Assembly: GCA_964372755.1 (NCBI GenBank) | Contig: CAYJQX010000004.1 | Coordinates: 10,766 to 74,765, forward strand | Reading direction: 5' to 3' | DNA: 64,000 nucleotides | Origin: an uncultured Candidatus Saccharibacteria bacterium | GTDB taxonomy: Bacteria; Patescibacteriota; Minisyncoccia; UBA9983 | The notes under the pieces: generated by a model | Told to the model about the DNA's origin: nothing | Database searches by the model: none | Seen by the model: only the letters and a program-made list of their open reading frames with translations | Translations under genes and position numbers: made by a program | Shown: piece by piece, positions 1-64,000 of the stretch | Layout: every line of letters starts with the position of its first letter | How positions within the stretch are numbered: the first letter of the stretch is position 1

Positions 1-710
1 ATGATGGTAAAAAATTATCTGTCGTTGTTTTAGGGAGGGATCCTTTGCAGGATATTGCCGTCCTCAAGGTTCAAGACAAGAATGCTCCAAAATCCTTTCC
101 TTTTATTCCTTTGGGAGATTCTAAAGATGTAAATGTTGGCCAAACGGTTATCGCTGTTGGGAACGCTTTGGGGGAATTTAGAAACACGGTGTCCGTGGGA
201 ATTGTTTCAGGTTTAAACAGGGATATTATTGCTCAAGGTTCTCCCTATGGGCCGGAGGATCTTGAGGACCTTATTCAGACCGACGCCGCGATCAACCCGG
301 GAAATTCAGGCGGACCTTTGGTCAACTTAAGCGGTGTGGTTATTGGAGTGAATACAGCGGTTGCTCAAGGGGGGCAAAATATCGGTTTTGCCCTGCCGAT
401 AAACTTGGCAAAGAAAGGAATAGAGGAAGTCAAAAACTTTGGGAAAATTCGTTATCCTTATATCGGTATAAGATACAAACAAACGGAAAAAGGGCTTTTA
501 GTTTCTCCGGGGAGTGAAGGCGAGCCGGCGGTGGAGCTTGGCAGTCCGGCAAGCAAGGCTGGAATACAGGAAGGAGATGTTATTTTGATGACAAGAGGCG
601 AACTCCTTGAGCTTTTAAATAGCAAGAAGGTGGGTGACACTATAGACTTGAAAATATTAAGAAAAAATGGTACAATTAGCGTGCAAGTGATTCTTGGGGA
701 GAGGGGATAA
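1..710 (+). CDS. htrA: Trypsin-like serine protease of the HtrA/DegP family (S1C) with a C-terminal PDZ domain. It is 5'-partial: the frame is open from window position 3, and the track start at 45 is an internal TTG.
   Basis: GNSGGPLVN catalytic-Ser motif and DIAVLKV Asp motif are present. A PDZ-like C-terminus follows (ASKAGIQEGDVIL). The frame upstream of 45 stays open to the window edge and encodes DGKKLSVVVLGRDPLQ, which is consistent with the protease domain. Confidence 0.85.
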   Translation, partial: DGKKLSVVVLGRDPLQDIAVLKVQDKNAPKSFPFIPLGDSKDVNVGQTVIAVGNALGEFRNTVSVGIVSGLNRDIIAQGSPYGPEDLEDLIQTDAAINPGNSGGPLVNLSGVVIGVNTAVAQGGQNIGFALPINLAKKGIEEVKNFGKIRYPYIGIRYKQTEKGLLVSPGSEGEPAVELGSPASKAGIQEGDVILMTRGELLELLNSKKVGDTIDLKILRKNGTISVQVILGERG

Positions 711-790
711 AAAACTCGTTTTTTTTGTTTCCCCATATAGGATGCTTCTTAATAGAACCTATTTAAATTTTTGATAAAAAAAGAAAGATT

Positions 791-3472
791 ATGAATCCAT
801 TTTCAAATTTTACCGTTAAAGCTCAGGAGGCCCTGCGCAAGGCGCATGAGTTGGCTATTGAGAGAGGACAAAACCAAATAGACCCGATGCATCTTCTAGC
901 TGCTCTTACCCTGCAGGACGATAGTCTGGTCCTCTCTATCTTAGAAAGACTAGAGATAGATGTTAATTTCCTCGCAGACTCTATTTTGGAAAATTTAGCT
1001 GAAGGAGAGTCGGCTACTTTGGCTTCGCCTGGTTTCCAAATTTATCTTTCCCCAGAACTTGGACGAATCTTGGAGTCCTCGCAGAAAATCGCTCAGTTTT
1101 TGAAGGATGATTATGTTTCTACCGAACATCTTTTTATGGCGCTTCTGGATGTTGCTTCTCCTGCCAAAGACTTGCTGGAACGTTTCAAGGTGGACAAGGA
1201 AAAGGTGATGAGAGTCTTGAAAGAATTTCGCGACGTGCGTTCTGCTGAAATAAAAGAGCCCAAAAAACTTCGCCTGATAGAAAAATATACTCGCAATCTT
1301 ACGGATTTGGCGAGAAGCGATAAACTTGATCCGATTATTGGGAGAGAAGAGGAAATTCGCAGGGTTATGCAGATTCTTTCTCGCCGAACAAAAAACAATC
1401 CGATTTTGATCGGTGAGGCGGGAGTGGGAAAAACGGCCATTGCCGAAGGCCTGGCTCTTCGCATTGGCAAGGGCGATGCCCCAGAATCTCTCAAAGAAAA
1501 AGAAATAGTTTCTCTTGATTTGGGACTTTTAGTTGCGGGAACAAAGTATCGCGGGGAATTTGAAGAGCGCCTAAAAGGCATAATGAAAGAGGTAGAGAGA
1601 GCGCAAGGTAAAATAATTTTGTTTGTGGATGAGATTCATACGATTGTGGGCGCCGGAGCGGCCGAGGGAGCTATTGATGCTTCCAATATGTTGAAGCCCG
1701 CTTTGGCCCGAGGAGAACTTAGAATGATAGGGGCTACCACCTTGAAAGAATATCAAAAGCATATAGAAAAAGATCCGGCTCTCACTCGCAGATTTCAACC
1801 AGTTTATGTGGAAGAGCCTTCGCAGGAAGATGCCATCGCTATTCTTCGCGGGTTAAAAGAAAAATACGAACTTTTCCATGGAGTGAAAATTACCGATGAA
1901 GCCATTCGAGCCTCCGTGCACCTTTCGAGGCGTTATATTACCGACAGATTTTTGCCGGACAAAGCGGTAGACTTGATTGATGAAGCCGCTTCGGCTTTGC
2001 GTTTGCAATTAGATAGCATGCCCGAGGAGCTTGAGAGAGTCCATCGGGAAATCATGAAGTTAGAAATTGAAAAAGAATCTTTGAAAAAAGATAAAGGTGA
2101 AGGTAAGAGGGTGAAAGAAATTGAAAAAGAAATCAGCAACTTAAAGGAAAAAACTTCTGGTTTGGAGATAAAATGGAAAAACGAAAAAGGTTCTCTTGCC
2201 AGCATCAATACTATGAAAAGAGAGATAGAAGCTTTGCGTTTTGAAGCTGAAAACGCCGAGCGTATGGCCGATTTTTCTCGAGTGGCGGAAATTAGATACG
2301 GCCAGCTGTCTTTCCTTGAAAAACAGGTTCAAGCGGAAGAGAAAAAACTTAAACGCCTTCAGTCATCGAGGCAAATTCTTAAGGAAGTGATTAACGAGGA
2401 AGATGTTGCCAGTGTCGTTTCCAAATGGACGGGTATTCCCGTTGTCAAAATGCTCCAAGAAGAAGCTCAAAAATTAATGTCTATGGAGACGGAGTTGAAG
2501 AAAAGAATTGTGGGTCAAGATGAAGCTATTTCTAAAATTTCAAACGCAGTCCGTAGATCTCGAGCAGGCGTGGGGGATGAAGACAGGCCAATCGGCTCCT
2601 TTATGTTTCTGGGGCCAACCGGAGTTGGAAAAACTTATTTGGCTCAAAGTTTGGCAGAGTTTATGTTTGCGAGCGAGAAAGCTTTGGTAAGGATTGACAT
2701 GTCCGAGTACATGGAAAAACACACAGTCTCCAAATTTATCGGCGCGCCGGCCGGCTATGTCGGCTATGAAGAAGGAGGCCAGCTTACGGAAATTATTCGT
2801 CACAGGCCGTATTCGGTGGTACTTTTTGACGAAATAGAAAAGGCTCACCCGGAGGTTTTCAACATTATGTTGCAAATTTTAGACAATGGCCATTTAACAG
2901 ACTCCAAAGGAAGAAAAGTGAATTTTAAAAACACTATTCTTATTATGACTTCAAATATCGGCTCGGAACATATCCGCCGGATGTCTTCAGTTGGTTTTCT
3001 GACGAACAATAGTTCCGAAGAAGCGCGTAGGGAAGGAGATTTGAAGGAAAAAATAAGGGAAGCATTAGAATCTAATTTTCGTCCGGAGTTTTTGAATCGT
3101 CTGGATGAGATTGTTATTTTCAACAGCCTAGCGCAAGAAAATGTCCAGGAAATAGCTAAACTTCAAATCGAGAAAACAAAGAAAAGATTACTGGATAAAG
3201 AAATAACACTTATTATTTCCCCGATTGCCTTGGAACAACTTGCTAAACAAGGATATGACCAGAATTATGGAGCTAGACCAATGAAGAGGTTTATTCAATC
3301 AAAAATTTTAAATCCCGTAGCGGAAGCCTTGATTTCTGGCAAAGCCATCTCTGGAGACTCGGTTTTTGTGGATTTCAAAGACGGGCAATTTGTTGTGGAG
3401 ACTCAAAAGAAGAAAAAAATTTCTAATACCAAAATTTCTCAAAAAACTCAAAAGGAAAAAATCCTCTCCTAA
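791..3472 (+). CDS. clpB: ATP-dependent chaperone ClpB (Clp N-domain, two AAA+ modules, coiled-coil middle domain)
   Basis: The protein is 893 aa. Walker [16 protein letters not shown] sits in NBD1 and LGPTGVGKT in NBD2. A long coiled-coil M-domain lies between them, and the C-terminus is Clp-like. Confidence 0.95.
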
Positions 3473-3588
3473 TCTTTCCATATGAGGATGTCGGACGGAG
3501 GCATAGGACGATATTAAGTTTTGACTCAGAGGAGTATCTTTAGTACTCTGATTTTGGGGTATATTGATTAATGTGGTTTAGAATTATT

Positions 3589-3672
3589 GCAGGGATGGTG
3601 GAGTGGTCAATCACAACAGACTGTAAATCTGTCGGCCTACGGCCTACGCAGGTTCAAATCCTGCTCCCTGCA
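3589..3672 (+). tRNA. tRNA-Tyr (anticodon GTA), with a long variable arm
   Basis: The 7-bp acceptor gcaggga/tccctgc and the anticodon loop ctGTAaa are hand-folded. There is a long variable arm (tcggcctacggcctacgc) and a T-loop ggttcaaatcc. Confidence 0.85.
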
Positions 3673-3719
3673 TTGAAATAAAAAGGAGATTCTCACAGCA
3701 CCTATGTTTTTAAAAAGGC

Positions 3720-3747
3720 TTGCTTCCTAGCTTCTTTTGTGTATAAT
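3720..3747 (+). promoter_or_regulatory. Putative sigma70-type promoter for rpmG (TTGCTT-16-TATAAT)
   Basis: TTGCTT at 3720-3725 and TATAAT at 3742-3747 are separated by a 16-nt spacer. The element ends 11 nt upstream of the rpmG ATG. Confidence 0.4.
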
Positions 3748-3757
3748 TTGGCTTGTT

Positions 3758-3916
3758 ATGTCACAAGACTTTCTAATCAAACTTCAGTGCGCTACCTGCA
3801 AACGGGTGAACTATTGGAGCCGTAAAAACAAGAAAAAAGTGGAGCGCAAAATTGAGCTCAAGAAGTTCTGTCGTTGGTGCAAAAAACAGACTATACACAA
3901 GGAGGGAAAGAAATAG
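3758..3916 (+). CDS. rpmG: 50S ribosomal protein L33 (52 aa). It is absent from the ORF track because it is shorter than 60 aa.
   Basis: The translation is MSQDFLIKLQCATCKRVNYWSRKNKKKVERKIELKKFCRWCKKQTIHKEGKK. It has the C-x2-C...C-x2-C zinc-ribbon pattern and the KHTxHKE tail typical of L33. The tRNA-Tyr / rpmG / tRNA-Trp order is a classical conserved arrangement. Confidence 0.85.
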   Translation: MSQDFLIKLQCATCKRVNYWSRKNKKKVERKIELKKFCRWCKKQTIHKEGKK

Positions 3917-4010
3917 GTTTCGAAAAAGAAGGGTTTCTGAAAATTTAGAAAAATCGTCAACATTATGGCGATTTTTTGATTTTTGGCTATAATAAAAGAG
4001 GCTAAAATAT

Positions 4011-4081
4011 GGGGGTTTAGTTAAGTGGTACCCGCCCGACTGAATGATCTCTAAGGCTTTAGTCGTTCGGGCGGGTAACGG
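4011..4081 (+). other. tRNA-like 5' fragment (pseudo-tRNA-Trp leader) interrupted by a GC-rich hairpin. It is not a foldable tRNA.
   Basis: gggggtttagttaagtggta (4011-4030) resembles the 5' acceptor/D region of the downstream tRNA-Trp (gggggtgtaggcttaacggtaa). An 8-bp stem cccgcccg/cgggcggg (4031-4038 and 4068-4075) follows. Then taacgg resumes the D-loop. No 3' acceptor partner exists. A TATAAT lies at 3988-3993. Confidence 0.4.
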
Positions 4082-4128
4082 CGGTCTCCGAACTTAGAAA
4101 TGAGTGAGTGATAGTTTTTAAAAAAAAT

Positions 4129-4203
4129 GGGGGTGTAGGCTTAACGGTAAACTGCCTCTCTCCAAAAGAGGATTTTCAGGTTCGAGTCCTGGCACCCCCG
4201 CCA
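4129..4203 (+). tRNA. tRNA-Trp (anticodon CCA), with the 3' CCA encoded
   Basis: The acceptor gggggtg/caccccc is 7 bp. The anticodon stem is cctct/agagg with loop ctCCAaa. The T-arm is tcagg-ttcgagt-cctgg. The sequence ends in a discriminator g plus CCA. Confidence 0.8.
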
Positions 4204-4329
4204 TTTTTTCTTAGATAGGAAAGAGGGAGAAATAAGTAGATAAACATCCCAAAGACCTCTATCTTTTTTTAGGATATAATTAATGAAACTAGGTCGAAAC
4301 AAAAAATTATCAAAATAATAAAATAAAAA

Positions 4330-4722
4330 ATGTCAGGAAAATTTTTGCGAAATTGGCTTATCGTTTCGGCACTGTGGTTTGTGATGGCTCTTTTGTGGCA
4401 CGCTGTTTTATTCGGCGCGCAATATGGAGAGCAATTAAAAAATATTGGCAGATATGTTGGAGACACCCCAACCCCTCTAATGGCTTACTTTATCATTGCT
4501 TGGATAATGGTGGGTTTTGCTTTTGTTATGTACTTGCCGGGCACGGTTAAAGGCAAATATGTTTCCGGCGGAGCGGTTATGGGTTTGGTTGTCGTGGGAA
4601 CATTTGCCGTATTAAGCCACGCCCTATTTTCTGGTTGGAGCCTTTGGCTCATGGAAATGGATCTTATTTTTGGCCTTGTCGGCGGAGCTGTCGCTGGATG
4701 GGTTACAAAAAAAATAGTATAA
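4330..4722 (+). CDS. Hypothetical small integral membrane protein with about 4 predicted TM helices
   Basis: The 130-aa protein is hydrophobic with several TM-like segments. It is not SecE-like: it lacks the SecE C-terminal motif and no nusG follows it. Confidence 0.5.
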   Translation: MSGKFLRNWLIVSALWFVMALLWHAVLFGAQYGEQLKNIGRYVGDTPTPLMAYFIIAWIMVGFAFVMYLPGTVKGKYVSGGAVMGLVVVGTFAVLSHALFSGWSLWLMEMDLIFGLVGGAVAGWVTKKIV

Positions 4723-4766
4723 CGAATCCTTTAAGATTTTAGAGGTTATTAAAAAATAAAAACTCC

Positions 4767-5726
4767 TTAGGAAATCCTAGGGGTTTTTATTTTTTCAAAG
4801 ATTTTCTCCACCTCCGTTTTATTTTGCGGATTAATCCACCAGATGTTCTTATTTCTCTTAAACCATGTCATTTGCCTTTTGGCGTAGGCAAAAATTTCTT
4901 TTTCCAAAAGGGCGGTCATTTCTTTCTTTGTTATTTTCTTTTGAAGGTATCTGGCGACATATCGGCACTCAAGTCCTAATTCCTCGCATCTTTTCCAAGT
5001 AATTTTTCTTGATAATCGCAGATTTTTTATCTCATCAATCATCCCCGTTTTTATCCGATGAAGAAGCCTTACATGAATTTTTTTCTTAAGAGTTTCTATC
5101 TCCGGTTTTAATCCGATAAATAAAACATTTTTCTTGCTTGAGGGATTTTTTGGAAGAGAAGGGGACTCCCCGATAGCTTTGGCGATTTCAATGGCTCTTA
5201 TAAGTCTTCTCGGGTTGTTCTCATCTATATTTTTTGCCCTTCTTGGATCTATTCTCTGAAGTTCTTTGAAAAGTTCTTGAGAAGATTTCTTTGTTAGGTT
5301 TTTTCGAAGTGTCCAGTTTGGTGGAACATTTGGAATAAAAGTTTTCCCCAAGATAGCGTCAAGATAAAGCCCTGTGCCGCCACAGACAATGGGTATATTG
5401 CCTCTTGAGGTGATTTCATTTAGCGCTTTTTCTCCATCTTTTTGAAAATCAGAGACAGAATATATTTTTTTCGGGGCCACAAAATCTATCAAGTGGTGGC
5501 GGACCCCTTTGTATAAAAATTGTTTTTTTTGAGAGTGGTTAGACCATTTCCCCTCTATTTTTCCACTAGTCAAATTCAAACCCTTGTATACTTGTCTTGA
5601 ATCAGCGGAAATTATTTCGCCTTTTTTCCCGAAAGGGAGACTTTTGGCGATTTTTATCGCCAGTTCGCTCTTGCCTGACGCTGTAGGGCCTAAAATAACG
5701 ATTATTTTGGTTTTTAGCACAACCAA
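4767..5726 (-). CDS. miaA: tRNA dimethylallyltransferase MiaA
   Basis: The P-loop IVILGPTASGKSELAIKIAK is present and MiaA-like architecture is found throughout. The track start is a TTG; a GTG two codons downstream is also possible. Confidence 0.9.
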   Translation of the reverse strand: MVVLKTKIIVILGPTASGKSELAIKIAKSLPFGKKGEIISADSRQVYKGLNLTSGKIEGKWSNHSQKKQFLYKGVRHHLIDFVAPKKIYSVSDFQKDGEKALNEITSRGNIPIVCGGTGLYLDAILGKTFIPNVPPNWTLRKNLTKKSSQELFKELQRIDPRRAKNIDENNPRRLIRAIEIAKAIGESPSLPKNPSSKKNVLFIGLKPEIETLKKKIHVRLLHRIKTGMIDEIKNLRLSRKITWKRCEELGLECRYVARYLQKKITKKEMTALLEKEIFAYAKRQMTWFKRNKNIWWINPQNKTEVEKIFEKIKTPRIS

Positions 5727-5758
5727 AGATTAGCTCATTTCGACTGACTTGAAAACCC

Positions 5759-5786
5759 TTGACAAATTATAGAATAGGTGTATAAT
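5759..5786 (+). promoter_or_regulatory. Near-consensus sigma70 promoter (TTGACA-16-TATAAT) driving a noncoding region
   Basis: TTGACA at 5759-5764 and TATAAT at 5781-5786 are separated by a 16-nt spacer. No protein gene lies downstream on this strand before the convergent PurD-like gene. Confidence 0.6.
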
Positions 5787-5792
5787 GCTAGC

Positions 5793-6237
5793 CAGATGAT
5801 TTAAATGCCTTTTTTCCAGCGGGAATCCGACTACGGATTCCCAGAAAGGAGGAAAAAATTTGAAAGTTTCTTTTTAAGCGCCACCGGCTAATGGGCGCAA
5901 TGACATAAATGAGCCGGAGTCGCAACCTTACGGGATCGGCAAGGTAGGTAGCTTGCACTCGTAAGGGATGTGGCTGAAGATTTTCAGGATAAAGTCCGAA
6001 ACGGGAGTGGCTTGATCGGCGCGACGGAGTTTCTCTCCATTTGCCATCGACACTCTACTTTATTCTGAAAATCTTCTTAAAAAATTTATAAATATTTTTT
6101 TGACCCCCGACGAAAGTCGCGGAGCCACGAGATCCACGTATTTATTCAGGATGGACTGCGCCAGAAGCGCGGCACTGGATAAATGGATACTCAAAGCTTC
6201 TCGATGATATAAAGTAGTCGGGGGTTTTGTTTTTTTA
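5793..6237 (+). ncRNA. Candidate structured noncoding RNA of unassigned family, about 440 nt, running from the promoter to a GC-stem plus U-run terminator
   Basis: There is no ORF above 28 aa on this strand. Structural elements are listed in order. A perfect 9-bp hairpin gggaatccg-actac-cggattccc sits at 5821-5843. A strong SD plus a 5-codon uORF follows (aaaggagg N7 TTG AAA GTT TCT TTT TAA). Nested helices ccttacg...cgtaagg and gcaag...cttgc are present. A GAAA-tetraloop hairpin cgac-gaaa-gtcg sits at 6108-6119. A long-range stem cccccgac/gtcggggg is followed by ttttgttttttt. Confidence 0.35.
6104..6237 (+). terminator. Putative Rho-independent terminator on the + strand (8-bp GC stem closing a large structured insert, then a U-run). 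It abuts the stop codon of the convergent gene.
   Basis: cccccgac at 6104-6111 pairs with gtcggggg at 6217-6224. The U-run ttttgttttttt follows at 6225-6236. On the minus strand the stem is not followed by a U-run. Confidence 0.45.
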
Positions 6238-7596
6238 ATAAGTCTGGAGATACCCCCAAGTGTGGAGCCTATCGCTATCATATGACCACTTGGCGCCAAT
6301 ATCGGTGCGATAGAGCATGTTTGGGATGACAATATTTTTGACTTTGGCGTAAACGCTTTTGCGGGCGTCCTCCACCGTGGTGCCGGTGTCGGCTACAACC
6401 ATCAAAACTCCCGATTGGCCGGCGATGCGCATAGTGCCATTATCGTACCAGACATCTTCTATGTGGATGCCTTCGTAGTCGGGATCATGTTTTTTAAAAA
6501 CAATAGCCAAATCTTTATAAACCTGAATAAGATCGCTGTTGCCTCCCGATTTGGCGAAATATGATGGCACCAAAATACGCACGCCTATCTGGAAGCCTTT
6601 TTTTGTTTTGAGCTCAAAATTTTCCCCTGAAGCCAGTTTGTAGAGCCATTCGCCGGCAGGCATGGAAATACCTTCTTGCTGTATTTGGATAGTCGGATAA
6701 CCGAAACGGGATGTCCATTCAAGAGGATAAATGCCTTTGCCGTTTACGATGCAGTTGATGTCTATATAGCCCACATATCCGGATTCGCGAAGAGCCGGAA
6801 GAGCTTTTTCTAAGGTGGCCTTAAAAATATTATTGGGTCTGCTCCAATACATCAGAGTGCCCATCTCGCCTGTCATCGGGCCGATTTCACCGGCAAAAAT
6901 TCTTTTGTGTTCGAAGTTGATGTTTATAGGGTAGATAAAATCATAGCCGTTGAAAAAAGCGCCGACGCCGATTTCCACGCCCGAGATAAATTTTTGAAGA
7001 ATAAATTTGGAAACCTTTTTTTCCCAGACATTTTTGTTTTGTTCAAAGAGCTCAATCATCTCCTTGCCGTCCTCGTCTTCACCGATAAAGAAAAGACCGC
7101 TTCCGCCCGGAGGGGTGAGACCGCTTGGTTTAAAAACATAACGGCCCGGATTGTCGCGGATAAAATTTATGGCTTCATTGTAGCTTTCGAAATTTTGATA
7201 GGGCAGAACATTGACCCCCAGTTTTTTTAACTCTGATTGGCCAAAATCTCTGTCGGCCTCCAAGCGATCGGTATAGACGCTTCCACCCACGACCTTCTTG
7301 CCTTTTTTTCGGAGCTTGTCGGCGATCTCGCCGAATTCAATATCGTCAAAAACAATCACATCGGCCCAATCCGCGTGTGATTCCCAATTGTCCACTTTTT
7401 GCACGAAGCCGTTATACACATCGGCATCGTCTTTGTTTTTTATATAAACTTTAACTTCGTTTCCTTCTTTTGCCACATGCCATGCCAAATCCCCACTTAA
7501 CGATTCCCACGAGACGAAAAGGAATTTTTTTGGCGCAGAAGGGCTTTTTCCGCCGTTGCCGTTTTCCTCCAGAGAAGCGCCGTTGCCGTTTGCCAT
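6235..7596 (-). CDS. PurD-family ATP-grasp protein (phosphoribosylamine--glycine ligase-like) with a divergent N-terminal motif and a low-complexity N-terminal tail
   Basis: The protein aligns by eye with E. coli PurD. EHKRIFAGEIGPMTGEMG corresponds to DHKRVGDKDTGPNTGGMG. IDINCIVNGKGIYPLEWTSRFGYP corresponds to [22 protein letters not shown]. The conserved N-terminal SGGREH is replaced by WESLSGD. The first 25 aa (MANGNGASLEENGNGGKSPSAPKK) are low-complexity. Confidence 0.7.
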   Translation of the reverse strand: MANGNGASLEENGNGGKSPSAPKKFLFVSWESLSGDLAWHVAKEGNEVKVYIKNKDDADVYNGFVQKVDNWESHADWADVIVFDDIEFGEIADKLRKKGKKVVGGSVYTDRLEADRDFGQSELKKLGVNVLPYQNFESYNEAINFIRDNPGRYVFKPSGLTPPGGSGLFFIGEDEDGKEMIELFEQNKNVWEKKVSKFILQKFISGVEIGVGAFFNGYDFIYPININFEHKRIFAGEIGPMTGEMGTLMYWSRPNNIFKATLEKALPALRESGYVGYIDINCIVNGKGIYPLEWTSRFGYPTIQIQQEGISMPAGEWLYKLASGENFELKTKKGFQIGVRILVPSYFAKSGGNSDLIQVYKDLAIVFKKHDPDYEGIHIEDVWYDNGTMRIAGQSGVLMVVADTGTTVEDARKSVYAKVKNIVIPNMLYRTDIGAKWSYDSDRLHTWGYLQTY

Positions 7597-7764
7597 TTTT
7601 GGTTTTTTTTGATTTAAGTTATTCGTTAAAACGAGAATAAGTTTATCTGACTAGAAAAAAACTTCCCGTAATTTTTATCATATTAGAGAAGGATAGAATG
7701 TCTAGGTGTGGATATGATTAGGGGACCAAATTCCAAATGAATCAAGAGATGGAATGCCAAGAGT

Positions 7765-8511
7765 TTAAGATGTTCCCGCGAAACGATATTTTTCAGATCT
7801 TAAAAAATTTTCAACTATGGGAACATCTTCCGGATTTCCAAAATCCAGCCAAGTTCCCAGGAGATTATGAGCCACGACATTGCCCTTTTTTGCCATTTGA
7901 GCGATCGCGTCGGTCAATTCATATTCGCCTCTGTTTGAAGGAGAGAGATTTTTGATGACATCAAAAATTTCCCGAGAGACGACATAAGCGCCCGAGGCGA
8001 CCCAGTTGGAAATAAAATTTTTCGGTTTTTCTATCAAATCTTTTACACGGCCATTTTCTATAATCGGCACGCCGTATTTTTCTGGAGTTTCTGTTTTATG
8101 AAGATATAAGTGGCACAGGCTATCTTTGCGCGAGCGCATATGAAGCAGGTCTTCGACCGAATAAAGATTGTCGCCGTAAATAGAGATAAAAGTTTTATTT
8201 TTTATTAAATCTTGGGCGCTTAAGATTGCCAGAGCGGTGCCGTACTTGTCTTCTCCCATTTTTTGAAACTGATTGATACAGATAAGATTGGGAAAAATTT
8301 CTTTGTGTTCTTCCACAAAATCAAAGATGGCTTCCACGTGATTGCCGGCGACAAGAATTATTCTTTTAAAGCCGGCTTTTTTCATGTTGTGGAGGAGATA
8401 AAAAAGGAACGGTTTTCCAGCCACAGGGATAAGATGTTTTGGCCGTGCTATCGCCAATTCTTTCATTCTTGTTCCTCGACCAGCGACGGGAATTACCGCG
8501 GTGGAGATCAT
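7765..8511 (-). CDS. Sugar-phosphate nucleotidyltransferase (NTP_transferase family; GalU/RmlA/GlmU N-domain-like)
   Basis: The N-terminal motif is VIPVAGRGTRMKELAIARPKHLIPVAGKPFLFY. The 248 aa form a Rossmann-like nucleotidyltransferase fold. Confidence 0.8.
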   Translation of the reverse strand: MISTAVIPVAGRGTRMKELAIARPKHLIPVAGKPFLFYLLHNMKKAGFKRIILVAGNHVEAIFDFVEEHKEIFPNLICINQFQKMGEDKYGTALAILSAQDLIKNKTFISIYGDNLYSVEDLLHMRSRKDSLCHLYLHKTETPEKYGVPIIENGRVKDLIEKPKNFISNWVASGAYVVSREIFDVIKNLSPSNRGEYELTDAIAQMAKKGNVVAHNLLGTWLDFGNPEDVPIVENFLRSEKYRFAGTS

Positions 8512-8550
8512 TAAAAAATAGAACAGAGCCGATGTTTTGTCGGTAACAAA

Positions 8551-8565
8551 TTTTGCCGGAGGTGG
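8551..8565. repeat. 15-nt direct repeat of the tRNA-Leu 3' end plus flank (ttttgccggaggtgg). It recurs at 8732-8746, where it overlaps the tRNA 3' end.
   Basis: The identical 15-mer occurs twice about 180 bp apart. In tRNA sense it spans the acceptor 3' strand, the discriminator and aaaa. Such arrangements are typical of att-site duplications at tRNA 3' ends. Confidence 0.45.
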
Positions 8566-8669
8566 TGGAAAATGACTTGGTCACAAGTTCCGCTTTCGTT
8601 GGCCACTCAAGCGGACTCGCGACCCCAGCTCGCCATTTTGTCCTGCTGGACAAAATATGGCTGCGCTTT

Positions 8670-8734
8670 TCAAGTCCCACGCGTTTCGCAAGTAGTTGCG
8701 AAACTCTCCGTCAAAAACTTACTTCGTTCTTTTT
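8670..8734 (-). repeat. Conserved tRNA 3' trailer module (hairpin gtttcgcaag-tag-ttgcgaaac plus an inverted partial T-arm copy ttcaagtcccac). It is shared with the tRNA-Glu locus.
   Basis: In tRNA orientation, about 30 nt after the 3' end comes the hairpin gtttcgcaactacttgcgaaac. Next is gtgggacttgaa, the reverse complement of the tRNA's own T-loop/stem. The trailer aligns with 51283-51348. Confidence 0.5.
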
Positions 8735-8815
8735 TGCCGGAGGTGGGACTTGAACCCACAAGCCTTGCGGCACACGATTTTGAGTCGTGCGTGTATACCA
8801 TTCCACCACTCCGGC
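8735..8815 (-). tRNA. tRNA-Leu (anticodon CAA), a type II tRNA with a long variable arm
   Basis: The reverse-complement fold has acceptor gccggag/ctccggc and a 3-bp D-stem. The anticodon stem is cacga/tcgtg with loop ctCAAaa. The variable hairpin is gccgcaaggc and the T-arm is gtggg-ttcaagt-cccac. Confidence 0.85.
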
Positions 8816-8900
8816 GATTATATCAAGATATATTTGAGGGCTTGATTCCAAAGACTATCTTATCTCCTATTTTCTATTTTTTCAATTTACTTTATAATAC

Positions 8901-9884
8901 GTGTATAAACAAAGAGATATGAATATTCCTCAAAATAACATCGATAATTTCGAAGAAAAATTTTCCAGAAGCATTTTTTTGATAGAAGTGGAAAAAATAA
9001 AACCGAATCCGATGCAACCAAGACGGGAGTTTGATCCGGAAGCTCTGGCTAATTTGTCCGAATCCATTCGCCAGTACGGCATTCTCCAGCCTCTTGTGGT
9101 GACAAGAAGAGAAACAGAGGTTGAGACTGGAACTTTGGTGGAATACGAACTTATCTCGGGAGAAAGAAGACTGCGGGCTTCTAAGCTGGCGGGCTTGTTG
9201 CAAGTGCCCGTTATCATCAGAAACGAGCACGGCAACAAAATGAAGCTGGAATTGGCCATTATAGAAAATCTTCAGCGCGAGGATTTGAACGCCATGGAGA
9301 GGGCTGAAGCTTTCCAAAAATTGGCCGAAGACTTTGACTTGCGCCACCACGAAATCGCCAACCGGGTGGGAAAGAGCCGAGTTTTTGTGACCAATACCAT
9401 CCGTCTCCTTACTTTGCCGGAAGACATGAAAGAAGCCTTGAGAAGGGGAGACATTTCGGAAGGGCATTGTCGTCCTTTGTTGATGCTGGTGGAGAGACCG
9501 CATGAACAATTAGCGTTATTTCAAGAAATGCTTGATCGGAAAATGACGGTAAGGGAAGCGGAGAGAATTTCTCGAAATATTGCCGTGGAGCGCTCAAAAA
9601 ACCATGGCAAAGAAAGCCCCATTGAGCTTCAAGCAAGAGAGGTGGCAAAAGAGTTGGCAGATTTTTTAGGGACGCGCGTTTTGGTTGAAGCTTTGGGAGA
9701 CAAAGGTGGCCGCATTCTGATTGATTTTTTTTCGCCGGAGGAGATGAGGTCTTTTTTAAATAGAGTCAAATTAGGAGGCAAAGAATCTATTCTTGATGAG
9801 GAGGTTGATCTTACGGAGGAAAACAAAAATGAATCCCAAGAAGAAAACAAGGGGCCCGATTATCTAACCTCTTTCTCCTTGTAA
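8901..9884 (+). CDS. parB: Chromosome partitioning protein ParB/Spo0J family
   Basis: The ParB N-domain is marked by ISGERRLRASKLAG. An HTH region follows, then a C-terminal acidic/dimerisation tail. TATAAT at 8888-8893 suggests the true start may be the internal Met (MNIPQ). Confidence 0.8.
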   Translation: MYKQRDMNIPQNNIDNFEEKFSRSIFLIEVEKIKPNPMQPRREFDPEALANLSESIRQYGILQPLVVTRRETEVETGTLVEYELISGERRLRASKLAGLLQVPVIIRNEHGNKMKLELAIIENLQREDLNAMERAEAFQKLAEDFDLRHHEIANRVGKSRVFVTNTIRLLTLPEDMKEALRRGDISEGHCRPLLMLVERPHEQLALFQEMLDRKMTVREAERISRNIAVERSKNHGKESPIELQAREVAKELADFLGTRVLVEALGDKGGRILIDFFSPEEMRSFLNRVKLGGKESILDEEVDLTEENKNESQEENKGPDYLTSFSL

Positions 9885-9889
9885 ATCTA

Positions 9890-11368
9890 TTATGAGGATT
9901 TTGGTTTTTTGGGTTTATCTTTGCGAAGGGAGGATTTGATGTGTCTTTTTGCCAGAGAAGTTGTTGCTTCTCGAATCCATTCCGGATTGGCTTTTTTGTT
10001 TTTTTGCGTTTTTATTTCCACCAAATCTCCGTTTTTAAGAGGCGTGATGAGGGCGCAATATTTATGATTTATGAAGGCTCCCGTGGCGGAATTGCCAATG
10101 TCGGAGTGGATTGCGTAGGCAAAATCTATGGCGGTGGCTCCTTCGGGCAGATCTATCACCTCACCTTTTGGTGTAAAACAAAAAACACGGTCATTGAAAA
10201 AATCGATTCGGAGGGAGTCCAAAAATTCTCTGGACTGAGTGGCATTTTTTTGAAGTTCAATCAACTGATTAACCCAGGCCATCTTTGGCTTTATTCGCGC
10301 TCCGTGTGAAGGTTTTCCTGATTCTTTATAACTCCAGTGGGCCGTGATGCCATGTTCGGCTTCTCTGTGCATTTCTTCCGTTCTAATTTGGATTTCCGTA
10401 ATCTTTCCGTCATTTGCAAAAACAGTTGTGTGAATGGATTGATACCCGTTTGGTTTAGGAATGGCGATATAATCTTTTATTTTCCCGGGAAGAGGTTTCC
10501 ATATTTTATGGACAACGCCCAAGGCTTTGTAACACTCTTCAATAGAAGGGACTATCACTCGAAGGGCAATCAGATCGTAAATGCGATTGATGTCCATTTC
10601 CTTTTCTGGTTCAAGTAATTTCTTGTAAACGCTGTATAGATGCTTTATTCTTGAATCTATTTCTAGGACCTTGACTCCTTCGACAAGAAGAGTGGCGTAA
10701 AGATTTTTCTTTATTTTCTCAAGAATTTTTTTCTGTGATTCCTCCTTTCCTTTTATTAGGTTTTTAACATAAATGAAATCTTTTGGATAAAGGTAAGCAA
10801 AAGCCAAGTCTTCCAGCTCGGCGTTTAGCTGACCCATACCAAGACGCTTGGCTAACGGAGCGTATATTTCGGATGTTTCCAGGGCGATACGTTTTTGTTT
10901 TTCATGAGGCAAGGCGGAGAGGGTCTTCATATTATGAAGACGGTCGGCAAGACGAATCAAAACGACTCGGATGTCCTCGGCCATGGCTAAGAACATCCTG
11001 CGAAGATTTTCCACCCGCCCTTCTTCACCTCGATATTTTAACTCGCCAAGCTTGGTTACCCCTTGAACTAAAAAAAGTATTTCATCGCCAAATTCTTTAC
11101 GGATGGCAAGCGTTGTATTGCCCAAAATCGGATGATCGGGAAAGTCTTCTATAACGTCATGAAGAAGGCCGGCAGATATAGTTTCGGCGTCCATCCCTAA
11201 TTCTGCTAAAGTTTTGGCGACAGAGGCAGGATGTTCAAAATATTTTTCTCCTGAAGCGCGAACTTGGTTTTTATGGGCAATCTCGGCGAATTTCCAAGCT
11301 TTGGTAATAAGCGGAATATCTTCCGGTTTAGAATTTTTCAGTGAGGACAGTATTTCTTCCAGGAGCAT
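9890..11368 (-). CDS. rel: (p)ppGpp synthetase/hydrolase of the RelA/SpoT family, short form (HD, synthetase and TGS domains; no ACT/C-terminal regulatory region)
   Basis: The HD motif is HPASVA...LLHDVIED. The synthetase motif is RIYDLIALRVIV...GYQSIHTTV. The TGS-like region is FTPKGEVIDLPEGATAIDFAYAIHSDIG. Only 492 aa are present. Confidence 0.88.
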   Translation of the reverse strand: MLLEEILSSLKNSKPEDIPLITKAWKFAEIAHKNQVRASGEKYFEHPASVAKTLAELGMDAETISAGLLHDVIEDFPDHPILGNTTLAIRKEFGDEILFLVQGVTKLGELKYRGEEGRVENLRRMFLAMAEDIRVVLIRLADRLHNMKTLSALPHEKQKRIALETSEIYAPLAKRLGMGQLNAELEDLAFAYLYPKDFIYVKNLIKGKEESQKKILEKIKKNLYATLLVEGVKVLEIDSRIKHLYSVYKKLLEPEKEMDINRIYDLIALRVIVPSIEECYKALGVVHKIWKPLPGKIKDYIAIPKPNGYQSIHTTVFANDGKITEIQIRTEEMHREAEHGITAHWSYKESGKPSHGARIKPKMAWVNQLIELQKNATQSREFLDSLRIDFFNDRVFCFTPKGEVIDLPEGATAIDFAYAIHSDIGNSATGAFINHKYCALITPLKNGDLVEIKTQKNKKANPEWIREATTSLAKRHIKSSLRKDKPKKPKSS

Positions 11369-11447
11369 AATAATGTTTTTTATGAGTAAATAGAGAGAGA
11401 CCAGAATCTGCAGTCCTATCAGAAATTGGCGCCTAATTTTTTAGAAT

Positions 11448-13517
11448 TTAAGTATTTTCTTCGGCGTTTTCTCCTTTTGGATTTTTCCAAGACGCGTATT
11501 TGCAATCCGGATATCGGGAACAGCCAAAAAACATTCTCTTATTTCTTGAAAATTTAATGACTACCTCTCCTTCTTTGCAATCTGGACACTGCATTCCGAT
11601 AGTCTTGGGAGGCTCTTTTACGGATTTGGTGTTTTTACATTCTGGAAAACCGGTACAAGCGAGAAATTTTCCGAACCGACCCCTTTTTAAAATCATCGGT
11701 TTACCGCATTTTTCGCAAACCTCGTCTGTTTCTTCCTCGGTGTTTGTTTTTTCAACCGATTCGTATTTTTTCTCTAGCAAGGCGCTGAAAGGACCATAAA
11801 ATTCGCCGATAGTTTTGGACCATTCTTTTTTCCCGAGAGAAATGTCGTCGAAATCCTCTTCTATCTTGGCGGTAAAACCAACGTCTACAATTTGCGGAAA
11901 ATGTTCCACCAAGAGATTGCTGACCATGGTTCCTACCTCTGTTGGCACAAACCTCCTATCGCTGTTTTTTTCGACGTAATTTCTGGCGCGGATAGTAGAA
12001 ATAGTCGGGGCGTAAGTAGACGGCCTGCCGATGCCGAATTCTTCCATTGTTTTTACCAGACTTGCTTCATTGTATCGCGCTGGTGGTTCGGTGAAATGCT
12101 GTTCCGGCAGGAGTTCAACAAGTTCCAACTTTTCTTTTTCTTCAAGCGGAGGCAAATTTTTCTCATTTATTTTTGCGGGATAGACTTTTAGAAATCCGTC
12201 ATATTTTAAGATATTGCCGGTGGCTTTAAAGCCATAATCTTTTGCTTCTATTATTACGGAGGTGGCGTCAAAAATAGCTTCTTTCATTTGACAGGCTATA
12301 AATCTTTTCCAGATGAGAGAATAAAGTTTTTGAGCGCGGGGCTCTAATTCCAGATTTTCCGGCAGTTTGCTTGGATCGGTCGGGCGGATAGCTTCATGAG
12401 CTTCTTGGGCTCCCTTGCTTTTATTTTTGAAAATCCTTGGCTCTTCCAAAACGTAGTCTTGTCCAAAAGAATCGGCGATAGTTTTGTTGGCCCCTTCAAT
12501 CGATTCTCTGGAAAGATTTACCGAGTCGGTGCGCATGTAAGTTATCAAACCATTTTCATAGAGAGATTGGGCAACCATCATTGTTTGCTTGGCGGAATAA
12601 CGGAGCTTGTTTGCCCCTTCTTGTTGGAGAGTGCTGGTTGTAAAAGGAGGTAGAGGCGATCGACGAACTTCTTTCTTTATTATTTTTGAAATTCTGTATT
12701 CTGCGTTTTTGAGATCTTCCAAAATTTTGTCCGCCCTTTCTTTATTTTTTATTTCCAATTTCTCGATATTTTTTTCTTGATGAGAAAAGAGAGACGCTTC
12801 GAATTTATCTTCATCTTTTTCTTTTTTTAAGGAGGCGGTTAATGACCAATATTCATCGGCCTTAAAGTCAGCGATCTCTTTTTCTCTATCGACGATAAGA
12901 CGAAGCGCGACAGATTGAACACGTCCGGCGGAAAGGCCTCGAAAGATTTTTTTCCATAAAAAAGGCGAAAGCTTATAGCCGACTAGCCTGTCTAGAACTC
13001 GGCGGGCTTGTTGGGCGTTAACCAAATTGATGTCTATCTCGCGGGGGTGTCCCAAGGCTTCTTCAATGGCTGTTTTGGTAATCTCATGAAAGACAATGCG
13101 CTTGACGGGTATTTTTTTTTCCTCTTGGGTTTCTTCAGACGAAACAGCTCCCTCGCTTGCGTTTTTGGCTTGAGATTTTTTGGATGTCTTTTTCTGGTTT
13201 TTAGGTTTAGATTTTAGTTTGTCGAGGCTTAGAGCTTGAACGAGATGCCAAGAAATGGCCTCACCCTCTCTGTCTTCATCGGTCGCTAAAATGATTTCTT
13301 CGGCTTTTGGAACTAATTTTTTTAATTCACCGATTCTTTTTTTGGATTTTACTGGAATAAGATATGAAGGCTCAAAATTATTTTCTATGTCTATGCCGAT
13401 TTTGGACTTTGGAAGATCACGAACATGCCCGTAGGATGATTCTACTTTATAATCCTTTCCTAGAAATTTTCCTATTGTATTAGCCTTTGTGGGGGATTCC
13501 ACGATTACAAGTTTCAT
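11448..13517 (-). CDS. topA: DNA topoisomerase I
   Basis: The TOPRIM N-terminus is MKLVIVESPTKANTIGKFLG. The topo IA core follows. C-terminal zinc ribbons are present (CEKCGKPMILKRGRFGKFLACTGFPECKNTK and CPDCKEGEVV...CSRYPDCKY). Confidence 0.95.
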   Translation of the reverse strand: MKLVIVESPTKANTIGKFLGKDYKVESSYGHVRDLPKSKIGIDIENNFEPSYLIPVKSKKRIGELKKLVPKAEEIILATDEDREGEAISWHLVQALSLDKLKSKPKNQKKTSKKSQAKNASEGAVSSEETQEEKKIPVKRIVFHEITKTAIEEALGHPREIDINLVNAQQARRVLDRLVGYKLSPFLWKKIFRGLSAGRVQSVALRLIVDREKEIADFKADEYWSLTASLKKEKDEDKFEASLFSHQEKNIEKLEIKNKERADKILEDLKNAEYRISKIIKKEVRRSPLPPFTTSTLQQEGANKLRYSAKQTMMVAQSLYENGLITYMRTDSVNLSRESIEGANKTIADSFGQDYVLEEPRIFKNKSKGAQEAHEAIRPTDPSKLPENLELEPRAQKLYSLIWKRFIACQMKEAIFDATSVIIEAKDYGFKATGNILKYDGFLKVYPAKINEKNLPPLEEKEKLELVELLPEQHFTEPPARYNEASLVKTMEEFGIGRPSTYAPTISTIRARNYVEKNSDRRFVPTEVGTMVSNLLVEHFPQIVDVGFTAKIEEDFDDISLGKKEWSKTIGEFYGPFSALLEKKYESVEKTNTEEETDEVCEKCGKPMILKRGRFGKFLACTGFPECKNTKSVKEPPKTIGMQCPDCKEGEVVIKFSRNKRMFFGCSRYPDCKYASWKNPKGENAEENT

Positions 13518-13564
13518 TTTGAGTTGGGTGTTTCTTTGAAGGAAACTATATATTTATACATCAT

Positions 13565-14449
13565 TTATCGATTCCTGTAAATTTTTCCGTTAGAGTTTTT
13601 AATAAGGCCTTTTATTTCCATAAAAGCAAGGGCCGGCAGAATTTCTTGAGAAGGCATTTTTAATTCTTGGATGAGCCGATCTTTTTCTAAAGGTTCGGTT
13701 AATTTTTGCCAAATCTGGTCTTCAAGACCTTCAAGATTTATTTCTTTTGAATCCTGATTTTTTTCAAAATCAACACCCCAAGCTTCTAAAATATCTTGCC
13801 CGCGAGTTACGGGGATCGCTCCTTCTTTGATGAGCTTGTTTGTTCCTTTGGAGTTTTCTGAAAAAATTGGTCCGGGCACGGCAAAAACTTCTCGATTAAA
13901 TTCTAGAGCAAAATTGGCTGTGATAAGCGCTCCGCTTTTCTCTGGCGCTTCTATAACCAAAATTCCACGCGAAAGACCTGCTATAATCCTGTTTCTTTGG
14001 GGGAATGTATAGGGGGCAGGAGGTTGTTCCCAATCAAATTCAGAAATCAAAGCGCCTTGTTTTTTTATTATTTCTTCGGCTAACTTTTGATTTTCTTTTG
14101 GATAGAGAACTTTGCTGTCCAAACCGGATCCCGGAACAGCGATAGTGCGGATGTTATTTTTTAAGGAAGTCCTGTGGACTATCGTGTCTATGCCATAAGC
14201 CAGTCCGCTTACTGTGACGAGCTGTTCTTTTAAGAGAAAAGAAAGCTCCTCAATGATTTTTTCCGTAACCTCTTCTCCATAATGGGAATTTTTTCTGGTG
14301 CCAACGATTCCCAAATATATCTCTGCTTTGGGTATTTCGCCAAGCAAAAAAAGTTCTTCCGGTGCTTTAGGGATTTCTTGCAAAGCTTCGGGAAAGTCTT
14401 TTTTGAGAAGAATTTTTCTTTCCATAATGCCAAGCTTAGTATAACCCAT
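13565..14449 (-). CDS. dprA: DNA processing protein DprA (Smf)
   Basis: The Rossmann-like DprA core is marked by GIDTIVHRTSL and VIEAPEKSGALITANFALEFNREVFAVPG. The dprA-topA synteny is conserved. Confidence 0.9.
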   Translation of the reverse strand: MGYTKLGIMERKILLKKDFPEALQEIPKAPEELFLLGEIPKAEIYLGIVGTRKNSHYGEEVTEKIIEELSFLLKEQLVTVSGLAYGIDTIVHRTSLKNNIRTIAVPGSGLDSKVLYPKENQKLAEEIIKKQGALISEFDWEQPPAPYTFPQRNRIIAGLSRGILVIEAPEKSGALITANFALEFNREVFAVPGPIFSENSKGTNKLIKEGAIPVTRGQDILEAWGVDFEKNQDSKEINLEGLEDQIWQKLTEPLEKDRLIQELKMPSQEILPALAFMEIKGLIKNSNGKIYRNR

Positions 14450-14532
14450 AAAAGATGTTTTTCATCTTGGGAAGTGGGTTTACATATCCTTTCATTGCGT
14501 CATGGCAGTGAAAGGGCTAAAATAAAATCACC

Positions 14533-15786
14533 ATGCTGGACATTAAATTCATTCGAGAAAATGCAGAATTGATTAAGCAGGCCGTTTCAAAAAAACGGAT
14601 GGATTTTAGTGTTCATGAACTTTTGTCTTTGGACGAAAAAAGATTGTCTCTTTTGAAAAGTGTGGAGGAGCTTCGTTCTGTCCAAAATGCCGAGTCGGAT
14701 ATGATTGCCAAAATGATGAACACGGAAGAGAAGTTCAAAGCCATTGAGAGGATGAAAATTCTGAAAGAAAATTTAACCGTCAAAGAAGGTGATTTAAGGA
14801 AGATTGAAGAAAAATGGAAAACTTTGATGTTGCAAGTACCGAACGTGCCGGACCCTTCTGTGCCAGAAGGCGAATCTGACGCGCAGAATGAAGAAGTGGA
14901 AAAGTGGGGTACTTTGCCCGTGTTTTCTTTTGAGCCCAAAAATCATATTGATTTAATGGAATCTTTAAAACTTGTTGATTTTGAAAGAGGCTCTAAAGTG
15001 GCTGGTTATAGAGGATATTTTCTCACTGGTGATGGCGCCCGTCTTAGCTTTGCACTGACAATGTTCACTTTGAATTTTTTGATTAAAAAAGGATTTATCC
15101 CAATCATTGCGCCTAGTTTGATTAGGGCAGAAAATTTCGTTGGTACTGGCTGGCTTCCTCAAGGGGAAGAGGAAGTTTATAAAACGCAGGATGAAATGTA
15201 TCTTGCGGGTACGGCGGAGGTTCCCCTTATGGGATTTCACGCTGGCGAAGTTTTGGAAGAGAAAGATTTGCCAAAAAAATATGTTGGCTTTTCGCCTTGC
15301 TTCAGGCGAGAGGCGGGAAGCCACGGCAAGGACACAAAAGGTGTTTATCGCGTTCATGAGTTTTATAAAATGGAACAAGTAGTTTTGTGCAAAGCCGACC
15401 ATCAGGAATCTGTTCGGATTCACGAGGAAATCTCACAGAACGCCAAAGAAATCATGCAAATACTGAAGATTCCTTATAGGGTTGTGGTTAATTGTGGCGG
15501 AGATCTCGGTTTAGGCCAAGTAAAAAAATATGACATTGAAGCTTGGGTGCCTTCCGAGGGTCGTTATAGGGAAACACACTCGGCTTCTTATTTCCATGAT
15601 TTTCAAACTAGGCGACTAAATATCCGTTATCGCGACGGGGAGGGAAAAATTCGTTTTACTCACTCTCTCAATAACACTGCTTTCGCGTCGCCGAGGATTC
15701 TCATTTCTCTCGTTGAAAATTATCAGGAATCGGATGGCTCCGTGCGTATTCCAGAAGCTCTAAAACCCTATTTTAATTTAAATTAA
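14533..15786 (+). CDS. serS: Seryl-tRNA synthetase
   Basis: There is an N-terminal coiled-coil tRNA-binding arm. The class II motifs FRREAGSHGKDTKGVYRVHEF and GLGQVKKYDIEAW are present. Confidence 0.95.
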   Translation: MLDIKFIRENAELIKQAVSKKRMDFSVHELLSLDEKRLSLLKSVEELRSVQNAESDMIAKMMNTEEKFKAIERMKILKENLTVKEGDLRKIEEKWKTLMLQVPNVPDPSVPEGESDAQNEEVEKWGTLPVFSFEPKNHIDLMESLKLVDFERGSKVAGYRGYFLTGDGARLSFALTMFTLNFLIKKGFIPIIAPSLIRAENFVGTGWLPQGEEEVYKTQDEMYLAGTAEVPLMGFHAGEVLEEKDLPKKYVGFSPCFRREAGSHGKDTKGVYRVHEFYKMEQVVLCKADHQESVRIHEEISQNAKEIMQILKIPYRVVVNCGGDLGLGQVKKYDIEAWVPSEGRYRETHSASYFHDFQTRRLNIRYRDGEGKIRFTHSLNNTAFASPRILISLVENYQESDGSVRIPEALKPYFNLN

Positions 15787-15789
15787 AAC

Positions 15790-16614
15790 ATGCCTCGCCC
15801 AGGCAAGAGAGATGTCTTAGAACGTTCTCGTCTTATTCGTTTACGTTCTCGCTTGCGAAAAATTTTTTGGTTTGTTTTTTTTATCGTTGCTTTGATTGTG
15901 GCGATGGTTTTTGTTTTTAAGCTGAATTATTTCGAGATAAAAAATATAGAAGTTTCCGGAAATCTGGATATAGAAAAAGATGATATAAAAAAAGAGGTCT
16001 ATGAGCAGTTGCAAGGGAAATATCTTCATTTTTTTCCCAAGAATGGATATCTTTTTCTATCCAGAGAAAAAATTGAGAGCAACTTAAAACAAAAATTTCC
16101 AAACGCTTTTTCTATTCTGGTTAGAAAAGAATTTCCGGATCGCTTGCGAATTTTTATTGTTGAGAGAAATATCAAAGCCGTATATTGCTCATTAGAAAGA
16201 GACAAATGTGGCTTTGTAGATAGTCGAGGATATGTTTTTGCGCCATCGCCGATTTATACGGATGGAGTTTACCTTGTTATAACCGCCTCTGCTTCCAATT
16301 CACCACAAAAACTTGAAAATTTTACGGGTTTTGATTTGCCAGAAAAAGAAAATCTCTCAAAAATTCTGACTTTTGTAGAGAATTTTCAAAAACTCGGGAA
16401 AGAAATTTATCGTGTGGATATTGGGCAAGACGGAGTTTATCGGTTTTATTTCTCTGAAGAATGGTATGCAGTAATGAAAAAAAGCGATAATTTTTTGGAA
16501 AATGCTCATAATCTCCGTGTTCTTCTTGAAGAAAAGCTTAAAGAGAAATCTCTCCTGCTTGAATATGTTGATTTACGATTGGGGAACAAGATATTTTATA
16601 AGTTTAAAAATTAA
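15790..16614 (+). CDS. ftsQ: Cell division protein FtsQ/DivIB-like (N-terminal TM plus POTRA)
   Basis: A single N-terminal TM helix is followed by a POTRA-like beta-alpha region (IKNIEVSGNLDI...RIFIVERNIKAV). Assignment is weak. Confidence 0.5.
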   Translation: MPRPGKRDVLERSRLIRLRSRLRKIFWFVFFIVALIVAMVFVFKLNYFEIKNIEVSGNLDIEKDDIKKEVYEQLQGKYLHFFPKNGYLFLSREKIESNLKQKFPNAFSILVRKEFPDRLRIFIVERNIKAVYCSLERDKCGFVDSRGYVFAPSPIYTDGVYLVITASASNSPQKLENFTGFDLPEKENLSKILTFVENFQKLGKEIYRVDIGQDGVYRFYFSEEWYAVMKKSDNFLENAHNLRVLLEEKLKEKSLLLEYVDLRLGNKIFYKFKN

Positions 16615-16646
16615 CAGGGAGAAAAGATAGAAAATGAAATTTTATT

Positions 16647-17729
16647 TTGCTATCGCCACAAGACGAATATGCTATAATCCCGTTTGATATGGCCCACCTT
16701 GCATTATATAGAAAATATAGACCGCAAAGTTTCAAGGAAATTTTAGGTCAAGATCATATTGTCAGAGTTTTAGAAAATGCTGTGCGCCTTGGTCGTATTG
16801 CTCATGCGTATCTTTTCTCTGGTCCGAGGGGGACAGGAAAGACCACTCTGGCAAGAATATTAGCCAAAGAAGCGGGATGTTTGGATATGGATTTGATAGA
16901 AATAGATGGAGCTTCAAACAGAGGAGTGGATGAAATCCGTGCTTTGCGTGAAGGCGTTCGTTCATATCCTATTCAGAGCAAAGTGAAAGTTTATATCATT
17001 GACGAGGTTCATATGCTCACGAAAGAAGCTTTTAATGCGTTGCTTAAAACTTTAGAAGAACCGCCCAGCCATGTTATTTTTATAATGGCAACGACGGATT
17101 CGGAGAAAGTTCCGGAAACTATTCTTTCTCGTTGCCAAATTTTTAACCTCAAGAGAATCCCTTTGGCGCTTGTGAGCAATACTTTGGAAAAGATAGCGAA
17201 AAAAGAGGGAATTCTTCTTGAGCCGGAGGGGGCTCTGGTTCTGGCTCTTTTTTCTGAAGGATCCCTAAGGGACGCTCAGGGCTTGCTTGATCAGGTTATT
17301 TCTCTTGATAGTGTTTCTCGAGATAAAAAAATAACGGAAAAAGAGATCAGGTTGTTTCTCTCCGCTCCGGAGGCGGAAACTGTGGAAATATTTACTTTGG
17401 CGATTTTGGAAAAAAACAGAGAAAAGGCTCTTGCTGTTGTGGAAAGCCTTTCTGAAAATAATTTAGATATTGAAATGTTCGGAAAACTTTTCCTGAGGAT
17501 TCTAAGGGGGATTCTTTTAATTTCTTCTTCACCAAAATTAAGCGAGGAGGTTGCTAAGACGTTCGGAGAAAAAGAGATGAATTTTATTCTTGAAAGATCT
17601 AGGGAAATTTCTCCCGAGAACCTAAGGCCTGTTTTGAGTCTTTTTTTGGAGAGTTTTGAGAAAGCCAAATTTTCCGAGGATCCGAATCTTTATCTGGAAC
17701 TTTCCGTGATAGAAGCGACTGAAGTTTAA
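16647..17729 (+). CDS. dnaX: DNA polymerase III subunit gamma/tau (short, gamma-like)
   Basis: YRKYRPQSFKEILGQDHIV and AHAYLFSGPRGTGKTT (Walker A) are present. The Walker B region is IIDEVHML and the sensor region is SRCQ. The track start is a TTG; the true start may be ATG 16689 (MAHLALYRKYRPQ), directly downstream of a TATAAT at 16672. Confidence 0.85.
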   Translation: MLSPQDEYAIIPFDMAHLALYRKYRPQSFKEILGQDHIVRVLENAVRLGRIAHAYLFSGPRGTGKTTLARILAKEAGCLDMDLIEIDGASNRGVDEIRALREGVRSYPIQSKVKVYIIDEVHMLTKEAFNALLKTLEEPPSHVIFIMATTDSEKVPETILSRCQIFNLKRIPLALVSNTLEKIAKKEGILLEPEGALVLALFSEGSLRDAQGLLDQVISLDSVSRDKKITEKEIRLFLSAPEAETVEIFTLAILEKNREKALAVVESLSENNLDIEMFGKLFLRILRGILLISSSPKLSEEVAKTFGEKEMNFILERSREISPENLRPVLSLFLESFEKAKFSEDPNLYLELSVIEATEV

Positions 17730-17974
17730 TGTAAAAACTTGGTTAATTCGCCGGCCAAGGAATTTTGAACTTTCTTCTGAGCTTGTTTTACGGCTCCAAG
17801 GACGGATTTTTCTTGAGTTTTAATATCTAGCTCGGGATTTAGGGATATGGATTCTATTTCCAGTTGACCGTTCATCACTACTTTTACACCGTTTTCCTCT
17901 CCCTCGGTCTTTTGAAGCTTCATTTTGTTTTGTATTTCTCTTACGGCGTTTAATTGTTTAAGTTTGTCAAACAT
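17726..17974 (-). CDS. ybaB: Nucleoid-associated protein YbaB/EbfC family
   Basis: The 82-aa protein has the YbaB-like pattern (NKMKLQKTEGEENGVKVVMNGQLEIESISLNPEL...GAVKQAQKK). It is convergent with dnaX and overlaps its stop. Confidence 0.65.
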   Translation of the reverse strand: MFDKLKQLNAVREIQNKMKLQKTEGEENGVKVVMNGQLEIESISLNPELDIKTQEKSVLGAVKQAQKKVQNSLAGELTKFLH

Positions 17975-17987
17975 TTTATTTTTTTGT

Positions 17988-18791
17988 TTATTTTCTAATT
18001 TCTGCCACCACAGCCATATGATCGCTTACCCCGTCTTTAATCCCCACATTTTCCACGATATATTTCGAAGTGGAGAAAAGAACATCAACCACGTATTGTA
18101 AATCTCCGGCACGATGGAGGTTTTTATCTATAGTTGTGGTAATTTCTGGGGGAATATTGTCTTTATAATTTGAAGCTAAAAGGTTGAAGATCTCTCGTCC
18201 GCGCGGAGCGTTCATGTCTCCGCACAAAATAATTTCTGGATATTTCTTGAGACAGTGAAGTAATGTAGCAATATCTCTCCTTTGCCAATCATCTATGTGA
18301 CCCTCGTGGGTCCAAGTGAAATGAGTGTTGGCTACAGAGAATTTTTTGCCGTTTTTTTCTATCACGCAAACAAGGAGCATCCTGTTGTAGGAACCAGGAT
18401 CTTCTTTGTTGAAATCAGGGACAAATTTTTCTGTGCCGTTGTAATAATGCACCTCATCTGAAAAAGGATACTTGGAAATGGTGGCAATGCCAGAGACTAC
18501 TTTTTGGGTGTATCCTCCAAAACTAGGCAAAACTCTGGTCATTGGAACATATTTTCCTCGCATTTCCATTTCTGACAAAAACAAAGGGAAATCTTCCTCC
18601 AGGATTTCTTGCAAGCAAACCACGTCCGGACCCTCTCTTTTTAAAAATTTCAATACGCGATCTATGTGTCGGTGTTTTTCAATGTTTACGGAAATAAGTT
18701 TGAGTGGCGGGTTGGTTAACACAAGAATTTGATTATAACGAACATCTCTGTTTGTTTCATCGATTATAACGAATATCTCTGTTTTCCTCAA
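17988..18791 (-). CDS. Endonuclease/exonuclease/phosphatase (EEP, DNase I-like) family protein
   Basis: The EEP fold is indicated by VVCLQEI...GDMNA...SDH-type motifs across 267 aa. Confidence 0.75.
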   Translation of the reverse strand: MRKTEIFVIIDETNRDVRYNQILVLTNPPLKLISVNIEKHRHIDRVLKFLKREGPDVVCLQEILEEDFPLFLSEMEMRGKYVPMTRVLPSFGGYTQKVVSGIATISKYPFSDEVHYYNGTEKFVPDFNKEDPGSYNRMLLVCVIEKNGKKFSVANTHFTWTHEGHIDDWQRRDIATLLHCLKKYPEIILCGDMNAPRGREIFNLLASNYKDNIPPEITTTIDKNLHRAGDLQYVVDVLFSTSKYIVENVGIKDGVSDHMAVVAEIRK

Positions 18792-18811
18792 TCTCTTTCA
18801 GTGCTCATCTT

Positions 18812-18851
18812 CCAGTGAGTAATTCTGACATATGTCAGAATTACTCACTGG
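18812..18851. promoter_or_regulatory. Perfect 40-bp palindrome (20-bp arms, no spacer) about 20 bp upstream of the EEP gene start. It is a candidate operator.
   Basis: ccagtgagtaattctgacat is followed by its exact reverse complement atgtcagaattactcactgg. Confidence 0.4.
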
Positions 18852-18998
18852 GGGTTTGGAGAAATATTTTAATAAATGCCGATTCTTGGAATAATTTCTG
18901 GAATAATTTACCATCAGTCTTCTTATGTGGTAGTGTAAAAAAGAGCTCTGCCTCGGATATTTTGTCGGGTAAGTTATGATAGAGCCTTTTAAAGAAAT

Positions 18999-19034
18999 TG
19001 GGGGATCGCCTGCCTGCGCAGGCAGGTCCAATGG
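18999..19034 (+). other. Pseudo-tRNA-Gln 5' leader: a copy of tRNA-Gln nt 1-10 plus an 18-nt GC palindrome plus the D-loop continuation
   Basis: tgggggatcg is identical to the first 10 nt of the tRNA-Gln 23 nt downstream. The palindrome cctgcctgc/gcaggcagg follows. Then tccaatgg matches the tRNA's tctaatgg. Confidence 0.4.
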
Positions 19035-19056
19035 ATGAATTTTAGATGTTTTTTTT

Positions 19057-19127
19057 TGGGGGATCGTCTAATGGTAGGACAGAGGCCTTTGAAGCCTTTA
19101 ATCGGGGTCCGAATCCCTGTCCCCCAG
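19057..19127 (+). tRNA. tRNA-Gln (anticodon TTG)
   Basis: The acceptor is tggggga/tccccca. The D-arm is gtct-aatggta-ggac. The anticodon stem is gaggc/gcctt with loop ctTTGaa. The T-arm is cgggg-tccgaat-ccctg and the discriminator is g. Confidence 0.85.
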
Positions 19128-19200
19128 AATTGGTTGGAAGTTAAAAATTAGTCGCCTCATCGGCGACCCGTTGAAGGGGTGGAGATAGGCGACATTATTT

Positions 19201-19527
19201 ATGTATAAAGGCACAATCATTGAGAATAGTTTAATTAATGGGAATATTATCGATAAGCTGAAAATCGAGAAGACTTGGTTGTCTGGGAGTTGGGTACTTC
19301 ATAATGTTTTAGTTACAGAGGAGCAAATTCCTCAACTATCAGAGTATTTAGCCGACGGTCCCTGGTATATACATTTATGGGAAGAGGGAAAGGATGGCAT
19401 AAAAGTAATTTTTAAAAATAAAATATTTGATATTAAATCTTCAGATAAATCCACATGGGTTGAAGCTGTAGCTTACGGTAAATCAATTGATATACCAGAA
19501 GAGCAACTAGATTTTCCTATAAATTAA
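19201..19527 (+). CDS. Hypothetical protein (108 aa)
   Basis: An ORF with SD-like ggagat upstream. No recognisable family. Confidence 0.45.
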   Translation: MYKGTIIENSLINGNIIDKLKIEKTWLSGSWVLHNVLVTEEQIPQLSEYLADGPWYIHLWEEGKDGIKVIFKNKIFDIKSSDKSTWVEAVAYGKSIDIPEEQLDFPIN

Positions 19528-19537
19528 ACCACAAAAA

Positions 19538-20137
19538 ATGATTGAAGTTGAGAAAAAATTTATACTCACCGAAGAAAGCAAGACTTTTCTCATAGAGGGT
19601 GCTGAGTTTATTAATGAACGGGTTTTTACTGATATTTATTATGACAATGAAGATTTCTCTCTAACTACCAAAGATATTTGGTTGCGTGCTAGGGAGGGAA
19701 AATGGGAATTGAAGATACCGCTCCAAAATTTGGGGGATCGGGTAGCAGACCAATATGAGGAGATTCAAGATGAGAATGAGATAAGGAAAGTGCTTAAAAT
19801 ATCTGAATCGGGAGACTTTCCTTTAGTTTTGGAGAAAAGCGGGTACTTGCCTTTTTGCGTATGCAAGACAACACGCAGAAAATATAAAAAAGAATCTTTT
19901 ACCATTGATCTGGATACTGTTGAATTCAAGGATTTCAATTACAATATTGCGGAGATTGAATTGATGGTAAACGATAAGTCAGAGGTGGGGGAGGCAGTGA
20001 AGAGAATTTTAGATTTTGCTAAAAATAAAAATTTAACAAATGTGCCAGTTAGGGGTAAGGTTGTTGAATACCTCAAAAGAGTGAAGCCAAATCACTACCA
20101 AGCCCTAGTTGAGGCTCGAGTAGTAAATGATTTTTAA
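19538..20137 (+). CDS. CYTH-domain protein (triphosphate tunnel metalloenzyme family)
   Basis: The N-terminal EVEKKF is the EXEXK motif. Alternating acidic beta-strand residues follow over about 199 aa. Confidence 0.7.
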   Translation: MIEVEKKFILTEESKTFLIEGAEFINERVFTDIYYDNEDFSLTTKDIWLRAREGKWELKIPLQNLGDRVADQYEEIQDENEIRKVLKISESGDFPLVLEKSGYLPFCVCKTTRRKYKKESFTIDLDTVEFKDFNYNIAEIELMVNDKSEVGEAVKRILDFAKNKNLTNVPVRGKVVEYLKRVKPNHYQALVEARVVNDF

Positions 20138-20189
20138 TGATAAAATGACGGGATAAAGAAACCTATCTAAAAATCAGGAGCATTAAATC

Positions 20190-20732
20190 ATGAGATCCCT
20201 CATATTTATCACCGGAAATCAGAGGAAGGCGGATTATTTATCCAAATATCTTGGACATACTATTGAACATGTAAAGATTGATTTAGACGAGATTCAGTCT
20301 CTTGATCTTAAAGAGGTTGTAAGACACAAAACTTTACAAGCCTATGAAAAGGTCGGGCGCCCTGTGTTGGTTGAAGATGTGTCATTGGAATTTAAAGCCC
20401 TTGGAAGATTGCCGGGCACCTTAATTCGCTGGTTTATAGACGAAATGTCTTTTGAAAATGTCTGCTCTCTTCTTAATGGGAAAGATCGGAGCGCCACAGC
20501 ACGTTGTGTATTCGGATATTTTGACGGGAAAGAGGAAAAATATTTTGAAGGGAGTATGAATGGTAAAATCGCTGAAAAACCGGCGGGTAGTGGGGGTTAC
20601 GGTTGGGACCCAATTTTTATTCCTGAAGGTTATAATGTAACTCGCGCTGAATTAAGCGAAGAAGATGACCGTGTGACTTATCTTAAAATAAAACCTTTGA
20701 GCAAATTAAAAATTTTCTTTCAGAGTAAATAA
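20190..20732 (+). CDS. Non-canonical purine NTP pyrophosphatase (Ham1/RdgB/ITPase family)
   Basis: ITGNQRKADYLSKYL corresponds to the xTGNxxKxxE motif. VLVEDVSLEFKALGRLPGTLIRWF corresponds to the AxDSGLxVxALxGxPGxYSAR motif. Confidence 0.72.
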   Translation: MRSLIFITGNQRKADYLSKYLGHTIEHVKIDLDEIQSLDLKEVVRHKTLQAYEKVGRPVLVEDVSLEFKALGRLPGTLIRWFIDEMSFENVCSLLNGKDRSATARCVFGYFDGKEEKYFEGSMNGKIAEKPAGSGGYGWDPIFIPEGYNVTRAELSEEDDRVTYLKIKPLSKLKIFFQSK

Positions 20733-20733
20733 T

Positions 20734-21327
20734 ATGCCTCGCGTAATATTATTTGATATAGACGGTATTGTGATGGTTGGGAGAAAAAAACTTTTTAGCG
20801 AAGCTCTGGCCGAGCACCAAGGGATTCTTCCTGAAAGTGTCCAGGAATTTTTTGCTAACGATTTTAAAAAATGTTCATTTGGGAGAGGGGATTTGAAAGT
20901 TGAAATTACTCCATATCTGGAGAAATGGAAATGGAACGGAAGTGTAGAAGATTTGTTGGAATTTTGGTTTAAGATTGATGGAGAAAAAAGTGCGGAAATC
21001 CTTGAAATTATTGCTAGTCTTCGGGAAAATGGAGTGAAGTGCTATATAGCTATACGGCAAGAAAAATATCGTCTGGACTATTTACTAAACACGGTTGGAC
21101 TAAAAAATTACTTTGATGGAGTTTTTTGCACTTGCGGTATTGGCTTCGACAAAGACGATCCACAATTTTTTAGATATGTTTTTAAAGAACTGGACATGAA
21201 GCCGGAAGAAATTATGTTTTTCGACGATAGGCAAGCGAATATCGATAATGCCAAGTCTCTTGGCATCCAAGCGTATTTTTACGAAAATGTTGAGACTCTA
21301 AAAGAAAGAATTAAAGACTTAACATAA
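20734..21327 (+). CDS. HAD-superfamily hydrolase
   Basis: The N-terminus ILFDIDGIVM carries the DxD motif I. Motif IV FFDD lies near the C-terminus. Confidence 0.75.
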   Translation: MPRVILFDIDGIVMVGRKKLFSEALAEHQGILPESVQEFFANDFKKCSFGRGDLKVEITPYLEKWKWNGSVEDLLEFWFKIDGEKSAEILEIIASLRENGVKCYIAIRQEKYRLDYLLNTVGLKNYFDGVFCTCGIGFDKDDPQFFRYVFKELDMKPEEIMFFDDRQANIDNAKSLGIQAYFYENVETLKERIKDLT

Positions 21328-21355
21328 ACACATCATTAATAAATAATTAAAATCC

Positions 21356-21589
21356 ATGAAAAAATTTACTTGCAAGGAGATTATGAACGGCGAAGGGGGA
21401 TGCGATACGGTATTTGAAGGTGTAGAAATGATGGACGTAGCGAGCCAGTGCGGTAAACATATTGCTAGGACGACCGATGACTTGCATAAACCGATGCGGG
21501 ATATGATGACAACCAGTCACACAGAGGAAGAAAAGAAAAAATGGTTTGAGTGGTTTCAAGGAGAGTGGGAAAAGAAGAAAGAGGAATAA
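21356..21589 (+). CDS. DUF1059-like small metal-binding protein
   Basis: The MKKFTCKEIMNGEGGCDTVFEG pattern is typical of the DUF1059 family (MxxFxCxD...GCDF). Confidence 0.55.
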   Translation: MKKFTCKEIMNGEGGCDTVFEGVEMMDVASQCGKHIARTTDDLHKPMRDMMTTSHTEEEKKKWFEWFQGEWEKKKEE

Positions 21590-21614
21590 AAAATTTTATT
21601 ATAATTGATCGCCA

Positions 21615-21947
21615 ATGTCTGTTTCTAACGAGTTTCTTCAATATGTTGTTGACATGCTTTCCTCTATTGGAGACATAAAAACAAAGCGGATGTTTAGCGG
21701 GGTTCTCTTGGAAATAAGAGGCAAGCAACTGGGTATTTTGTTTCAGGAGAAGCTGTATTTTAAAATCGTTGATCCAGATATGCAGATCTGGTATTTGAGC
21801 CAAGGATCAGAACAATTTTCTTATTTGAGAAAAGACAAAAAAGAGCCGATTGTTATAAAGAACTGGTGGCTGATTCCCGAGAGGTTTTTGGATGAAAGAG
21901 AGGGTCTTTGCTCTCTTGCTGTAAAAGTCTTGGCTCAATACAAGTGA
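21615..21947 (+). CDS. TfoX/Sxy N-terminal domain protein
   Basis: RMFSGVLLEIRGKQLGILFQEKLYFKI matches the TfoX_N signature (RMFGGxGLY...LYLK). Confidence 0.6.
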   Translation: MSVSNEFLQYVVDMLSSIGDIKTKRMFSGVLLEIRGKQLGILFQEKLYFKIVDPDMQIWYLSQGSEQFSYLRKDKKEPIVIKNWWLIPERFLDEREGLCSLAVKVLAQYK

Positions 21948-22011
21948 TTTAAAACAGCTCTATTTTGATCTTTTTTCCTCAAATGAGGCCTCTTTACTAA
22001 ATTATCCATTT

Positions 22012-23550
22012 ATGCTATTATATAGATATATGGAAAAGGCCTATTTTATCCAAGAATTAAAAAAACGGTTGATAGAGATATCCAATCTTTCCTCTGTTTT
22101 GGCGCTTCTTTCTTGGGATCAAAATGTCAATATGCCTAAAAAAGCTGTTACCTCAAGAGCCTTTGCAATAGCTGAAATAAATAGTTTAATTCATTCGCGA
22201 TTCTTGGCCATTGATAAAGATAATCTTCTCTCTGATCTTAAAAAAGAAGTTGATGAAAAAAAAATAAAAGGAGGCGATTCTGTCATTATTTCTGAAACAT
22301 GGAAAAGTTTTACGAGAGCCAAAAAACTTCCGGAAAGTTTTGTAAGAGAACTTGCGGAAACCACTTCCAGAGCTCACGCGGTTTGGGTGGAAGCCAGAGA
22401 AAAAAATGACTTTAATCTTTTTTTGCCCGTGCTTTCAAAAATAGTAGAGCTGAAGAAAAAAGAAGCGACCTACGCGGGGTATACGGACTCGCCTTATGAT
22501 GCTTTATTGGATGCCTTTGAACCGGACATGATCTCCAGGCAAGTAGAAAATATTTTAAGGGAACTAAAAAATTTCCTGATTCCTTTCTTGAAGAAAATAA
22601 AGAATGCCAAGAAAAAACCTGATCCCGCTTTGATAAAAGGTTTTTTTCCAATAGAAAAACAGGCATCTTTCAACGAAATGGTAGTTAAAAAAATAGGTTT
22701 TGATTTGGAAGCTGGAAGAATCGATAAAACCGTCCACCCGTTTGCAACTACGCTTCATCCTCTTGATGTGCGGATTACAACAAGATACGCGGAAGACGAC
22801 GTCCTGTATTCTCTAGGTTCCATTATTCATGAGGCCGGACATGGTTTGTATGAGCAAAGCTTGCCGGTTGAATATTTTGGCACTCCCTTGGGAGAGAGTA
22901 TTTCTCTAGGTATCCACGAATCACAATCTCGCATGTGGGAAAACCTGATCGGAAAAAGCAAGAACTTTTGGAAATATTTTTATCCAAAACTACAAGAAAC
23001 ATTTCCAATTCCATTTAAAAAAATTTCTCTTGAAAATTTTTACCAAACAATAAATGCCGTTTTTCCTTCACCAATTCGCACTGAGGCGGATGAGGTGACA
23101 TATAATCTTCATATTATTTTGAGATTCGAGATTGAGAAGGATTTGATAGAAGGAAAAATAGAAACAAAAGATCTGCCAAGAATATGGAAGTCAAAAATGA
23201 AAGAATATCTTGGTATTGAGAATAAAGACAGCGCCTCCGGCGTCTTGCAAGATGTGCATTGGTCTGAGGGGCTTTTCGGATATTTCCCGACTTATACTTT
23301 AGGCAATCTTTATGCGTCACAATTTTACGCCACGATGAAAAAAGAAATCCCTGACATAAACAAAAAGATTTCATCTGGCGATTTCCAAGAGATAAAAGAA
23401 TGGCTCAAGAAAAATATCCACATTCATGGAAAATTCTATACAGCTTCCTCTTTGACTAAAAAAGTAACGGGTGAAGATTTAAACAGCAAATATTTCATTG
23501 ATTATTTAAAAGAAAAATATACAAATCTTTTCGGGCTTGAACCAAGATAA
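22012..23550 (+). CDS. Carboxypeptidase Taq (M32) family metallopeptidase
   Basis: HEAGHGLYEQ is the HExxH zinc site. IHESQSRMWEN and DVRITTRY are M32-specific motifs. The likely true start is the internal Met at 22030 (MEKAYF). Confidence 0.85.
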   Translation: MLLYRYMEKAYFIQELKKRLIEISNLSSVLALLSWDQNVNMPKKAVTSRAFAIAEINSLIHSRFLAIDKDNLLSDLKKEVDEKKIKGGDSVIISETWKSFTRAKKLPESFVRELAETTSRAHAVWVEAREKNDFNLFLPVLSKIVELKKKEATYAGYTDSPYDALLDAFEPDMISRQVENILRELKNFLIPFLKKIKNAKKKPDPALIKGFFPIEKQASFNEMVVKKIGFDLEAGRIDKTVHPFATTLHPLDVRITTRYAEDDVLYSLGSIIHEAGHGLYEQSLPVEYFGTPLGESISLGIHESQSRMWENLIGKSKNFWKYFYPKLQETFPIPFKKISLENFYQTINAVFPSPIRTEADEVTYNLHIILRFEIEKDLIEGKIETKDLPRIWKSKMKEYLGIENKDSASGVLQDVHWSEGLFGYFPTYTLGNLYASQFYATMKKEIPDINKKISSGDFQEIKEWLKKNIHIHGKFYTASSLTKKVTGEDLNSKYFIDYLKEKYTNLFGLEPR

Positions 23551-23564
23551 CATTTAAAGCTATT

Positions 23565-24089
23565 ATGTCCTCTGTGCCAAAATCAACCAAATCGCCCTAC
23601 ATAACGGTTAAAAAATCCTCTATTCATAATAAGGGAGTTTTCGCGCGCAAAGATATTCCAAAAGGAACCAGGATTATAGAATATGTGGGAGAGAAAGTGA
23701 CAAAGGCCGAAGGAAACAGAAGGCAGTGGGCCTCTATGGATAAGTCTCGGAAGAATTCAAGAAACGGCGCAGTTTATATTTTTGAATTGAATAAAAAAAC
23801 TGACATAGACGGAGGAGTGAGATGGAATACCGCTCGCTTGATAAACCATTCTTGCGATCCAAATTGCGAAACTAAAATTACCAGAGGCCGTATTTGGATA
23901 GTGGCTATAAAAGACATAAAAAAGGGAGAAGAGATCTCTTATAATTATAATTACGACCTTGATGATTTTATTGAGCATCCTTGCCGGTGTAGATCAAGAA
24001 ATTGCGTCGGATATATTCTCAATGAAGACGAGTGGTGCAAAATCCCGTTTTTTCTAAAAAGAAATAAGGTGGCAGGAATAAAGAAATAA
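23565..24089 (+). CDS. SET-domain protein (putative lysine methyltransferase) with a post-SET Cys cluster
   Basis: RLINHSCDPNCE and EEISYNY are SET motifs. The C-terminal CRCRSRNC forms the post-SET cluster. Confidence 0.85.
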   Translation: MSSVPKSTKSPYITVKKSSIHNKGVFARKDIPKGTRIIEYVGEKVTKAEGNRRQWASMDKSRKNSRNGAVYIFELNKKTDIDGGVRWNTARLINHSCDPNCETKITRGRIWIVAIKDIKKGEEISYNYNYDLDDFIEHPCRCRSRNCVGYILNEDEWCKIPFFLKRNKVAGIKK

Positions 24090-24091
24090 AG

Positions 24092-25342
24092 GTGAAAAAA
24101 GAACCTGAAATTTATGATGTGATAGTTGTAGGAGGCGGAGCTTCCGGCATGATGGCCTCAGGAAGAGCGGGGGAGAAGGGAAAAAATGTTTTATTGATTG
24201 AAAAAAACAGAAACCTCGGAGAGAAGCTGAAAATTACGGGAGGAGGCAGATGCAATATCACAAACGCTGAATTTATCCCACAAACTTTTTTGGCTAATTA
24301 CGGCAAAGCCAGAGACTTTCTCTATTCATCTTTTTCTCAATTTGGAGTGAAAGAAACTTTTGATTTTTTTGAATCTCGAGGCTTGCCTTTGGTTGTGGAG
24401 GCAAGAAATCGGGTTTTTCCGAAAACCCAAAAAGCTTTGGATGTTTTTAGAATTCTTGAAAAATACTTAAGAGAAAACAAGGTAAAAATTTTAACGGGAA
24501 AGCCGGTAACAGGGGTTATCGCAAAAAACAAGAAAATAATAGCTGTTAGAAGCGGAAAAGAAGAATTTCGCGCTCGGCGTTTTATTTTTGCAACGGGAGG
24601 GTTGGCTCACCCGGAAACTGGTTCAACCGGTGATGGTTTAAAATGGTTGCAGAAATTAGGCCACACGATCGTAAAGCCTACGCCCACCATTGTGCCTCTT
24701 GCGGTAAAAGAAAAATGGGTCAAAAATTTATCTGGTGTTTCTCTTTCCTTTATGAAAATCACCTTTTTTCTGGATGGGAAAAAACAATTTTCTAAAACGG
24801 GAAAAATTCTTTTCACTCATTTTGGTTTGTCTGGGCCTTTAATCCTGAATCTGGCCGGCAAGGTGGGGGATATGCTCCATAAAGGAATCGTAACAGCCAC
24901 AATAAATGTTTTTCCGGATACGGATCTAGGCGCAGAAGACAAAAAAATTAGCAATATTTTAAATTTAAACAAAAATAAAACTTTGAGAAATATCGCCAAG
25001 GAGATCGCTCCAAAAGGTATGAGCGGGGCCTTACTTTCTTTGCTAAACCAAAATCTTTCACCGGAGACAAAAGCGCATAGCATTACAAGGGAGAAAAGAA
25101 AGGAGATATCGCGCATTCTGTGCTCAATGCCTGTTACCATTACCGGACTTATGGGTTATGATAGAGCTGTTGTGGCAGATGGAGGAATACCTCTAGAAGA
25201 AATAGATACAAAGTCTATGCGTTCAAAAATTTTTGAAAATCTGTATTTGACGGGAGACCTGTTACACATAAATCGCCCTTCGGGAGGATATTCGCTTCAA
25301 CTTTGCTGGACAACTGGCTACGTGGCGGGCAATCAAAATTAA
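24092..25342 (+). CDS. FAD/NAD(P)-binding flavoprotein, HI0933/BaiN (aminoacetone oxidase-like) family
   Basis: YDVIVVGGGASGMMAS is a Rossmann GxGxxG. ITGGGRCNITN is the family signature. Confidence 0.85.
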   Translation: MKKEPEIYDVIVVGGGASGMMASGRAGEKGKNVLLIEKNRNLGEKLKITGGGRCNITNAEFIPQTFLANYGKARDFLYSSFSQFGVKETFDFFESRGLPLVVEARNRVFPKTQKALDVFRILEKYLRENKVKILTGKPVTGVIAKNKKIIAVRSGKEEFRARRFIFATGGLAHPETGSTGDGLKWLQKLGHTIVKPTPTIVPLAVKEKWVKNLSGVSLSFMKITFFLDGKKQFSKTGKILFTHFGLSGPLILNLAGKVGDMLHKGIVTATINVFPDTDLGAEDKKISNILNLNKNKTLRNIAKEIAPKGMSGALLSLLNQNLSPETKAHSITREKRKEISRILCSMPVTITGLMGYDRAVVADGGIPLEEIDTKSMRSKIFENLYLTGDLLHINRPSGGYSLQLCWTTGYVAGNQN

Positions 25343-25362
25343 ATTTTAAATCATTATAGACA

Positions 25363-25926
25363 ATGATCATTATTGGTATCACAGGAACAATCGGGGCGGG
25401 GAAAGGAACGATCGTGGAATATTTAAAAAATAATTATAATTTTACTCATTATTCGGCGAGGGATATTATAACAGAAGAAATTATAAGACGGGGTTTACCG
25501 GTAAACAGAGAGGTTATGGTGGAAGTAGCCAATGACATAAGATCAAAACACAACCCTGGATTTATTATTGAGGAACTTTATAACAGAGCGGTGCGAGATA
25601 GAAAAAACGCTATTATTGAATCCATAAGGACGCTTGGTGAAATAGAATTTTTAGCAAAAAAAGATAACTTCTTTCTTCTTTCGGTAGATGCAGAACCAGA
25701 GATAAGATATGCGAGGATAAAAATGAGACGAAGTTCCACAGATAATATTTCTTTTGAACAATTCTTAAAAGATAATGAAGAGGAATTTGAGTCAAGTGAT
25801 CCGAACAGGCAAAATATTTTAGCCTGTATGAAGTTGGCCAAATTTAAACTTACGAACGATGGAAGCAGAGAAGATTTAGAAAGGCACGTGGATGGAATAA
25901 TGAGCAAAATAAAATTAAATTTATAA
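25363..25926 (+). CDS. P-loop nucleotide kinase (dephospho-CoA kinase-like)
   Basis: IIGITGTIGAGKGTIVEY is a Walker A. It is followed by ARDII, similar to the CoaE D-x-D/I region. Substrate assignment is uncertain. Confidence 0.45.
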   Translation: MIIIGITGTIGAGKGTIVEYLKNNYNFTHYSARDIITEEIIRRGLPVNREVMVEVANDIRSKHNPGFIIEELYNRAVRDRKNAIIESIRTLGEIEFLAKKDNFFLLSVDAEPEIRYARIKMRRSSTDNISFEQFLKDNEEEFESSDPNRQNILACMKLAKFKLTNDGSREDLERHVDGIMSKIKLNL

Positions 25927-25968
25927 TTTTTTGTGTTATTATGGGGATAATATTAAAATAATAAAGAA

Positions 25969-26667
25969 ATGAAAAACATCATCTATTTTGTCATTTTCTT
26001 GGTTGTTATTTTCGGGGCCTATTTTCTTGTAAAAAGAAACAAGGAATCAGAAAAGATTCTGGAAAACATTAACACTGCGCAAAATATTGTTTTGCGTGAA
26101 AATCTTTCGCTGGGTTCTTACAACGTTTCTACCACAGAAAGCGTGATCAACTGGTCCGGTAAAAGACCATTGATTGAAGGCTATTTGGATAGCGGGATTG
26201 TTAATTTAAAAAACGGCCAAGCAATTGTTGCTGAAGATAATATTAGCGGAAATTTCGTCATAGATTTAAACACCATTAAAGTCATAAATACTTCGAAAGT
26301 TCCTGGAGGAGAAGGCAATTTAGAGAAACATTTAAAATCGGCCGATTTTTTTGATGTCGCCAAATTTCCGGAAGCGAAATTTGAAATAATGGGCAGTAAG
26401 GCCTATGAGGATGTGGCAAATTTCTTTATGTACGATATTACCGGCAAGTTAACAATAAAGGATACGACGAATGAAATTGTATTTCCAGCCAAAATATACG
26501 AAAGAGAAGATGGAAAGGTGATGGTGGAAGCGGACATCAAAATAGACAGAACCAAATGGGGGGTTAAATATGGTTCCGGCAGTTTCTTTAAAAACTTGGC
26601 GGATAAGGTGATAGACGATGAAGTCTCCTTAGGGGTGCGCTTGGTGGCGGAGAAAGCGGAAAATTAG
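25969..26667 (+). CDS. YceI-like periplasmic/anchored protein
   Basis: An N-terminal TM/signal is followed by the YceI-type motif KHLKSADFFDVAKFPEAKFE. Confidence 0.65.
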   Translation: MKNIIYFVIFLVVIFGAYFLVKRNKESEKILENINTAQNIVLRENLSLGSYNVSTTESVINWSGKRPLIEGYLDSGIVNLKNGQAIVAEDNISGNFVIDLNTIKVINTSKVPGGEGNLEKHLKSADFFDVAKFPEAKFEIMGSKAYEDVANFFMYDITGKLTIKDTTNEIVFPAKIYEREDGKVMVEADIKIDRTKWGVKYGSGSFFKNLADKVIDDEVSLGVRLVAEKAEN

Positions 26668-26689
26668 TCAAAAAGTAAGGGCAAAAAGA

Positions 26690-26730
26690 AAAAAAGCGAA
26701 GACAAGAGTTGTCTTCGCTTTTTTGTTTTT
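26690..26730. terminator. Bidirectional Rho-independent terminator between convergent genes
   Basis: An A-run precedes the stem gcgaagaca/tgtcttcgc (loop agagt), and ttttttgttttt follows. Confidence 0.6.
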
Positions 26731-27284
26731 TACCTTGAAGAGAGAGAGAGCCAGTCAAAAAACTCTTTTTTGCGGACAAAATATGTCCGCTTTTTTCCGT
26801 TGCCCCAGTCCACATGGGCAAAGCATCCCATTTTAAAATGGATTGGGAGAATTTCTCTCATTCCTTGCTTGCCTTCCAAAGCGAGCTTAATGCTCTCATG
26901 GGCTTTGAGACCCGACCCTCTTGCCGCTCCGCAAGGGGCGTGCACGTGGTAGGCCAAAGTGTCAATTCCCTTGATTTCGCAACCGGCAATTATATGCCGG
27001 ATCATTACCTCCTTATCGGGATATTTTAAGTTCGGAAGGTAATTTTTCGATAAAATCATGGCTCCGCCATTTAAGGCGATTGTATGCACCACCGCGCCAG
27101 AGCCGTTTCTTGAGCATATCGACTCCTGATGCCGGAATATATCAGCCATATGATGGCCATCGGCGCAGGTGACGAGTAAGACTTTCAAAGGATCTTGTAG
27201 ACGATGGGGATCTATATCGTCCAAGATCCTTTTCTCTCTGAGCTCCGAGAGAATTTCTCTTTCCTCCGGATCTAAAATTAGCAT
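26730..27284 (-). CDS. Hypothetical Cys/His-rich protein (184 aa)
   Basis: A clean ORF between divergent and convergent neighbours. No recognised family. Confidence 0.45.
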   Translation of the reverse strand: MLILDPEEREILSELREKRILDDIDPHRLQDPLKVLLVTCADGHHMADIFRHQESICSRNGSGAVVHTIALNGGAMILSKNYLPNLKYPDKEVMIRHIIAGCEIKGIDTLAYHVHAPCGAARGSGLKAHESIKLALEGKQGMREILPIHFKMGCFAHVDWGNGKKRTYFVRKKEFFDWLSLSSR

Positions 27285-27379
27285 GTTTTAATTCTCCTTT
27301 GGGTAGAAGGTTTTAAAATAAAAAAAACGCCAACGAACTAGCTGATAATGATTATACCAAAATTTAAGCCCTGGTCAAT

Positions 27380-28732
27380 TTGAGTTGGAGAGTTATTTCT
27401 TGTAAGGGAAACAAAGTGTATAATAATATCATGCTTGATGTAATAATTTTTAAGGATAAAAATGATAAGAAGGAGACAGAGGAATTAGGCCGGATCGCCA
27501 GTGTTTTCAGTGAAAAGATTAAGAACACAAAAAATTCTTTGCCGGATAACTTCGTTAATATTATTGACGATAAAGAAACCCTAGAGAAAATTAAGAGTCT
27601 GCAGAAAGAAAAGATTTCAGAAAAACTTAAATACATTTTTGTTTGCGGAATGGGAGGTTCCATAACTGGAGCTAAAGCGGTTTATGACGGCCTTCGAGGA
27701 TGTCTTAACGATATAAATACAGACAAATTCCCGAAAATTATTTTTATAGATTTTCTGGAACAAAAATTTTTCTCTGATTTAGAAAAACTTGTTGAGAACT
27801 CTTTGCAAAGCGCGGAAGAATTCCTTCTTGTCCTTGTAAGCAAGTCGGGCTCCACGATTGAAGTTCTTACTCAGGCGGAAATAATCTCTGGATATTTGAA
27901 AAGCGTGAGTGAAGATTATCCAGACAGGATCGTGATTATTACCGGAGAGGCTTCTCCTCTAGATAAGTTCTCGCAAGAGAATAATATTTCTAAGCTGTTA
28001 ATTCCTGATACAGTAGGCGGAAGATATTCGGTTTTCTCGAGCGCTGGCCTTTTCCCTCTAGCTTGCGCCAAAATTGACATAGAAAATTTTTTAGAAGGGG
28101 CTCGTGAGGCGAGAGACAACGCCTTGTCGGAAAACCCAAGGAATAACCAAGCTTTAAAGTTGGCAAATTTTGCTTATGAGGCGGTTCAGACGGGGAAAAA
28201 TATCCACGATATTTTCTTTTTCAGCCCCAGAATGGAATCTTTAGGGAAATGGGCGCGGGCGCTTTATTCAGAAAGTTTGGGCAAACGGGAGAATCAAAAC
28301 GGAGAAGAAATCAGAAACGGCTTTACCACATGTATTTCAATCGCTCCCCCCGACCTGCATTCCGTTTTACAACTTAATCTTGCTGGTCCCTTGGATAAAT
28401 TCACTACGTTTGTCACGATCAAAAGGATCTCAGAAAAAAAGATAATTAATAATCTAGGTCTTTTTGAAAGAAGTTCTTCGTTTTATAGTACCGATACAAG
28501 GGAGATCTTGTCTGCCATAGAAACAAGCATTATAGAAAATTATAAAAAGGAAGCGTTGACTATGGCTTTGGTGAAAATGGAAGAAATTTCCGAAAAATCA
28601 TTAGGCGCTTTTATGATGACAAAAATGATTGAAGTTGTTTATTTGGCTGAAGTGATGAATATTAACGCTTTCAATCAGCCCGAAGTGGAGTATTATAAAG
28701 AAGAAACAAAAAGGATTCTTGGCCTTGCTTAA
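27380..28732 (+). CDS. pgi: Glucose-6-phosphate isomerase (SIS-domain PGI)
   Basis: FVCGMGGSITGAK and LVLVSKSGSTIEVL are SIS motifs. The C-terminal region is PGI-like. The track start is TTG. ATG 27431 (MLDVIIF) lies 7 nt after a TATAAT (27419-27424), suggesting a leaderless mRNA and a true start at 27431. Confidence 0.8.
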   Translation: MSWRVISCKGNKVYNNIMLDVIIFKDKNDKKETEELGRIASVFSEKIKNTKNSLPDNFVNIIDDKETLEKIKSLQKEKISEKLKYIFVCGMGGSITGAKAVYDGLRGCLNDINTDKFPKIIFIDFLEQKFFSDLEKLVENSLQSAEEFLLVLVSKSGSTIEVLTQAEIISGYLKSVSEDYPDRIVIITGEASPLDKFSQENNISKLLIPDTVGGRYSVFSSAGLFPLACAKIDIENFLEGAREARDNALSENPRNNQALKLANFAYEAVQTGKNIHDIFFFSPRMESLGKWARALYSESLGKRENQNGEEIRNGFTTCISIAPPDLHSVLQLNLAGPLDKFTTFVTIKRISEKKIINNLGLFERSSSFYSTDTREILSAIETSIIENYKKEALTMALVKMEEISEKSLGAFMMTKMIEVVYLAEVMNINAFNQPEVEYYKEETKRILGLA

Positions 28733-28759
28733 TTTTATTAATTTTTTTGACAAATATAT

Positions 28760-29140
28760 ATGAAAAACACAAACACAGAACATGCAGGCCGTTTGCGAAA
28801 AGGAGAAAAGCTGGCGATCATGGTTACAAAGAAGATCGGCACCATGGGCTTTTTTCTTGTTCTTGTAATCTGGACTTTTTTATGGATAATTTGGAATTCT
28901 TTCGGTCCCGAAAATTACAACTTTGATCCTTACCCCGCTTTTGTCCTCTGGCTTTTTATTTCCAACATGCTCCAGTTATTTTTTCTTCCTCTTATCATGG
29001 TTGGACAAAACTTACTTGGCCGGCACGCTGAAATTAGAGCCGAAGCTGATTTTGAAATAAATAAAGAGGCGGAGGAAAAAATAGAAGAGGCCTTGAGAAT
29101 ATTGAGAAGACTGGAGAAAAATATCAAAGATACTCTTTAA
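28760..29140 (+). CDS. DUF1003-like small membrane protein
   Basis: Two TM helices are followed by an amphipathic charged tail. Confidence 0.5.
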   Translation: MKNTNTEHAGRLRKGEKLAIMVTKKIGTMGFFLVLVIWTFLWIIWNSFGPENYNFDPYPAFVLWLFISNMLQLFFLPLIMVGQNLLGRHAEIRAEADFEINKEAEEKIEEALRILRRLEKNIKDTL

Positions 29141-30003
29141 ATTCCATTTAGAGATGGGAATATTTTTTTGAAGTCTTGCCAAGACATTTCTTTTCCTCCT
29201 TCTGGCTTTACTTTTTCTATTTCTAAAATATCCTTGTTTATTTTAGCCTTTGTGATGATGACGCGAAAAGGCTTGTTGTTTTTTATGACAAAAAAATAAA
29301 CATTGGGCCACCTTCTGAAGGCCCTAATTTTTCTGTCAATCGATTGAGGGGTATTTTTTTTGAGATTTATCTCTCCGTCCTGTTTTTTTATTAATTTAGT
29401 GTATGAGGCTTCCTGGTGGTTTTGAGGGATCGGAGTTATTTGTCCAAGGATGTATTTTGGAGCAATTTCCATGAATTCTTCTGCTCCCAGAAAGGCCAGC
29501 GTTTTTTCCATTTCTTCATAATCCATATTTTCTCGGATTAGAAAATATTTCTGAGAAATAATGGGCCCATGATCCACTTTCTCATCCATTAACATGATAG
29601 TTATTCCTGTTTCCTTATCTCCATTTAAAATGGCTGATTGAATAGGGGAGGGACCGCGATATTTAGGCAGAAGAGAAGGGTGAATGTTTAAAACTCCATA
29701 TTTGGGTATATCAAGTATTTTTCGAGGCAATATTTTCCCATAGGAGGCTACTAGAAAAATCTCATTTTCTTTTGCTATGGCTTCTGCTTCTGAAATATTC
29801 GTAAAGACAGGGATATTTTTTTCTAAAGCCCATTTTTTTACGGGGGTTGGAGAAAGGCGAAGATGCCGTCCACGAGGTTTGTCTTCTGTGGTTATAATCA
29901 GAAAAGGTTTAATATTTTCTTCAGCCAACCTTTGCAAGACAAAAACAGAAAATTCAGATGAACCAAAAAAGGCAAATTTCGGAAAAATATTATTTGTTTC
30001 CAT
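29137..30003 (-). CDS. fmt: Methionyl-tRNA formyltransferase
   Basis: NIHPSLLPKYRGPSPIQSAILNGDKETGITIM is the formyltransferase core. The def-fmt operon order is conserved. Confidence 0.9.
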   Translation of the reverse strand: METNNIFPKFAFFGSSEFSVFVLQRLAEENIKPFLIITTEDKPRGRHLRLSPTPVKKWALEKNIPVFTNISEAEAIAKENEIFLVASYGKILPRKILDIPKYGVLNIHPSLLPKYRGPSPIQSAILNGDKETGITIMLMDEKVDHGPIISQKYFLIRENMDYEEMEKTLAFLGAEEFMEIAPKYILGQITPIPQNHQEASYTKLIKKQDGEINLKKNTPQSIDRKIRAFRRWPNVYFFVIKNNKPFRVIITKAKINKDILEIEKVKPEGGKEMSWQDFKKIFPSLNGI

Positions 30004-30535
30004 TCTCTTCTTTCTCTATGCGTATGGTATTTACGGCTTTATCAATAAAGAGAATTCCATTCAGGTGATCTATTTCATGCTGAATAATTTGGGCTAAAAG
30101 CCCGGAAGTGCTTCGGCGAAATTTTTTACCTTTTTCATCAAACGCTTCTACCAAGACTTTCTCGCTTCTCTCCACTGTGCCGTAAATGTTTTCTACGCTC
30201 AAACAACCTTCACTCAATGGATATTTTTTCTTTGATTGCTTTATGATGCTGGGATTTATAAAAACAATATAAGGCCCCTTGTTTCTCTTGGGATCCGTGG
30301 ATTCTTTATTTGGAGGCAGTTGGGCTTGATCGGCTATGAAAATTTGGAGTGAATGACCGATTTGAGGGGCCGCCAAGGCCACGCCATTTGAAGTAACAGA
30401 TAAGGAATTTTTCATCTCTTCAATAATCTTTTTTATTTTTACCGAAGTTATTTCTTCAAGAGACACTTCTTTCGCTTTTTTTCTGAGAACAGAATGACCT
30501 TCCTGAACGATATTTTTTATAGATTCTTTTTTCAT
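29990..30535 (-). CDS. def: Peptide deformylase
   Basis: GVALAAPQIG, EGCLSV and HEIDHLNG are the three PDF motifs. Confidence 0.92.
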   Translation of the reverse strand: MKKESIKNIVQEGHSVLRKKAKEVSLEEITSVKIKKIIEEMKNSLSVTSNGVALAAPQIGHSLQIFIADQAQLPPNKESTDPKRNKGPYIVFINPSIIKQSKKKYPLSEGCLSVENIYGTVERSEKVLVEAFDEKGKKFRRSTSGLLAQIIQHEIDHLNGILFIDKAVNTIRIEKEENGNK

Positions 30536-30564
30536 TTTAGGATTTTTGCCGAATTTATTATGAT

Positions 30565-32460
30565 TTATAGCAAACTTTCTGGATCGATATCAACTTTCCA
30601 ATAATTCGGTAAATTACGAATTTTTTCAAAAAGAGCCATTTCCTTGTTTGGCCATTTCCGCGGAGGTAATTTTAAGAGAATATGGGAAGTGTAAAGACCT
30701 TTTATTTTTGGCATGAAGGCGGTATAAGGCATTGGCTCCCAGGCGGAGAGATCTTTCGCGGTGTTTTCTATTTCTTCTTTTAGTTTATTTTTATCGGAGG
30801 AAGCGCATGAAAGTTTGATGAGTTGCTTGAAAGGAGGATAATCCAAAACCTTTCTTTCTGCTATTTCTTCTTGATAAAAACCGGAAATATTTCCACGAAG
30901 CGCATAATCGAAGACAGGATTTTCTCTCAGGCGGGTCTGGATAAAAAACGTTTTCTTGGCCAAGAGTCTTAAGCGCGTCAGAAGTTGAAAAATTTTTTCA
31001 TTCATATTGAAATCAGGAAAAGCAAACAAGGTGTCTATAGAAGCCACCACCACTCTTTCGACAGGTTCTTTGATAAAACTAAAAATCATCTCTGTTCCTA
31101 TTAGGATACTGCCGGGATTTTTTAAGAAATTTTGGGCGGTGGTCTCTCCTTGTTTTTGAGTTTTTATCGCGTCGCTGTCTATTTTAAAGATAGAGATGGT
31201 TGGGAAAAATTGCAGTAGGGAATCTTTGACCGTGTCTATACCAATACCATAAGATTGCATATTCCAACTCCCGCAGTAGGGGCAGTTTTGGGGAATATTT
31301 TTCTCTTCAAGACATTTATGGCAAAGCAAGTCGCTTTGTCCTTTTTCATTTTTATGTGTTACCAAAGGCGCGCTACATTTTTCACAAATTAGTGTTTTGT
31401 AACAATCATGGCAAACAATGGCAGTGGAAAGACCTCGACGATTAACAAAAATAACGATGTTTTCATTTTGAGATCTTGCTTCGTTGATTAACTCTTGAAG
31501 CTCTCCGCTGATAATGGAGAAAGGTTTTTTTTCTCCGTTTTTTTGTTTTTTCATGTCCACTATTTCTTGGTCTGCCTCGGACAACAGCCGAGAAGGTGAG
31601 AGTATGGCAGGGAGCATTTCGCCGGTTTCTTCGCGATAAAAAGTTTCTACACGAACGGCGATATCGCCAAAAATTAATTTTATATCTAAATTTTTGGCGA
31701 TAAACTCGGAAGCTCGGCGAGCGTCGATATAAGGTCTTGTCTGGCCGATATAAGAGTTTGAGCTTTCTCCTTCCACTATTAAGGTGGAATAATTTACTGG
31801 TATGGATAGAAATGTTTTTGTGCCAAGAATAAGGACAGGATGTTTTTGCGAGGTTGCTTTTTTCCAGTTTTCTCTAATGTTTTTGGCAGTGATTTGAGAG
31901 TGGAGGATGTGGGTATATTCTTCAATGCCTTTTTCCAGATACAGGGAAAATTCTTTAAGAGAACTGACGGTTGGGAATAAAACAAAGACAGAATTTCCGC
32001 GGGCAAATTCTTCTCTTATGATTGCTCTGTAGCTTTGTATTCTTTCTGTTGTTCTGGCCTGAATAAGGCTGATGGAGAAATGGATCTGTGTTTTTTCTGT
32101 TTTCTTTTTTCTCTCGAAGGCTTGTTTTCCTGAAAGAATTGCTTCCGGCAAAAAATCTCTAATTACTTGGCCTAGTGGCGAAGCATAATATTTTGATAAT
32201 TCCTTCATTCCTTCGATAAAAAGAGGAGAGAGGAGATCGTTGGAAACAACAGATTTTATTGAACGCAGTTTGAAATCGGCTGATTTGACATTGATTTTTT
32301 CTGTTTCAGCGTCTCTGACGGAAGTAACTAAGGCTGGAATTATTCTTGAACGGCTAGGCACATTTACAAGTGTTCCTTCAGATACGGGTTTGCTGGTAAA
32401 ATACGAAAAAACTTCCTCTTTAAATCCTTTCGTTATTGGAACAACGTCTATTATTTTCAT
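30565..32460 (-). CDS. priA: Primosomal protein N' (PriA) homologue with degenerate helicase ATPase motifs
   Basis: A Cys-rich region is present (CHDCYKTLICEKCSAPL...CHKC...CPYCGS). The N-terminal domain is 3'BD-like and the C-terminal domain is PriA-like. The priA-def-fmt order is conserved. No GxGKT Walker A is found, and DEEH is replaced by VEGES. Confidence 0.75.
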   Translation of the reverse strand: MKIIDVVPITKGFKEEVFSYFTSKPVSEGTLVNVPSRSRIIPALVTSVRDAETEKINVKSADFKLRSIKSVVSNDLLSPLFIEGMKELSKYYASPLGQVIRDFLPEAILSGKQAFERKKKTEKTQIHFSISLIQARTTERIQSYRAIIREEFARGNSVFVLFPTVSSLKEFSLYLEKGIEEYTHILHSQITAKNIRENWKKATSQKHPVLILGTKTFLSIPVNYSTLIVEGESSNSYIGQTRPYIDARRASEFIAKNLDIKLIFGDIAVRVETFYREETGEMLPAILSPSRLLSEADQEIVDMKKQKNGEKKPFSIISGELQELINEARSQNENIVIFVNRRGLSTAIVCHDCYKTLICEKCSAPLVTHKNEKGQSDLLCHKCLEEKNIPQNCPYCGSWNMQSYGIGIDTVKDSLLQFFPTISIFKIDSDAIKTQKQGETTAQNFLKNPGSILIGTEMIFSFIKEPVERVVVASIDTLFAFPDFNMNEKIFQLLTRLRLLAKKTFFIQTRLRENPVFDYALRGNISGFYQEEIAERKVLDYPPFKQLIKLSCASSDKNKLKEEIENTAKDLSAWEPMPYTAFMPKIKGLYTSHILLKLPPRKWPNKEMALFEKIRNLPNYWKVDIDPESLL

Positions 32461-32462
32461 TT

Positions 32463-33308
32463 TTATTCAATAAAAAGACGATGAAGAACTCCTTCATCTA
32501 AGACGTAAATAAAACTTTCCCCGGGAGTGACAAGAAAAGACGGTTTTATGCCCTTGTAAACCGGCTGGATATTTCTCCCGCCACGATTATCAATTTCCAT
32601 AGCGTAAATATCACTACTGAAAGAGACAATCACAACATCTCGGCGACCGGGGAAGAAAGAAAAATCTCTGATCATCCCCCCTTTTGCGATAACAGTCGAG
32701 GTAGCATTACAGCTCTTGTCGCTACAAAAATAATAAGGCATGTCTTTTTCGTCTCCCAACCATTCGGCTTTGAGAATTTGGCGCTTAATATCAAGAGTTA
32801 ATTTTTGCTTATTGCCACTGGCGAAGTGCACAACAGTGCTTGTGGCCAATTTTGCTTGGGCGGTAAAAAGTTTAACGACATTTTTATATTCTTCTGATTT
32901 TTTCTCCACCAAAATCGTCTCTGGTTTTTCTGGAAGCATCATCGCGCGGGCTTCGGTGACTAAACCTTCTTCAACAAACAAGTTCTTTATCCAAGGATGA
33001 CGCCCTTCTTTTTTTGTGGCAACGGTGTATTTTTGGGGCTTGAGATTTTGGATAAGGAATCCGCTTTGTAAGATGTTTGTTTTTCTGACCGGATTGCCAT
33101 CCAATTCTATAAAAGCCCCCGTAACGGGAGCCCATACGTAAAACCCTCCTGTTTTAACTATTTGATAATCAGAAGACAGGCGATAGCCCATTGTGTAATA
33201 AGCCAAAATGGGCAGGATAGCCAAAAAAACCAAGGTACATAAAATTAAAAAAAATCTTCTTTTTCTAACGGAAAGGGGAGTCATTTCTCTTTCTCTATAT
33301 GTTTGCAA
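32463..33308 (-). CDS. Hypothetical membrane-anchored protein (281 aa)
   Basis: An N-terminal TM helix after a basic stretch. No family recognised. Confidence 0.45.
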   Translation of the reverse strand: MQTYREREMTPLSVRKRRFFLILCTLVFLAILPILAYYTMGYRLSSDYQIVKTGGFYVWAPVTGAFIELDGNPVRKTNILQSGFLIQNLKPQKYTVATKKEGRHPWIKNLFVEEGLVTEARAMMLPEKPETILVEKKSEEYKNVVKLFTAQAKLATSTVVHFASGNKQKLTLDIKRQILKAEWLGDEKDMPYYFCSDKSCNATSTVIAKGGMIRDFSFFPGRRDVVIVSFSSDIYAMEIDNRGGRNIQPVYKGIKPSFLVTPGESFIYVLDEGVLHRLFIE

Positions 33309-33341
33309 AAAAAGGGTTAAAAGTCTAGAGTAGGAGAGACG

Positions 33342-34355
33342 ATGAATTTTTTCTCAAAAAAACTCGGTATCGACCTTGGTACTGCCAATACCCTTGTTTT
33401 TATTCCCGGACGCGGAGTTATTTTAAACGAGCCTTCCGTGGTGGCTGTTTCCGAACAAGAGAATAAGGTTTTGGCTGTCGGAGTGGAAGCTAAGGAGATG
33501 GTAGGAAAAACCCCTGATGCTATCGTGGCTTATCGTCCGATGAAAGATGGGGTAATTGCTGATTATCGCGTGACGGAAGCAATGCTTCGTTATTTTATCG
33601 GTAAAGCCATGGGCGGATGGACTTTTTTTAAGCCCGAAGTTTTAATTTCTGTGCCTGCTGGAGTTACTTCCACCGAAAGACGATCGGTGGTTGAGGCGGC
33701 GGTAAAAGCTGGCGCCAAATCTGCTTATGTGGTTAAAGAGCCAATTTTAGCGGCTATCGGCGCTGGTATCCCAATTCACGAACCTTCTGGACACATGATA
33801 GTAGATATTGGCGGAGGAACATCGGATGTGGCGGTCATTTCTTTGGGAGGGATTGTGTCGGCAATTTCTGTTAAAGTGGCTGGTAATAAACTTGATGCGG
33901 CTATCGGTGATTATATAAAGAAAAATTTTAACTTAGCTATCGGAGAGAGGACAGCTGAGGATATAAAAATAGAAATTGGATCGGCTGTGCCGGTTGAGGA
34001 AGAACTTACCTACAGAATAAAAGGCAGAGATTTTATGACCGGCTTGCCAAGAGGAGCAGAAGTAACCACTAATGAAATAGTAAAAGCGGTGGAGCCCGAA
34101 CTGAAAGAAATCATGAGAGCCATAAAAACTGTCTTGCAAGATACTCCTCCGGAACTCGCTTCGGATATTATTGACAACGGCATTGTCATGACCGGCGGAT
34201 CTTCCCTGTTGCGTAATTTTGACGAGCTCGTTTATCGTTCCACAGGCGTTAAAGCCAGAGTGGCTGATGATGCTCTTCTTTGCGTGGCTAAAGGCACAGG
34301 TATTGCCTTAGAACACTTAGATGTCTATAAAAAGAGTATTATTGCCAAAAGGTAA
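33342..34355 (+). CDS. mreB: Rod shape-determining protein MreB (first copy)
   Basis: GIDLGTANTLVFIPGRGVILNEPSVVAV is the actin-like phosphate-1 motif, and DIGGGTSDVAVISLGG is phosphate-2. Confidence 0.92.
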   Translation: MNFFSKKLGIDLGTANTLVFIPGRGVILNEPSVVAVSEQENKVLAVGVEAKEMVGKTPDAIVAYRPMKDGVIADYRVTEAMLRYFIGKAMGGWTFFKPEVLISVPAGVTSTERRSVVEAAVKAGAKSAYVVKEPILAAIGAGIPIHEPSGHMIVDIGGGTSDVAVISLGGIVSAISVKVAGNKLDAAIGDYIKKNFNLAIGERTAEDIKIEIGSAVPVEEELTYRIKGRDFMTGLPRGAEVTTNEIVKAVEPELKEIMRAIKTVLQDTPPELASDIIDNGIVMTGGSSLLRNFDELVYRSTGVKARVADDALLCVAKGTGIALEHLDVYKKSIIAKR

Positions 34356-34381
34356 AAACAAAATTTTGTTATAACTAAAAG

Positions 34382-35074
34382 ATGGTTTCTCTTGCAGAAT
34401 TATCCATAAAAAACAATCGTTTCCACCACGGGTATTTTCTTCTGGGCGACAAGAAAGATGGTTTTGCTTATGGCAAGAACTCGGCGAAGACAATTCTCGA
34501 TGTTTTGAATGTGGAAAGTCATCCTGATTGTGCCATTTTGGAACATGACACTTTTGGCGTAGGAGAAAGCCACGAGTTAGCGAGAAAAATATTTCAACGG
34601 CCTGTTCAAGGCGATAAAAAGGTTTTTATTATTCTTGCCGGAAGTCTTACCCGTGAAGCAGCAAACGCGCTTCTTAAAATTTTTGAAGAACCGCCACTGG
34701 GCACCTATATTTTTTTTTCACTGCCTAATCAAGTCGGCATACCCAAAACCCTTCGTTCAAGATTCGTAGTTCGTTATGTAACGAAAAATGAATCAAAGGC
34801 GATAATGAGTGATGACGGTTTAGAATTTCTTAGAGCGTCTCTGTCAGACCGATTAAAAAAAATTAAGAACACAGGTAAAGATCGTTTAGCCAATCAAGCT
34901 TTGTTTTTTTCTTTAATAAATGCTTTCTTTTCTTGTCGGATGTATAAAAAAGTTACAGAACCCCTGGTTATTTTATCTATAAAAGATGGCTTGAATTACA
35001 TAAATGACAAAGGTTCTATGCCATCTATGTTTTTAGAAAACCTTGCGCTGATTCTCCCTCGCCATGTAGAATAG
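34382..35074 (+). CDS. holB: DNA polymerase III clamp-loader subunit delta'/delta-like (no P-loop)
   Basis: KVFIILAGSLTREAANALLKIFEEPP corresponds to the delta' consensus xADxMNxxAxNALLKTLEEPP. RSRF corresponds to the SRC-like box. Confidence 0.5.
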   Translation: MVSLAELSIKNNRFHHGYFLLGDKKDGFAYGKNSAKTILDVLNVESHPDCAILEHDTFGVGESHELARKIFQRPVQGDKKVFIILAGSLTREAANALLKIFEEPPLGTYIFFSLPNQVGIPKTLRSRFVVRYVTKNESKAIMSDDGLEFLRASLSDRLKKIKNTGKDRLANQALFFSLINAFFSCRMYKKVTEPLVILSIKDGLNYINDKGSMPSMFLENLALILPRHVE

Positions 35075-35087
35075 AAGCAAGGAGTTA

Positions 35088-35639
35088 ATGAAATACGATT
35101 TTTCGGTTTTACAAAATAAAGGCAAAGAAACAATTTCTTGGCTCAAAAACGAGCTGGTTTCTTTGCGCTCGGGTCGAGCAACCCCGGTCTTGCTTGATTC
35201 TATTATGGTAGAATCTTATGGCGCACGGATGCCTCTAAAACACATATCGGCCATCAGCGTTGAAGACGCAAAAACTTTACGCATTACGCCGTGGGATACG
35301 GGAAACTTAAAATCTATAGAGTCGGCCATTTTTGCTTCTCCCTTGGGGATTTCACCGGTGACGGATAAAAATAGTATCCGTTTGTCTGTTCCCGAGCTGA
35401 CGGATGAAAGAAAAAAAATTCTTTTAAAACTTATCTCTGAAAAATTGGAAGACGCCAGAATTACTATGAGAAAAGAACGGGACGAAGTATGGAAAGATAT
35501 CCAGGAAAAAGAAAGAGAGGGAAAAATCCCGGAAGATGATAAATTTCGTTTTAAAGAAGAGATGGAAAAAATAATTAGTGATTTTAATGCTGAAATGGAA
35601 TCTCTCGCGGAGAGAAAGAAAGAAGAAATCACCTCATAA
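35088..35639 (+). CDS. frr: Ribosome recycling factor
   Basis: Typical Frr length and pattern (LRSGRATPVLLDSIMVESYG...RKERDEVWKD). Confidence 0.92.
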   Translation: MKYDFSVLQNKGKETISWLKNELVSLRSGRATPVLLDSIMVESYGARMPLKHISAISVEDAKTLRITPWDTGNLKSIESAIFASPLGISPVTDKNSIRLSVPELTDERKKILLKLISEKLEDARITMRKERDEVWKDIQEKEREGKIPEDDKFRFKEEMEKIISDFNAEMESLAERKKEEITS

Positions 35640-35651
35640 CTCTTTCTATTT

Positions 35652-36716
35652 ATGTCCGTAATTATTTTCCTTATTGTTTTGGCTGTCTTGGTTTTAGCCC
35701 ACGAGTTGGGGCATTTTCTTGTGGCGAGGAGAGAGGGAGTAAGAGTGGAAGAATTTGGTTTTGGTTTTCCACCAAGAATTTTTTCCAAAAAGAAGGGGGA
35801 GACAATCTATAGTTTGAACGCCATTCCTTTTGGCGGTTTTGTGAAAATGAAAGGAGAAGACGGAGACGAAGAACATCTTCGTGATCCTAAAAGTTTTTCG
35901 GCTAAATCTTTCAGAGCCAGAGCCTTGATTGTGGTGGCGGGAGTAGTTTTTAACCTCATTTTGGCGTGGATGATTATCTCCGTTAATCTTTTTATTGGTA
36001 TGCCTACCCATCCGTCTTTAATTTCGGAGGAGGATTTAAAAACAGCCACTAGAAAAATCATCGTTGTAAACGTTGTCAAAGAATCACCCGCAGAGAAAAT
36101 GGGTCTAAAAATCGGAGATGAAATAATTGGCTATTCAAGCATTGAGGAATTTCAGAAATTTGTCCGTCTTCATTTAGGAGAGGATATAAAAATTAATTAC
36201 AACAGAAATAAGGAAAAATTTGGCACTTTAGTTCACGCTCGAGAAAATCCTCCTCAAAATGAAGGAGCTTTGGGGATTGCCATGAATGAAGAGATCTCTC
36301 TTCATTACTTATGGTATAAAGCTCCGATAAAAGCTTTAGAAATTACGGCCTCTTTCACATGGCTTACCACAAAAGGAGTCTTTTCTTTCTTTGGAGGCAT
36401 TTTAAGGGGGAATGGACAATTCAACGAAGTAATTGGTCCGGTTGGCATTGTTAGCGCCACTGGTTCGGCAGTCAGCCTTGGCTTTTCTTATCTGTTGGCT
36501 TTTACCGCCCTGCTTTCAATTAACTTGGCTGTTTTGAACATTCTTCCTTTTCCTGCTTTGGATGGAGGAAGATTATTGCTCATGACAATAGAAAAAATAA
36601 GAGGAAAGAATTTTAACGCAAAAGCGGTCGGTATGGTTCACGCGATAGGTTTCAGTTTGCTGGTTTTCTTAATGCTTCTTGTCACTTACAAAGACATCAA
36701 TCGGTTTTTTCAATAA
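35652..36716 (+). CDS. rseP: RIP zinc metalloprotease RseP (site-2 protease, M50) with PDZ
   Basis: LAHELGHFLVARR is the HExxH site in TM1. A PDZ insert is present. The C-terminal motif is LNILPFPALDGG. Confidence 0.88.
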   Translation: MSVIIFLIVLAVLVLAHELGHFLVARREGVRVEEFGFGFPPRIFSKKKGETIYSLNAIPFGGFVKMKGEDGDEEHLRDPKSFSAKSFRARALIVVAGVVFNLILAWMIISVNLFIGMPTHPSLISEEDLKTATRKIIVVNVVKESPAEKMGLKIGDEIIGYSSIEEFQKFVRLHLGEDIKINYNRNKEKFGTLVHARENPPQNEGALGIAMNEEISLHYLWYKAPIKALEITASFTWLTTKGVFSFFGGILRGNGQFNEVIGPVGIVSATGSAVSLGFSYLLAFTALLSINLAVLNILPFPALDGGRLLLMTIEKIRGKNFNAKAVGMVHAIGFSLLVFLMLLVTYKDINRFFQ

Positions 36717-36762
36717 ATTTTGAATTTTTGACTTAAGTTCCAAGCCCTATTAGAATAGGGCT

Positions 36763-38022
36763 ATGCTTTTGAACTCGCTTATTCCTAAGCCTCTAAAAAA
36801 TGCCCCGAAAGGAGAGATTGCCAGAAATGCGATTCTTCTTGAGCAAGGCGGATATATAGAGAAATTAGTGGCAGGGGTTTATTCGTATTTACCACTGGGT
36901 TTGATTGTTTTAAGAAAAATAGAGGAGATTGTTCGCGGGGAGATAAAAAAAAGCGGTTCGCTTGAGATCCTCATGCCGGCTTTGCAACCAAAAGAAAATT
37001 GGGAAAAAACCGGAAGGTGGGAGAGTCTGGACGTTTTGTTTAAAATTTTAAACAAAGAGGGGGGGCAACCAGAACTGGCGCTTGGTCCTACCCATGAAGA
37101 AATAGTTACTCCTCTTGCGGGCAAAAATCAACTCTCATATAGAGATTTTCCTTTTTCATTTTTCCAAATTCAAAATAAGTTTCGCGAGGAAAAAAGAGCT
37201 AAATCCGGTATTTTGCGCGGACGAGAATTTTTAATGAAAGACCAGTATTCTTTTCATCCCGATGCTTTGAGTGCTGAAGATTTTTATAAAAAAATGCGAG
37301 GCCATTATGAAAAAATTTTTGAGATAGCCGGTATTGGAGAAAAAACCATTTATACTTATGCTTCTGGAGGTTCCTTTTCTGAATATTCACATGAGTTTCA
37401 AATGATTAATAAATTTGGAGAGGATACCATTTTCGTTTGTAAAAAATGCAAAGTCGGGGTTAACGAAGAAATAGTGAAAAATGATTCCCCAGAGTGTCCG
37501 GAATGTCATTCCACCAATCTGGAAAAAGAGTCGGCTATCGAAGTAGGAAACATTTTTCCCTTGAAAACAAAATTTTCAGAAGCTTTCAATCTTAGATATA
37601 AAACCAAAGAGGGAGAGGAAAAACTCGTGGAGATGGGTTGCTACGGAATAGGCATTAGCCGTTTAATGGGGGCGATTGTGGAAAATTGCAATGATGAAAA
37701 AGGTATTATTTGGCCGAAATCGGTAGCGCCTTTCTTGGCCCATGTCATTCCTTTGGGTTTTGAGAAATCTGAAATAATGGAAGCTTCGGAAGATTTGTAC
37801 AAAAAACTTACTCGGGCGGGTGTTGAAACTATTTATGATAATCGGGAAGGAAAAAATGCTGGAGAAAGATTTGCCGATGCGGATTTGATCGGAGCTCCTT
37901 ATCGGATTGTCATCAGTGAAAAAACCTTGAAGGAAGACAAATACGAATTGAAAAAAAGGGGAGAGGAAACAGTAGTGATGCTCACTCACAGCCAGTTATT
38001 GGAATATGTTCAAAAAACTTAA
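36763..38022 (+). CDS. proS: Prolyl-tRNA synthetase, short form without an INS editing domain and with a Cys4 insertion
   Basis: YSYLPLGLIVLRKIEEIVR, LGPTHEEIVT and FREEKRAKSGILRGREFLMKDQYSFH match ProRS motifs 1 and 2. The Cys4 cluster is CKKCKV...CPECHS. Confidence 0.9.
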   Translation: MLLNSLIPKPLKNAPKGEIARNAILLEQGGYIEKLVAGVYSYLPLGLIVLRKIEEIVRGEIKKSGSLEILMPALQPKENWEKTGRWESLDVLFKILNKEGGQPELALGPTHEEIVTPLAGKNQLSYRDFPFSFFQIQNKFREEKRAKSGILRGREFLMKDQYSFHPDALSAEDFYKKMRGHYEKIFEIAGIGEKTIYTYASGGSFSEYSHEFQMINKFGEDTIFVCKKCKVGVNEEIVKNDSPECPECHSTNLEKESAIEVGNIFPLKTKFSEAFNLRYKTKEGEEKLVEMGCYGIGISRLMGAIVENCNDEKGIIWPKSVAPFLAHVIPLGFEKSEIMEASEDLYKKLTRAGVETIYDNREGKNAGERFADADLIGAPYRIVISEKTLKEDKYELKKRGEETVVMLTHSQLLEYVQKT

Positions 38023-39058
38023 TGCATTATTCAGGAAAGATATTGGTATAGACCTTGGTACGGCAAACACCTTAGTTTATGTTCGTGGCAAAGGAATAGT
38101 TATCAATGAACCGTCTGTCGTAGCCGTTAATAAAAAGACGGGGCGTGTTGTCGCTATTGGAGTGGAGGCTCGTCGAATGCTTGGCCGTACTCCGGGCCAT
38201 ATTGAAGCGGTTAGGCCTCTAGTTGAAGGCGTTATCTCTAATTTTGAAGTTACGGAAGAGATGCTGGCCTATTTTATTCGTTTGGTTCAAAAAGAAGATT
38301 CTAGATTTTTCTCGCGATCAAGAGTGGTCATTGGAGTTCCTTCAGGGATTACCAACGTGGAAATCAGGGCGGTAAGAGACGCTACTTACAGCGCTGGAGC
38401 GAAAGATGTTCATATTATTGAAGAGCCGATGGCTTCTGCTATTGGCGCTCGTTTGCCTATAAACGATCCCGTGGGAAGCATGATTATTGATGTGGGCGCA
38501 GGGAAAACCGATATCGCCGTAATTTCATTAGGGGGCATTGTGGTATCTAAAAACCTTCGCGTGGCCGGAGATAAATTGGATCAAGATATTATAAATTATG
38601 CCAGAGATGAATTTAAAGTGCTTCTAGGAGAAAAAACAGCGGAAGACGTCAAAATTCATATTGGCTCGGTGGGAAAACCGGACAAGGGTTCCGAATCTGT
38701 GATAAGAGGCAGGGATCTTGTGAGTGGTTTACCGAGGGAAGTAACGGTGACAGAAGCTGATGTGAGGGAAGCCATCATTAAATCTGTTCGGGTAATTGTG
38801 CGTTCGGTAAAAGAAATAATAGAAGAAACTCCGCCTGAACTAATCTCTGATATCATGAGAAACGGCATTGCTTTATCCGGAGGAGGTTCAAATTTAAAAG
38901 GTTTAGGCGAAATGATCTCGGCAGAAACAAAAATGTCTGTTTATGTGGTTGAAGAACCACTGACGGCCGTGGTAAGAGGCACGGGTGTTGTCCTTGAGGA
39001 CATGGATTTCTATAAAGATATTCTAATAGCTCATGAAGACGATCTTCCCCCGAAATAA
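38006..39058 (+). CDS. mreB: Rod shape-determining protein MreB (second copy)
   Basis: IGIDLGTANTLVYVRGKGIVINEPSVVAV and IDVGAGKTDIAVISLGG are the actin-like motifs. It is followed by mreC, mreD and mrdA. Confidence 0.92.
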   Translation: MFKKLNALFRKDIGIDLGTANTLVYVRGKGIVINEPSVVAVNKKTGRVVAIGVEARRMLGRTPGHIEAVRPLVEGVISNFEVTEEMLAYFIRLVQKEDSRFFSRSRVVIGVPSGITNVEIRAVRDATYSAGAKDVHIIEEPMASAIGARLPINDPVGSMIIDVGAGKTDIAVISLGGIVVSKNLRVAGDKLDQDIINYARDEFKVLLGEKTAEDVKIHIGSVGKPDKGSESVIRGRDLVSGLPREVTVTEADVREAIIKSVRVIVRSVKEIIEETPPELISDIMRNGIALSGGGSNLKGLGEMISAETKMSVYVVEEPLTAVVRGTGVVLEDMDFYKDILIAHEDDLPPK

Positions 39059-39848
39059 AAGTTTCTTTGGTGACAAAAGAAAGCAAAAGTTTTTTGTGAG
39101 TATTATTTTCTTAATAATGCTCTATTTGACTTTTTTCCAGAGGGGCGATTCTTTTAAATTTTTAAGAAATTTCGGAATAACTCTTGCTAAACCTGTTTTT
39201 GAGAGCAGTAATTTCCTCCGCGATTATTTTTCTTCTTTGGGAGCTTATTTTAAGTCCAAAAATTCATTGCAAGAAGAAATTAACAGTGAAAGATTAAAAA
39301 TAGAAGAACTTAAATTAAAGCTTGAAGATTATGAAAAAATTTTTAAGCAAAGGGAGGAGTTGTTAAATATTTTTGGCCGACTGGAGAAACCGAGTGATTA
39401 TATCTTAGGAGGCGTACTCTCTGCTCCTCCTCGTTCGCCATATGATATTCTTATTTTGGATGCTGGAGAAAAGGAAGGAATCGTTGAAGGAATGGAAGTT
39501 TTCTCCAGCGAGCGTTCGATAATTGGCAAAATAAAAGACGTTTTTCCCGACTCTAGCATCGTGAAGTTATTATCTTTTCCTGGAGAATCTCTGGATGTTC
39601 ACTTTATACAATCAAATATTTTAGCTGTTGCAACTGGTCTGGGAGGAGGTAATTTTAGCGTTAAAGTGCCGAGTTCTTCAAAAATTGAAGAAGGTGAACT
39701 AATAGAAACCGTAGGGATAAAATCTTTTGTTTTAGGGCGTGTGGGTAAAATTACCAAGGACTCGGCAAACCCTTTTCACTTAGTCCGGTTCAGACTTTCA
39801 GAAAATATCCAAGATTTAAGATTTATTTTGGTAAGAAAAAATCATTAG
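39033..39848 (+). CDS. mreC: Rod shape-determining protein MreC
   Basis: An N-terminal TM is followed by a coiled-coil (LQEEINSERLKIEELKLKLEDYEK) and C-terminal beta domains. The position after mreB fits. The start overlaps the mreB end by 26 nt. Confidence 0.7.
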   Translation: MKTIFPRNKSFFGDKRKQKFFVSIIFLIMLYLTFFQRGDSFKFLRNFGITLAKPVFESSNFLRDYFSSLGAYFKSKNSLQEEINSERLKIEELKLKLEDYEKIFKQREELLNIFGRLEKPSDYILGGVLSAPPRSPYDILILDAGEKEGIVEGMEVFSSERSIIGKIKDVFPDSSIVKLLSFPGESLDVHFIQSNILAVATGLGGGNFSVKVPSSSKIEEGELIETVGIKSFVLGRVGKITKDSANPFHLVRFRLSENIQDLRFILVRKNH

Positions 39849-39850
39849 AA

Positions 39851-40111
39851 ATGAAACGTATTTTTTTAAACATTTTTATCTTTTTCTCTTTATTTTTTCT
39901 TCCTTGGTATCTAAGCGTAACCCTTGTTTTTCTTGCTATAATTTTGCGGGAAAATTATCTTGAATCTATTTTCTGGGGTCTATTGATAGATTCTGTTTAC
40001 GCCGTTTCCAGTCCCGCAATGATTTCCGGACGTTTTGGTTTCTGGACGGTTTTGTTCTTTGGCCTTCTTATTATAAGAAGCGATTTAAGAGAAAGAATTT
40101 TTATCAGATGA
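39851..40111 (+). CDS. mreD: Rod shape-determining protein MreD-like small membrane protein
   Basis: An 86-aa polytopic membrane protein between mreC and mrdA. Confidence 0.5.
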   Translation: MKRIFLNIFIFFSLFFLPWYLSVTLVFLAIILRENYLESIFWGLLIDSVYAVSSPAMISGRFGFWTVLFFGLLIIRSDLRERIFIR

Positions 40112-41787
40112 AAGAAAAGAATTCTTTTATTTTTCCAGACGAGATTTTTTTGGATTCTAAAAATTCACCGTCTTTTAATGTTGAACAATTTGAGGGGCAA
40201 ATAGAAAAACCGATAAAAAGAGGAATTTTTATCGGAGCGTCGGTGATTTTTATTCTAATACTTTTTATTTTTAGCGTCAGACTTTTTAATCTGCAAATTG
40301 TACGCGGAGAATATTTTAGGGAAAGGAGTGAAAAAAATAGTTTGCGAGCAGAGATTATTTTTCCAGATAGAGGGGTTGTTTACGACCGATTCGGCATTCC
40401 GCTTGTATGGAATGATGACACGAAAAGAGTTTACACCGAACGCAACGGATTCTCTCACATTTTGGGCTACATAGGATTGCCAAACGAAAAGGAAATCACT
40501 CGTCCCGACATTGTCTCTCCCGAGATGAAGATAGGAAAAAATGGCATAGAACAATCTTATAGCAGTATTTTAAGCGGTAGTCCGGGAACCAAGCTCACGG
40601 AAAGGGATTCTCTGGGGGGTGTTGTTTCAGAAAGCTTTTCCAATGAAGCTAAGCATGGGAAAAAGATTGGTTTAACCATTGACGCGGAGCTTCAATCAGA
40701 AGTCTACCGTGCCATAAAGTCTGTTGTGGACGAGAGAGGATTTACCGGAGGAGCCGGAATTATTATGGATGTGAAAAACGGCGAGCTTCTTTCTTTGGTT
40801 TCTGTGCCAGAATATGATTCCCAAGTTATGTCTTTGGGACAACCTGCCGATAAAATAAAATCCCTCCTTGAGGATAAGAGAAAAGTTTTTTTAAATAGAG
40901 CCATTTCGGGTATCTATGAACCTGGTTCAACCATCAAACCTCTTGTTGCTGTCGGAGCTTTAAATGAAAAAATCATTGCTCCAGAGAAAGGAATTTTTAG
41001 TTCTGGCAGTATTTCTATACCCAATCCTTTCAGGCCCGGCGAAAAAACCGTTTTCAAAGATTGGAAAGCTCATGGCTGGGTGGACATAAAGCATGCGCTG
41101 GCTGTTTCTTCAAATGTTTATTTTTACGAAGTGGGCGGTGGATTTGAAGAGCAGGCGGGTTTGGGAATAAAAAAAATAAAAGATTACGCAACCCTTTTTG
41201 GTTTTAATGAAGAAACAGGGGTTGATATTCCGGGCGAATCGGTGGGGGTTATACCAAGTCCGGAGGAAAAAGCAAAATCAGAACCAAATGATCCCATTTG
41301 GAGAATAGGAGACACATATCATACCTCTATCGGACAGGGTCTTTTTAGGACAACTCCCATAAGAATGGCGGTTTATGCATCAGCAATTGCCAACTACGGC
41401 AAGATATTAAAACCCCATGTTTTCTTATCAGAAGAAGACAAAAAAAACCCTGACGAAAAATATTTTGTAAGAGACGTGGAAATTCCAAAAAATATCTTCA
41501 ATACCATCCACGATGGAATGAGATTGGCTGTCTTGGAAGGAACAGCCAAAGCTTTGGATTTGCCGGGAGTGGAAATTGCCGCTAAAACAGGAACGGCTCA
41601 ACTTGGAGTTGCAAAGGCGAGTGTCAACTCATGGATAATCGGCTTTTTCCCTTATAAAGAACCGAAATATGCTTTTACGATTGTTCTTGAGAAAGGCAGT
41701 TCAAGTAACTTAGTGGGTGCGCTTTATGCCTCTTCGCAAATTATGAATTGGATGACAATTTACAGACCGCAATATTTGAGACCATAG
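40108..41787 (+). CDS. mrdA: Penicillin-binding protein 2 (elongasome transpeptidase)
   Basis: An N-terminal TM plus dimerisation domain is present. GSTIKP is the SxxK motif, SSN the SxN motif and KTGTA the KTG motif. Confidence 0.88.
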   Translation: MKEKNSFIFPDEIFLDSKNSPSFNVEQFEGQIEKPIKRGIFIGASVIFILILFIFSVRLFNLQIVRGEYFRERSEKNSLRAEIIFPDRGVVYDRFGIPLVWNDDTKRVYTERNGFSHILGYIGLPNEKEITRPDIVSPEMKIGKNGIEQSYSSILSGSPGTKLTERDSLGGVVSESFSNEAKHGKKIGLTIDAELQSEVYRAIKSVVDERGFTGGAGIIMDVKNGELLSLVSVPEYDSQVMSLGQPADKIKSLLEDKRKVFLNRAISGIYEPGSTIKPLVAVGALNEKIIAPEKGIFSSGSISIPNPFRPGEKTVFKDWKAHGWVDIKHALAVSSNVYFYEVGGGFEEQAGLGIKKIKDYATLFGFNEETGVDIPGESVGVIPSPEEKAKSEPNDPIWRIGDTYHTSIGQGLFRTTPIRMAVYASAIANYGKILKPHVFLSEEDKKNPDEKYFVRDVEIPKNIFNTIHDGMRLAVLEGTAKALDLPGVEIAAKTGTAQLGVAKASVNSWIIGFFPYKEPKYAFTIVLEKGSSSNLVGALYASSQIMNWMTIYRPQYLRP

Positions 41788-41788
41788 G

Positions 41789-42295
41789 TTGCCATCTTAT
41801 GTTTTTAAGCCTATAATTAAATCTATTATGCTAGAACCAGTTGAATATTTAAGCGAGGAAAGATTGGCCGAAATAAAGGCGGAATTACAAAAACTAAAAA
41901 CAGAAGACATTGCCGAAGTGGCCGAGAGGGTGGCTCACGCTAGAAGTTTGGGAGATTTAAGAGAAAATGCGGAATATCATAAAGCCAAAGACGATCAAGC
42001 GTGGCTTTTTAGCCGTATTTCTGATCTGGAAGGAATTCTAAAAAGAGCTTCTGTTGTAAAAAAAGGCAACACAGATGTTGTTTCAATGGGTAGTAGAATT
42101 GAGCTATTAAAAAGCGGAGCGGAAGAAAAAATTGTTTATGTTATTGTGAGCCAAGCCGAAGCCAATATAGAAGAAGGTAAACTCTCAAATACTTCGCCGC
42201 TCGGCGCGGTTCTTATCGGGAAAAGAGAAGGCGAAAATGTAACACTGGAAACTTCCAAAGGAAAAAATGTTTATAAAATAGTTTCAATAACTTAG
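41789..42295 (+). CDS. greA: Transcription elongation factor GreA
   Basis: An N-terminal coiled coil is followed by an FKBP-like C-domain (LGDLRENAEYHKAKDDQ). Confidence 0.9.
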   Translation: MPSYVFKPIIKSIMLEPVEYLSEERLAEIKAELQKLKTEDIAEVAERVAHARSLGDLRENAEYHKAKDDQAWLFSRISDLEGILKRASVVKKGNTDVVSMGSRIELLKSGAEEKIVYVIVSQAEANIEEGKLSNTSPLGAVLIGKREGENVTLETSKGKNVYKIVSIT

Positions 42296-42412
42296 GGTCA
42301 TGCGAACCTACGAATGCGCGCGAATGACGCGAATTAAGAAAGAAGGGATAGGAGGCAATTTTTGTCATCCGTAATATTCGCATACATTCACGCATTCGCA
42401 TTATACTTTTAA
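42296..42412. repeat. Hairpin-forming intergenic repeat, a diverged member of the family also found at 47690 and 61968
   Basis: It shares the cgaatg(a/c)cgc(g/t)aat core and an inverted-repeat structure (cgaatgcgcgcgaatgacgcgaatta ... taatattcgcatacattcacgcattcgcatta). Confidence 0.45.
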
Positions 42413-42414
42413 AT

Positions 42415-43884
42415 ATGTCCACATTTGATGAAATTAGAGAAGAAAGAATAAAAAAATTAAATGCTCTTAAAGAACATGGGCTTGATGCTTATCCGGCCAG
42501 AGTAGGAAAAATTTCTTCCATAAAAGAAATAGAGTCTTCTTTTATGGCACTGGTGGAATCAGAAAAAGAGATAAGCGTTGTTGGCCGTATCATGGCTTTG
42601 CGCGCCCATGGCGGGTCTATTTTTTTTGATATTTTTGACGGCTCGTCAAATGAGGCTTTCCAAGCTTATTTAAAGAAAGACGCGATAGAAGAAGAGACTT
42701 TTTCTTTTTTTGAAAAGTTTGTTGATATTGGTGACTTTATTTTTTTGACTGGGAAAGTTTTTCTTACGAAAAAAAATGAAAAAACTATTTTGGTTTCCAA
42801 ATGGGTTATGGTGGCAAAAAGTTTGAGACCTCTTCCAGAAAAATGGCATGGCCTGCAAGATGTGGAAGAGCGCTACCGCAAAAGATATCTGGACATCTTG
42901 TTAAATAAAGAAGTGAGAGAGAGCGTATATAAAAAATCAATTTTCTGGAATGCTTTTCGTAGCTATCTTTTGGAAAAAGGCTTTGTGGAAGTGGAAACTC
43001 CAATTTTGGAGAATATAACAGGCGGAGCCGACGCTAGGCCTTTTATTACCCACCACAACGCCCTTGACATAGATGTTTATCTCCGTATTTCCGCGGGAGA
43101 GCTTTGGCAGAAAAAATTAATGGTCGCGGGCGTTCCTAAAACCTTTGAAATAGGACGCATATTTAGAAACGAGGGTATTTCTCCGGAACATCTTCAGGAC
43201 TATACTCAACTGGAATTTTATGAATCCTACAAAGATTATGAAGAGGGTATGAAAATGGTGAAGGAACTCTATTGTGAAGTGGCGCAAAAAACTTTTGGCA
43301 CCCTGCGTTTTTCTATTAATGGCTTCGATATTGACCTGAATAATGATTGGCAAACATACGATTATGTTTCCTTACTGAAAGAAAAATACGGACTCAATGT
43401 CTTAGAGGCTTCGAGCGAAGAAATTAGAGAAACGGTTAGAAAGGAAGGTATCAAGCACGAAGAAAAAGAGATAAACAAAGAACGAGGCACCGACTTGCTC
43501 TGGAAAGCGATACGAAAAACCATTGCCGGACCGGGTTTCCTTATTAATGTGCCTGTTTATATGGAGCCTTTGGCAAAAAAATCAAATAAAGATCCAAGAG
43601 TAGTGGAAAGATTTCAAGTCATTTTAGCTGGAAGCGAAATGGGTAAAGGTTTTAGCGAATTAAACGATCCTCTTGATCAAGCGGAAAGATTTGCCCACCA
43701 AGACGCGCTTAGAGAGTCAGGAGATGACGAGGCGCAGATGAATAATCCAGATTTTGTGGAAGCTATGGAGTACGGCATGCCACCAAATTTTGGTTTTGGT
43801 GTCTCAGAACGCTTGTTTAGTTTTCTATCTGGTAAATCAGTGAGGGAAACCCAAATTTTCCCGCTCTTGAGGCCCAAAAATTAA
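42415..43884 (+). CDS. lysS: Lysyl-tRNA synthetase (class II)
   Basis: An OB-fold N-domain is present. Class II motifs are GRIFRNEGISPEHLQDYTQLEFY and GFGVSERL. Confidence 0.95.
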   Translation: MSTFDEIREERIKKLNALKEHGLDAYPARVGKISSIKEIESSFMALVESEKEISVVGRIMALRAHGGSIFFDIFDGSSNEAFQAYLKKDAIEEETFSFFEKFVDIGDFIFLTGKVFLTKKNEKTILVSKWVMVAKSLRPLPEKWHGLQDVEERYRKRYLDILLNKEVRESVYKKSIFWNAFRSYLLEKGFVEVETPILENITGGADARPFITHHNALDIDVYLRISAGELWQKKLMVAGVPKTFEIGRIFRNEGISPEHLQDYTQLEFYESYKDYEEGMKMVKELYCEVAQKTFGTLRFSINGFDIDLNNDWQTYDYVSLLKEKYGLNVLEASSEEIRETVRKEGIKHEEKEINKERGTDLLWKAIRKTIAGPGFLINVPVYMEPLAKKSNKDPRVVERFQVILAGSEMGKGFSELNDPLDQAERFAHQDALRESGDDEAQMNNPDFVEAMEYGMPPNFGFGVSERLFSFLSGKSVRETQIFPLLRPKN

Positions 43885-43914
43885 GCCGTTTTCTTATTTT
43901 TAAATTTTAATCAT

Positions 43915-43945
43915 TATCCCCATTTTGGGGGTTTTTATTTTATCC
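43915..43945 (+). terminator. Rho-independent terminator after lysS
   Basis: The stem cccca/tgggg with loop ttt is followed by gtttttatttt. Confidence 0.55.
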
Positions 43946-43966
43946 ACAGAGATTTTAGGTCTTTAT

Positions 43967-44013
43967 TGGGTCTGGGTGGTGTATAGTAGTAAGTATGTGG
44001 GGAAAAGTGGGGA
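43967..44013 (+). promoter_or_regulatory. Direct GTGGG(G) repeats upstream of mraZ, a candidate MraZ operator
   Basis: TGGG repeats lie at 43967-43976 (tgggtctgggtg). GTGGGG sits at 43997 and again at 44008, 11 nt apart. MraZ proteins bind GTGGG direct repeats with 10-bp spacing (from E. coli and B. subtilis studies). Confidence 0.4.
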
Positions 44014-44119
44014 AATAGAATAAATCCTATTTTGTCACCCTCCTTCGCTCAAGAGAGCTTCGGCGGGGTGCTCAAAAATTATGGTTCGACAAGGCTCACC
44101 ACAAGTAATTTTCTAACCT

Positions 44120-44554
44120 ATGTTTATCGGCGAATACAGACATAATTTAGACAACAAAAACCGTCTTGCCTTGCCCGCGAAATTCAGAAAAGATTTGGGT
44201 AAAAAGGTGGCGGTTACAAGAGGGCTTGATTCCTGCTTGTTTGTTTATCCTTGGAGAGAATGGGAAAAGGTGGCGGAAAAATTAGGAGAGCTCCCGACCG
44301 GTCAGAGTGATTCTAGAGATTTTGTGAGATTAATGTTGTCTGGAGCGGTGGAGGCGGAGATTGACAGCGCGGGGCGTATTCTTGTGCCGGATTATTTAAA
44401 AGAATTTGGAGGCCTGAAAGAGACGGTGGTTGTTGCCGGCTTATACAAAAGAATAGAGCTTTGGGAAGAAGGTCGTTGGAATACTTATAAGTCAAAAGTA
44501 GAGAAACAAACCGATTCGCTAGCAGAAAAACTTGGACAAGTCGGAGGCTTCTAA
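44120..44554 (+). CDS. mraZ: Transcriptional regulator MraZ
   Basis: The tandem SpoVT/AbrB-like repeats carry the DNKNRLALPAKFR motif. Confidence 0.92.
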   Translation: MFIGEYRHNLDNKNRLALPAKFRKDLGKKVAVTRGLDSCLFVYPWREWEKVAEKLGELPTGQSDSRDFVRLMLSGAVEAEIDSAGRILVPDYLKEFGGLKETVVVAGLYKRIELWEEGRWNTYKSKVEKQTDSLAEKLGQVGGF

Positions 44555-44589
44555 CCAAGACGGGAAACTTGCGAAACGAACGCAAAAAA

Positions 44590-44745
44590 AGAAATAAATC
44601 ATAAATCCGAATATCGAAATCCGAAACAATGATTAAATTTTTCCTCGACAAAGCCTCGGAATGAATAAAATTTAGAAATAATTAGGATTTACTTGTTTCG
44701 TTCGCCAACTGGCGAATTCGTGCTTCGGATTTAAGTTAATTGTTT
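44590..44745. repeat. About 150-nt TIR-bearing intergenic repeat (copy 1 of 3; nearly identical copy at 53715-53870)
   Basis: aaatccgaaacaatgattaaatttttcctcgacaaagcctcggaatgaataaaatttagaaataattaggatttacttgtttcgttcgccaactggcgaattcgtgcttcggatttaagttaatt. The terminal inverted repeats are aatccgaaaca and tg(c/t)ttcggatt. Confidence 0.7.
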
Positions 44746-44770
44746 TTCAGGGGTTACACAATAAAAAAAG

Positions 44771-45661
44771 ATGCACATACCAGTTTTACCAAAAGAAACA
44801 TTAGAAGCATTAAACCCAAAAATGGGCGAGGTTATTGTTGATGCGACGGTAAATGGTGGAGGGCATGCTGAAATGATTTGCGAAAAATTAGGCCAAGAGG
44901 GAACTCTTGTTGCAATAGACGAAGACAAAGACATCCTTCGCGAGACAACTCAGCGTCTTTCTAAAATCGGCCCCAAAATTGTTTCCATTCAGGGTAATTT
45001 TAGAAAAATAGAAGATCTTGTCGGCCAAAATAAGATCAATGCCGTTTCAGGCGTTTTGTTCGATTTTGGAATGAGTTCCAACCAAATAGAAAATTCTGGC
45101 AGAGGATTTTCCTTCAACCGCGATGAACCACTGGTCATGACTTACAATCCTTCGCCCAAAGAGGAAGATCTTACGGCTTATCAGATTGTGAATAGCTGGA
45201 GTCAAGAAGATTTGGCCGAGATAATTTTTCGATATGGAGAAGAGAGGCATTCCCGAAAAATAGCAAAAGCCATAGTTTGCGCGCGGGAAGAAAAATCCAT
45301 TCTTTCAACAACTGATTTGAAAAAAATAATTGAAGAAGCTGTCCCCGCTGGATACAGGAAAGGGAAAATTCATCCAGCCACAAAGACTTTTCAAGCCTTA
45401 AGAATTGCCGTAAACGACGAATTAAATGCCATAAAAGAAGGACTGGTGGGAGCATGGTCTCTTCTTTCTCCAGAGGGAAGATTGGTGGCCATTTCTTTTC
45501 ATTCTCTCGAGGACAGAATAGTCAAGCATTTTTTAAAAGACAAGCACTTATCCGGTGAAGGCATTATTTTAACAAAAAAACCCAGTATTGCTGATCGGGA
45601 AGAAACGACAAAAAATAATCGCGCAAGAAGCGCCAAGTTAAGAGCGATAGTAAAAAAGTAA
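44771..45661 (+). CDS. rsmH: 16S rRNA (cytosine1402-N4)-methyltransferase RsmH (MraW)
   Basis: HIPVLPKETLEAL is the N-terminal motif. DATVNGGGHA and LFDFGMSSNQI are SAM-binding motifs. Confidence 0.92.
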   Translation: MHIPVLPKETLEALNPKMGEVIVDATVNGGGHAEMICEKLGQEGTLVAIDEDKDILRETTQRLSKIGPKIVSIQGNFRKIEDLVGQNKINAVSGVLFDFGMSSNQIENSGRGFSFNRDEPLVMTYNPSPKEEDLTAYQIVNSWSQEDLAEIIFRYGEERHSRKIAKAIVCAREEKSILSTTDLKKIIEEAVPAGYRKGKIHPATKTFQALRIAVNDELNAIKEGLVGAWSLLSPEGRLVAISFHSLEDRIVKHFLKDKHLSGEGIILTKKPSIADREETTKNNRARSAKLRAIVKK

Positions 45662-45662
45662 A

Positions 45663-45977
45663 ATGACTAAAATAATAAAAGCTATCACAAGAGAAGAGAG
45701 CATTCGCATAAAAATCTTTTTTATACTCTTGGTTTTTCTTTCAGTGACATTTTTGGCGTATGGATATTTTTTCGTTTCTATTTTTGTGGACGCTTCAATT
45801 TCAGAACAAGCGAGAAAAGAACTTAGTGTGCTACATTCCGAGTATCAGGAAATAGAAGGCCAATATTTGAAAGTTGTTTCCGGTCTTGACATTGAAACTG
45901 CTTACGCCATGGGGTTTATTGACGAGGGAAAGAGAGAGGTGGTAAAAACCGATATTGCTCTTTTGGTTAGGCGGTAG
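45663..45977 (+). CDS. ftsL: Cell division protein FtsL-like (small bitopic)
   Basis: The 104-aa protein has one TM and a coiled coil. It is positioned between rsmH and ftsI. Confidence 0.5.
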   Translation: MTKIIKAITREESIRIKIFFILLVFLSVTFLAYGYFFVSIFVDASISEQARKELSVLHSEYQEIEGQYLKVVSGLDIETAYAMGFIDEGKREVVKTDIALLVRR

Positions 45978-45988
45978 GGATTTTTAGT

Positions 45989-47689
45989 ATGACTGGTCGT
46001 TTTCGATTAATTTTTACGCTCATACTCGGGTTAGGTTGCCTGCTTGTGGTGAGGCTTTTTTTGTTGCAAATTGTCCATGCCAATTACTATAAAAATTTAG
46101 CGGAAAAGCAATATAACCAGACTTCTGCCAAGGATTTTTCAAGGGGCAACATATATCTTACTCAAAAGGACAGTAAAATAATTTCTGTGGCTGGCACAAA
46201 AAAGGGTTACCTTGTTTCTATAAAGCCAAAATCTATTGTCAATGAGGAAGAAACATATCAAAAACTTTCTTCTGTCATTGTTAATTTAAATAAAGATGAT
46301 TTTTTAACCAAGGCTTCAAAAAAGGATGATCCTTATGAAGAAATTGCCCACTATATTTCGGAAGAACAAGCGGAGAAAATAAAGAATTTAAAAATCCAAG
46401 GGGTCAGTTTGTTTGCCGAGTCGTGGCGATATTATCCGGCCGACCGGCTTGCTTCAAAAGTTTTGGGTTTTGTTGGATGGAAAGAAAAAGATTTAACGGG
46501 TCTCTATGGCATAGAAAAATCAAAAGAATTAATTTTAAGCCGTCTGAATTCAAAACCAGAAAACACCAATTCATTTTTTGAAATTTTCTTGGAAGCCAAA
46601 AGAAAAATTTTTTCAAACAGCGAGGAAGAGGGTGATGTTGTTTTGACTATCGAACCGCAAGTACAGCTTTCTTTGGAAAAAGAAGTGCAAGGAGTTTTAG
46701 AAAAGTATTCGGCCCAGTCGGCCGGAGGGATTGTGATCGAGCCAAAAACGGGAAAGATTCTTGCCATGACCGGCAAACCTGATTTTGATCCGAATAAATA
46801 CGGCGAGGAAAAAAACCATTCCGTTTTTTTAAACCCCCATGTCCAGAGCGTTTTTGAAATGGGTTCTATTGTGAAGCCTCTTACGATGGCTTCCGCTATT
46901 GATGCCGGAGCGGTTTTGCCGGAGACAGAATATATCGATGAGGGTTCTGTCACTGTTGACGGCCGGCTTATTTCAAATTTTGATGGAAAAGCTCGGGGGC
47001 GAGCCACCATGCAAGATGTTCTTAATAATTCACTAAATACAGGAGTAGTTTTTGTGATGAAAAAAATGGGTAAAGATGCTTTCCGCAACTATTTTAAAAG
47101 TTTTGGTTTTGGAGAAAAAACAGGAATAGACTTGCCCGATGAATTATCGGGTATAATCAAAAATCTTGACAGTCCAAGAATGGTTGAATATGCCACGGCT
47201 TCTTTCGGGCAGGGTATTGCCATGACGCCTATTCAAATGGTAACGGCTCTTTCGGCTTTGGGTAACGGGGGTTTGTTGATGCGTCCTTATGTGATAGAAA
47301 GATTGGAGTTTAAAGGAGGTTTAGATAAACAAACAAAACCGACAGAGATTAGGCGAGTTTTGAAGCCCGAAACTTCAAAGACAATTAGTGATATGCTGGT
47401 AACCGTGGTGGACAAGGCACTTTTAGGGGGAACTGTTAAACTGGAACACTATAGTATCGCGGCTAAAACAGGCACTGCCCAGATTAAAGGTCAAAATGAA
47501 GGATACTCGGAAGATCAATTCCTACATACTTTTTTTGGTTATGCTCCCGCTCGCGATCCCAAATTTTTGGTTTTTCTTTATGTTGAAAAACCGCAAGGAG
47601 TGGAATACGCTTCTCATTCACTCACTCCATTTTTTATAAACGAAATTAAATTTCTTTTGAATTACTATGATGTTCCGCCAGATCGATAG
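45989..47689 (+). CDS. ftsI: Penicillin-binding protein 3-like transpeptidase (FtsI)
   Basis: An N-terminal TM is present. SIVKP is the SxxK motif, SLNTG the SxN motif and KTGTA the KTG motif. The dcw-cluster position fits. Confidence 0.88.
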   Translation: MTGRFRLIFTLILGLGCLLVVRLFLLQIVHANYYKNLAEKQYNQTSAKDFSRGNIYLTQKDSKIISVAGTKKGYLVSIKPKSIVNEEETYQKLSSVIVNLNKDDFLTKASKKDDPYEEIAHYISEEQAEKIKNLKIQGVSLFAESWRYYPADRLASKVLGFVGWKEKDLTGLYGIEKSKELILSRLNSKPENTNSFFEIFLEAKRKIFSNSEEEGDVVLTIEPQVQLSLEKEVQGVLEKYSAQSAGGIVIEPKTGKILAMTGKPDFDPNKYGEEKNHSVFLNPHVQSVFEMGSIVKPLTMASAIDAGAVLPETEYIDEGSVTVDGRLISNFDGKARGRATMQDVLNNSLNTGVVFVMKKMGKDAFRNYFKSFGFGEKTGIDLPDELSGIIKNLDSPRMVEYATASFGQGIAMTPIQMVTALSALGNGGLLMRPYVIERLEFKGGLDKQTKPTEIRRVLKPETSKTISDMLVTVVDKALLGGTVKLEHYSIAAKTGTAQIKGQNEGYSEDQFLHTFFGYAPARDPKFLVFLYVEKPQGVEYASHSLTPFFINEIKFLLNYYDVPPDR

Positions 47690-47800
47690 TTCGACACCAA
47701 TACGCGAATGGACACGAATGACGCTAATGTAATACCAAGTCTTAACTTATTTCTTTATTAGTGACATTCGCGCGTATTATTTGTGTATTAGTGTCGGGTA
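47690..47800. repeat. About 110-nt hairpin/TIR intergenic repeat (family shared with 61968-62076 and 42296-42412)
   Basis: cgacaccaatacgcgaatggacacgaatgacgctaatgtaataccaagtcttaa...cattcgcgcgtattatttgtgtattagtgtcg. The termini cgacac(c/t)aatac and gtattagtgtcg are reverse complements. Confidence 0.7.
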
Positions 47801-47803
47801 AAT

Positions 47804-49111
47804 ATGATTAAATCAATTTTAAAAAAAATAATTTCTACAGTCCTCACTTTAGAGGCCCGTTTGGTTTTAAAAAAATACAAGCCGAAAATTATCGGTATAA
47901 CGGGAACGGTGGGAAAAACCTCTGTTAAAGACGCTATTGCCCATGTTTTGGCACTGAAATACCGAGTTGGCAAAAGCGAGAAAAGTTATAACAGCGAAAT
48001 AGGCGTGCCGCTTGCCATATTAGGGGAACAATCGGCATGGGGGAATGTCTTAGGTTGGGCGAATATTTTTTTGAAAGGCTTATCTCTTTTGATAAAAAAG
48101 AATAAATATCCGGAATACCTTGTTCTTGAAATGGGAATAGACAGGCCTGGCGACATGGATTCTCTTGTCCGTTGGGTAAAACCGCATATCGCAGTGGTAA
48201 CCGCCATTGGCGAAGTGCCCGTCCATGTTGAATTTTTTGAAAATGCCGAAGCGGTAGCTACGGAAAAGTCTAAAATAATAGAAGGACTTCCGAAAGAAGG
48301 TTTGGCCATTTTAAACGCCAATGATCAAGAAGTTTTATCCATGCGCAGAAAAACCTACGCCAGAGTGATGACCTACGGCTTAAGAGGAGAAACCACCGGA
48401 GCAAAAGGAGCGGATGTGGAAGCTTCTAATTACTCGTTAATGGAAGAAAAAGGCCGGCCGGCCGGTATTTCTTTCAAGGTTGAATATAACGGCAATATTG
48501 TCCCACTGAAAATAGATGGCATGTTTGGTTTACAAGCGGTTTTAAGTGTTTTGCCAGCTATTGCTGTTGGATTAGAGGAGGAAATTAACTTAGTCAGCAT
48601 AGTTCAAGCTTTAAGCGAGGTAAAACAACCGCCAGGCAGGCTTTTTCTTCTTGATGGAAAAGACGAAACTCTGATTATAGATAGTACGTATAATTCCTCG
48701 CCCCTTGCTCTTCAATCAGCTCTAGATGTTCTCTCTGAAATGAAAGCAAAAAGAAAATTGGCTGTTTTGGGGGATATGTTAGAACTAGGAAAATATACGG
48801 CCGAAGAGCACAGAAAAATAGGGATATATGCCAAGGGTAAAGCAGATATTTTGATCACTGTCGGTTTGAGAGCTAAGCTTACGGCTGATGAAGCCAAGAG
48901 GGTGAGACTAGGAGTAAAAAATATCCATAGTTTTAAAAATACAGAGGAAGCCATAATAAATCTGCCAAAAATTATCAAAAAAGGAGATTTGATTTTAGTG
49001 AAAGGTTCTCAGGGTATGAGAATGGAAAAAATTGTTGAAAGTTTGATGGCAAATCCAGAGAAGGCAAAGGAGTTGCTTTGCAGACAGGAAAAGGAGTGGA
49101 AGGGAAGATAA
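47804..49111 (+). CDS. murF: Mur ligase, most likely MurF (UDP-MurNAc-tripeptide--D-Ala-D-Ala ligase)
   Basis: IGITGTVGKTSVKD is the P-loop. IDSTYNSSPLAL corresponds to the MurF DDSYNANP motif. The dcw position fits. No separate murE is present here. Confidence 0.7.
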   Translation: MIKSILKKIISTVLTLEARLVLKKYKPKIIGITGTVGKTSVKDAIAHVLALKYRVGKSEKSYNSEIGVPLAILGEQSAWGNVLGWANIFLKGLSLLIKKNKYPEYLVLEMGIDRPGDMDSLVRWVKPHIAVVTAIGEVPVHVEFFENAEAVATEKSKIIEGLPKEGLAILNANDQEVLSMRRKTYARVMTYGLRGETTGAKGADVEASNYSLMEEKGRPAGISFKVEYNGNIVPLKIDGMFGLQAVLSVLPAIAVGLEEEINLVSIVQALSEVKQPPGRLFLLDGKDETLIIDSTYNSSPLALQSALDVLSEMKAKRKLAVLGDMLELGKYTAEEHRKIGIYAKGKADILITVGLRAKLTADEAKRVRLGVKNIHSFKNTEEAIINLPKIIKKGDLILVKGSQGMRMEKIVESLMANPEKAKELLCRQEKEWKGR

Positions 49112-49186
49112 ATGGATAAAAAACTAAAAATTTGCTATAGTGAAAACTGACCTGATTTTCGCATATTATTAAAAAATAAAGAAAAT

Positions 49187-51181
49187 ATGTATAAAAAATT
49201 GATTGTTGCTGGTTTTTTGATAGCGGGATTCGCCTTTTTTTCTACTGCAAATGCGCAGGCTCTTACAACGGCGCAAATCGATGCGATAATTAGCCTTCTG
49301 CGTTCTTTTGGGGCTGAAGAAAACGTGATTGCCAATGTTGAAAATAATCTTTATGGCCGTTCCTCGGGTTCGGGCGGTTCTGACTATCCAAATTATTGTC
49401 CGCAACTGAATTACAACTTGTATCTTGATTTAGTGGATGAAGGAACGGAAGGAGAAGTATCAAAACTTCAAAAATTTCTTGCCCAATACAGTAATATTTA
49501 CCCAGAAGGAAATATTACTGGCTTCTTTGGCCCATCTACAGAACGAGCTGTGCAGAGATGGCAAGCGCAAAACGGAGTAGTGTCTTCTGGTTCTCCGGAG
49601 ACTACCGGATATGGCGTGGTTGGACCTAAGACAAGAGAAGCGATTAATAAATTGTGCGGAAAAGTTACAAATCCCAATCCTATACCTGTTACAGAAAGTC
49701 CTTATATAACCTCTACCGGGGCTAAAGCCGCTGGTAATTTTGAGATGGATGCAGGGGGTGAGCTTTGGATTTATGGAACAAATTTAGTGGGAAAAAATTC
49801 TGTTTTGCCTAAAGTATTTATTGGAAACACTGAGTCCGTTGTGAAATCTGCAAGCAAAGAATCTTTAACCGTAAGCGTGCCTGTTTCATTAACCTCTGGT
49901 TTGACCTACAATGTTTATATTTCAAATGAAAACGGGGTAAGTAATACGGTGTATGTGAAAGTTTTAGGCAAATCAGGTTCTCCACCCCCAGTTACTTCGG
50001 CGTATCCGTCAATTACAGTGATTTATCCTAACGGAGGAGAAATTCTTACGTTCACGAAGGATAAAGATCTGGGTCTGGATTTTATGGCAAAATGGAAATA
50101 TGTAGATCTTGTGGGTAATGTGACAGCTTATCTGAAATTTACGGATGGTTTGACATGTAAAATAAAAACAGTGCCTGTTTCCGAAAACTATATGACTGCT
50201 AGTTTGGGAGAAAATTACAAATGCCCGAATGCAAACAGGAATGTGACCCCGGGTCAATACAAAGTTCTTTTAGAGCCAGATAACGGGGATTCCTCAAAGC
50301 CAAACAAGTATAGTGATGAAAGCGATAATTATTTTGTTGTTAATCATCCTACGCAACAGCAAACACAGGCAACCTTCCGTGTGTCTTCCGACCCAAGAAT
50401 GGTTTTTAGTGATACCGCTTATGCCGGACAGGAGAAGGTGATGCTTGGACGTTACAATCTAACTGCGGAGAGTAAAGACATAAAAATTACTTCCTTTAAA
50501 GCTCTAAGTTCAGCCTCGGTTTTAAAGATGTTCAAAAATATCATTCTTTTTAACTCGGAAGGTAATGTTGTTATAGGTCATGGAAATATTACGAATGTCA
50601 ACGCCACAGGAACACCGTCGCAATCACAGGTAGATTTTAATATTTCTTTTATCGTGCCTGCGGGGACCACAAAAAATGTGTTTTTCTTGGGCGATTTAAG
50701 TGAAAATGCTCCTTCGGAGACATTAAATTTCAATTTCTTTAATCTGGGACTTTCGGATAAGAACGCAAAGATTGAATACTCAAATGCGCGTTCTCTTACT
50801 CTCAAAGTTGAACCCAAAACATGTCTGACTGATAGCGCTCAATTTGTAAGCCAGGACAGTATTCCTACGAGTATTACTGCCGGCAAAGAATTTACGGTGA
50901 CATTAAAAATGAAAAATACCGGATGTTCAACGTGGGTAAAAGACAACAACAACCCATTTTCTCTGGGAGTACGCCCTGTTGATAATTATACTTGGAGACT
51001 TGGAAGAATAAGCGCTATGGAAAAAGAGGTAAAACCGGGTGAAATTGGCACTTTCACCGCCACCCTTGCCGCCCCTAAAATCGCGGGTACATATCAGTTT
51101 CAATGGCAAATGGTAAAAGAATATTTCCGCTGGTTTGGCGAGCTCACAAAATCTGTGATGGTTACGGTGACGAATCCTTAA
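49187..51181 (+). CDS. Secreted or anchored large protein with an N-terminal peptidoglycan-binding (PG_binding_1-like) domain and beta-rich repeats
   Basis: A signal/TM is present at MYKKLIVAGFLIAGFAFFSTANA. LQKFLAQYSNIYPEGNITGFFGPSTERAVQRWQAQNGV matches the PG-binding consensus (LQ..L...DG.FG..T..AV..FQ...GL). The rest is Ser/Thr/Asn-rich and predicted beta. Confidence 0.65.
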   Translation: MYKKLIVAGFLIAGFAFFSTANAQALTTAQIDAIISLLRSFGAEENVIANVENNLYGRSSGSGGSDYPNYCPQLNYNLYLDLVDEGTEGEVSKLQKFLAQYSNIYPEGNITGFFGPSTERAVQRWQAQNGVVSSGSPETTGYGVVGPKTREAINKLCGKVTNPNPIPVTESPYITSTGAKAAGNFEMDAGGELWIYGTNLVGKNSVLPKVFIGNTESVVKSASKESLTVSVPVSLTSGLTYNVYISNENGVSNTVYVKVLGKSGSPPPVTSAYPSITVIYPNGGEILTFTKDKDLGLDFMAKWKYVDLVGNVTAYLKFTDGLTCKIKTVPVSENYMTASLGENYKCPNANRNVTPGQYKVLLEPDNGDSSKPNKYSDESDNYFVVNHPTQQQTQATFRVSSDPRMVFSDTAYAGQEKVMLGRYNLTAESKDIKITSFKALSSASVLKMFKNIILFNSEGNVVIGHGNITNVNATGTPSQSQVDFNISFIVPAGTTKNVFFLGDLSENAPSETLNFNFFNLGLSDKNAKIEYSNARSLTLKVEPKTCLTDSAQFVSQDSIPTSITAGKEFTVTLKMKNTGCSTWVKDNNNPFSLGVRPVDNYTWRLGRISAMEKEVKPGEIGTFTATLAAPKIAGTYQFQWQMVKEYFRWFGELTKSVMVTVTNP

Positions 51182-51282
51182 TTAAGGATTTACTTTCGCG
51201 ACCCGCCTCGCCATTTTTGCCTTGCCTTAATGTTCTTCAAAATCTGCTAATTTTGAAGCGATTTTTACGCTTAAAAATCGGG

Positions 51283-51348
51283 TATTCGATTCCCCGACGT
51301 CTCGCAAGCAGTTGCGAGACTTGTGTTCAAATACTCGCAGACTCGTTT
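51283..51348 (-). repeat. Conserved tRNA 3' trailer module at the tRNA-Glu locus (hairpin gtctcgcaag-cag-ttgcgagac plus an inverted partial T-arm copy)
   Basis: In tRNA orientation, about 30 nt after the 3' end comes the hairpin gtctcgcaactgcttgcgagac. Next is gtcggggaatcgaataccc, an imperfect reverse complement of the tRNA T-arm. It aligns with the tRNA-Leu trailer (8670-8734). Confidence 0.5.
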
Positions 51349-51420
51349 TGACCCCACGGGGAATCGAACCCCGATTACCGCCTTGAGAAGGCGATGTCCT
51401 AACCGTTAGACGATAGGGCC
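51349..51420 (-). tRNA. tRNA-Glu (anticodon CTC)
   Basis: The reverse complement ggccctatcgtctaacggttaggacatcgccttctcaaggcggtaatcggggttcgattccccgtggggtca closely resembles E. coli tRNA-Glu. The anticodon loop is ttCTCaa and the T-arm is cgggg-ttcgatt-ccccg. Confidence 0.8.
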
Positions 51421-51476
51421 AATATTTTGTTTTTAAAATACTTTTTTCCAAAATCGTTCTTGAAATATTTTTCACG

Positions 51477-51525
51477 ACCGTTACCCGCCCGCGCGTACTC
51501 GGAAGCAGGCGGGGACGATAGGGCC
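51477..51525 (-). other. Pseudo-tRNA-Glu 5' leader: a copy of tRNA-Glu nt 1-12 plus a GC-rich hairpin plus the D-loop continuation
   Basis: On the minus strand, ggccctatcgtc is identical to the tRNA 5' end. The hairpin cccgcctgc...gcgggcggg follows. Then taacggt matches the tRNA D-loop. It lies 56 nt upstream of the tRNA. Confidence 0.4.
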
Positions 51526-51852
51526 AATGATTCATTAATCTGCTCAAAATGAGCATAGCAAAATAAACCCCTCCGCTCAATAATTAAGAGCCTCCCATAA
51601 AACAAAATAACTCCGCGTTCCTTATGTTTTAAAAAGGAAAACTAGGGGTTTGACTTATTCTCTGCTATTGCAGATAATCTAGGGTAGAGATGGATTTTAT
51701 AGGTTTACTGGTGGCGGTTGTTAGGAGGAAATACCCCCGTTTCCTTTTGTTCCTTATTTTATCATCAGTTGTATATTGTTTGCTTTTGGCGACGCCAGCT
51801 GATGACCTGCCGATTTAATAAGGAGTCTTTTTGAACTTCCGCCACCTTTTCT

Positions 51853-51890
51853 AAAAAAATCGACAGTTTATCTCACTGTCGATTTTTATT
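51853..51890. terminator. Putative bidirectional terminator
   Basis: aaaaaaat precedes the stem cgacagt/actgtcg (loop ttatctc), and atttttatt follows. Confidence 0.45.
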
Positions 51891-51928
51891 CCATAAACCT
51901 TATCTCCAAATACAAAAAGAGGTGAAAA

Positions 51929-52120
51929 ATGATACCCGTTAATGTATTGGATAAATACAAGAATCGGAAAGTAATCTCTGCCTGTATTGAAGATCATGTG
52001 GAAATAAAAAAAGAGGATGGGTCTATCGCAAAGACTCCTCTGATCCTTTTGTTTTTGGAAGACGGCACTTCAGAAACTATTCTAGGTTCTGAAGTGCGAT
52101 GGCAAAGGCTATACAGATGA
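51929..52120 (+). CDS. Hypothetical small protein (63 aa)
   Basis: A strong SD aagaggtga lies 6 nt upstream. An ORF plus a terminator follows. Confidence 0.45.
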   Translation: MIPVNVLDKYKNRKVISACIEDHVEIKKEDGSIAKTPLILLFLEDGTSETILGSEVRWQRLYR

Positions 52121-52127
52121 AAAATTT

Positions 52128-52165
52128 TTAAACCGCCCCTAGATTTTTTGGGCGGTTTTTTTCTT
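52128..52165 (+). terminator. Rho-independent terminator
   Basis: The stem accgccc/gggcggt is followed by ttttttt. Confidence 0.5.
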
Positions 52166-52194
52166 TTCCGGTTTTTTTAAGGTAGAATGAATAC

Positions 52195-53232
52195 ATGATT
52201 ACGCCTATTCTGCTTACATTGGTAATAATCTTCCTCGCCTTTATTGCCTGGTTTTTGATTAACGATAGGCGAAAAAGGGAAGATGTTGCGCCAGACCAGT
52301 CTCTCTTAATGCTTCAAGAGCAGTTAAGGGAAATGCGTTCCACGCTGGATAATAAGGTAGGGGAATCTAATCGCGCTTTTCAGGAACATTCTCATAGAAG
52401 CATCGAACTTATCCGCTCTATTACGGAGGAACTCACCAAAGTAGGGGAAGGCCAAAAACAAGTTTTGGGTTTTACCGATCAGTTAAAAAATTTGCAGGAT
52501 ATCTTAAAAAATCCGAAGCAGCGAGGGATTCTTGGCGAATATTATTTGGAAACTTTGCTCAAAAACGTTTTACCTCCCGGATCATATCAAATGCAGTATC
52601 CATTTTCAGATGGCACCATCGTGGATGCCGTGGTTTTCGTAAAAGATAAAATTATCCCGATCGACTCAAAGTTTTCGCTTGAAAATTATAATCGTTTAGT
52701 GGGCGAGCGCGATGAAGCAGAGAGAGAAAAGCTGGAGAAATTATTTAAAGCAGATTTGAAAAACCGCATTGACGAAACATCAAAATACGTAAAGCCGTCT
52801 GAAGGCACGATGGATTTTGCCATGATGTTTATTCCTCACGAAGCCATTTATTATGATTTGCTTGTGGCGGAAGTGGGCGGGATGAAAATAAACACTCGAG
52901 ATCTAATAGAGTATGCCTTTAAAGACAGGCATGTGATTATTGTCTCGCCAACCTCTTTTTTGGCTTATCTCCAGACGGTCTTACAAGGCTTGCGGGGCAT
53001 GCAAATAGAAGAATCAGCCAAAGAGATAAGAAAGAACGTGGAAGCCCTTGGTAAGCATCTTACGGCCTATGACGAGTATTTTAAGAAGCTAGGAGGGCAT
53101 TTAGGCACGGCGATCAATACCTATAATCTAGCCTCAAAAGAGCTTGGGAAGGTAGATAAAGACGTGATGCGGATTACTGGGGCTACCCTAGGTATTGAGC
53201 CGGAATTGTTGGATAGGCCAAATGACGAATAA
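52195..53232 (+). CDS. rmuC: DNA recombination protein RmuC
   Basis: An N-terminal TM and a long coiled coil are present. The RmuC C-terminal nuclease-like region is FAMMFIPHEAIYYDLL. Confidence 0.85.
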   Translation: MITPILLTLVIIFLAFIAWFLINDRRKREDVAPDQSLLMLQEQLREMRSTLDNKVGESNRAFQEHSHRSIELIRSITEELTKVGEGQKQVLGFTDQLKNLQDILKNPKQRGILGEYYLETLLKNVLPPGSYQMQYPFSDGTIVDAVVFVKDKIIPIDSKFSLENYNRLVGERDEAEREKLEKLFKADLKNRIDETSKYVKPSEGTMDFAMMFIPHEAIYYDLLVAEVGGMKINTRDLIEYAFKDRHVIIVSPTSFLAYLQTVLQGLRGMQIEESAKEIRKNVEALGKHLTAYDEYFKKLGGHLGTAINTYNLASKELGKVDKDVMRITGATLGIEPELLDRPNDE

Positions 53233-53403
53233 ATATATTAGATGTTGAACGCCTAATGTCCGTATTTTTCAAAAAAACTTGATTTTTACAGATTAATATG
53301 AGAATATGAGCAGGTTATGGCAAAAGACACTAAAGTAATTAAGAAAGTCCCACTTCGCTCTAAAAGCTCCGCGGGACAGGTCTCAAAAAAAGAGGTTTCT
53401 GAC

Positions 53404-53709
53404 ATGTTAGCCGTTATCAAAACTGGCGGTAAGCAATATATCGTTACTCCCGGAATGAAGCTTGAAGTAGAAAGACTAAAGAGGCCTTTGGGAGAAGAAT
53501 TTTCTTTTGACGAGGTTTTGCTTGTGGCAAAAGGCGATGATGTAAAAGTGGGAAGTCCTCTTGTGGAAGGCGCTAAGGTAATGGCCGTTTCAAATGGAGA
53601 AAAAAGATCTAAGAAAGTTAATATTGTAAAATTTAAGTCTAAAGTGCGCTATCACAAGACCCAAGGACATCGTCAAATAAAGACCGTTGTGGCGATAAAG
53701 GCGATTTAG
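53404..53709 (+). CDS. rplU: 50S ribosomal protein L21
   Basis: MLAVIKTGGKQYIVTPGMKLEVERL is the canonical L21 N-terminus. AAGAGG lies 8 nt upstream of ATG 53404. The ORF-track start at 53317 would add an atypical 29-aa extension. Confidence 0.82.
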   Translation: MLAVIKTGGKQYIVTPGMKLEVERLKRPLGEEFSFDEVLLVAKGDDVKVGSPLVEGAKVMAVSNGEKRSKKVNIVKFKSKVRYHKTQGHRQIKTVVAIKAI

Positions 53710-53714
53710 GATAA

Positions 53715-53870
53715 AAAATAAATCAAAATTCGAATATCAAAATCCGAAACAAAGATTAATTTTTTCCTCGACAAAGCCTCGGAGTGAATAAAATTTAGAA
53801 ATAATTAGGATTTATTTGTTTCGTTCGTCAACTGGCGAATTCGTGTTTCGGATTTAGCTTAATTTTATCT
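53715..53870. repeat. About 150-nt TIR-bearing intergenic repeat (copy 2 of 3). It fills the convergent rplU|recR gap.
   Basis: Near-identical to 44590-44745 (aaatccgaaacaaagattaattttttcctcgacaaagcctcggagtgaataaaatttagaaataattaggatttatttgtttcgttcgtcaactggcgaattcgtgtttcggatttagcttaatt). Confidence 0.7.
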
Positions 53871-54491
53871 TCTTCCTTCCATCGCGGCGGCAATTGTATC
53901 GCGGTCGCTGTATTCTAATTCAGACCCTGTAGAAAGCCCTCGCCCTAAACGGGTGATTTTTATTTTCGGAAATTTAGAAATAATAATCGGGGCAATAGTT
54001 TGATCCTCAATGACGCGGGCTGTTAATTCTCCTTCAAGCGTGGCGCTGGTGGCCAGGATGATTTCTTCCAAGTCTTTACCGGATTTTTGAATTCGATTAG
54101 CCAATTCTTTCAGGCGAATAGATTCTCTGGATTTTCGCGAACTTAAGCTGGTTGGCATAGCTCCACCCAAGACAAAATATAACCCTTTGTAAGCTCCGGA
54201 AGCTTCTATGACTTCTAGATCGGCGTCTTTTTCCAAAATCATGAGAGTATTTTTTTCTCGGTCTGGGTTTGCGCAAATTGGGCATAGATAAGCTTCGTTG
54301 TCTTTCTTGCCGAATATTTTGAAACACATCCGACAGCGTCCCACTTCGCTTTTTATTTTTGTAATCAGCGAGGAAAGTTCGTTTATATATTCGTTGTCCG
54401 CGGAGAAAATAAAATTAGCAAAGCGTTTGGCTTGTCTAGGGCCGATGCCGGGGAATTTTAAAAATAGTTCCGTAAGACGGTCTAAAATCAT
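53865..54491 (-). CDS. recR: Recombination protein RecR
   Basis: The HhH region is LKFPGIGPRQAKRFA. The C4 zinc finger is CRMC...CPICAN. A Toprim domain is present. Confidence 0.92.
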   Translation of the reverse strand: MILDRLTELFLKFPGIGPRQAKRFANFIFSADNEYINELSSLITKIKSEVGRCRMCFKIFGKKDNEAYLCPICANPDREKNTLMILEKDADLEVIEASGAYKGLYFVLGGAMPTSLSSRKSRESIRLKELANRIQKSGKDLEEIILATSATLEGELTARVIEDQTIAPIIISKFPKIKITRLGRGLSTGSELEYSDRDTIAAAMEGRR

Positions 54492-54527
54492 TTTTTATTG
54501 TGTAATCTCTGAAAAACAATTAACTCA

Positions 54528-54590
54528 AAAGGATTTATTTGTTTCCTTCGCCAACTGGCGAATTCGTGCTTCAGATTTTGATTTGTTATT
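54528..54590. repeat. Partial copy (3' half) of the 150-nt repeat family
   Basis: ggatttatttgtttccttcgccaactggcgaattcgtgcttcagattttgatttg matches the 3' half of the copies at 44590 and 53715. Confidence 0.5.
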
Positions 54591-54599
54591 TTTTTACTT

Positions 54600-55958
54600 T
54601 TATAATTCGTTAAATTCGCTTTTTTCTAAGGTAGAAAAGCTCACTTTTTCAGGCGTGAAATAAAGATCTACTTTTCCGGTCGGGCCATTGCGGTGCTTTT
54701 CTATCAAAATTTCCACGATATTAGAACGCTCTTCTGGCGCTTTGTGTTTGTCTTCGCGATGGATAAACATTACCACGTCTGCATCCTGCTCGATGCTGCC
54801 ACTGTCGCGAAGGTCAGAAAGTCTTGGGCGTCCGCCTCTTTGCTCTACCGCGCGGGAGAGCTGTGAGAGGGCTAAAACGGGCACATTGAGCTCACGGGCG
54901 AGGCTTTTTAATGAACGTGAAATTTCCGTAATTTGCTGAACGGTGCTGTCGTTTTGTTTTCTGGGCACCATCAATTGCAAATAATCCACGATAATGAGCC
55001 CGAGCCCGTGTTCGGCCTGCAGACGGCGGGCCATAGCGCGCATTTGCATAATGTTGTTTGAAGGTTCGTCGTCAATATAGATAGGCGCGGTGGCAAGAGA
55101 ACTTAAAGCGTCTTGCAAGCGTTGGAATTCATTTTCATTTGAGAGTTGGCCGGTGCGAAGTTTCCAAGAATCAACGTGGGCTTCGGCGGAGAGAAGCCTG
55201 TCTACGAGTTGTTGGGAAGACATTTCAAGAGAAAAAATGCCGACAGGGATAGAATGCCTGCAAGCCACATTTCTGGCAATATCCAAGGCGAGAGCCGTTT
55301 TTCCCATAGAAGGTCTTGCCGCCAAAATAACAAGATCCGCTTTTTGAAAGCCGGCTAATTTGGCATCCATGTCTTTAAATCCTGTCGGCACACCGCGAAT
55401 CTCTCCTTTATTTTTATGTAAGCGGTCGATTCTCTCCCAAGCTTCTTCCAGAGCGTGTTTGACACTCAAAAATCTTTGCTTTAGAGACATTCTGGTTATG
55501 CCGAATATTTTTTTCTCGGCTGTGTCCAACACTTCATCCAGCTCGTTTTCTTCTTCATAACCGAGCTGGGAAATATGGTTTGAGGAATCTATGAGATTTC
55601 TTAAAACGCTTTTTTTGTAAACCAATTCGGCATAATGCTTGGCGTTGGCGGCGGTGGGTACGGAATTAACCAGTTCGCTTAAATAAGCTTTTCCACCAAT
55701 TGAATCAAGCTGTTTTTTTTCGGTTAAACGCGCCGAAAGGGTGAGGATGTCTATCGGTTCTTTTTTCTCGTTTAACTCCAACATTGCCTCATAAATAATG
55801 CCGTTTTTACCGGTATAAAAATCTTCGGGACGCAAAACGTCCATCACCACATAAATAGCGTTCGGGTCTATCATCACAGACCCCAAAACGGACTTTTCGG
55901 CGTCCACATTTTGCGGCGGTACTCGGAGGGCGCTGTTTTTTGACGAAACGAATTCCAT
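54600..55958 (-). CDS. dnaB: Replicative DNA helicase DnaB
   Basis: An N-terminal DnaG-interaction domain is present. The Walker A is ARPSMGKTALALDIA. The Walker B is LIIVDYLQLM. The RecA-like core shows no intein. Confidence 0.95.
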   Translation of the reverse strand: MEFVSSKNSALRVPPQNVDAEKSVLGSVMIDPNAIYVVMDVLRPEDFYTGKNGIIYEAMLELNEKKEPIDILTLSARLTEKKQLDSIGGKAYLSELVNSVPTAANAKHYAELVYKKSVLRNLIDSSNHISQLGYEEENELDEVLDTAEKKIFGITRMSLKQRFLSVKHALEEAWERIDRLHKNKGEIRGVPTGFKDMDAKLAGFQKADLVILAARPSMGKTALALDIARNVACRHSIPVGIFSLEMSSQQLVDRLLSAEAHVDSWKLRTGQLSNENEFQRLQDALSSLATAPIYIDDEPSNNIMQMRAMARRLQAEHGLGLIIVDYLQLMVPRKQNDSTVQQITEISRSLKSLARELNVPVLALSQLSRAVEQRGGRPRLSDLRDSGSIEQDADVVMFIHREDKHKAPEERSNIVEILIEKHRNGPTGKVDLYFTPEKVSFSTLEKSEFNEL

Positions 55959-56192
55959 AGGTAATTGGATTATAGCATAATGGAGATTGTAGTATGTGGA
56001 ATATCCCGAAATTTAAGACCAGAGTCTATAAATTTCGAGGATCCTCGATTTTGTTAGGGCCGACTACGGCCGACAAAATCGGGATAGGTGAAGCAACGAA
56101 AGAAAAGGGGTAATATTCTTCTATTTAGATATTAATATTAAAAACCCTAGTAAATATAGGGCTTTTAATATCCAGAAAGATTTTTTTTAAAA

Positions 56193-57899
56193 TTACCTTG
56201 TACTACGCGGGGAAAGAAGCTCCAAAATCGGCCATAGGACTGTTCCTAGCAGGGAAGGAGACGACCACGATGCAGGCTCACTTGGGGCAGGAGGAGCTTG
56301 TTGTTCAAAAGATGGGGAAGAGGGTTGAGAAGGCATAGTTTCAAAAGAGGACGGCATCATAGTGGGTTCGCTCGTCATATTTGCGGGTGGGGCAAATGAA
56401 CCAGAAGAAGGAGGAATATTTCCTTGCATATCCCGAAAATCTCCGGTTGCAGGTATCATATTTCTCTCTTCCATCATTCTCTTTTCTTGTTCAAACCTCA
56501 TCATGTCATTAGTCTGAAACTCCTCCTCGGAAGGCATTCTCTCACCTTCTCTCATCATTCTTTCTTTTTCATCTCGCATCATATCATTCATCTGAAAATC
56601 TTTTTGTTGTTGGAATTGAGGCGGGAGGTTTCTATTTTGGTTCTCAAACATCCGCCCTCTCATTTCCATCTCCATATTTTTTTGTCTTTCTTTTGGAAAA
56701 GAAGGGAAATCTCTTTTCATCTTTTCGTTGCTTTGATTTTCTTGCATGGCTCGGCTATTTAAAGATTCGCGAATGCACTCCTCCACTTTTCTATGAATTT
56801 CTTCTCTTGCGTTTTCATCTTTAGCTTCGGCGGCTATCCTGCCACATTCCTCCGCGCCCGGAACATTTGTTGGGAAATTTGGTCGGTCCCCCTTATTTTC
56901 TTTTTCAGGTCCGCCAAAAAATCTACCTTCGTTAAATTCTCCTTTTTCAAATCTTTCTTGAACATCGCTGAAGCTCTTAATCCTTTTTTCTAGACCATGG
57001 TTTTTGGAAAACTGAAGACATGTTTGAATGTTTTCCGGGGCTGAACAAAAATCAGAACAAGATTGGGCGGAATCACAACCCCCCGGACCAGCTGGCCTGC
57101 TTTGATTTCCGTTGCCACTCATTTGGGGAGGGGAAAATCCGAGTTTTTCGCCAAAAGCTCGACATTCTTCAAAATGGTCGCTACTGGAGCAATAAGCCTC
57201 ACAAGCTTGTTTAGATTGGCAGGCTCCCGGAGTCTCTCCTTTTTTGGACAGTTCAATAAATTTCCTGATACCTTCGCGTGGCAACGGTGCCGTATTGTTG
57301 CTTTCCTCGTTTATATCGTGGTCTATGCCTGCTGCCTCGGCGAAAGCAAGACATTCTTCAGCGTGGGTGAAATCGGAGCAATAAGCCTCACATTCTCCTC
57401 TAGATTTACAACTGCCCGGAGTGGTGCCTCCTTTTTTCAAAAATTCTTGCATTTTTCTACCGGACTCAATATGTTTTCCTTCCACTCCTTGTTTTTTTGC
57501 AAAGTCCATGCATTCATCCATGTGGTCTAAGTTTTCACAGTAAGCTTCACAAGCCTTCGGGGAATCGCATTGGCCCGGACCGTTTTTATCGCGGATGGCT
57601 TTAGAAAACTTCTTGGCTTTCTCCGCTTCCTCACTTTTCATAAGCCCCTTTTTTTCGGCAAAAGCAATACAACTTTCTATATTTGAGGGATCATCGCAAT
57701 AAGCTTTACAAGCCTTTTTGTCTTCACAGTTTCCCAGTTCTTTAATAGGAAAAACAATGCCGGCGCTTGCAATCTGCTCCTCGCTTGGTTCTTCGGGAAT
57801 ATTCGTTTCTTCCTCTGCCCTAACACTCAAAGCCCCGACAATCATCAGACTGGAGATAAAAACGGATACGAAAAAAACTTTTTTATTATTTCTGTGCAT
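56193..57899 (-). CDS. Secreted cysteine-rich repeat protein (five tandem C-x5/6-C-x3-C-x10/11-C modules, then an M/R/E/Q-rich low-complexity region and a P/S-rich tail)
   Basis: The signal peptide is MHRNNKKVFFVSVFISSLMIVGALSVRAEE. The five repeats run CEDKKACKAYCDDPSNIESCIAF, CDSPKACEAYCENLDHMDECMDF, CKSRGECEAYCSDFTHAEECLAF, CQSKQACEAYCSSSDHFEECRAF and CDSAQSCSDFCSAPENIQTCLQF. Confidence 0.65.
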   Translation of the reverse strand: MHRNNKKVFFVSVFISSLMIVGALSVRAEEETNIPEEPSEEQIASAGIVFPIKELGNCEDKKACKAYCDDPSNIESCIAFAEKKGLMKSEEAEKAKKFSKAIRDKNGPGQCDSPKACEAYCENLDHMDECMDFAKKQGVEGKHIESGRKMQEFLKKGGTTPGSCKSRGECEAYCSDFTHAEECLAFAEAAGIDHDINEESNNTAPLPREGIRKFIELSKKGETPGACQSKQACEAYCSSSDHFEECRAFGEKLGFSPPQMSGNGNQSRPAGPGGCDSAQSCSDFCSAPENIQTCLQFSKNHGLEKRIKSFSDVQERFEKGEFNEGRFFGGPEKENKGDRPNFPTNVPGAEECGRIAAEAKDENAREEIHRKVEECIRESLNSRAMQENQSNEKMKRDFPSFPKERQKNMEMEMRGRMFENQNRNLPPQFQQQKDFQMNDMMRDEKERMMREGERMPSEEEFQTNDMMRFEQEKRMMEERNMIPATGDFRDMQGNIPPSSGSFAPPANMTSEPTMMPSSFETMPSQPSSPSFEQQAPPAPSEPASWSSPSLLGTVLWPILELLSPRSTR

Positions 57900-57904
57900 A
57901 TTTT

Positions 57905-58138
57905 TTATTCAAATGGGTTTTTATACGTTCCTTTAATGGGATTTGGAATTGGGGCAACTGTCTCCGGCAGAGCGTCTTGAACGGGATTAGAGATGTTTCC
58001 ATAAATCTCGCTTCCCAAATTTTTTGCCGAATCAGACTCGTTTTTTTCTTCGGGTTTTGGTTTTTTCCAATAAAAAAAGATAAGGCCGACAATTAAAATA
58101 ATTACTCCTATTGAGATGATATATTTTGCTTTTTCCAT
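57905..58138 (-). CDS. Hypothetical small membrane-anchored protein (77 aa)
   Basis: An N-terminal TM (IISIGVIILIVGLIFFYW) is followed by a Pro-rich tail. It lies 5 nt downstream of the preceding gene. Confidence 0.4.
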   Translation of the reverse strand: MEKAKYIISIGVIILIVGLIFFYWKKPKPEEKNESDSAKNLGSEIYGNISNPVQDALPETVAPIPNPIKGTYKNPFE

Positions 58139-58254
58139 ATACTCTCATTTTAGATAATCTCTATATCTAGACAAGAATAAAGATGATACTTGTGGATAAC
58201 CTTAACCCCACTCTAAAGAAGACCGACTTCGTTAGAGTGGGGTGGGGTTTGACT

Positions 58255-59643
58255 TTAGTCAATTTTAGTTACCAAATATTTTGTTCCATTATCTCGAATA
58301 GAATATCCAAGCGCTTCTATTTTATCCCGCAGTTCATCCGATTTTTGCCAGTCTTTGTTTTTGCGGGCGAGTTCGCGTTCTTTTGCAAGCGCAATTACTT
58401 CCGTTGGAATTTCGGCAGGGGACTCGGAAGCGATTTTATCAAATCCGAGCCCTAAAACTTTATCAAAATCCAAAACGGTTTCCAGCGTGCTGGTTTTTAG
58501 GCTTTCCTCCAAAACCGCTAAGGCCGCTGGGGTATTAAAATCATCTTCTAGTGCTTCTCTAAACTTCTTAGATAATATTTCATCAACTTTTCCGTAAGAC
58601 AGGGAAGTGATTTTATTTTTAATTCTTTTTAGCCCACTTGAAGCGGATTCAAGCGCTTCCCAAGTGAAATTTTGTTTTGACCTGTAATGTGCTTGAAGAA
58701 AAAAATATCGCAAATCTTCTGGCAAAAACCCTTTGCTTGTAATTTCATCGAGCGTAAAACCCGTCCCTTCGGATTTGGCCATTTTTTTGCCTTCAATAAG
58801 CAGATGTTCGTTGTGCATCCAATAATTTACAAAAGGTTTGCCGTTTGCGGATTCGCTTTGGGCGATTTCGTTTGTGTGATGGATACTGATATGTTCCACG
58901 CCCCCCATATGAATATCTATGGTCTCGCCTAAAAATTTTTTGATCATAGCAGAGCATTCTATGTGCCAGCCGGGAAAGCCTTCTCCGTTTGGAGCGAGAG
59001 AGGAGTGAAAAGGGGATCCCCATGTTTGCAGGGCGTTTTTATGGTCGCCGGCTTTGAAAAACCATACAGCAAAATCCTGTAAGTTTCTTTTTTTTGTATC
59101 TTTAACACGCCCTAGGCCCGCGCCAGACTCTTGTTTACTTAAATCTTGGCCGGAAAGAGCGGAGTAATTTTTGGCTTTTCCCGTGTCAAAATAAACGGCA
59201 AGAGGAGTTTCGTAGGCATATCCCTTGTCTATTAAAATTTTTACCATTTCTATAATTTCGGGAATAGTTTCGGTGGCGCGAGGCTTACGCGTTGGCTCCA
59301 AAATATTTAAGGCATTTACGTCGCGCTCAAATTGAGTGATGTATTTATTAGCGATTTCATTAGGTGATAAGCCTTCTCGCTTAGCCCCTTTCTCCATTTT
59401 GTCTTCACCCTCATCTTCATCGGAGACCAAATGCCCAACATCGGTGTAATTTCGCACGTAACTAACGTTGTAGCCAAAATACATAAGTGCTCGCCTCACG
59501 ATATCGCCCATAACCATAGCGCGCATATTGCCGATATGTTGAGTCCAATAGACCGTCGGCCCGCATTGGTAAAAAGAAATCTCTTCTTTTCTAAGAGGAG
59601 AGAATGTTTCTTTTTGACGGCTTAAAGTGTGGAATATTCGCAT
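58255..59643 (-). CDS. cysS: Cysteinyl-tRNA synthetase
   Basis: MRIFHTLSRQKETFSP...FYQCGPTVYWTQHIGNMR corresponds to the CysRS N-terminus and HIGH region. KMAKSEGT is the KMSKS motif. Starting at ATG 59643 avoids overlap with the upstream gene; the track start at 59751 is probably an over-extension. Confidence 0.9.
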   Translation of the reverse strand: MRIFHTLSRQKETFSPLRKEEISFYQCGPTVYWTQHIGNMRAMVMGDIVRRALMYFGYNVSYVRNYTDVGHLVSDEDEGEDKMEKGAKREGLSPNEIANKYITQFERDVNALNILEPTRKPRATETIPEIIEMVKILIDKGYAYETPLAVYFDTGKAKNYSALSGQDLSKQESGAGLGRVKDTKKRNLQDFAVWFFKAGDHKNALQTWGSPFHSSLAPNGEGFPGWHIECSAMIKKFLGETIDIHMGGVEHISIHHTNEIAQSESANGKPFVNYWMHNEHLLIEGKKMAKSEGTGFTLDEITSKGFLPEDLRYFFLQAHYRSKQNFTWEALESASSGLKRIKNKITSLSYGKVDEILSKKFREALEDDFNTPAALAVLEESLKTSTLETVLDFDKVLGLGFDKIASESPAEIPTEVIALAKERELARKNKDWQKSDELRDKIEALGYSIRDNGTKYLVTKID

Positions 59644-59656
59644 AAGAAGAATTCTT

Positions 59657-60577
59657 CTAAATCCATCTTTTATGTTTAAAAAATATATAAATGCCAAAAC
59701 CGGAAAGAGCAGTAATTGCAAGAATAATCCAGAAATCTCCGGTTGTCCCAAGAATGGGGACAGATTTAGCCGGAACGATAAAAAGATTCAAAATAATCAT
59801 TAAAGGAAAAGTGGCAAAAGCCATCATGGTTAAAGTTTTCATAATCTCGTTTGCTCTATAGGATACCAGAGAATCGTTGGTTGCCTGCAGAGATTCAATT
59901 GTATCTTTATTTGTTTCTAGGGCGTTAAAAAGTCTAGAGTAGTCGCTGTGTAAAAAGCTCATGTAAACGGAAAAATCTTTTCCAAAAAGTTTTCCCCCAT
60001 GATTTTTTAAGGTATGTAAAATTTCTTGATGAGGATGGATTATACGGCGAAAATCCAGAATATCTCTTCTCACGTGGGATATTTTTCTCACTAAGTCGTG
60101 TTTATTATTATGCTGGGAGAAGATTTCTTCTTCCACGGAGAGAATTTTTGTCTGGATTTCATTGAGCTCGTTGATAGACAAGGCATATATTTCTTTGACC
60201 ACCTGAAAAAAAAGCAATCCGGTATCGGTGGGTTGTTTATTTTCTCCGGAGAGAGTGTTTGTTTCAAACATGCGAGCAATTTCGTGCAATATGTTGAAAT
60301 CCCGATAATGGGTGGTGATAAAAAAGTTTTTACCGATAATAAAATCTATTTCTGATTCGGAAAAAATTTTCCTATTTTTGTCGAAATTAGGAAAATGAAG
60401 AATAAGGTAGATTATGTTTTCGTAAGCATCAATTCTTGAACGCGGAGTTTGATAAACCAGCTCGTCGGCTACAAGCGGGTGAATAGGATATTTTTTCATC
60501 AGGTCTCTAACCTCATCGGAGGAAGGATTATCTAAATCTATCCAAACAATTTTTTTCGTCTTATAAATATTAACCAT
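59657..60577 (-). CDS. CorA-family divalent cation transporter-like protein (no canonical GMN motif)
   Basis: A cytoplasmic alpha/beta domain plus long helices is followed by two C-terminal TM helices (MMAFATFPLMIILNLF... and FWIILAITALSGFGIYIFF). The likely start is ATG 60577 (MVNIYKTKKIVWIDL). Confidence 0.65.
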   Translation of the reverse strand: MVNIYKTKKIVWIDLDNPSSDEVRDLMKKYPIHPLVADELVYQTPRSRIDAYENIIYLILHFPNFDKNRKIFSESEIDFIIGKNFFITTHYRDFNILHEIARMFETNTLSGENKQPTDTGLLFFQVVKEIYALSINELNEIQTKILSVEEEIFSQHNNKHDLVRKISHVRRDILDFRRIIHPHQEILHTLKNHGGKLFGKDFSVYMSFLHSDYSRLFNALETNKDTIESLQATNDSLVSYRANEIMKTLTMMAFATFPLMIILNLFIVPAKSVPILGTTGDFWIILAITALSGFGIYIFFKHKRWI

Positions 60578-60698
60578 TGATCGAATAATAACATATTTAA
60601 AAAGAGAATCCGACTCACAGGATGTGGAGTGCGATGTTGCCAATACTAGAATTTTAAGCCTTAAAGATTCTGTATAAAACGTCATAAGTTATAAACTT

Positions 60699-61964
60699 GT
60701 GTGGATAGCTACTCTTTGCAATAATAGGGAAGTGAAAATCTGGAAGAAAATCAGCCAAACAATCCTCATCTCTATTTTAGTCGCCTCCTCATTTGTTGGG
60801 GGCGTTTATTTGGGATATTCAAACAGGCCAAGTACCCAAAAAATTTTGAATATCGTTGGCAAGGAACCCCCAAAAATTTCAGAAACAAATGTAGATTTTA
60901 CTCCGTATTGGGATGTCTGGGGTGAGGTTAAAGAAAAATATGTTGACCACGAAAACATAAAAGACGACAAACTCTTGTGGGGTTCTATAGAAGGAATGGT
61001 GAAATCTCTAGGGGATTCTTACTCTGTTTTTTTCCCGCCACAGGAAGCCAAGGAATTTCAAGAAACTGTTGCTGGTAATTTTCAGGGAGTAGGGATGGAG
61101 ATTAGCACCAAAGAAAACGTTTTGACGGTAGTAGCTCCAATAAAAAATTCCCCGGCCTACAGGGCAGGTATTAGACCGGGTGATAAAATTATTAAAATAG
61201 ATGATATTCCGTCGGCAGATTTTTCCTCCGAAAAAGCCGCCAGACTTATAAAGGGCGCTCAAGGAACAAAGGTGCGCCTTACCATTTTTCGTGAGGGAGT
61301 AGACGAACCGTTTGAAGTTTCGATTATTAGAGATTTTATTGAAATACCGATTATTGATACAGAAAAAAAAGACGAAGGTGTTTTTGTTATTCGGCTTTAT
61401 AGTTTTTCGGCCAATGCCGGAAATGCTTTCAGGGGCGCTCTGAGAGAATTTGTAGAATCCGGAAGCAATAAATTGATTCTTGATTTGAGAGGCAATCCGG
61501 GAGGTTATCTAGAAAACGCCATTGATATTTCCAGCTGGTTTTTGCCTTTAGGGGAGGTGATTGTTAGAGAAAAATTTGCCGATGGCCGTGAAGAATTGTA
61601 CAAAAGCCGTGGATATAATATTTTTAAGAGTCTGCCTATTGTGATTCTTATAGACGGCGGTTCTGCTTCGGCTTCAGAAATTTTGACGGGAGCGCTGACT
61701 GAACACGGGAAAGCGAAAACAGTGGGAGAAAAAACTTTTGGAAAAGGTTCCGTGCAAGAACTTGTTCCGTTTGCAAATGGGACATCTTTAAAAATCACCA
61801 TTGCCAAATGGTTTACTCCCAAAGGAATTTCTCTTTCAGAAAATGGCTTAAAACCTGATTTTGAGGTAAAACCCGCAAAGGATAGTGGCAAAGTAGGGCA
61901 ATATGGAGACAGACTAGTTGATCCGCAGATGGATAAGGCGTTGGAATTATTAAAGAGTAAATAA
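60699..61964 (+). CDS. ctpA: Carboxyl-terminal processing protease (S41 family) with PDZ
   Basis: An N-terminal TM is present. The PDZ region is GIRPGDKIIKIDD. The S41 catalytic-region motifs are LDLRGNPGGYL and IDGGSASASEI. Confidence 0.85.
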   Translation: MWIATLCNNREVKIWKKISQTILISILVASSFVGGVYLGYSNRPSTQKILNIVGKEPPKISETNVDFTPYWDVWGEVKEKYVDHENIKDDKLLWGSIEGMVKSLGDSYSVFFPPQEAKEFQETVAGNFQGVGMEISTKENVLTVVAPIKNSPAYRAGIRPGDKIIKIDDIPSADFSSEKAARLIKGAQGTKVRLTIFREGVDEPFEVSIIRDFIEIPIIDTEKKDEGVFVIRLYSFSANAGNAFRGALREFVESGSNKLILDLRGNPGGYLENAIDISSWFLPLGEVIVREKFADGREELYKSRGYNIFKSLPIVILIDGGSASASEILTGALTEHGKAKTVGEKTFGKGSVQELVPFANGTSLKITIAKWFTPKGISLSENGLKPDFEVKPAKDSGKVGQYGDRLVDPQMDKALELLKSK

Positions 61965-61967
61965 ATA

Positions 61968-62076
61968 ACCCGACGCCAATACACAAATGAATACGAATGA
62001 TACTAATGTAATACCAAATCTTAATTTTCCCAGATTCGTGTCATTCGTGCGTGTTATTTGCGTATTAGTGTCGTTA
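61968..62076. repeat. About 110-nt hairpin/TIR intergenic repeat (same family as 47690-47800)
   Basis: ccgacgccaatacacaaatgaatacgaatgatactaatgtaataccaaatcttaa...cattcgtgcgtgttatttgcgtattagtgtcg aligns along its length with the 47690 copy. Confidence 0.7.
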
Positions 62077-62078
62077 TT

Positions 62079-62522
62079 ATGAAATTAATTTTAATTCAAG
62101 ACGTGCCGAAAATAGGCCGAAAATATGAAATAAAAGAAGTAAAAGACGGATTTGCCAGAAATTTTCTTATGGCAAGAAATTTAGCAATTCCTTGGACTCT
62201 TGAAGCGGAAAAAAGTTTTTCTTTAAAAATCAAGCAAGCAGAAGAAACGAAAAAATCTAGAGAAAATGATCTAGAAAAAAATCTTGATCTTTTGAATGAT
62301 TTTAAAATTATTTTTTCCCGCAAGGCCAACAATGAAGGCCATCTTTTTGCCGGTATAAAGTCCGAAGACATCGTGAAATTTCTGGAAAAAGAGAAGGGAA
62401 TTATTATCCCGGAAAACATCTTAGAGATGTCTCAGCCGATAAAAACGCTGGGAGAACATAAAATAAAGGCAAGGAACAAAATTTTAACAGTAGAAGTTCA
62501 AAACGAAAAAACAACCAAATAA
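62079..62522 (+). CDS. rplI: 50S ribosomal protein L9
   Basis: MKLILIQDVPKIGRKYEIKEVKDGFARNFL is the canonical L9 N-domain. ATG 62079 directly follows the repeat. The track start at 62058 lies inside the repeat. Confidence 0.88.
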   Translation: MKLILIQDVPKIGRKYEIKEVKDGFARNFLMARNLAIPWTLEAEKSFSLKIKQAEETKKSRENDLEKNLDLLNDFKIIFSRKANNEGHLFAGIKSEDIVKFLEKEKGIIIPENILEMSQPIKTLGEHKIKARNKILTVEVQNEKTTK

Positions 62523-64000
62523 ATGGCTAAATATATTTTTGTCGTAGGCGGAGTGATGAGCGGGGTGGGGAAGGGTATTGCTTCTGCTTCTATTGGCAAA
62601 ATTCTTCAAGCGAGAGGTCTTGAGGTGACGGCTATTAAAATAGATCCTTATGTAAATGTCGACGCGGGGACAATGAATCCCACTGAGCATGGTGAAGTTT
62701 TTGTTTTAAACGATGGTATGGAATGCGATCAGGATATGGGCAATTATGAGAGATTTCTTGATCGTGAGCTGACAAGAGATAACTACATGACAACAGGCAG
62801 TGTTTATCTGTCTGTTATAGAGAAAGAGAGGGCATTGGAATATGGAGGGAAATTTGTAAGCGTTGTTCCTTATATTCCTCTTGAAGTCATCGATCGCATA
62901 AACAAAGCGGCCAAGAAAAATAAAGCTCAAGTGGTGATAACGGAAATTGGAGGAACTGTAGGAGAATACGAAAATCTTCTTTTTCTTGAGGCTATAAAGA
63001 TGTTGAAAATTAAAAAACCAAGAGACGTGGTCTTGGTTTTGGTTAGCTACTTGCCTCTGCAAGGATCTGATACGGAACTGAAAACCAAACCGACCCAGCA
63101 TGCCGTGCGCGCCCTAAACGCGGCGGGACTTCAGCCGGATTTTATTCTGGCGAGGGCCAAAGTGGGTATAGACAAAAAAAGGAAGGAAAAAATCGCTTTC
63201 CATTGCTCTCTTATGGAAGAGGATGTTATCTCGGCTCCGGATATAGAGAGTATTTACGAAGTGCCGTTAAATTTTGAAAAAGACAATTTGAGCGATAAAA
63301 TTTTAAAAAAATTACACATAAAACCAAAAAGCCGAGATTTGAACGAGTGGAGAAATTTTGTGAAAAATATTGAAGAGAGCAAAGATGAAGTGAGAATAGG
63401 CATTGTGGGGAAGTATTTTGGGACAGGCTCTTTCACTTTGGCTGATTCTTACATATCCGTAATAGAAGCGGTAAAACATGCCGCTCATTATCTAAAAAAG
63501 AAACCTGTTTTAGAGTGGCTAAATGCTGAAGATTATGATCCTGATCTTGCTCCGGACTATAGAAAAAATATGCTAAAGCTGTCCGATTTTGATGGGGTGG
63601 TGGTGCCGGGGGGATTTGGTTCAAGAGGAGTGGAGGGTAAGATACAGGTCATTAACTATTTAAGAAAAAATAAAATTCCTTTTTTGGGACTTTGTTATGG
63701 AATGCAATTAGCCGTTATAGAGTCTTTGAGAGCCGTAAAGGGATATGAAGTGGCTCACACGACGGAAATCGATCAGAAAACAATTCATCCGGTGATAGAT
63801 ATTTTGCCGGAACAAAAAAAGAATCTCTCCGCAAAACACTTTGGAGCAACTATGCGTTTAGGAGCTTATCCCGCAATTTTGACGAAAAACACCATAGCTT
63901 ATAAAGCATACGGTGGGGAAAATATTTCAGAAAGACACAGACATCGATATGAAGTGAATCCGGATTATATAGAGATTATAAAGAAAGAAACGGACTTAAT
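62523..64000 (+). CDS. pyrG: CTP synthase, 3'-partial (it runs off the window end, so it is absent from the ORF track)
   Basis: MAKYIFVVGGVMSGVGKGIASASIGKILQARGLEVTAIKIDPYVNVDAGTMNPTEHGEVFV is the canonical PyrG N-terminus. The frame is still open at 64000 and reads ...HRHRYEVNPDYIEI, which is the glutaminase-domain motif. Confidence 0.9.
   Translation, partial: MAKYIFVVGGVMSGVGKGIASASIGKILQARGLEVTAIKIDPYVNVDAGTMNPTEHGEVFVLNDGMECDQDMGNYERFLDRELTRDNYMTTGSVYLSVIEKERALEYGGKFVSVVPYIPLEVIDRINKAAKKNKAQVVITEIGGTVGEYENLLFLEAIKMLKIKKPRDVVLVLVSYLPLQGSDTELKTKPTQHAVRALNAAGLQPDFILARAKVGIDKKRKEKIAFHCSLMEEDVISAPDIESIYEVPLNFEKDNLSDKILKKLHIKPKSRDLNEWRNFVKNIEESKDEVRIGIVGKYFGTGSFTLADSYISVIEAVKHAAHYLKKKPVLEWLNAEDYDPDLAPDYRKNMLKLSDFDGVVVPGGFGSRGVEGKIQVINYLRKNKIPFLGLCYGMQLAVIESLRAVKGYEVAHTTEIDQKTIHPVIDILPEQKKNLSAKHFGATMRLGAYPAILTKNTIAYKAYGGENISERHRHRYEVNPDYIEIIKKETDL

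Follow-up and report, generated by a model that had tools for sequence, protein, structure and literature searches.

Among the uncultured bacteria of groundwater and anoxic systems, Paceibacteria belong to the most abundant, and to our knowledge little is known of their envelopes and host contacts. One question in this regard is raised by a minus-strand gene for a 568-residue protein, which lies in a 64-kb stretch of DNA that was analysed as a whole and is referred to here as the window: what is the array of cysteine-rich modules that this protein carries, and in what capacity might it serve the cell?

The most basic issue is whether the reading frame is a gene at all. A preliminary description of this DNA, made from the letters alone, had taken the minus-strand frame to be unambiguous, and it is indeed real: it encodes 568 residues from an ATG start, and its product has hundreds of homologues (826 at E<=1e-3 in a word-indexed search). 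The contrary view, namely that this is a chance, low-complexity or decaying frame without function, can point to the fact that low-complexity segments and disorder predicted by AlphaFold make up half of the protein. Yet the homologues combine invariant cysteines with a conserved partner gene, the gene order is kept in two domains of life, and the module motif occurs far above chance, with five matches in the protein against an average of 0.001 over 20,000 shuffles that preserve composition. The conservation data already rule this view out, and we give it virtually no weight. The motif has no further match elsewhere in the window in any of the six frames, and Tandem Repeats Finder detects no DNA-level repeats in the large gene. 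The features of the locus are collected in Table 1; they include one promoter-like element, in a region where promoter-like and terminator sites are no more numerous than expected from shuffled sequence.

Table 1. Features of the two-gene locus, in nucleotide positions of the window.
Feature	Position	Strand	Residues (cysteines)	Basis
Promoter-like TTGTCT-16-TAAAAT, just upstream of partner ATG	58147..58174	(-)		Consensus match only
Partner gene, small membrane protein	57905..58138	(-)	77 aa	ORF call, sequence
Large gene, probable exported 4-Cys-module protein	56193..57899	(-)	568 aa	ORF call, ATG start
Predicted Sec signal peptide, likely cut after SVRA	57816..57899	(-)	1-28	Sequence reading
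Module 1	57627..57752	(-)	50-91 (58, 64, 68, 77)	Sequence; AlphaFold pLDDT >90
Module 2	57468..57593	(-)	103-144 (111, 117, 121, 130)	Sequence, AlphaFold
Module 3	57309..57434	(-)	156-197 (164, 170, 174, 183)	Sequence, AlphaFold
Module 4	57120..57245	(-)	219-260 (227, 233, 237, 246)	Sequence, AlphaFold
Module 5	56976..57101	(-)	267-308 (275, 281, 285, 294)	Sequence, AlphaFold
2-Cys helical segment	56760..56873	(-)	343-380 (352, 375)	Family consensus and homologue sequences
Met/Arg/Glu/Gln-rich helical region	56460..56693	(-)	403-480	AlphaFold long helices, pLDDT 61-89
Pro/Ser-rich spacer, predicted disordered	56256..56453	(-)	483-548	Composition; AlphaFold pLDDT <50
C-terminal hydrophobic/amphipathic tail SLLGTVLWPILELLSPRSTR	56196..56255	(-)	549-568	Sequence

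The cysteines of each of the five modules are spaced C-x5-C-x3-C-x8-C, identically throughout, in a genome where cysteines are otherwise sparse. The preliminary description had recognized five four-cysteine modules, and to that extent it stands; the last gap, given there as x10/11, is x8 in every module, and the consensus as it was written is one residue short. Its repeat period of about 45 residues gives way to module-to-module distances of 53, 53, 63 and 48 residues (48-63 overall), and the cysteine cores, which it had placed from about nt 57090, occupy nt 57018-57728. Module 1 opens with FPIKELGNC, matching the family-specific start [FY]P[IV]xELGNC, the linker before module 4 is longer and is predicted by AlphaFold with lower confidence, and module 5 is an 'N-type' variant (CSAPENIQTC). 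Since the mutual identity of the five modules at the protein level is only 26-50%, we regard them as the products of old duplications.

The family is defined here by at least three C-x5-C-x3-C-x8-C modules after a signal peptide, the first of them with the opening given above, and by a small same-strand gene upstream that has a transmembrane helix and a C-terminal NPF(x); the 568-residue protein, with its five modules and the partner described below, falls within this definition. A profile of the module recovered 1,900 representative clusters (50% identity) at E<=1e-3, of which 1,627 remain at E<=1e-10. Family proteins are 450-1,500 residues long and carry 3-13 modules with a unit of 48-54 residues. 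The constraint on the cysteines is absolute in this material: all four are present in 1,092/1,092 modules, so that a search for cysteine-deficient modules, from which the disulfide pairing might have been deduced, returned none among them, and all 20 cysteines of the five modules are invariant in 120 aligned sequences. The named homologues are almost all from Patescibacteria, namely Parcubacteria (Paceibacteria), which bears out the CPR setting that had been assumed for the protein. The same data, with intact cysteines and about 1,900 module-bearing clusters, answer the call for a search of related genomes and dispose of the concern that the gene might be a pseudogene in relatives. What had been missed were the true size of the family, its presence in archaea, and a conserved upstream partner gene.

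AlphaFold models of the array are of high confidence, with a pLDDT of 92 and pTM of 0.79 for a trimmed model of modules 1-3, and a pLDDT of 91-97 for these modules. DSSP assigns helices to the module array, and in addition single β-bridge residues that occupy equivalent places in consecutive modules. We read those at residues 123 and 166 as predicted contacts between successive modules; their interpretation as C1-C3 contacts within a module was rejected, as the bridge residues correspond across successive modules. The second and third cysteines are placed by the model one helical turn apart on the same helix face. That the module could not be recognized as a known domain was correctly noted at the outset, and broader searches agree. 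In Pfam, the best match of the 568-residue protein has E=0.071 (14 bits vs a cut-off of 24.7 bits) and in NCBIfam E=0.011 (15.8 bits vs a cut-off of 45.6), and there are zero matches in PHROGs and PADLOC. Against PDB sequences phmmer gave at best E=1.1 and the unit profile E=4.7 (BmKK4). In Foldseek comparisons with the PDB the best value was E=0.48 with the full model and E=5.0 with the trimmed model of modules 1-3, and with BFVD it was E=2.4. For the exact cysteine spacing, a search of the literature yielded no relevant account, and the metatranscriptome paper of Kuroda does not mention the family. The four-cysteine helical module is a previously undescribed one, with no described domain or structural relative.

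The BmKK4 match bears on one possible function. Tandem cysteine-rich units after a signal peptide could form a polyprotein precursor, cut between modules to release small defensin- or toxin-like peptides against hosts or competitors. Scorpion toxins and plant defensins have a cystine-stabilised helix to which the stretch C-x5-C-x3-C bears a weak resemblance, and the AtDEF-like family PF25052 (E=8.8) joins BmKK4, appearing also among the precomputed Pfam hits. Neither match is anywhere near significance, and the module has four rather than six cysteines and is predicted to be all-α. Moreover, the linker helices lie within a confidently predicted continuous array, no cleavage motif is conserved between modules, and family members invariably have long regions outside the repeats, as well as tails and, in some cases, lectin domains. 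Taken with these objections, we consider a peptide precursor very improbable.

If the array remains whole, the next question is what its cysteines do, and the mode of export provides a first clue. The N-terminus, MHRNNKK followed by a 19-residue hydrophobic core and SVRA|EEE, reads as a Sec-like signal peptide, as had been supposed, and there is no twin-arginine motif in its N-region. By a heuristic that scores the charge of the N-region and an AXA-like site, 181/187 family members have a positively charged N-region and such a site, and 4/187 have a twin-arginine-like motif. The mature proteins have an even number of cysteines in 183/187 cases (binomial p=5e-49). Cysteines outside the modules are likewise paired, and the accessory repeats carry exactly two. 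Among the latter is a second repeat type, APPEVxxCL...RxCFE, with 1-5 copies in closer homologues, and the two-cysteine segment after the module array of the present protein is a shortened remnant of it. An export signal with an even cysteine count is the mark of disulfide-bonded extracytoplasmic proteins in general, and the family shows both. Sec rather than Tat export, the even counts, the two-cysteine repeats and the scarcity of cysteine elsewhere in the genome thus lead us to favour disulfides. A further reason is that an MdbA-like oxidoreductase, often encoded beside VKOR, has been reported as enriched in CPR bacteria (Meheust et al., preprint 10.1101/335083). Within the window, no ORF resembling DsbA, MdbA or VKOR is apparent.

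The alternative is that the modules are metal sites. A single ion or small cluster would then be coordinated by the four cysteines of each module (Zn2+ or Fe, or Cu+ through the helical C-x3-C), and the protein would store, buffer or sense metal, or act in redox chemistry, outside the cytoplasm; in the 568-residue protein, further ligands of the Cu(I) type would come from the Met-rich segment. Copper storage proteins carry CXXXC motifs with their cysteines on one helix face. The disposition of the second and third cysteines recalls this arrangement, and the presence of four cysteines in every module without exception, a conserved acidic module surface, the roughly 10% Met of the spacer in the 568-residue protein, and the occurrence of the locus in DPANN archaea that live anaerobically, and for which an oxidising pathway is not assured, would all be in keeping with it. 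Against this, Sec-type export implies that loading of the cofactor would have to take place extracellularly. There is no conserved His or Asp ligand in the module, position +15 alternating between H and N, and neither Pfam nor NCBIfam yields a match to any metal-binding family. The paired cysteines outside the modules and the two-cysteine second repeat type fit disulfides and not Cys4 sites, and Met-richness is not a family-wide trait. We consider metal sites unlikely, though deserving of some real weight, and the earlier suggestion of a disulfide-knotted or metal-binding surface adhesin is plausible. As to the module surface itself, the strong conservation of its exposed acidic and basic residues would be more readily explained by a conserved ligand or ion than by a passive stalk.

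Beyond the modules the protein is more variable. The Met/Arg/Glu/Gln-rich region contains an internal duplication of about 24 residues (FQMNDMMRDEKERMMREGERM / FQTNDMMRFEQEKRMMEERNM), and the stretch MRDEKERMMREGERMPSEEEFQTNDMMRFEQEKRMMEERNM, singled out in the preliminary description as extraordinary, is indeed present at residues 441-481 and followed by a Pro/Ser-rich segment; it is not general, being a lineage-specific variant of a P/G/E/Q-rich low-complexity spacer that is found family-wide and has a median Met content of 3.6%. A hydrophobic C-terminal tail (9 or more LIVFMWA residues among the last 20) is present in 110/187 members, which limits its value as a general feature. In 2/187 members the final 60 residues include an LPx[TSA]G-like string. 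In 4/9 long homologues the array is followed C-terminally by a Laminin_G_3 domain (E ~1e-25), and in others β-rich or LamG-like domains precede it, always after the signal peptide. These fusions lend indirect support to a surface or binding role of the protein.

The gene is accompanied, immediately upstream on the same strand and with a gap of 5 nt, by the gene for a small protein. In this partner an N-terminal transmembrane helix, IISIGVIILIVGLIFFYW, is followed by a tail that contains NPx motifs and ends in NPIKGTYKNPFE (YKNPFE, then the stop codon). We gathered related loci with a hand-made degenerate DNA pattern, which yielded at least 120, of which 94 could be tested for the partner. Among the matches listed, the large gene is directly preceded on its own strand by a small ORF with an NP[FLIVMYW] terminus in 83/94, and in a further 8/94 the upstream ORF ends in NPF plus 3-7 residues, giving a total of about 91/94 (~97%). 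The gap to the large gene is mostly 0-10 nt among these matches, and the pair is probably translationally coupled. No third neighbour is conserved, none other recurring in more than 9 loci among the matches listed. Pfam has no family match to the 77-residue partner, and one homologue from another locus showed a compositional match to the Pfam 'NPF' repeat model that was below the cut-off (E=5e-4). The partner family was defined from genomic context because a homologue search with the single sequence returned the partner alone. The number of NP motifs is not correlated with the number of modules (Spearman rho 0.06).

How the partner is oriented in the membrane bears on what it does. The charge of its flanks leaves the positive-inside rule undecided, with K/R enriched in the N-flank in 22 cases, in the C-flank in 43, and ties in 21. 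It has a short K-rich N-flank with the look of an uncleaved signal anchor, and a tail that is net acidic (median -1.5). It is conceivable that the two proteins are linked without the small one being an anchor, and that it is a dedicated factor for export, folding or assembly, or else a partner in signalling or regulation; in the latter version the NPF tail would be cytoplasmic, with contact made in the membrane via the C-terminal hydrophobic tail of the large protein. A tight and probably coupled pair would be expected in that case too, the topology is ambiguous by charge, and many of the large proteins have a hydrophobic or amphipathic tail of their own, with which they could insert into the membrane or lie against it. 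We nevertheless find a non-anchor partner quite unlikely: about 40% of the family lack the hydrophobic tail and still keep the partner, the signal-anchor-like N-terminus and acidic tail favour an external location of the latter, and conservation is highest at the extreme C-terminus of the partner and in the exported modules of the large protein.

The locus is a two-gene cassette, a pair conserved throughout the Paceibacteria, a class of ultra-small bacteria, and in one ultra-small archaeal lineage. Two contigs of Aenigmatarchaeota-like archaea carry both genes together and in the same order, from which we conclude that the pair moved as a unit. Its passage between bacteria and archaea that live in similar ways suggests a function independent of the type of cell wall. 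These DPANN archaea belong to anoxic settings, in which an oxidising pathway is not established, an observation at odds with a disulfide-stapled rod and favouring a cofactor-independent or metal-based fold.

With the above considerations, the explanation that we prefer, our belief in it being about evenly poised, is a helical rod, stapled by disulfides and displayed at the cell surface, that is probably held by the NPF-tail membrane partner. It would comprise the following steps: 1) The small gene is translated just before the large one to give a single-pass membrane protein, with its NPx...NPF tail probably external. 2) The large gene product would be Sec-exported and all-α, with a conserved core of three-helix modules of about 50 residues, each having a linker helix, a short C2-x3-C3 helix and a longer C4 helix. 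3) Two disulfide bonds among the four invariant cysteines, formed outside the cytoplasm via an MdbA/VKOR-type pathway, would lock each module. 4) Neighbouring modules would pack together into a stiff rod, followed by the helical low-complexity segment, the disordered Pro/Ser-rich spacer and the short amphipathic tail. 5) The small protein may form a complex with the exported rod and tether it to the membrane. 6) The rod could then serve as a rigid surface scaffold or stalk, to which some lineages would have added lectin-like or Ig-like binding domains. A bolder formulation, which we rate as unlikely while keeping it in sight, is that of an unrecognised two-component surface device, in which a membrane protein with an NPF-motif tail is combined with a rod of cysteine-stapled helical modules of a new fold. 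Both genes would be horizontally shared between Paceibacteria and DPANN archaea of an Aenigmatarchaeota-like lineage, the array would recognize either the NPF tail or a conserved ligand, from the host or ionic, and the device would be central to the way in which these episymbionts construct or employ their surface.

For the present, the value of these findings lies in a new family and a sharp hypothesis rather than in a demonstrated mechanism. The analysis establishes the gene, the module and its conservation, the cassette, the absence of known relatives and the occurrence in two domains of life; export, disulfides, the complex and the surface role are inferred. The module is a well-defined and strongly constrained domain without a Pfam entry, and is suitable for a new family definition; the conserved gene pair offers a concrete hypothesis of interaction; and the natural lectin-like fusions point to the cell surface. 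The system is tractable for structure determination, peptide binding and localisation in the few available Paceibacteria-methanogen enrichments.

Comparison with known systems places the preferred rod and its partner in context. The Hcp proteins (Helicobacter cysteine-rich, Sel1-like) are exported tandem α-helical repeats, stapled by cysteines into an elongated array with a presumed binding role, and their repeats are 36-residue helix pairs with one disulfide, classified in Pfam as Sel1. The present protein resembles them in its helical repeats, probably exported and cysteine-stapled, and in the predicted elongated array, and differs in its unit of about 50 residues with three helices and four cysteines spaced x5/x3/x8, in the organisms concerned, and in having a partner gene, which Hcp lacks; Pfam finds neither Sel1 (PF08238) nor TPR in it at E<=10. 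The CS-αβ defensins, scorpion toxins and α-hairpinins share with the module a helical C-x3-C pair, with C-x5 before it, the sole and non-significant sequence echo (BmKK4, AtDEF-like) that we encountered. Those are single small domains with six cysteines (or twin C-x3-C) and a β-sheet or hairpin, unlike the four cysteines, all-α prediction and long arrays in proteins of 450-1,500 residues seen here, where there is no C-x-C, which in the six-cysteine CS-αβ pattern lies on a β-strand and pairs with the helical C-x3-C, and DSSP assigns only helices to the modules. Exported cofactor proteins of the Tat type (Fe-S, Csp1) are set apart by the twin-arginine motif, and Pfam gives no DUF326/Csp match. 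Sortase substrates offer a similar order of signal peptide, repeats, Pro-rich spacer, short hydrophobic stretch and C-terminal basic residues; the present protein lacks LPXTG, and the hydrophobic stretch is of about 14 residues, often amphipathic and absent from many members. The recognition of NPF by eukaryotic EH domains likewise pairs a small helical (helix-loop-helix) module with a partner bearing repeated Asn-Pro-Phe, and is an analogy only, given a different compartment and no EF-hand or EH match. In the SlaB/SlaA system of Sulfolobales and the Csc/WxL systems of lactobacilli and enterococci, a small or stalk-like protein anchored in the membrane or wall is encoded beside a larger exported one, which it retains at the surface by non-covalent contact. 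These have no sequence or domain relationship to the present pair, which shows no sign of a lattice and has a partner of about 80 residues with an NPF-motif tail; what they have in common with it is the organization itself, a gene for a membrane anchor, here a putative one, adjoining that of a larger exported protein.

The open reading frame recognised in the preliminary description is intact, and the features reported for it, namely a signal peptide, five tandem four-cysteine modules, a Met/Arg/Glu-rich stretch and a Pro/Ser-rich tail, are all present. The N-terminus (MHRNNKK, a hydrophobic core of 19 residues, then SVRA/EEE) has the appearance of a Sec-type signal. Twenty of the 22 cysteines sit in the five equally spaced modules; in shuffles that preserve the composition of the protein the motif occurs 0.001 times on average, against the five matches observed, and no further match occurs in any frame elsewhere in the 64-kb window. 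The dimensions of the array, however, had been misjudged: all five modules read exactly C-x5-C-x3-C-x8-C, rather than having a last spacing of x10/11, the distances from module to module are 53, 53, 63 and 48 residues, rather than a period of about 45, and the start of the array does not lie near nt 57090, the five cysteine cores being located as in the table. The modules are only 26–50% identical to one another, and hence their duplications must be old; Tandem Repeats Finder detects no DNA-level repeat in the gene. The host genome is poor in cysteine, with 0–3 cysteines in most ORFs of 90 or more residues and none in many (window 1–64000). Another exported-looking protein of the window, which starts with MYKKLIVAGFLIAGFAFFSTANAQALTT, has six.

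Coordinates and carriers of the features discussed (P, homologous proteins of the window protein; L, genomic loci or contigs carrying the two genes or related to them)
Feature	Location or carriers	Strand	Details
Module protein	56193–57899	-	568 aa
Cysteine cores of modules 1–5	57018–57728	-	aa 58–77, 111–130, 164–183, 227–246, 275–294
Second repeat, window protein	56760–56873		one shortened copy; C352, C375
Second repeat, homologues	P0016, P0018, P0026, P0027, P0029, P0044, P0059, P0069 (after fifth module)		APPEVxxCLKxxLG...GExxRxCFExF
Met/Arg/Glu-rich stretch			aa 441–481
Partner	57905–58138	-	77 aa
cysS	58255–59751	-	directly upstream of the two genes
Exported-looking protein	49187–51181	+	664 aa
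C-terminal class 1			hydrophobic or amphipathic tail; 110/187 proteins
C-terminal class 2	P0063, P0091, P0101, P0104, P0109, L022, L054, L094, L095, L101, L106 and others		DCSxFxxxPSCxY[VA]G...SQNYxxCKQC[FY]P[DN][KR] at the stop, with four Cys; stands in place of the hydrophobic tail in some 10% of members
C-terminal class 3			plain low-complexity ends
N-terminal added domains	P0007, P0086, P0097, P0101, P0104, L020, L028, L038, L078, L106		between signal peptide and module 1
Archaeal-lineage stretches	L075 1–1200 and 1951–4290; L128 992–2749 and 6246–7082; L126; L127

A word-indexed search recovered 826 homologous proteins (E<=1e-3), all of them unnamed or 'hypothetical'. All but one of their named sources are Parcubacteria (including Nomura-, Kaiser-, Lipton-, Wildermuth-, Wolfe-, Jorgensen-, Lloyd- and Harrisonbacteria) or unclassified Patescibacteria, the single exception being labelled Pacebacteria. 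A profile of the 42-residue unit, run against 1.84 billion cluster representatives, matched 1,900 proteins at E<=1e-3, of which 1,627 reach E<=1e-10 and 1,100 reach E<=1e-30; the best 150 of the 1,900 show 6–13 matched stretches each. In 187 family proteins an HMM delineated 1,092 full modules (3–12 per protein, mode 5–6), every one of which keeps all four cysteines; the consensus is ..GPGGC-kSkeEC-eAYC-sDPa[HN]mEEC-iaFAEkaG[LF][MI], and the first module invariably starts with [FY]P[IV]xELGNC. Such conservation excludes the reading of the frame as a non-functional ORF.

The module had not been recognised as any known domain, and indeed Pfam-A, NCBIfam, PHROGs and PADLOC give nothing close to their thresholds, nor do the PDB sequences contain a real match to the window protein or to the module profile. 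The best PDB sequence match, a scorpion toxin (E=4.7), has only the C-x5-C-x3-C string in common. AlphaFold2, supplied with 120 homologues, predicts an all-helical array over residues 45–310 (pLDDT mostly >90), in which each module would comprise three helices: a linker of about 15 residues, a short one with C2 and C3 a single turn apart, and one of 13 residues bearing C4. A separate model of modules 1–3 alone reaches pLDDT 92 and pTM 0.79, so that their relative placement is confidently predicted, and DSSP assigns to it lone beta-bridge residues at equivalent positions of successive modules, which we read as probable inter-module contacts. This predicted continuity makes it very improbable that the protein is a polyprotein precursor of toxin-like peptides. 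In the PDB the best Foldseek match had E=0.48 for the full model and E=5 for the model trimmed to modules 1–3, and in BFVD it had E=2.4; as modelled, the fold is thus without a detectable solved relative in these two collections. Every test of the window protein for membership of a described family failed, and neither the module domain nor its two-gene organisation is described in the libraries and literature searched.

C-terminal to the array, closer homologues carry a second type of repeat, about 45 residues long with exactly two cysteines, in 1–5 copies. The spacer that follows is of low complexity and G/P/E/Q-rich throughout the family; Met-richness is peculiar to the window protein (about 10%, versus a family median of 3.6%), whose Met/Arg/Glu-rich stretch holds an internal duplication of about 24 residues. 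Three classes of C-terminus occur, and LPXTG is absent; in the window protein the last residues form a short hydrophobic tail, SLLGTVLWPILELLSPRSTR. In four of nine long homologues (P0086, P0135, P0196 and P0226) a Laminin_G_3 (ConA-like lectin) domain lies behind the array (E about 1e-25), and some members have, ahead of it, either a LamG-like domain or a conserved, beta-rich one that spans about 100 residues and contains two cysteines. Such fusions would put the array on the outer side of the cell, alongside binding domains.

A degenerate DNA pattern for the module located at least 120 loci in GTDB species genomes, with Harrison-, Lloyd-, Nealson-, Jorgensen-, Colwell-, Ryan-, Azam-, Sung-, Wolfe-, Yanofsky- and Nomurabacteria among the taxa listed, together with many unclassified Patescibacteria. 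Of these, 94 include enough upstream sequence; in 83 of the 94 the module gene is directly preceded, on its own strand, by a small ORF that terminates in NP[FLIVMYW] and 0–2 further residues, and in 8 more the small ORF ends in NPF plus 3–7 residues. These partners (median 86 residues) match no Pfam family and share one layout: the start is K-rich, a TM helix and an aromatic belt follow, and a spacer leads to a motif tail, (S)LGGQI[FY]E..QNP[LV]....PExNPF....NP[FL]K..YKNPF(E). The window's own partner, with a TM helix close to its N-terminus and a tail ending in NPVQDALPETVAPIPNPIKGTYKNPFE, stops 5 nt upstream of the larger gene's ATG. The gap is mostly 0–10 nt and no obvious Shine-Dalgarno sequence precedes the larger gene, which makes translational coupling plausible. 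Every other neighbour is shared by 9 loci at most; conservation extends to exactly these two genes, whose housekeeping surroundings vary (dnaB and cysS in the window). A cysS gene (1822–3195) also lies within about 3.4 kb of the cassette in locus L036, Pacearchaeota by record label alone; this proximity is probably coincidental, because only the partner recurs as a neighbour.

The cassette also occurs in archaea. On L075, a 33-kb contig labelled 'uncultured archaeon', about 0.8 kb separates it from the gene of an alanyl-tRNA synthetase, which exceeds the archaeal-type equivalog cut-off (832 bits) and has its nearest named relatives in Aenigmatarchaeota (66–68% identity). A sister MAG, GCA_964372645.1, has an 87% identical AlaRS and bears the cassette on a separate 7-kb contig, L128, as a 67-residue partner ending in ENPFAFRNPFEYQNPFK and a 515-residue module protein 64% identical to that of L075. 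L128 further carries a fragment of an archaeal-type IleRS, 57% identical to its counterpart on a related archaeal contig, L126, which encodes RNA polymerase subunit K. As two independent contigs tie the cassette to archaeal housekeeping genes, chimeric assembly is unlikely, and the simplest reading is that both genes moved together between Paceibacteria and a DPANN (Aenigmatarchaeota-like) lineage.

We infer that the four cysteines of each module form two disulfides. This is argued for by Sec rather than Tat export (a twin-arginine-like motif occurs in only 4 of 187 proteins), by an even number of cysteines in 183 of the 187 mature proteins (p=5e-49), by accessory repeats and domains with exactly two cysteines, and by a pathway of MdbA-like oxidoreductase and VKOR that is reported to be enriched in CPR (10.1101/335083). 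Within the 64-kb window no membrane protein of the DsbA/MdbA/VKOR kind with a CxxC motif is evident. Metal binding, a serious rival although the less likely reading, would accord with the acidity of the module, with the presence of the cassette in anaerobic archaea and with the resemblance of the helical C-x3-C to copper-storage motifs; against it speak the Sec-type signal, the two cysteines of each accessory repeat, and the lack of a conserved His or Asp ligand, position +15 alternating between H and N. The strongly conserved charged residues of the module surface suggest that, beyond a part in a scaffold or stalk, it recognises something conserved, be it the partner tail, an ion or an envelope component.

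The partner would be a membrane protein that exposes its NPF tail to the exterior and holds the rod, the predicted rigid array of modules. Its signal-anchor-like N-terminus and net acidic tail point to this, as do its retention beside many large proteins that have no hydrophobic tail of their own and the joint travel of the two genes across domains. The ambiguous charge balance around its TM helix counts against an outside tail; that the partner is instead an assembly factor or a cytoplasm-facing element strikes us as rather improbable. By general type we rate the window protein as an exported, cysteine-stabilised tandem-repeat surface protein, and infer for its function that the rod may be a surface scaffold or stalk able to carry binding domains. 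Large and clean, the family is also new in structure, mobile across domains and open to direct tests. Its nearest functional analogues include the disulfide-stapled Sel1-like repeat proteins of Helicobacter and, as co-encoded pairs of anchor and surface protein, SlaB/SlaA and the Csc/WxL clusters, all of them unrelated to it in sequence or fold.
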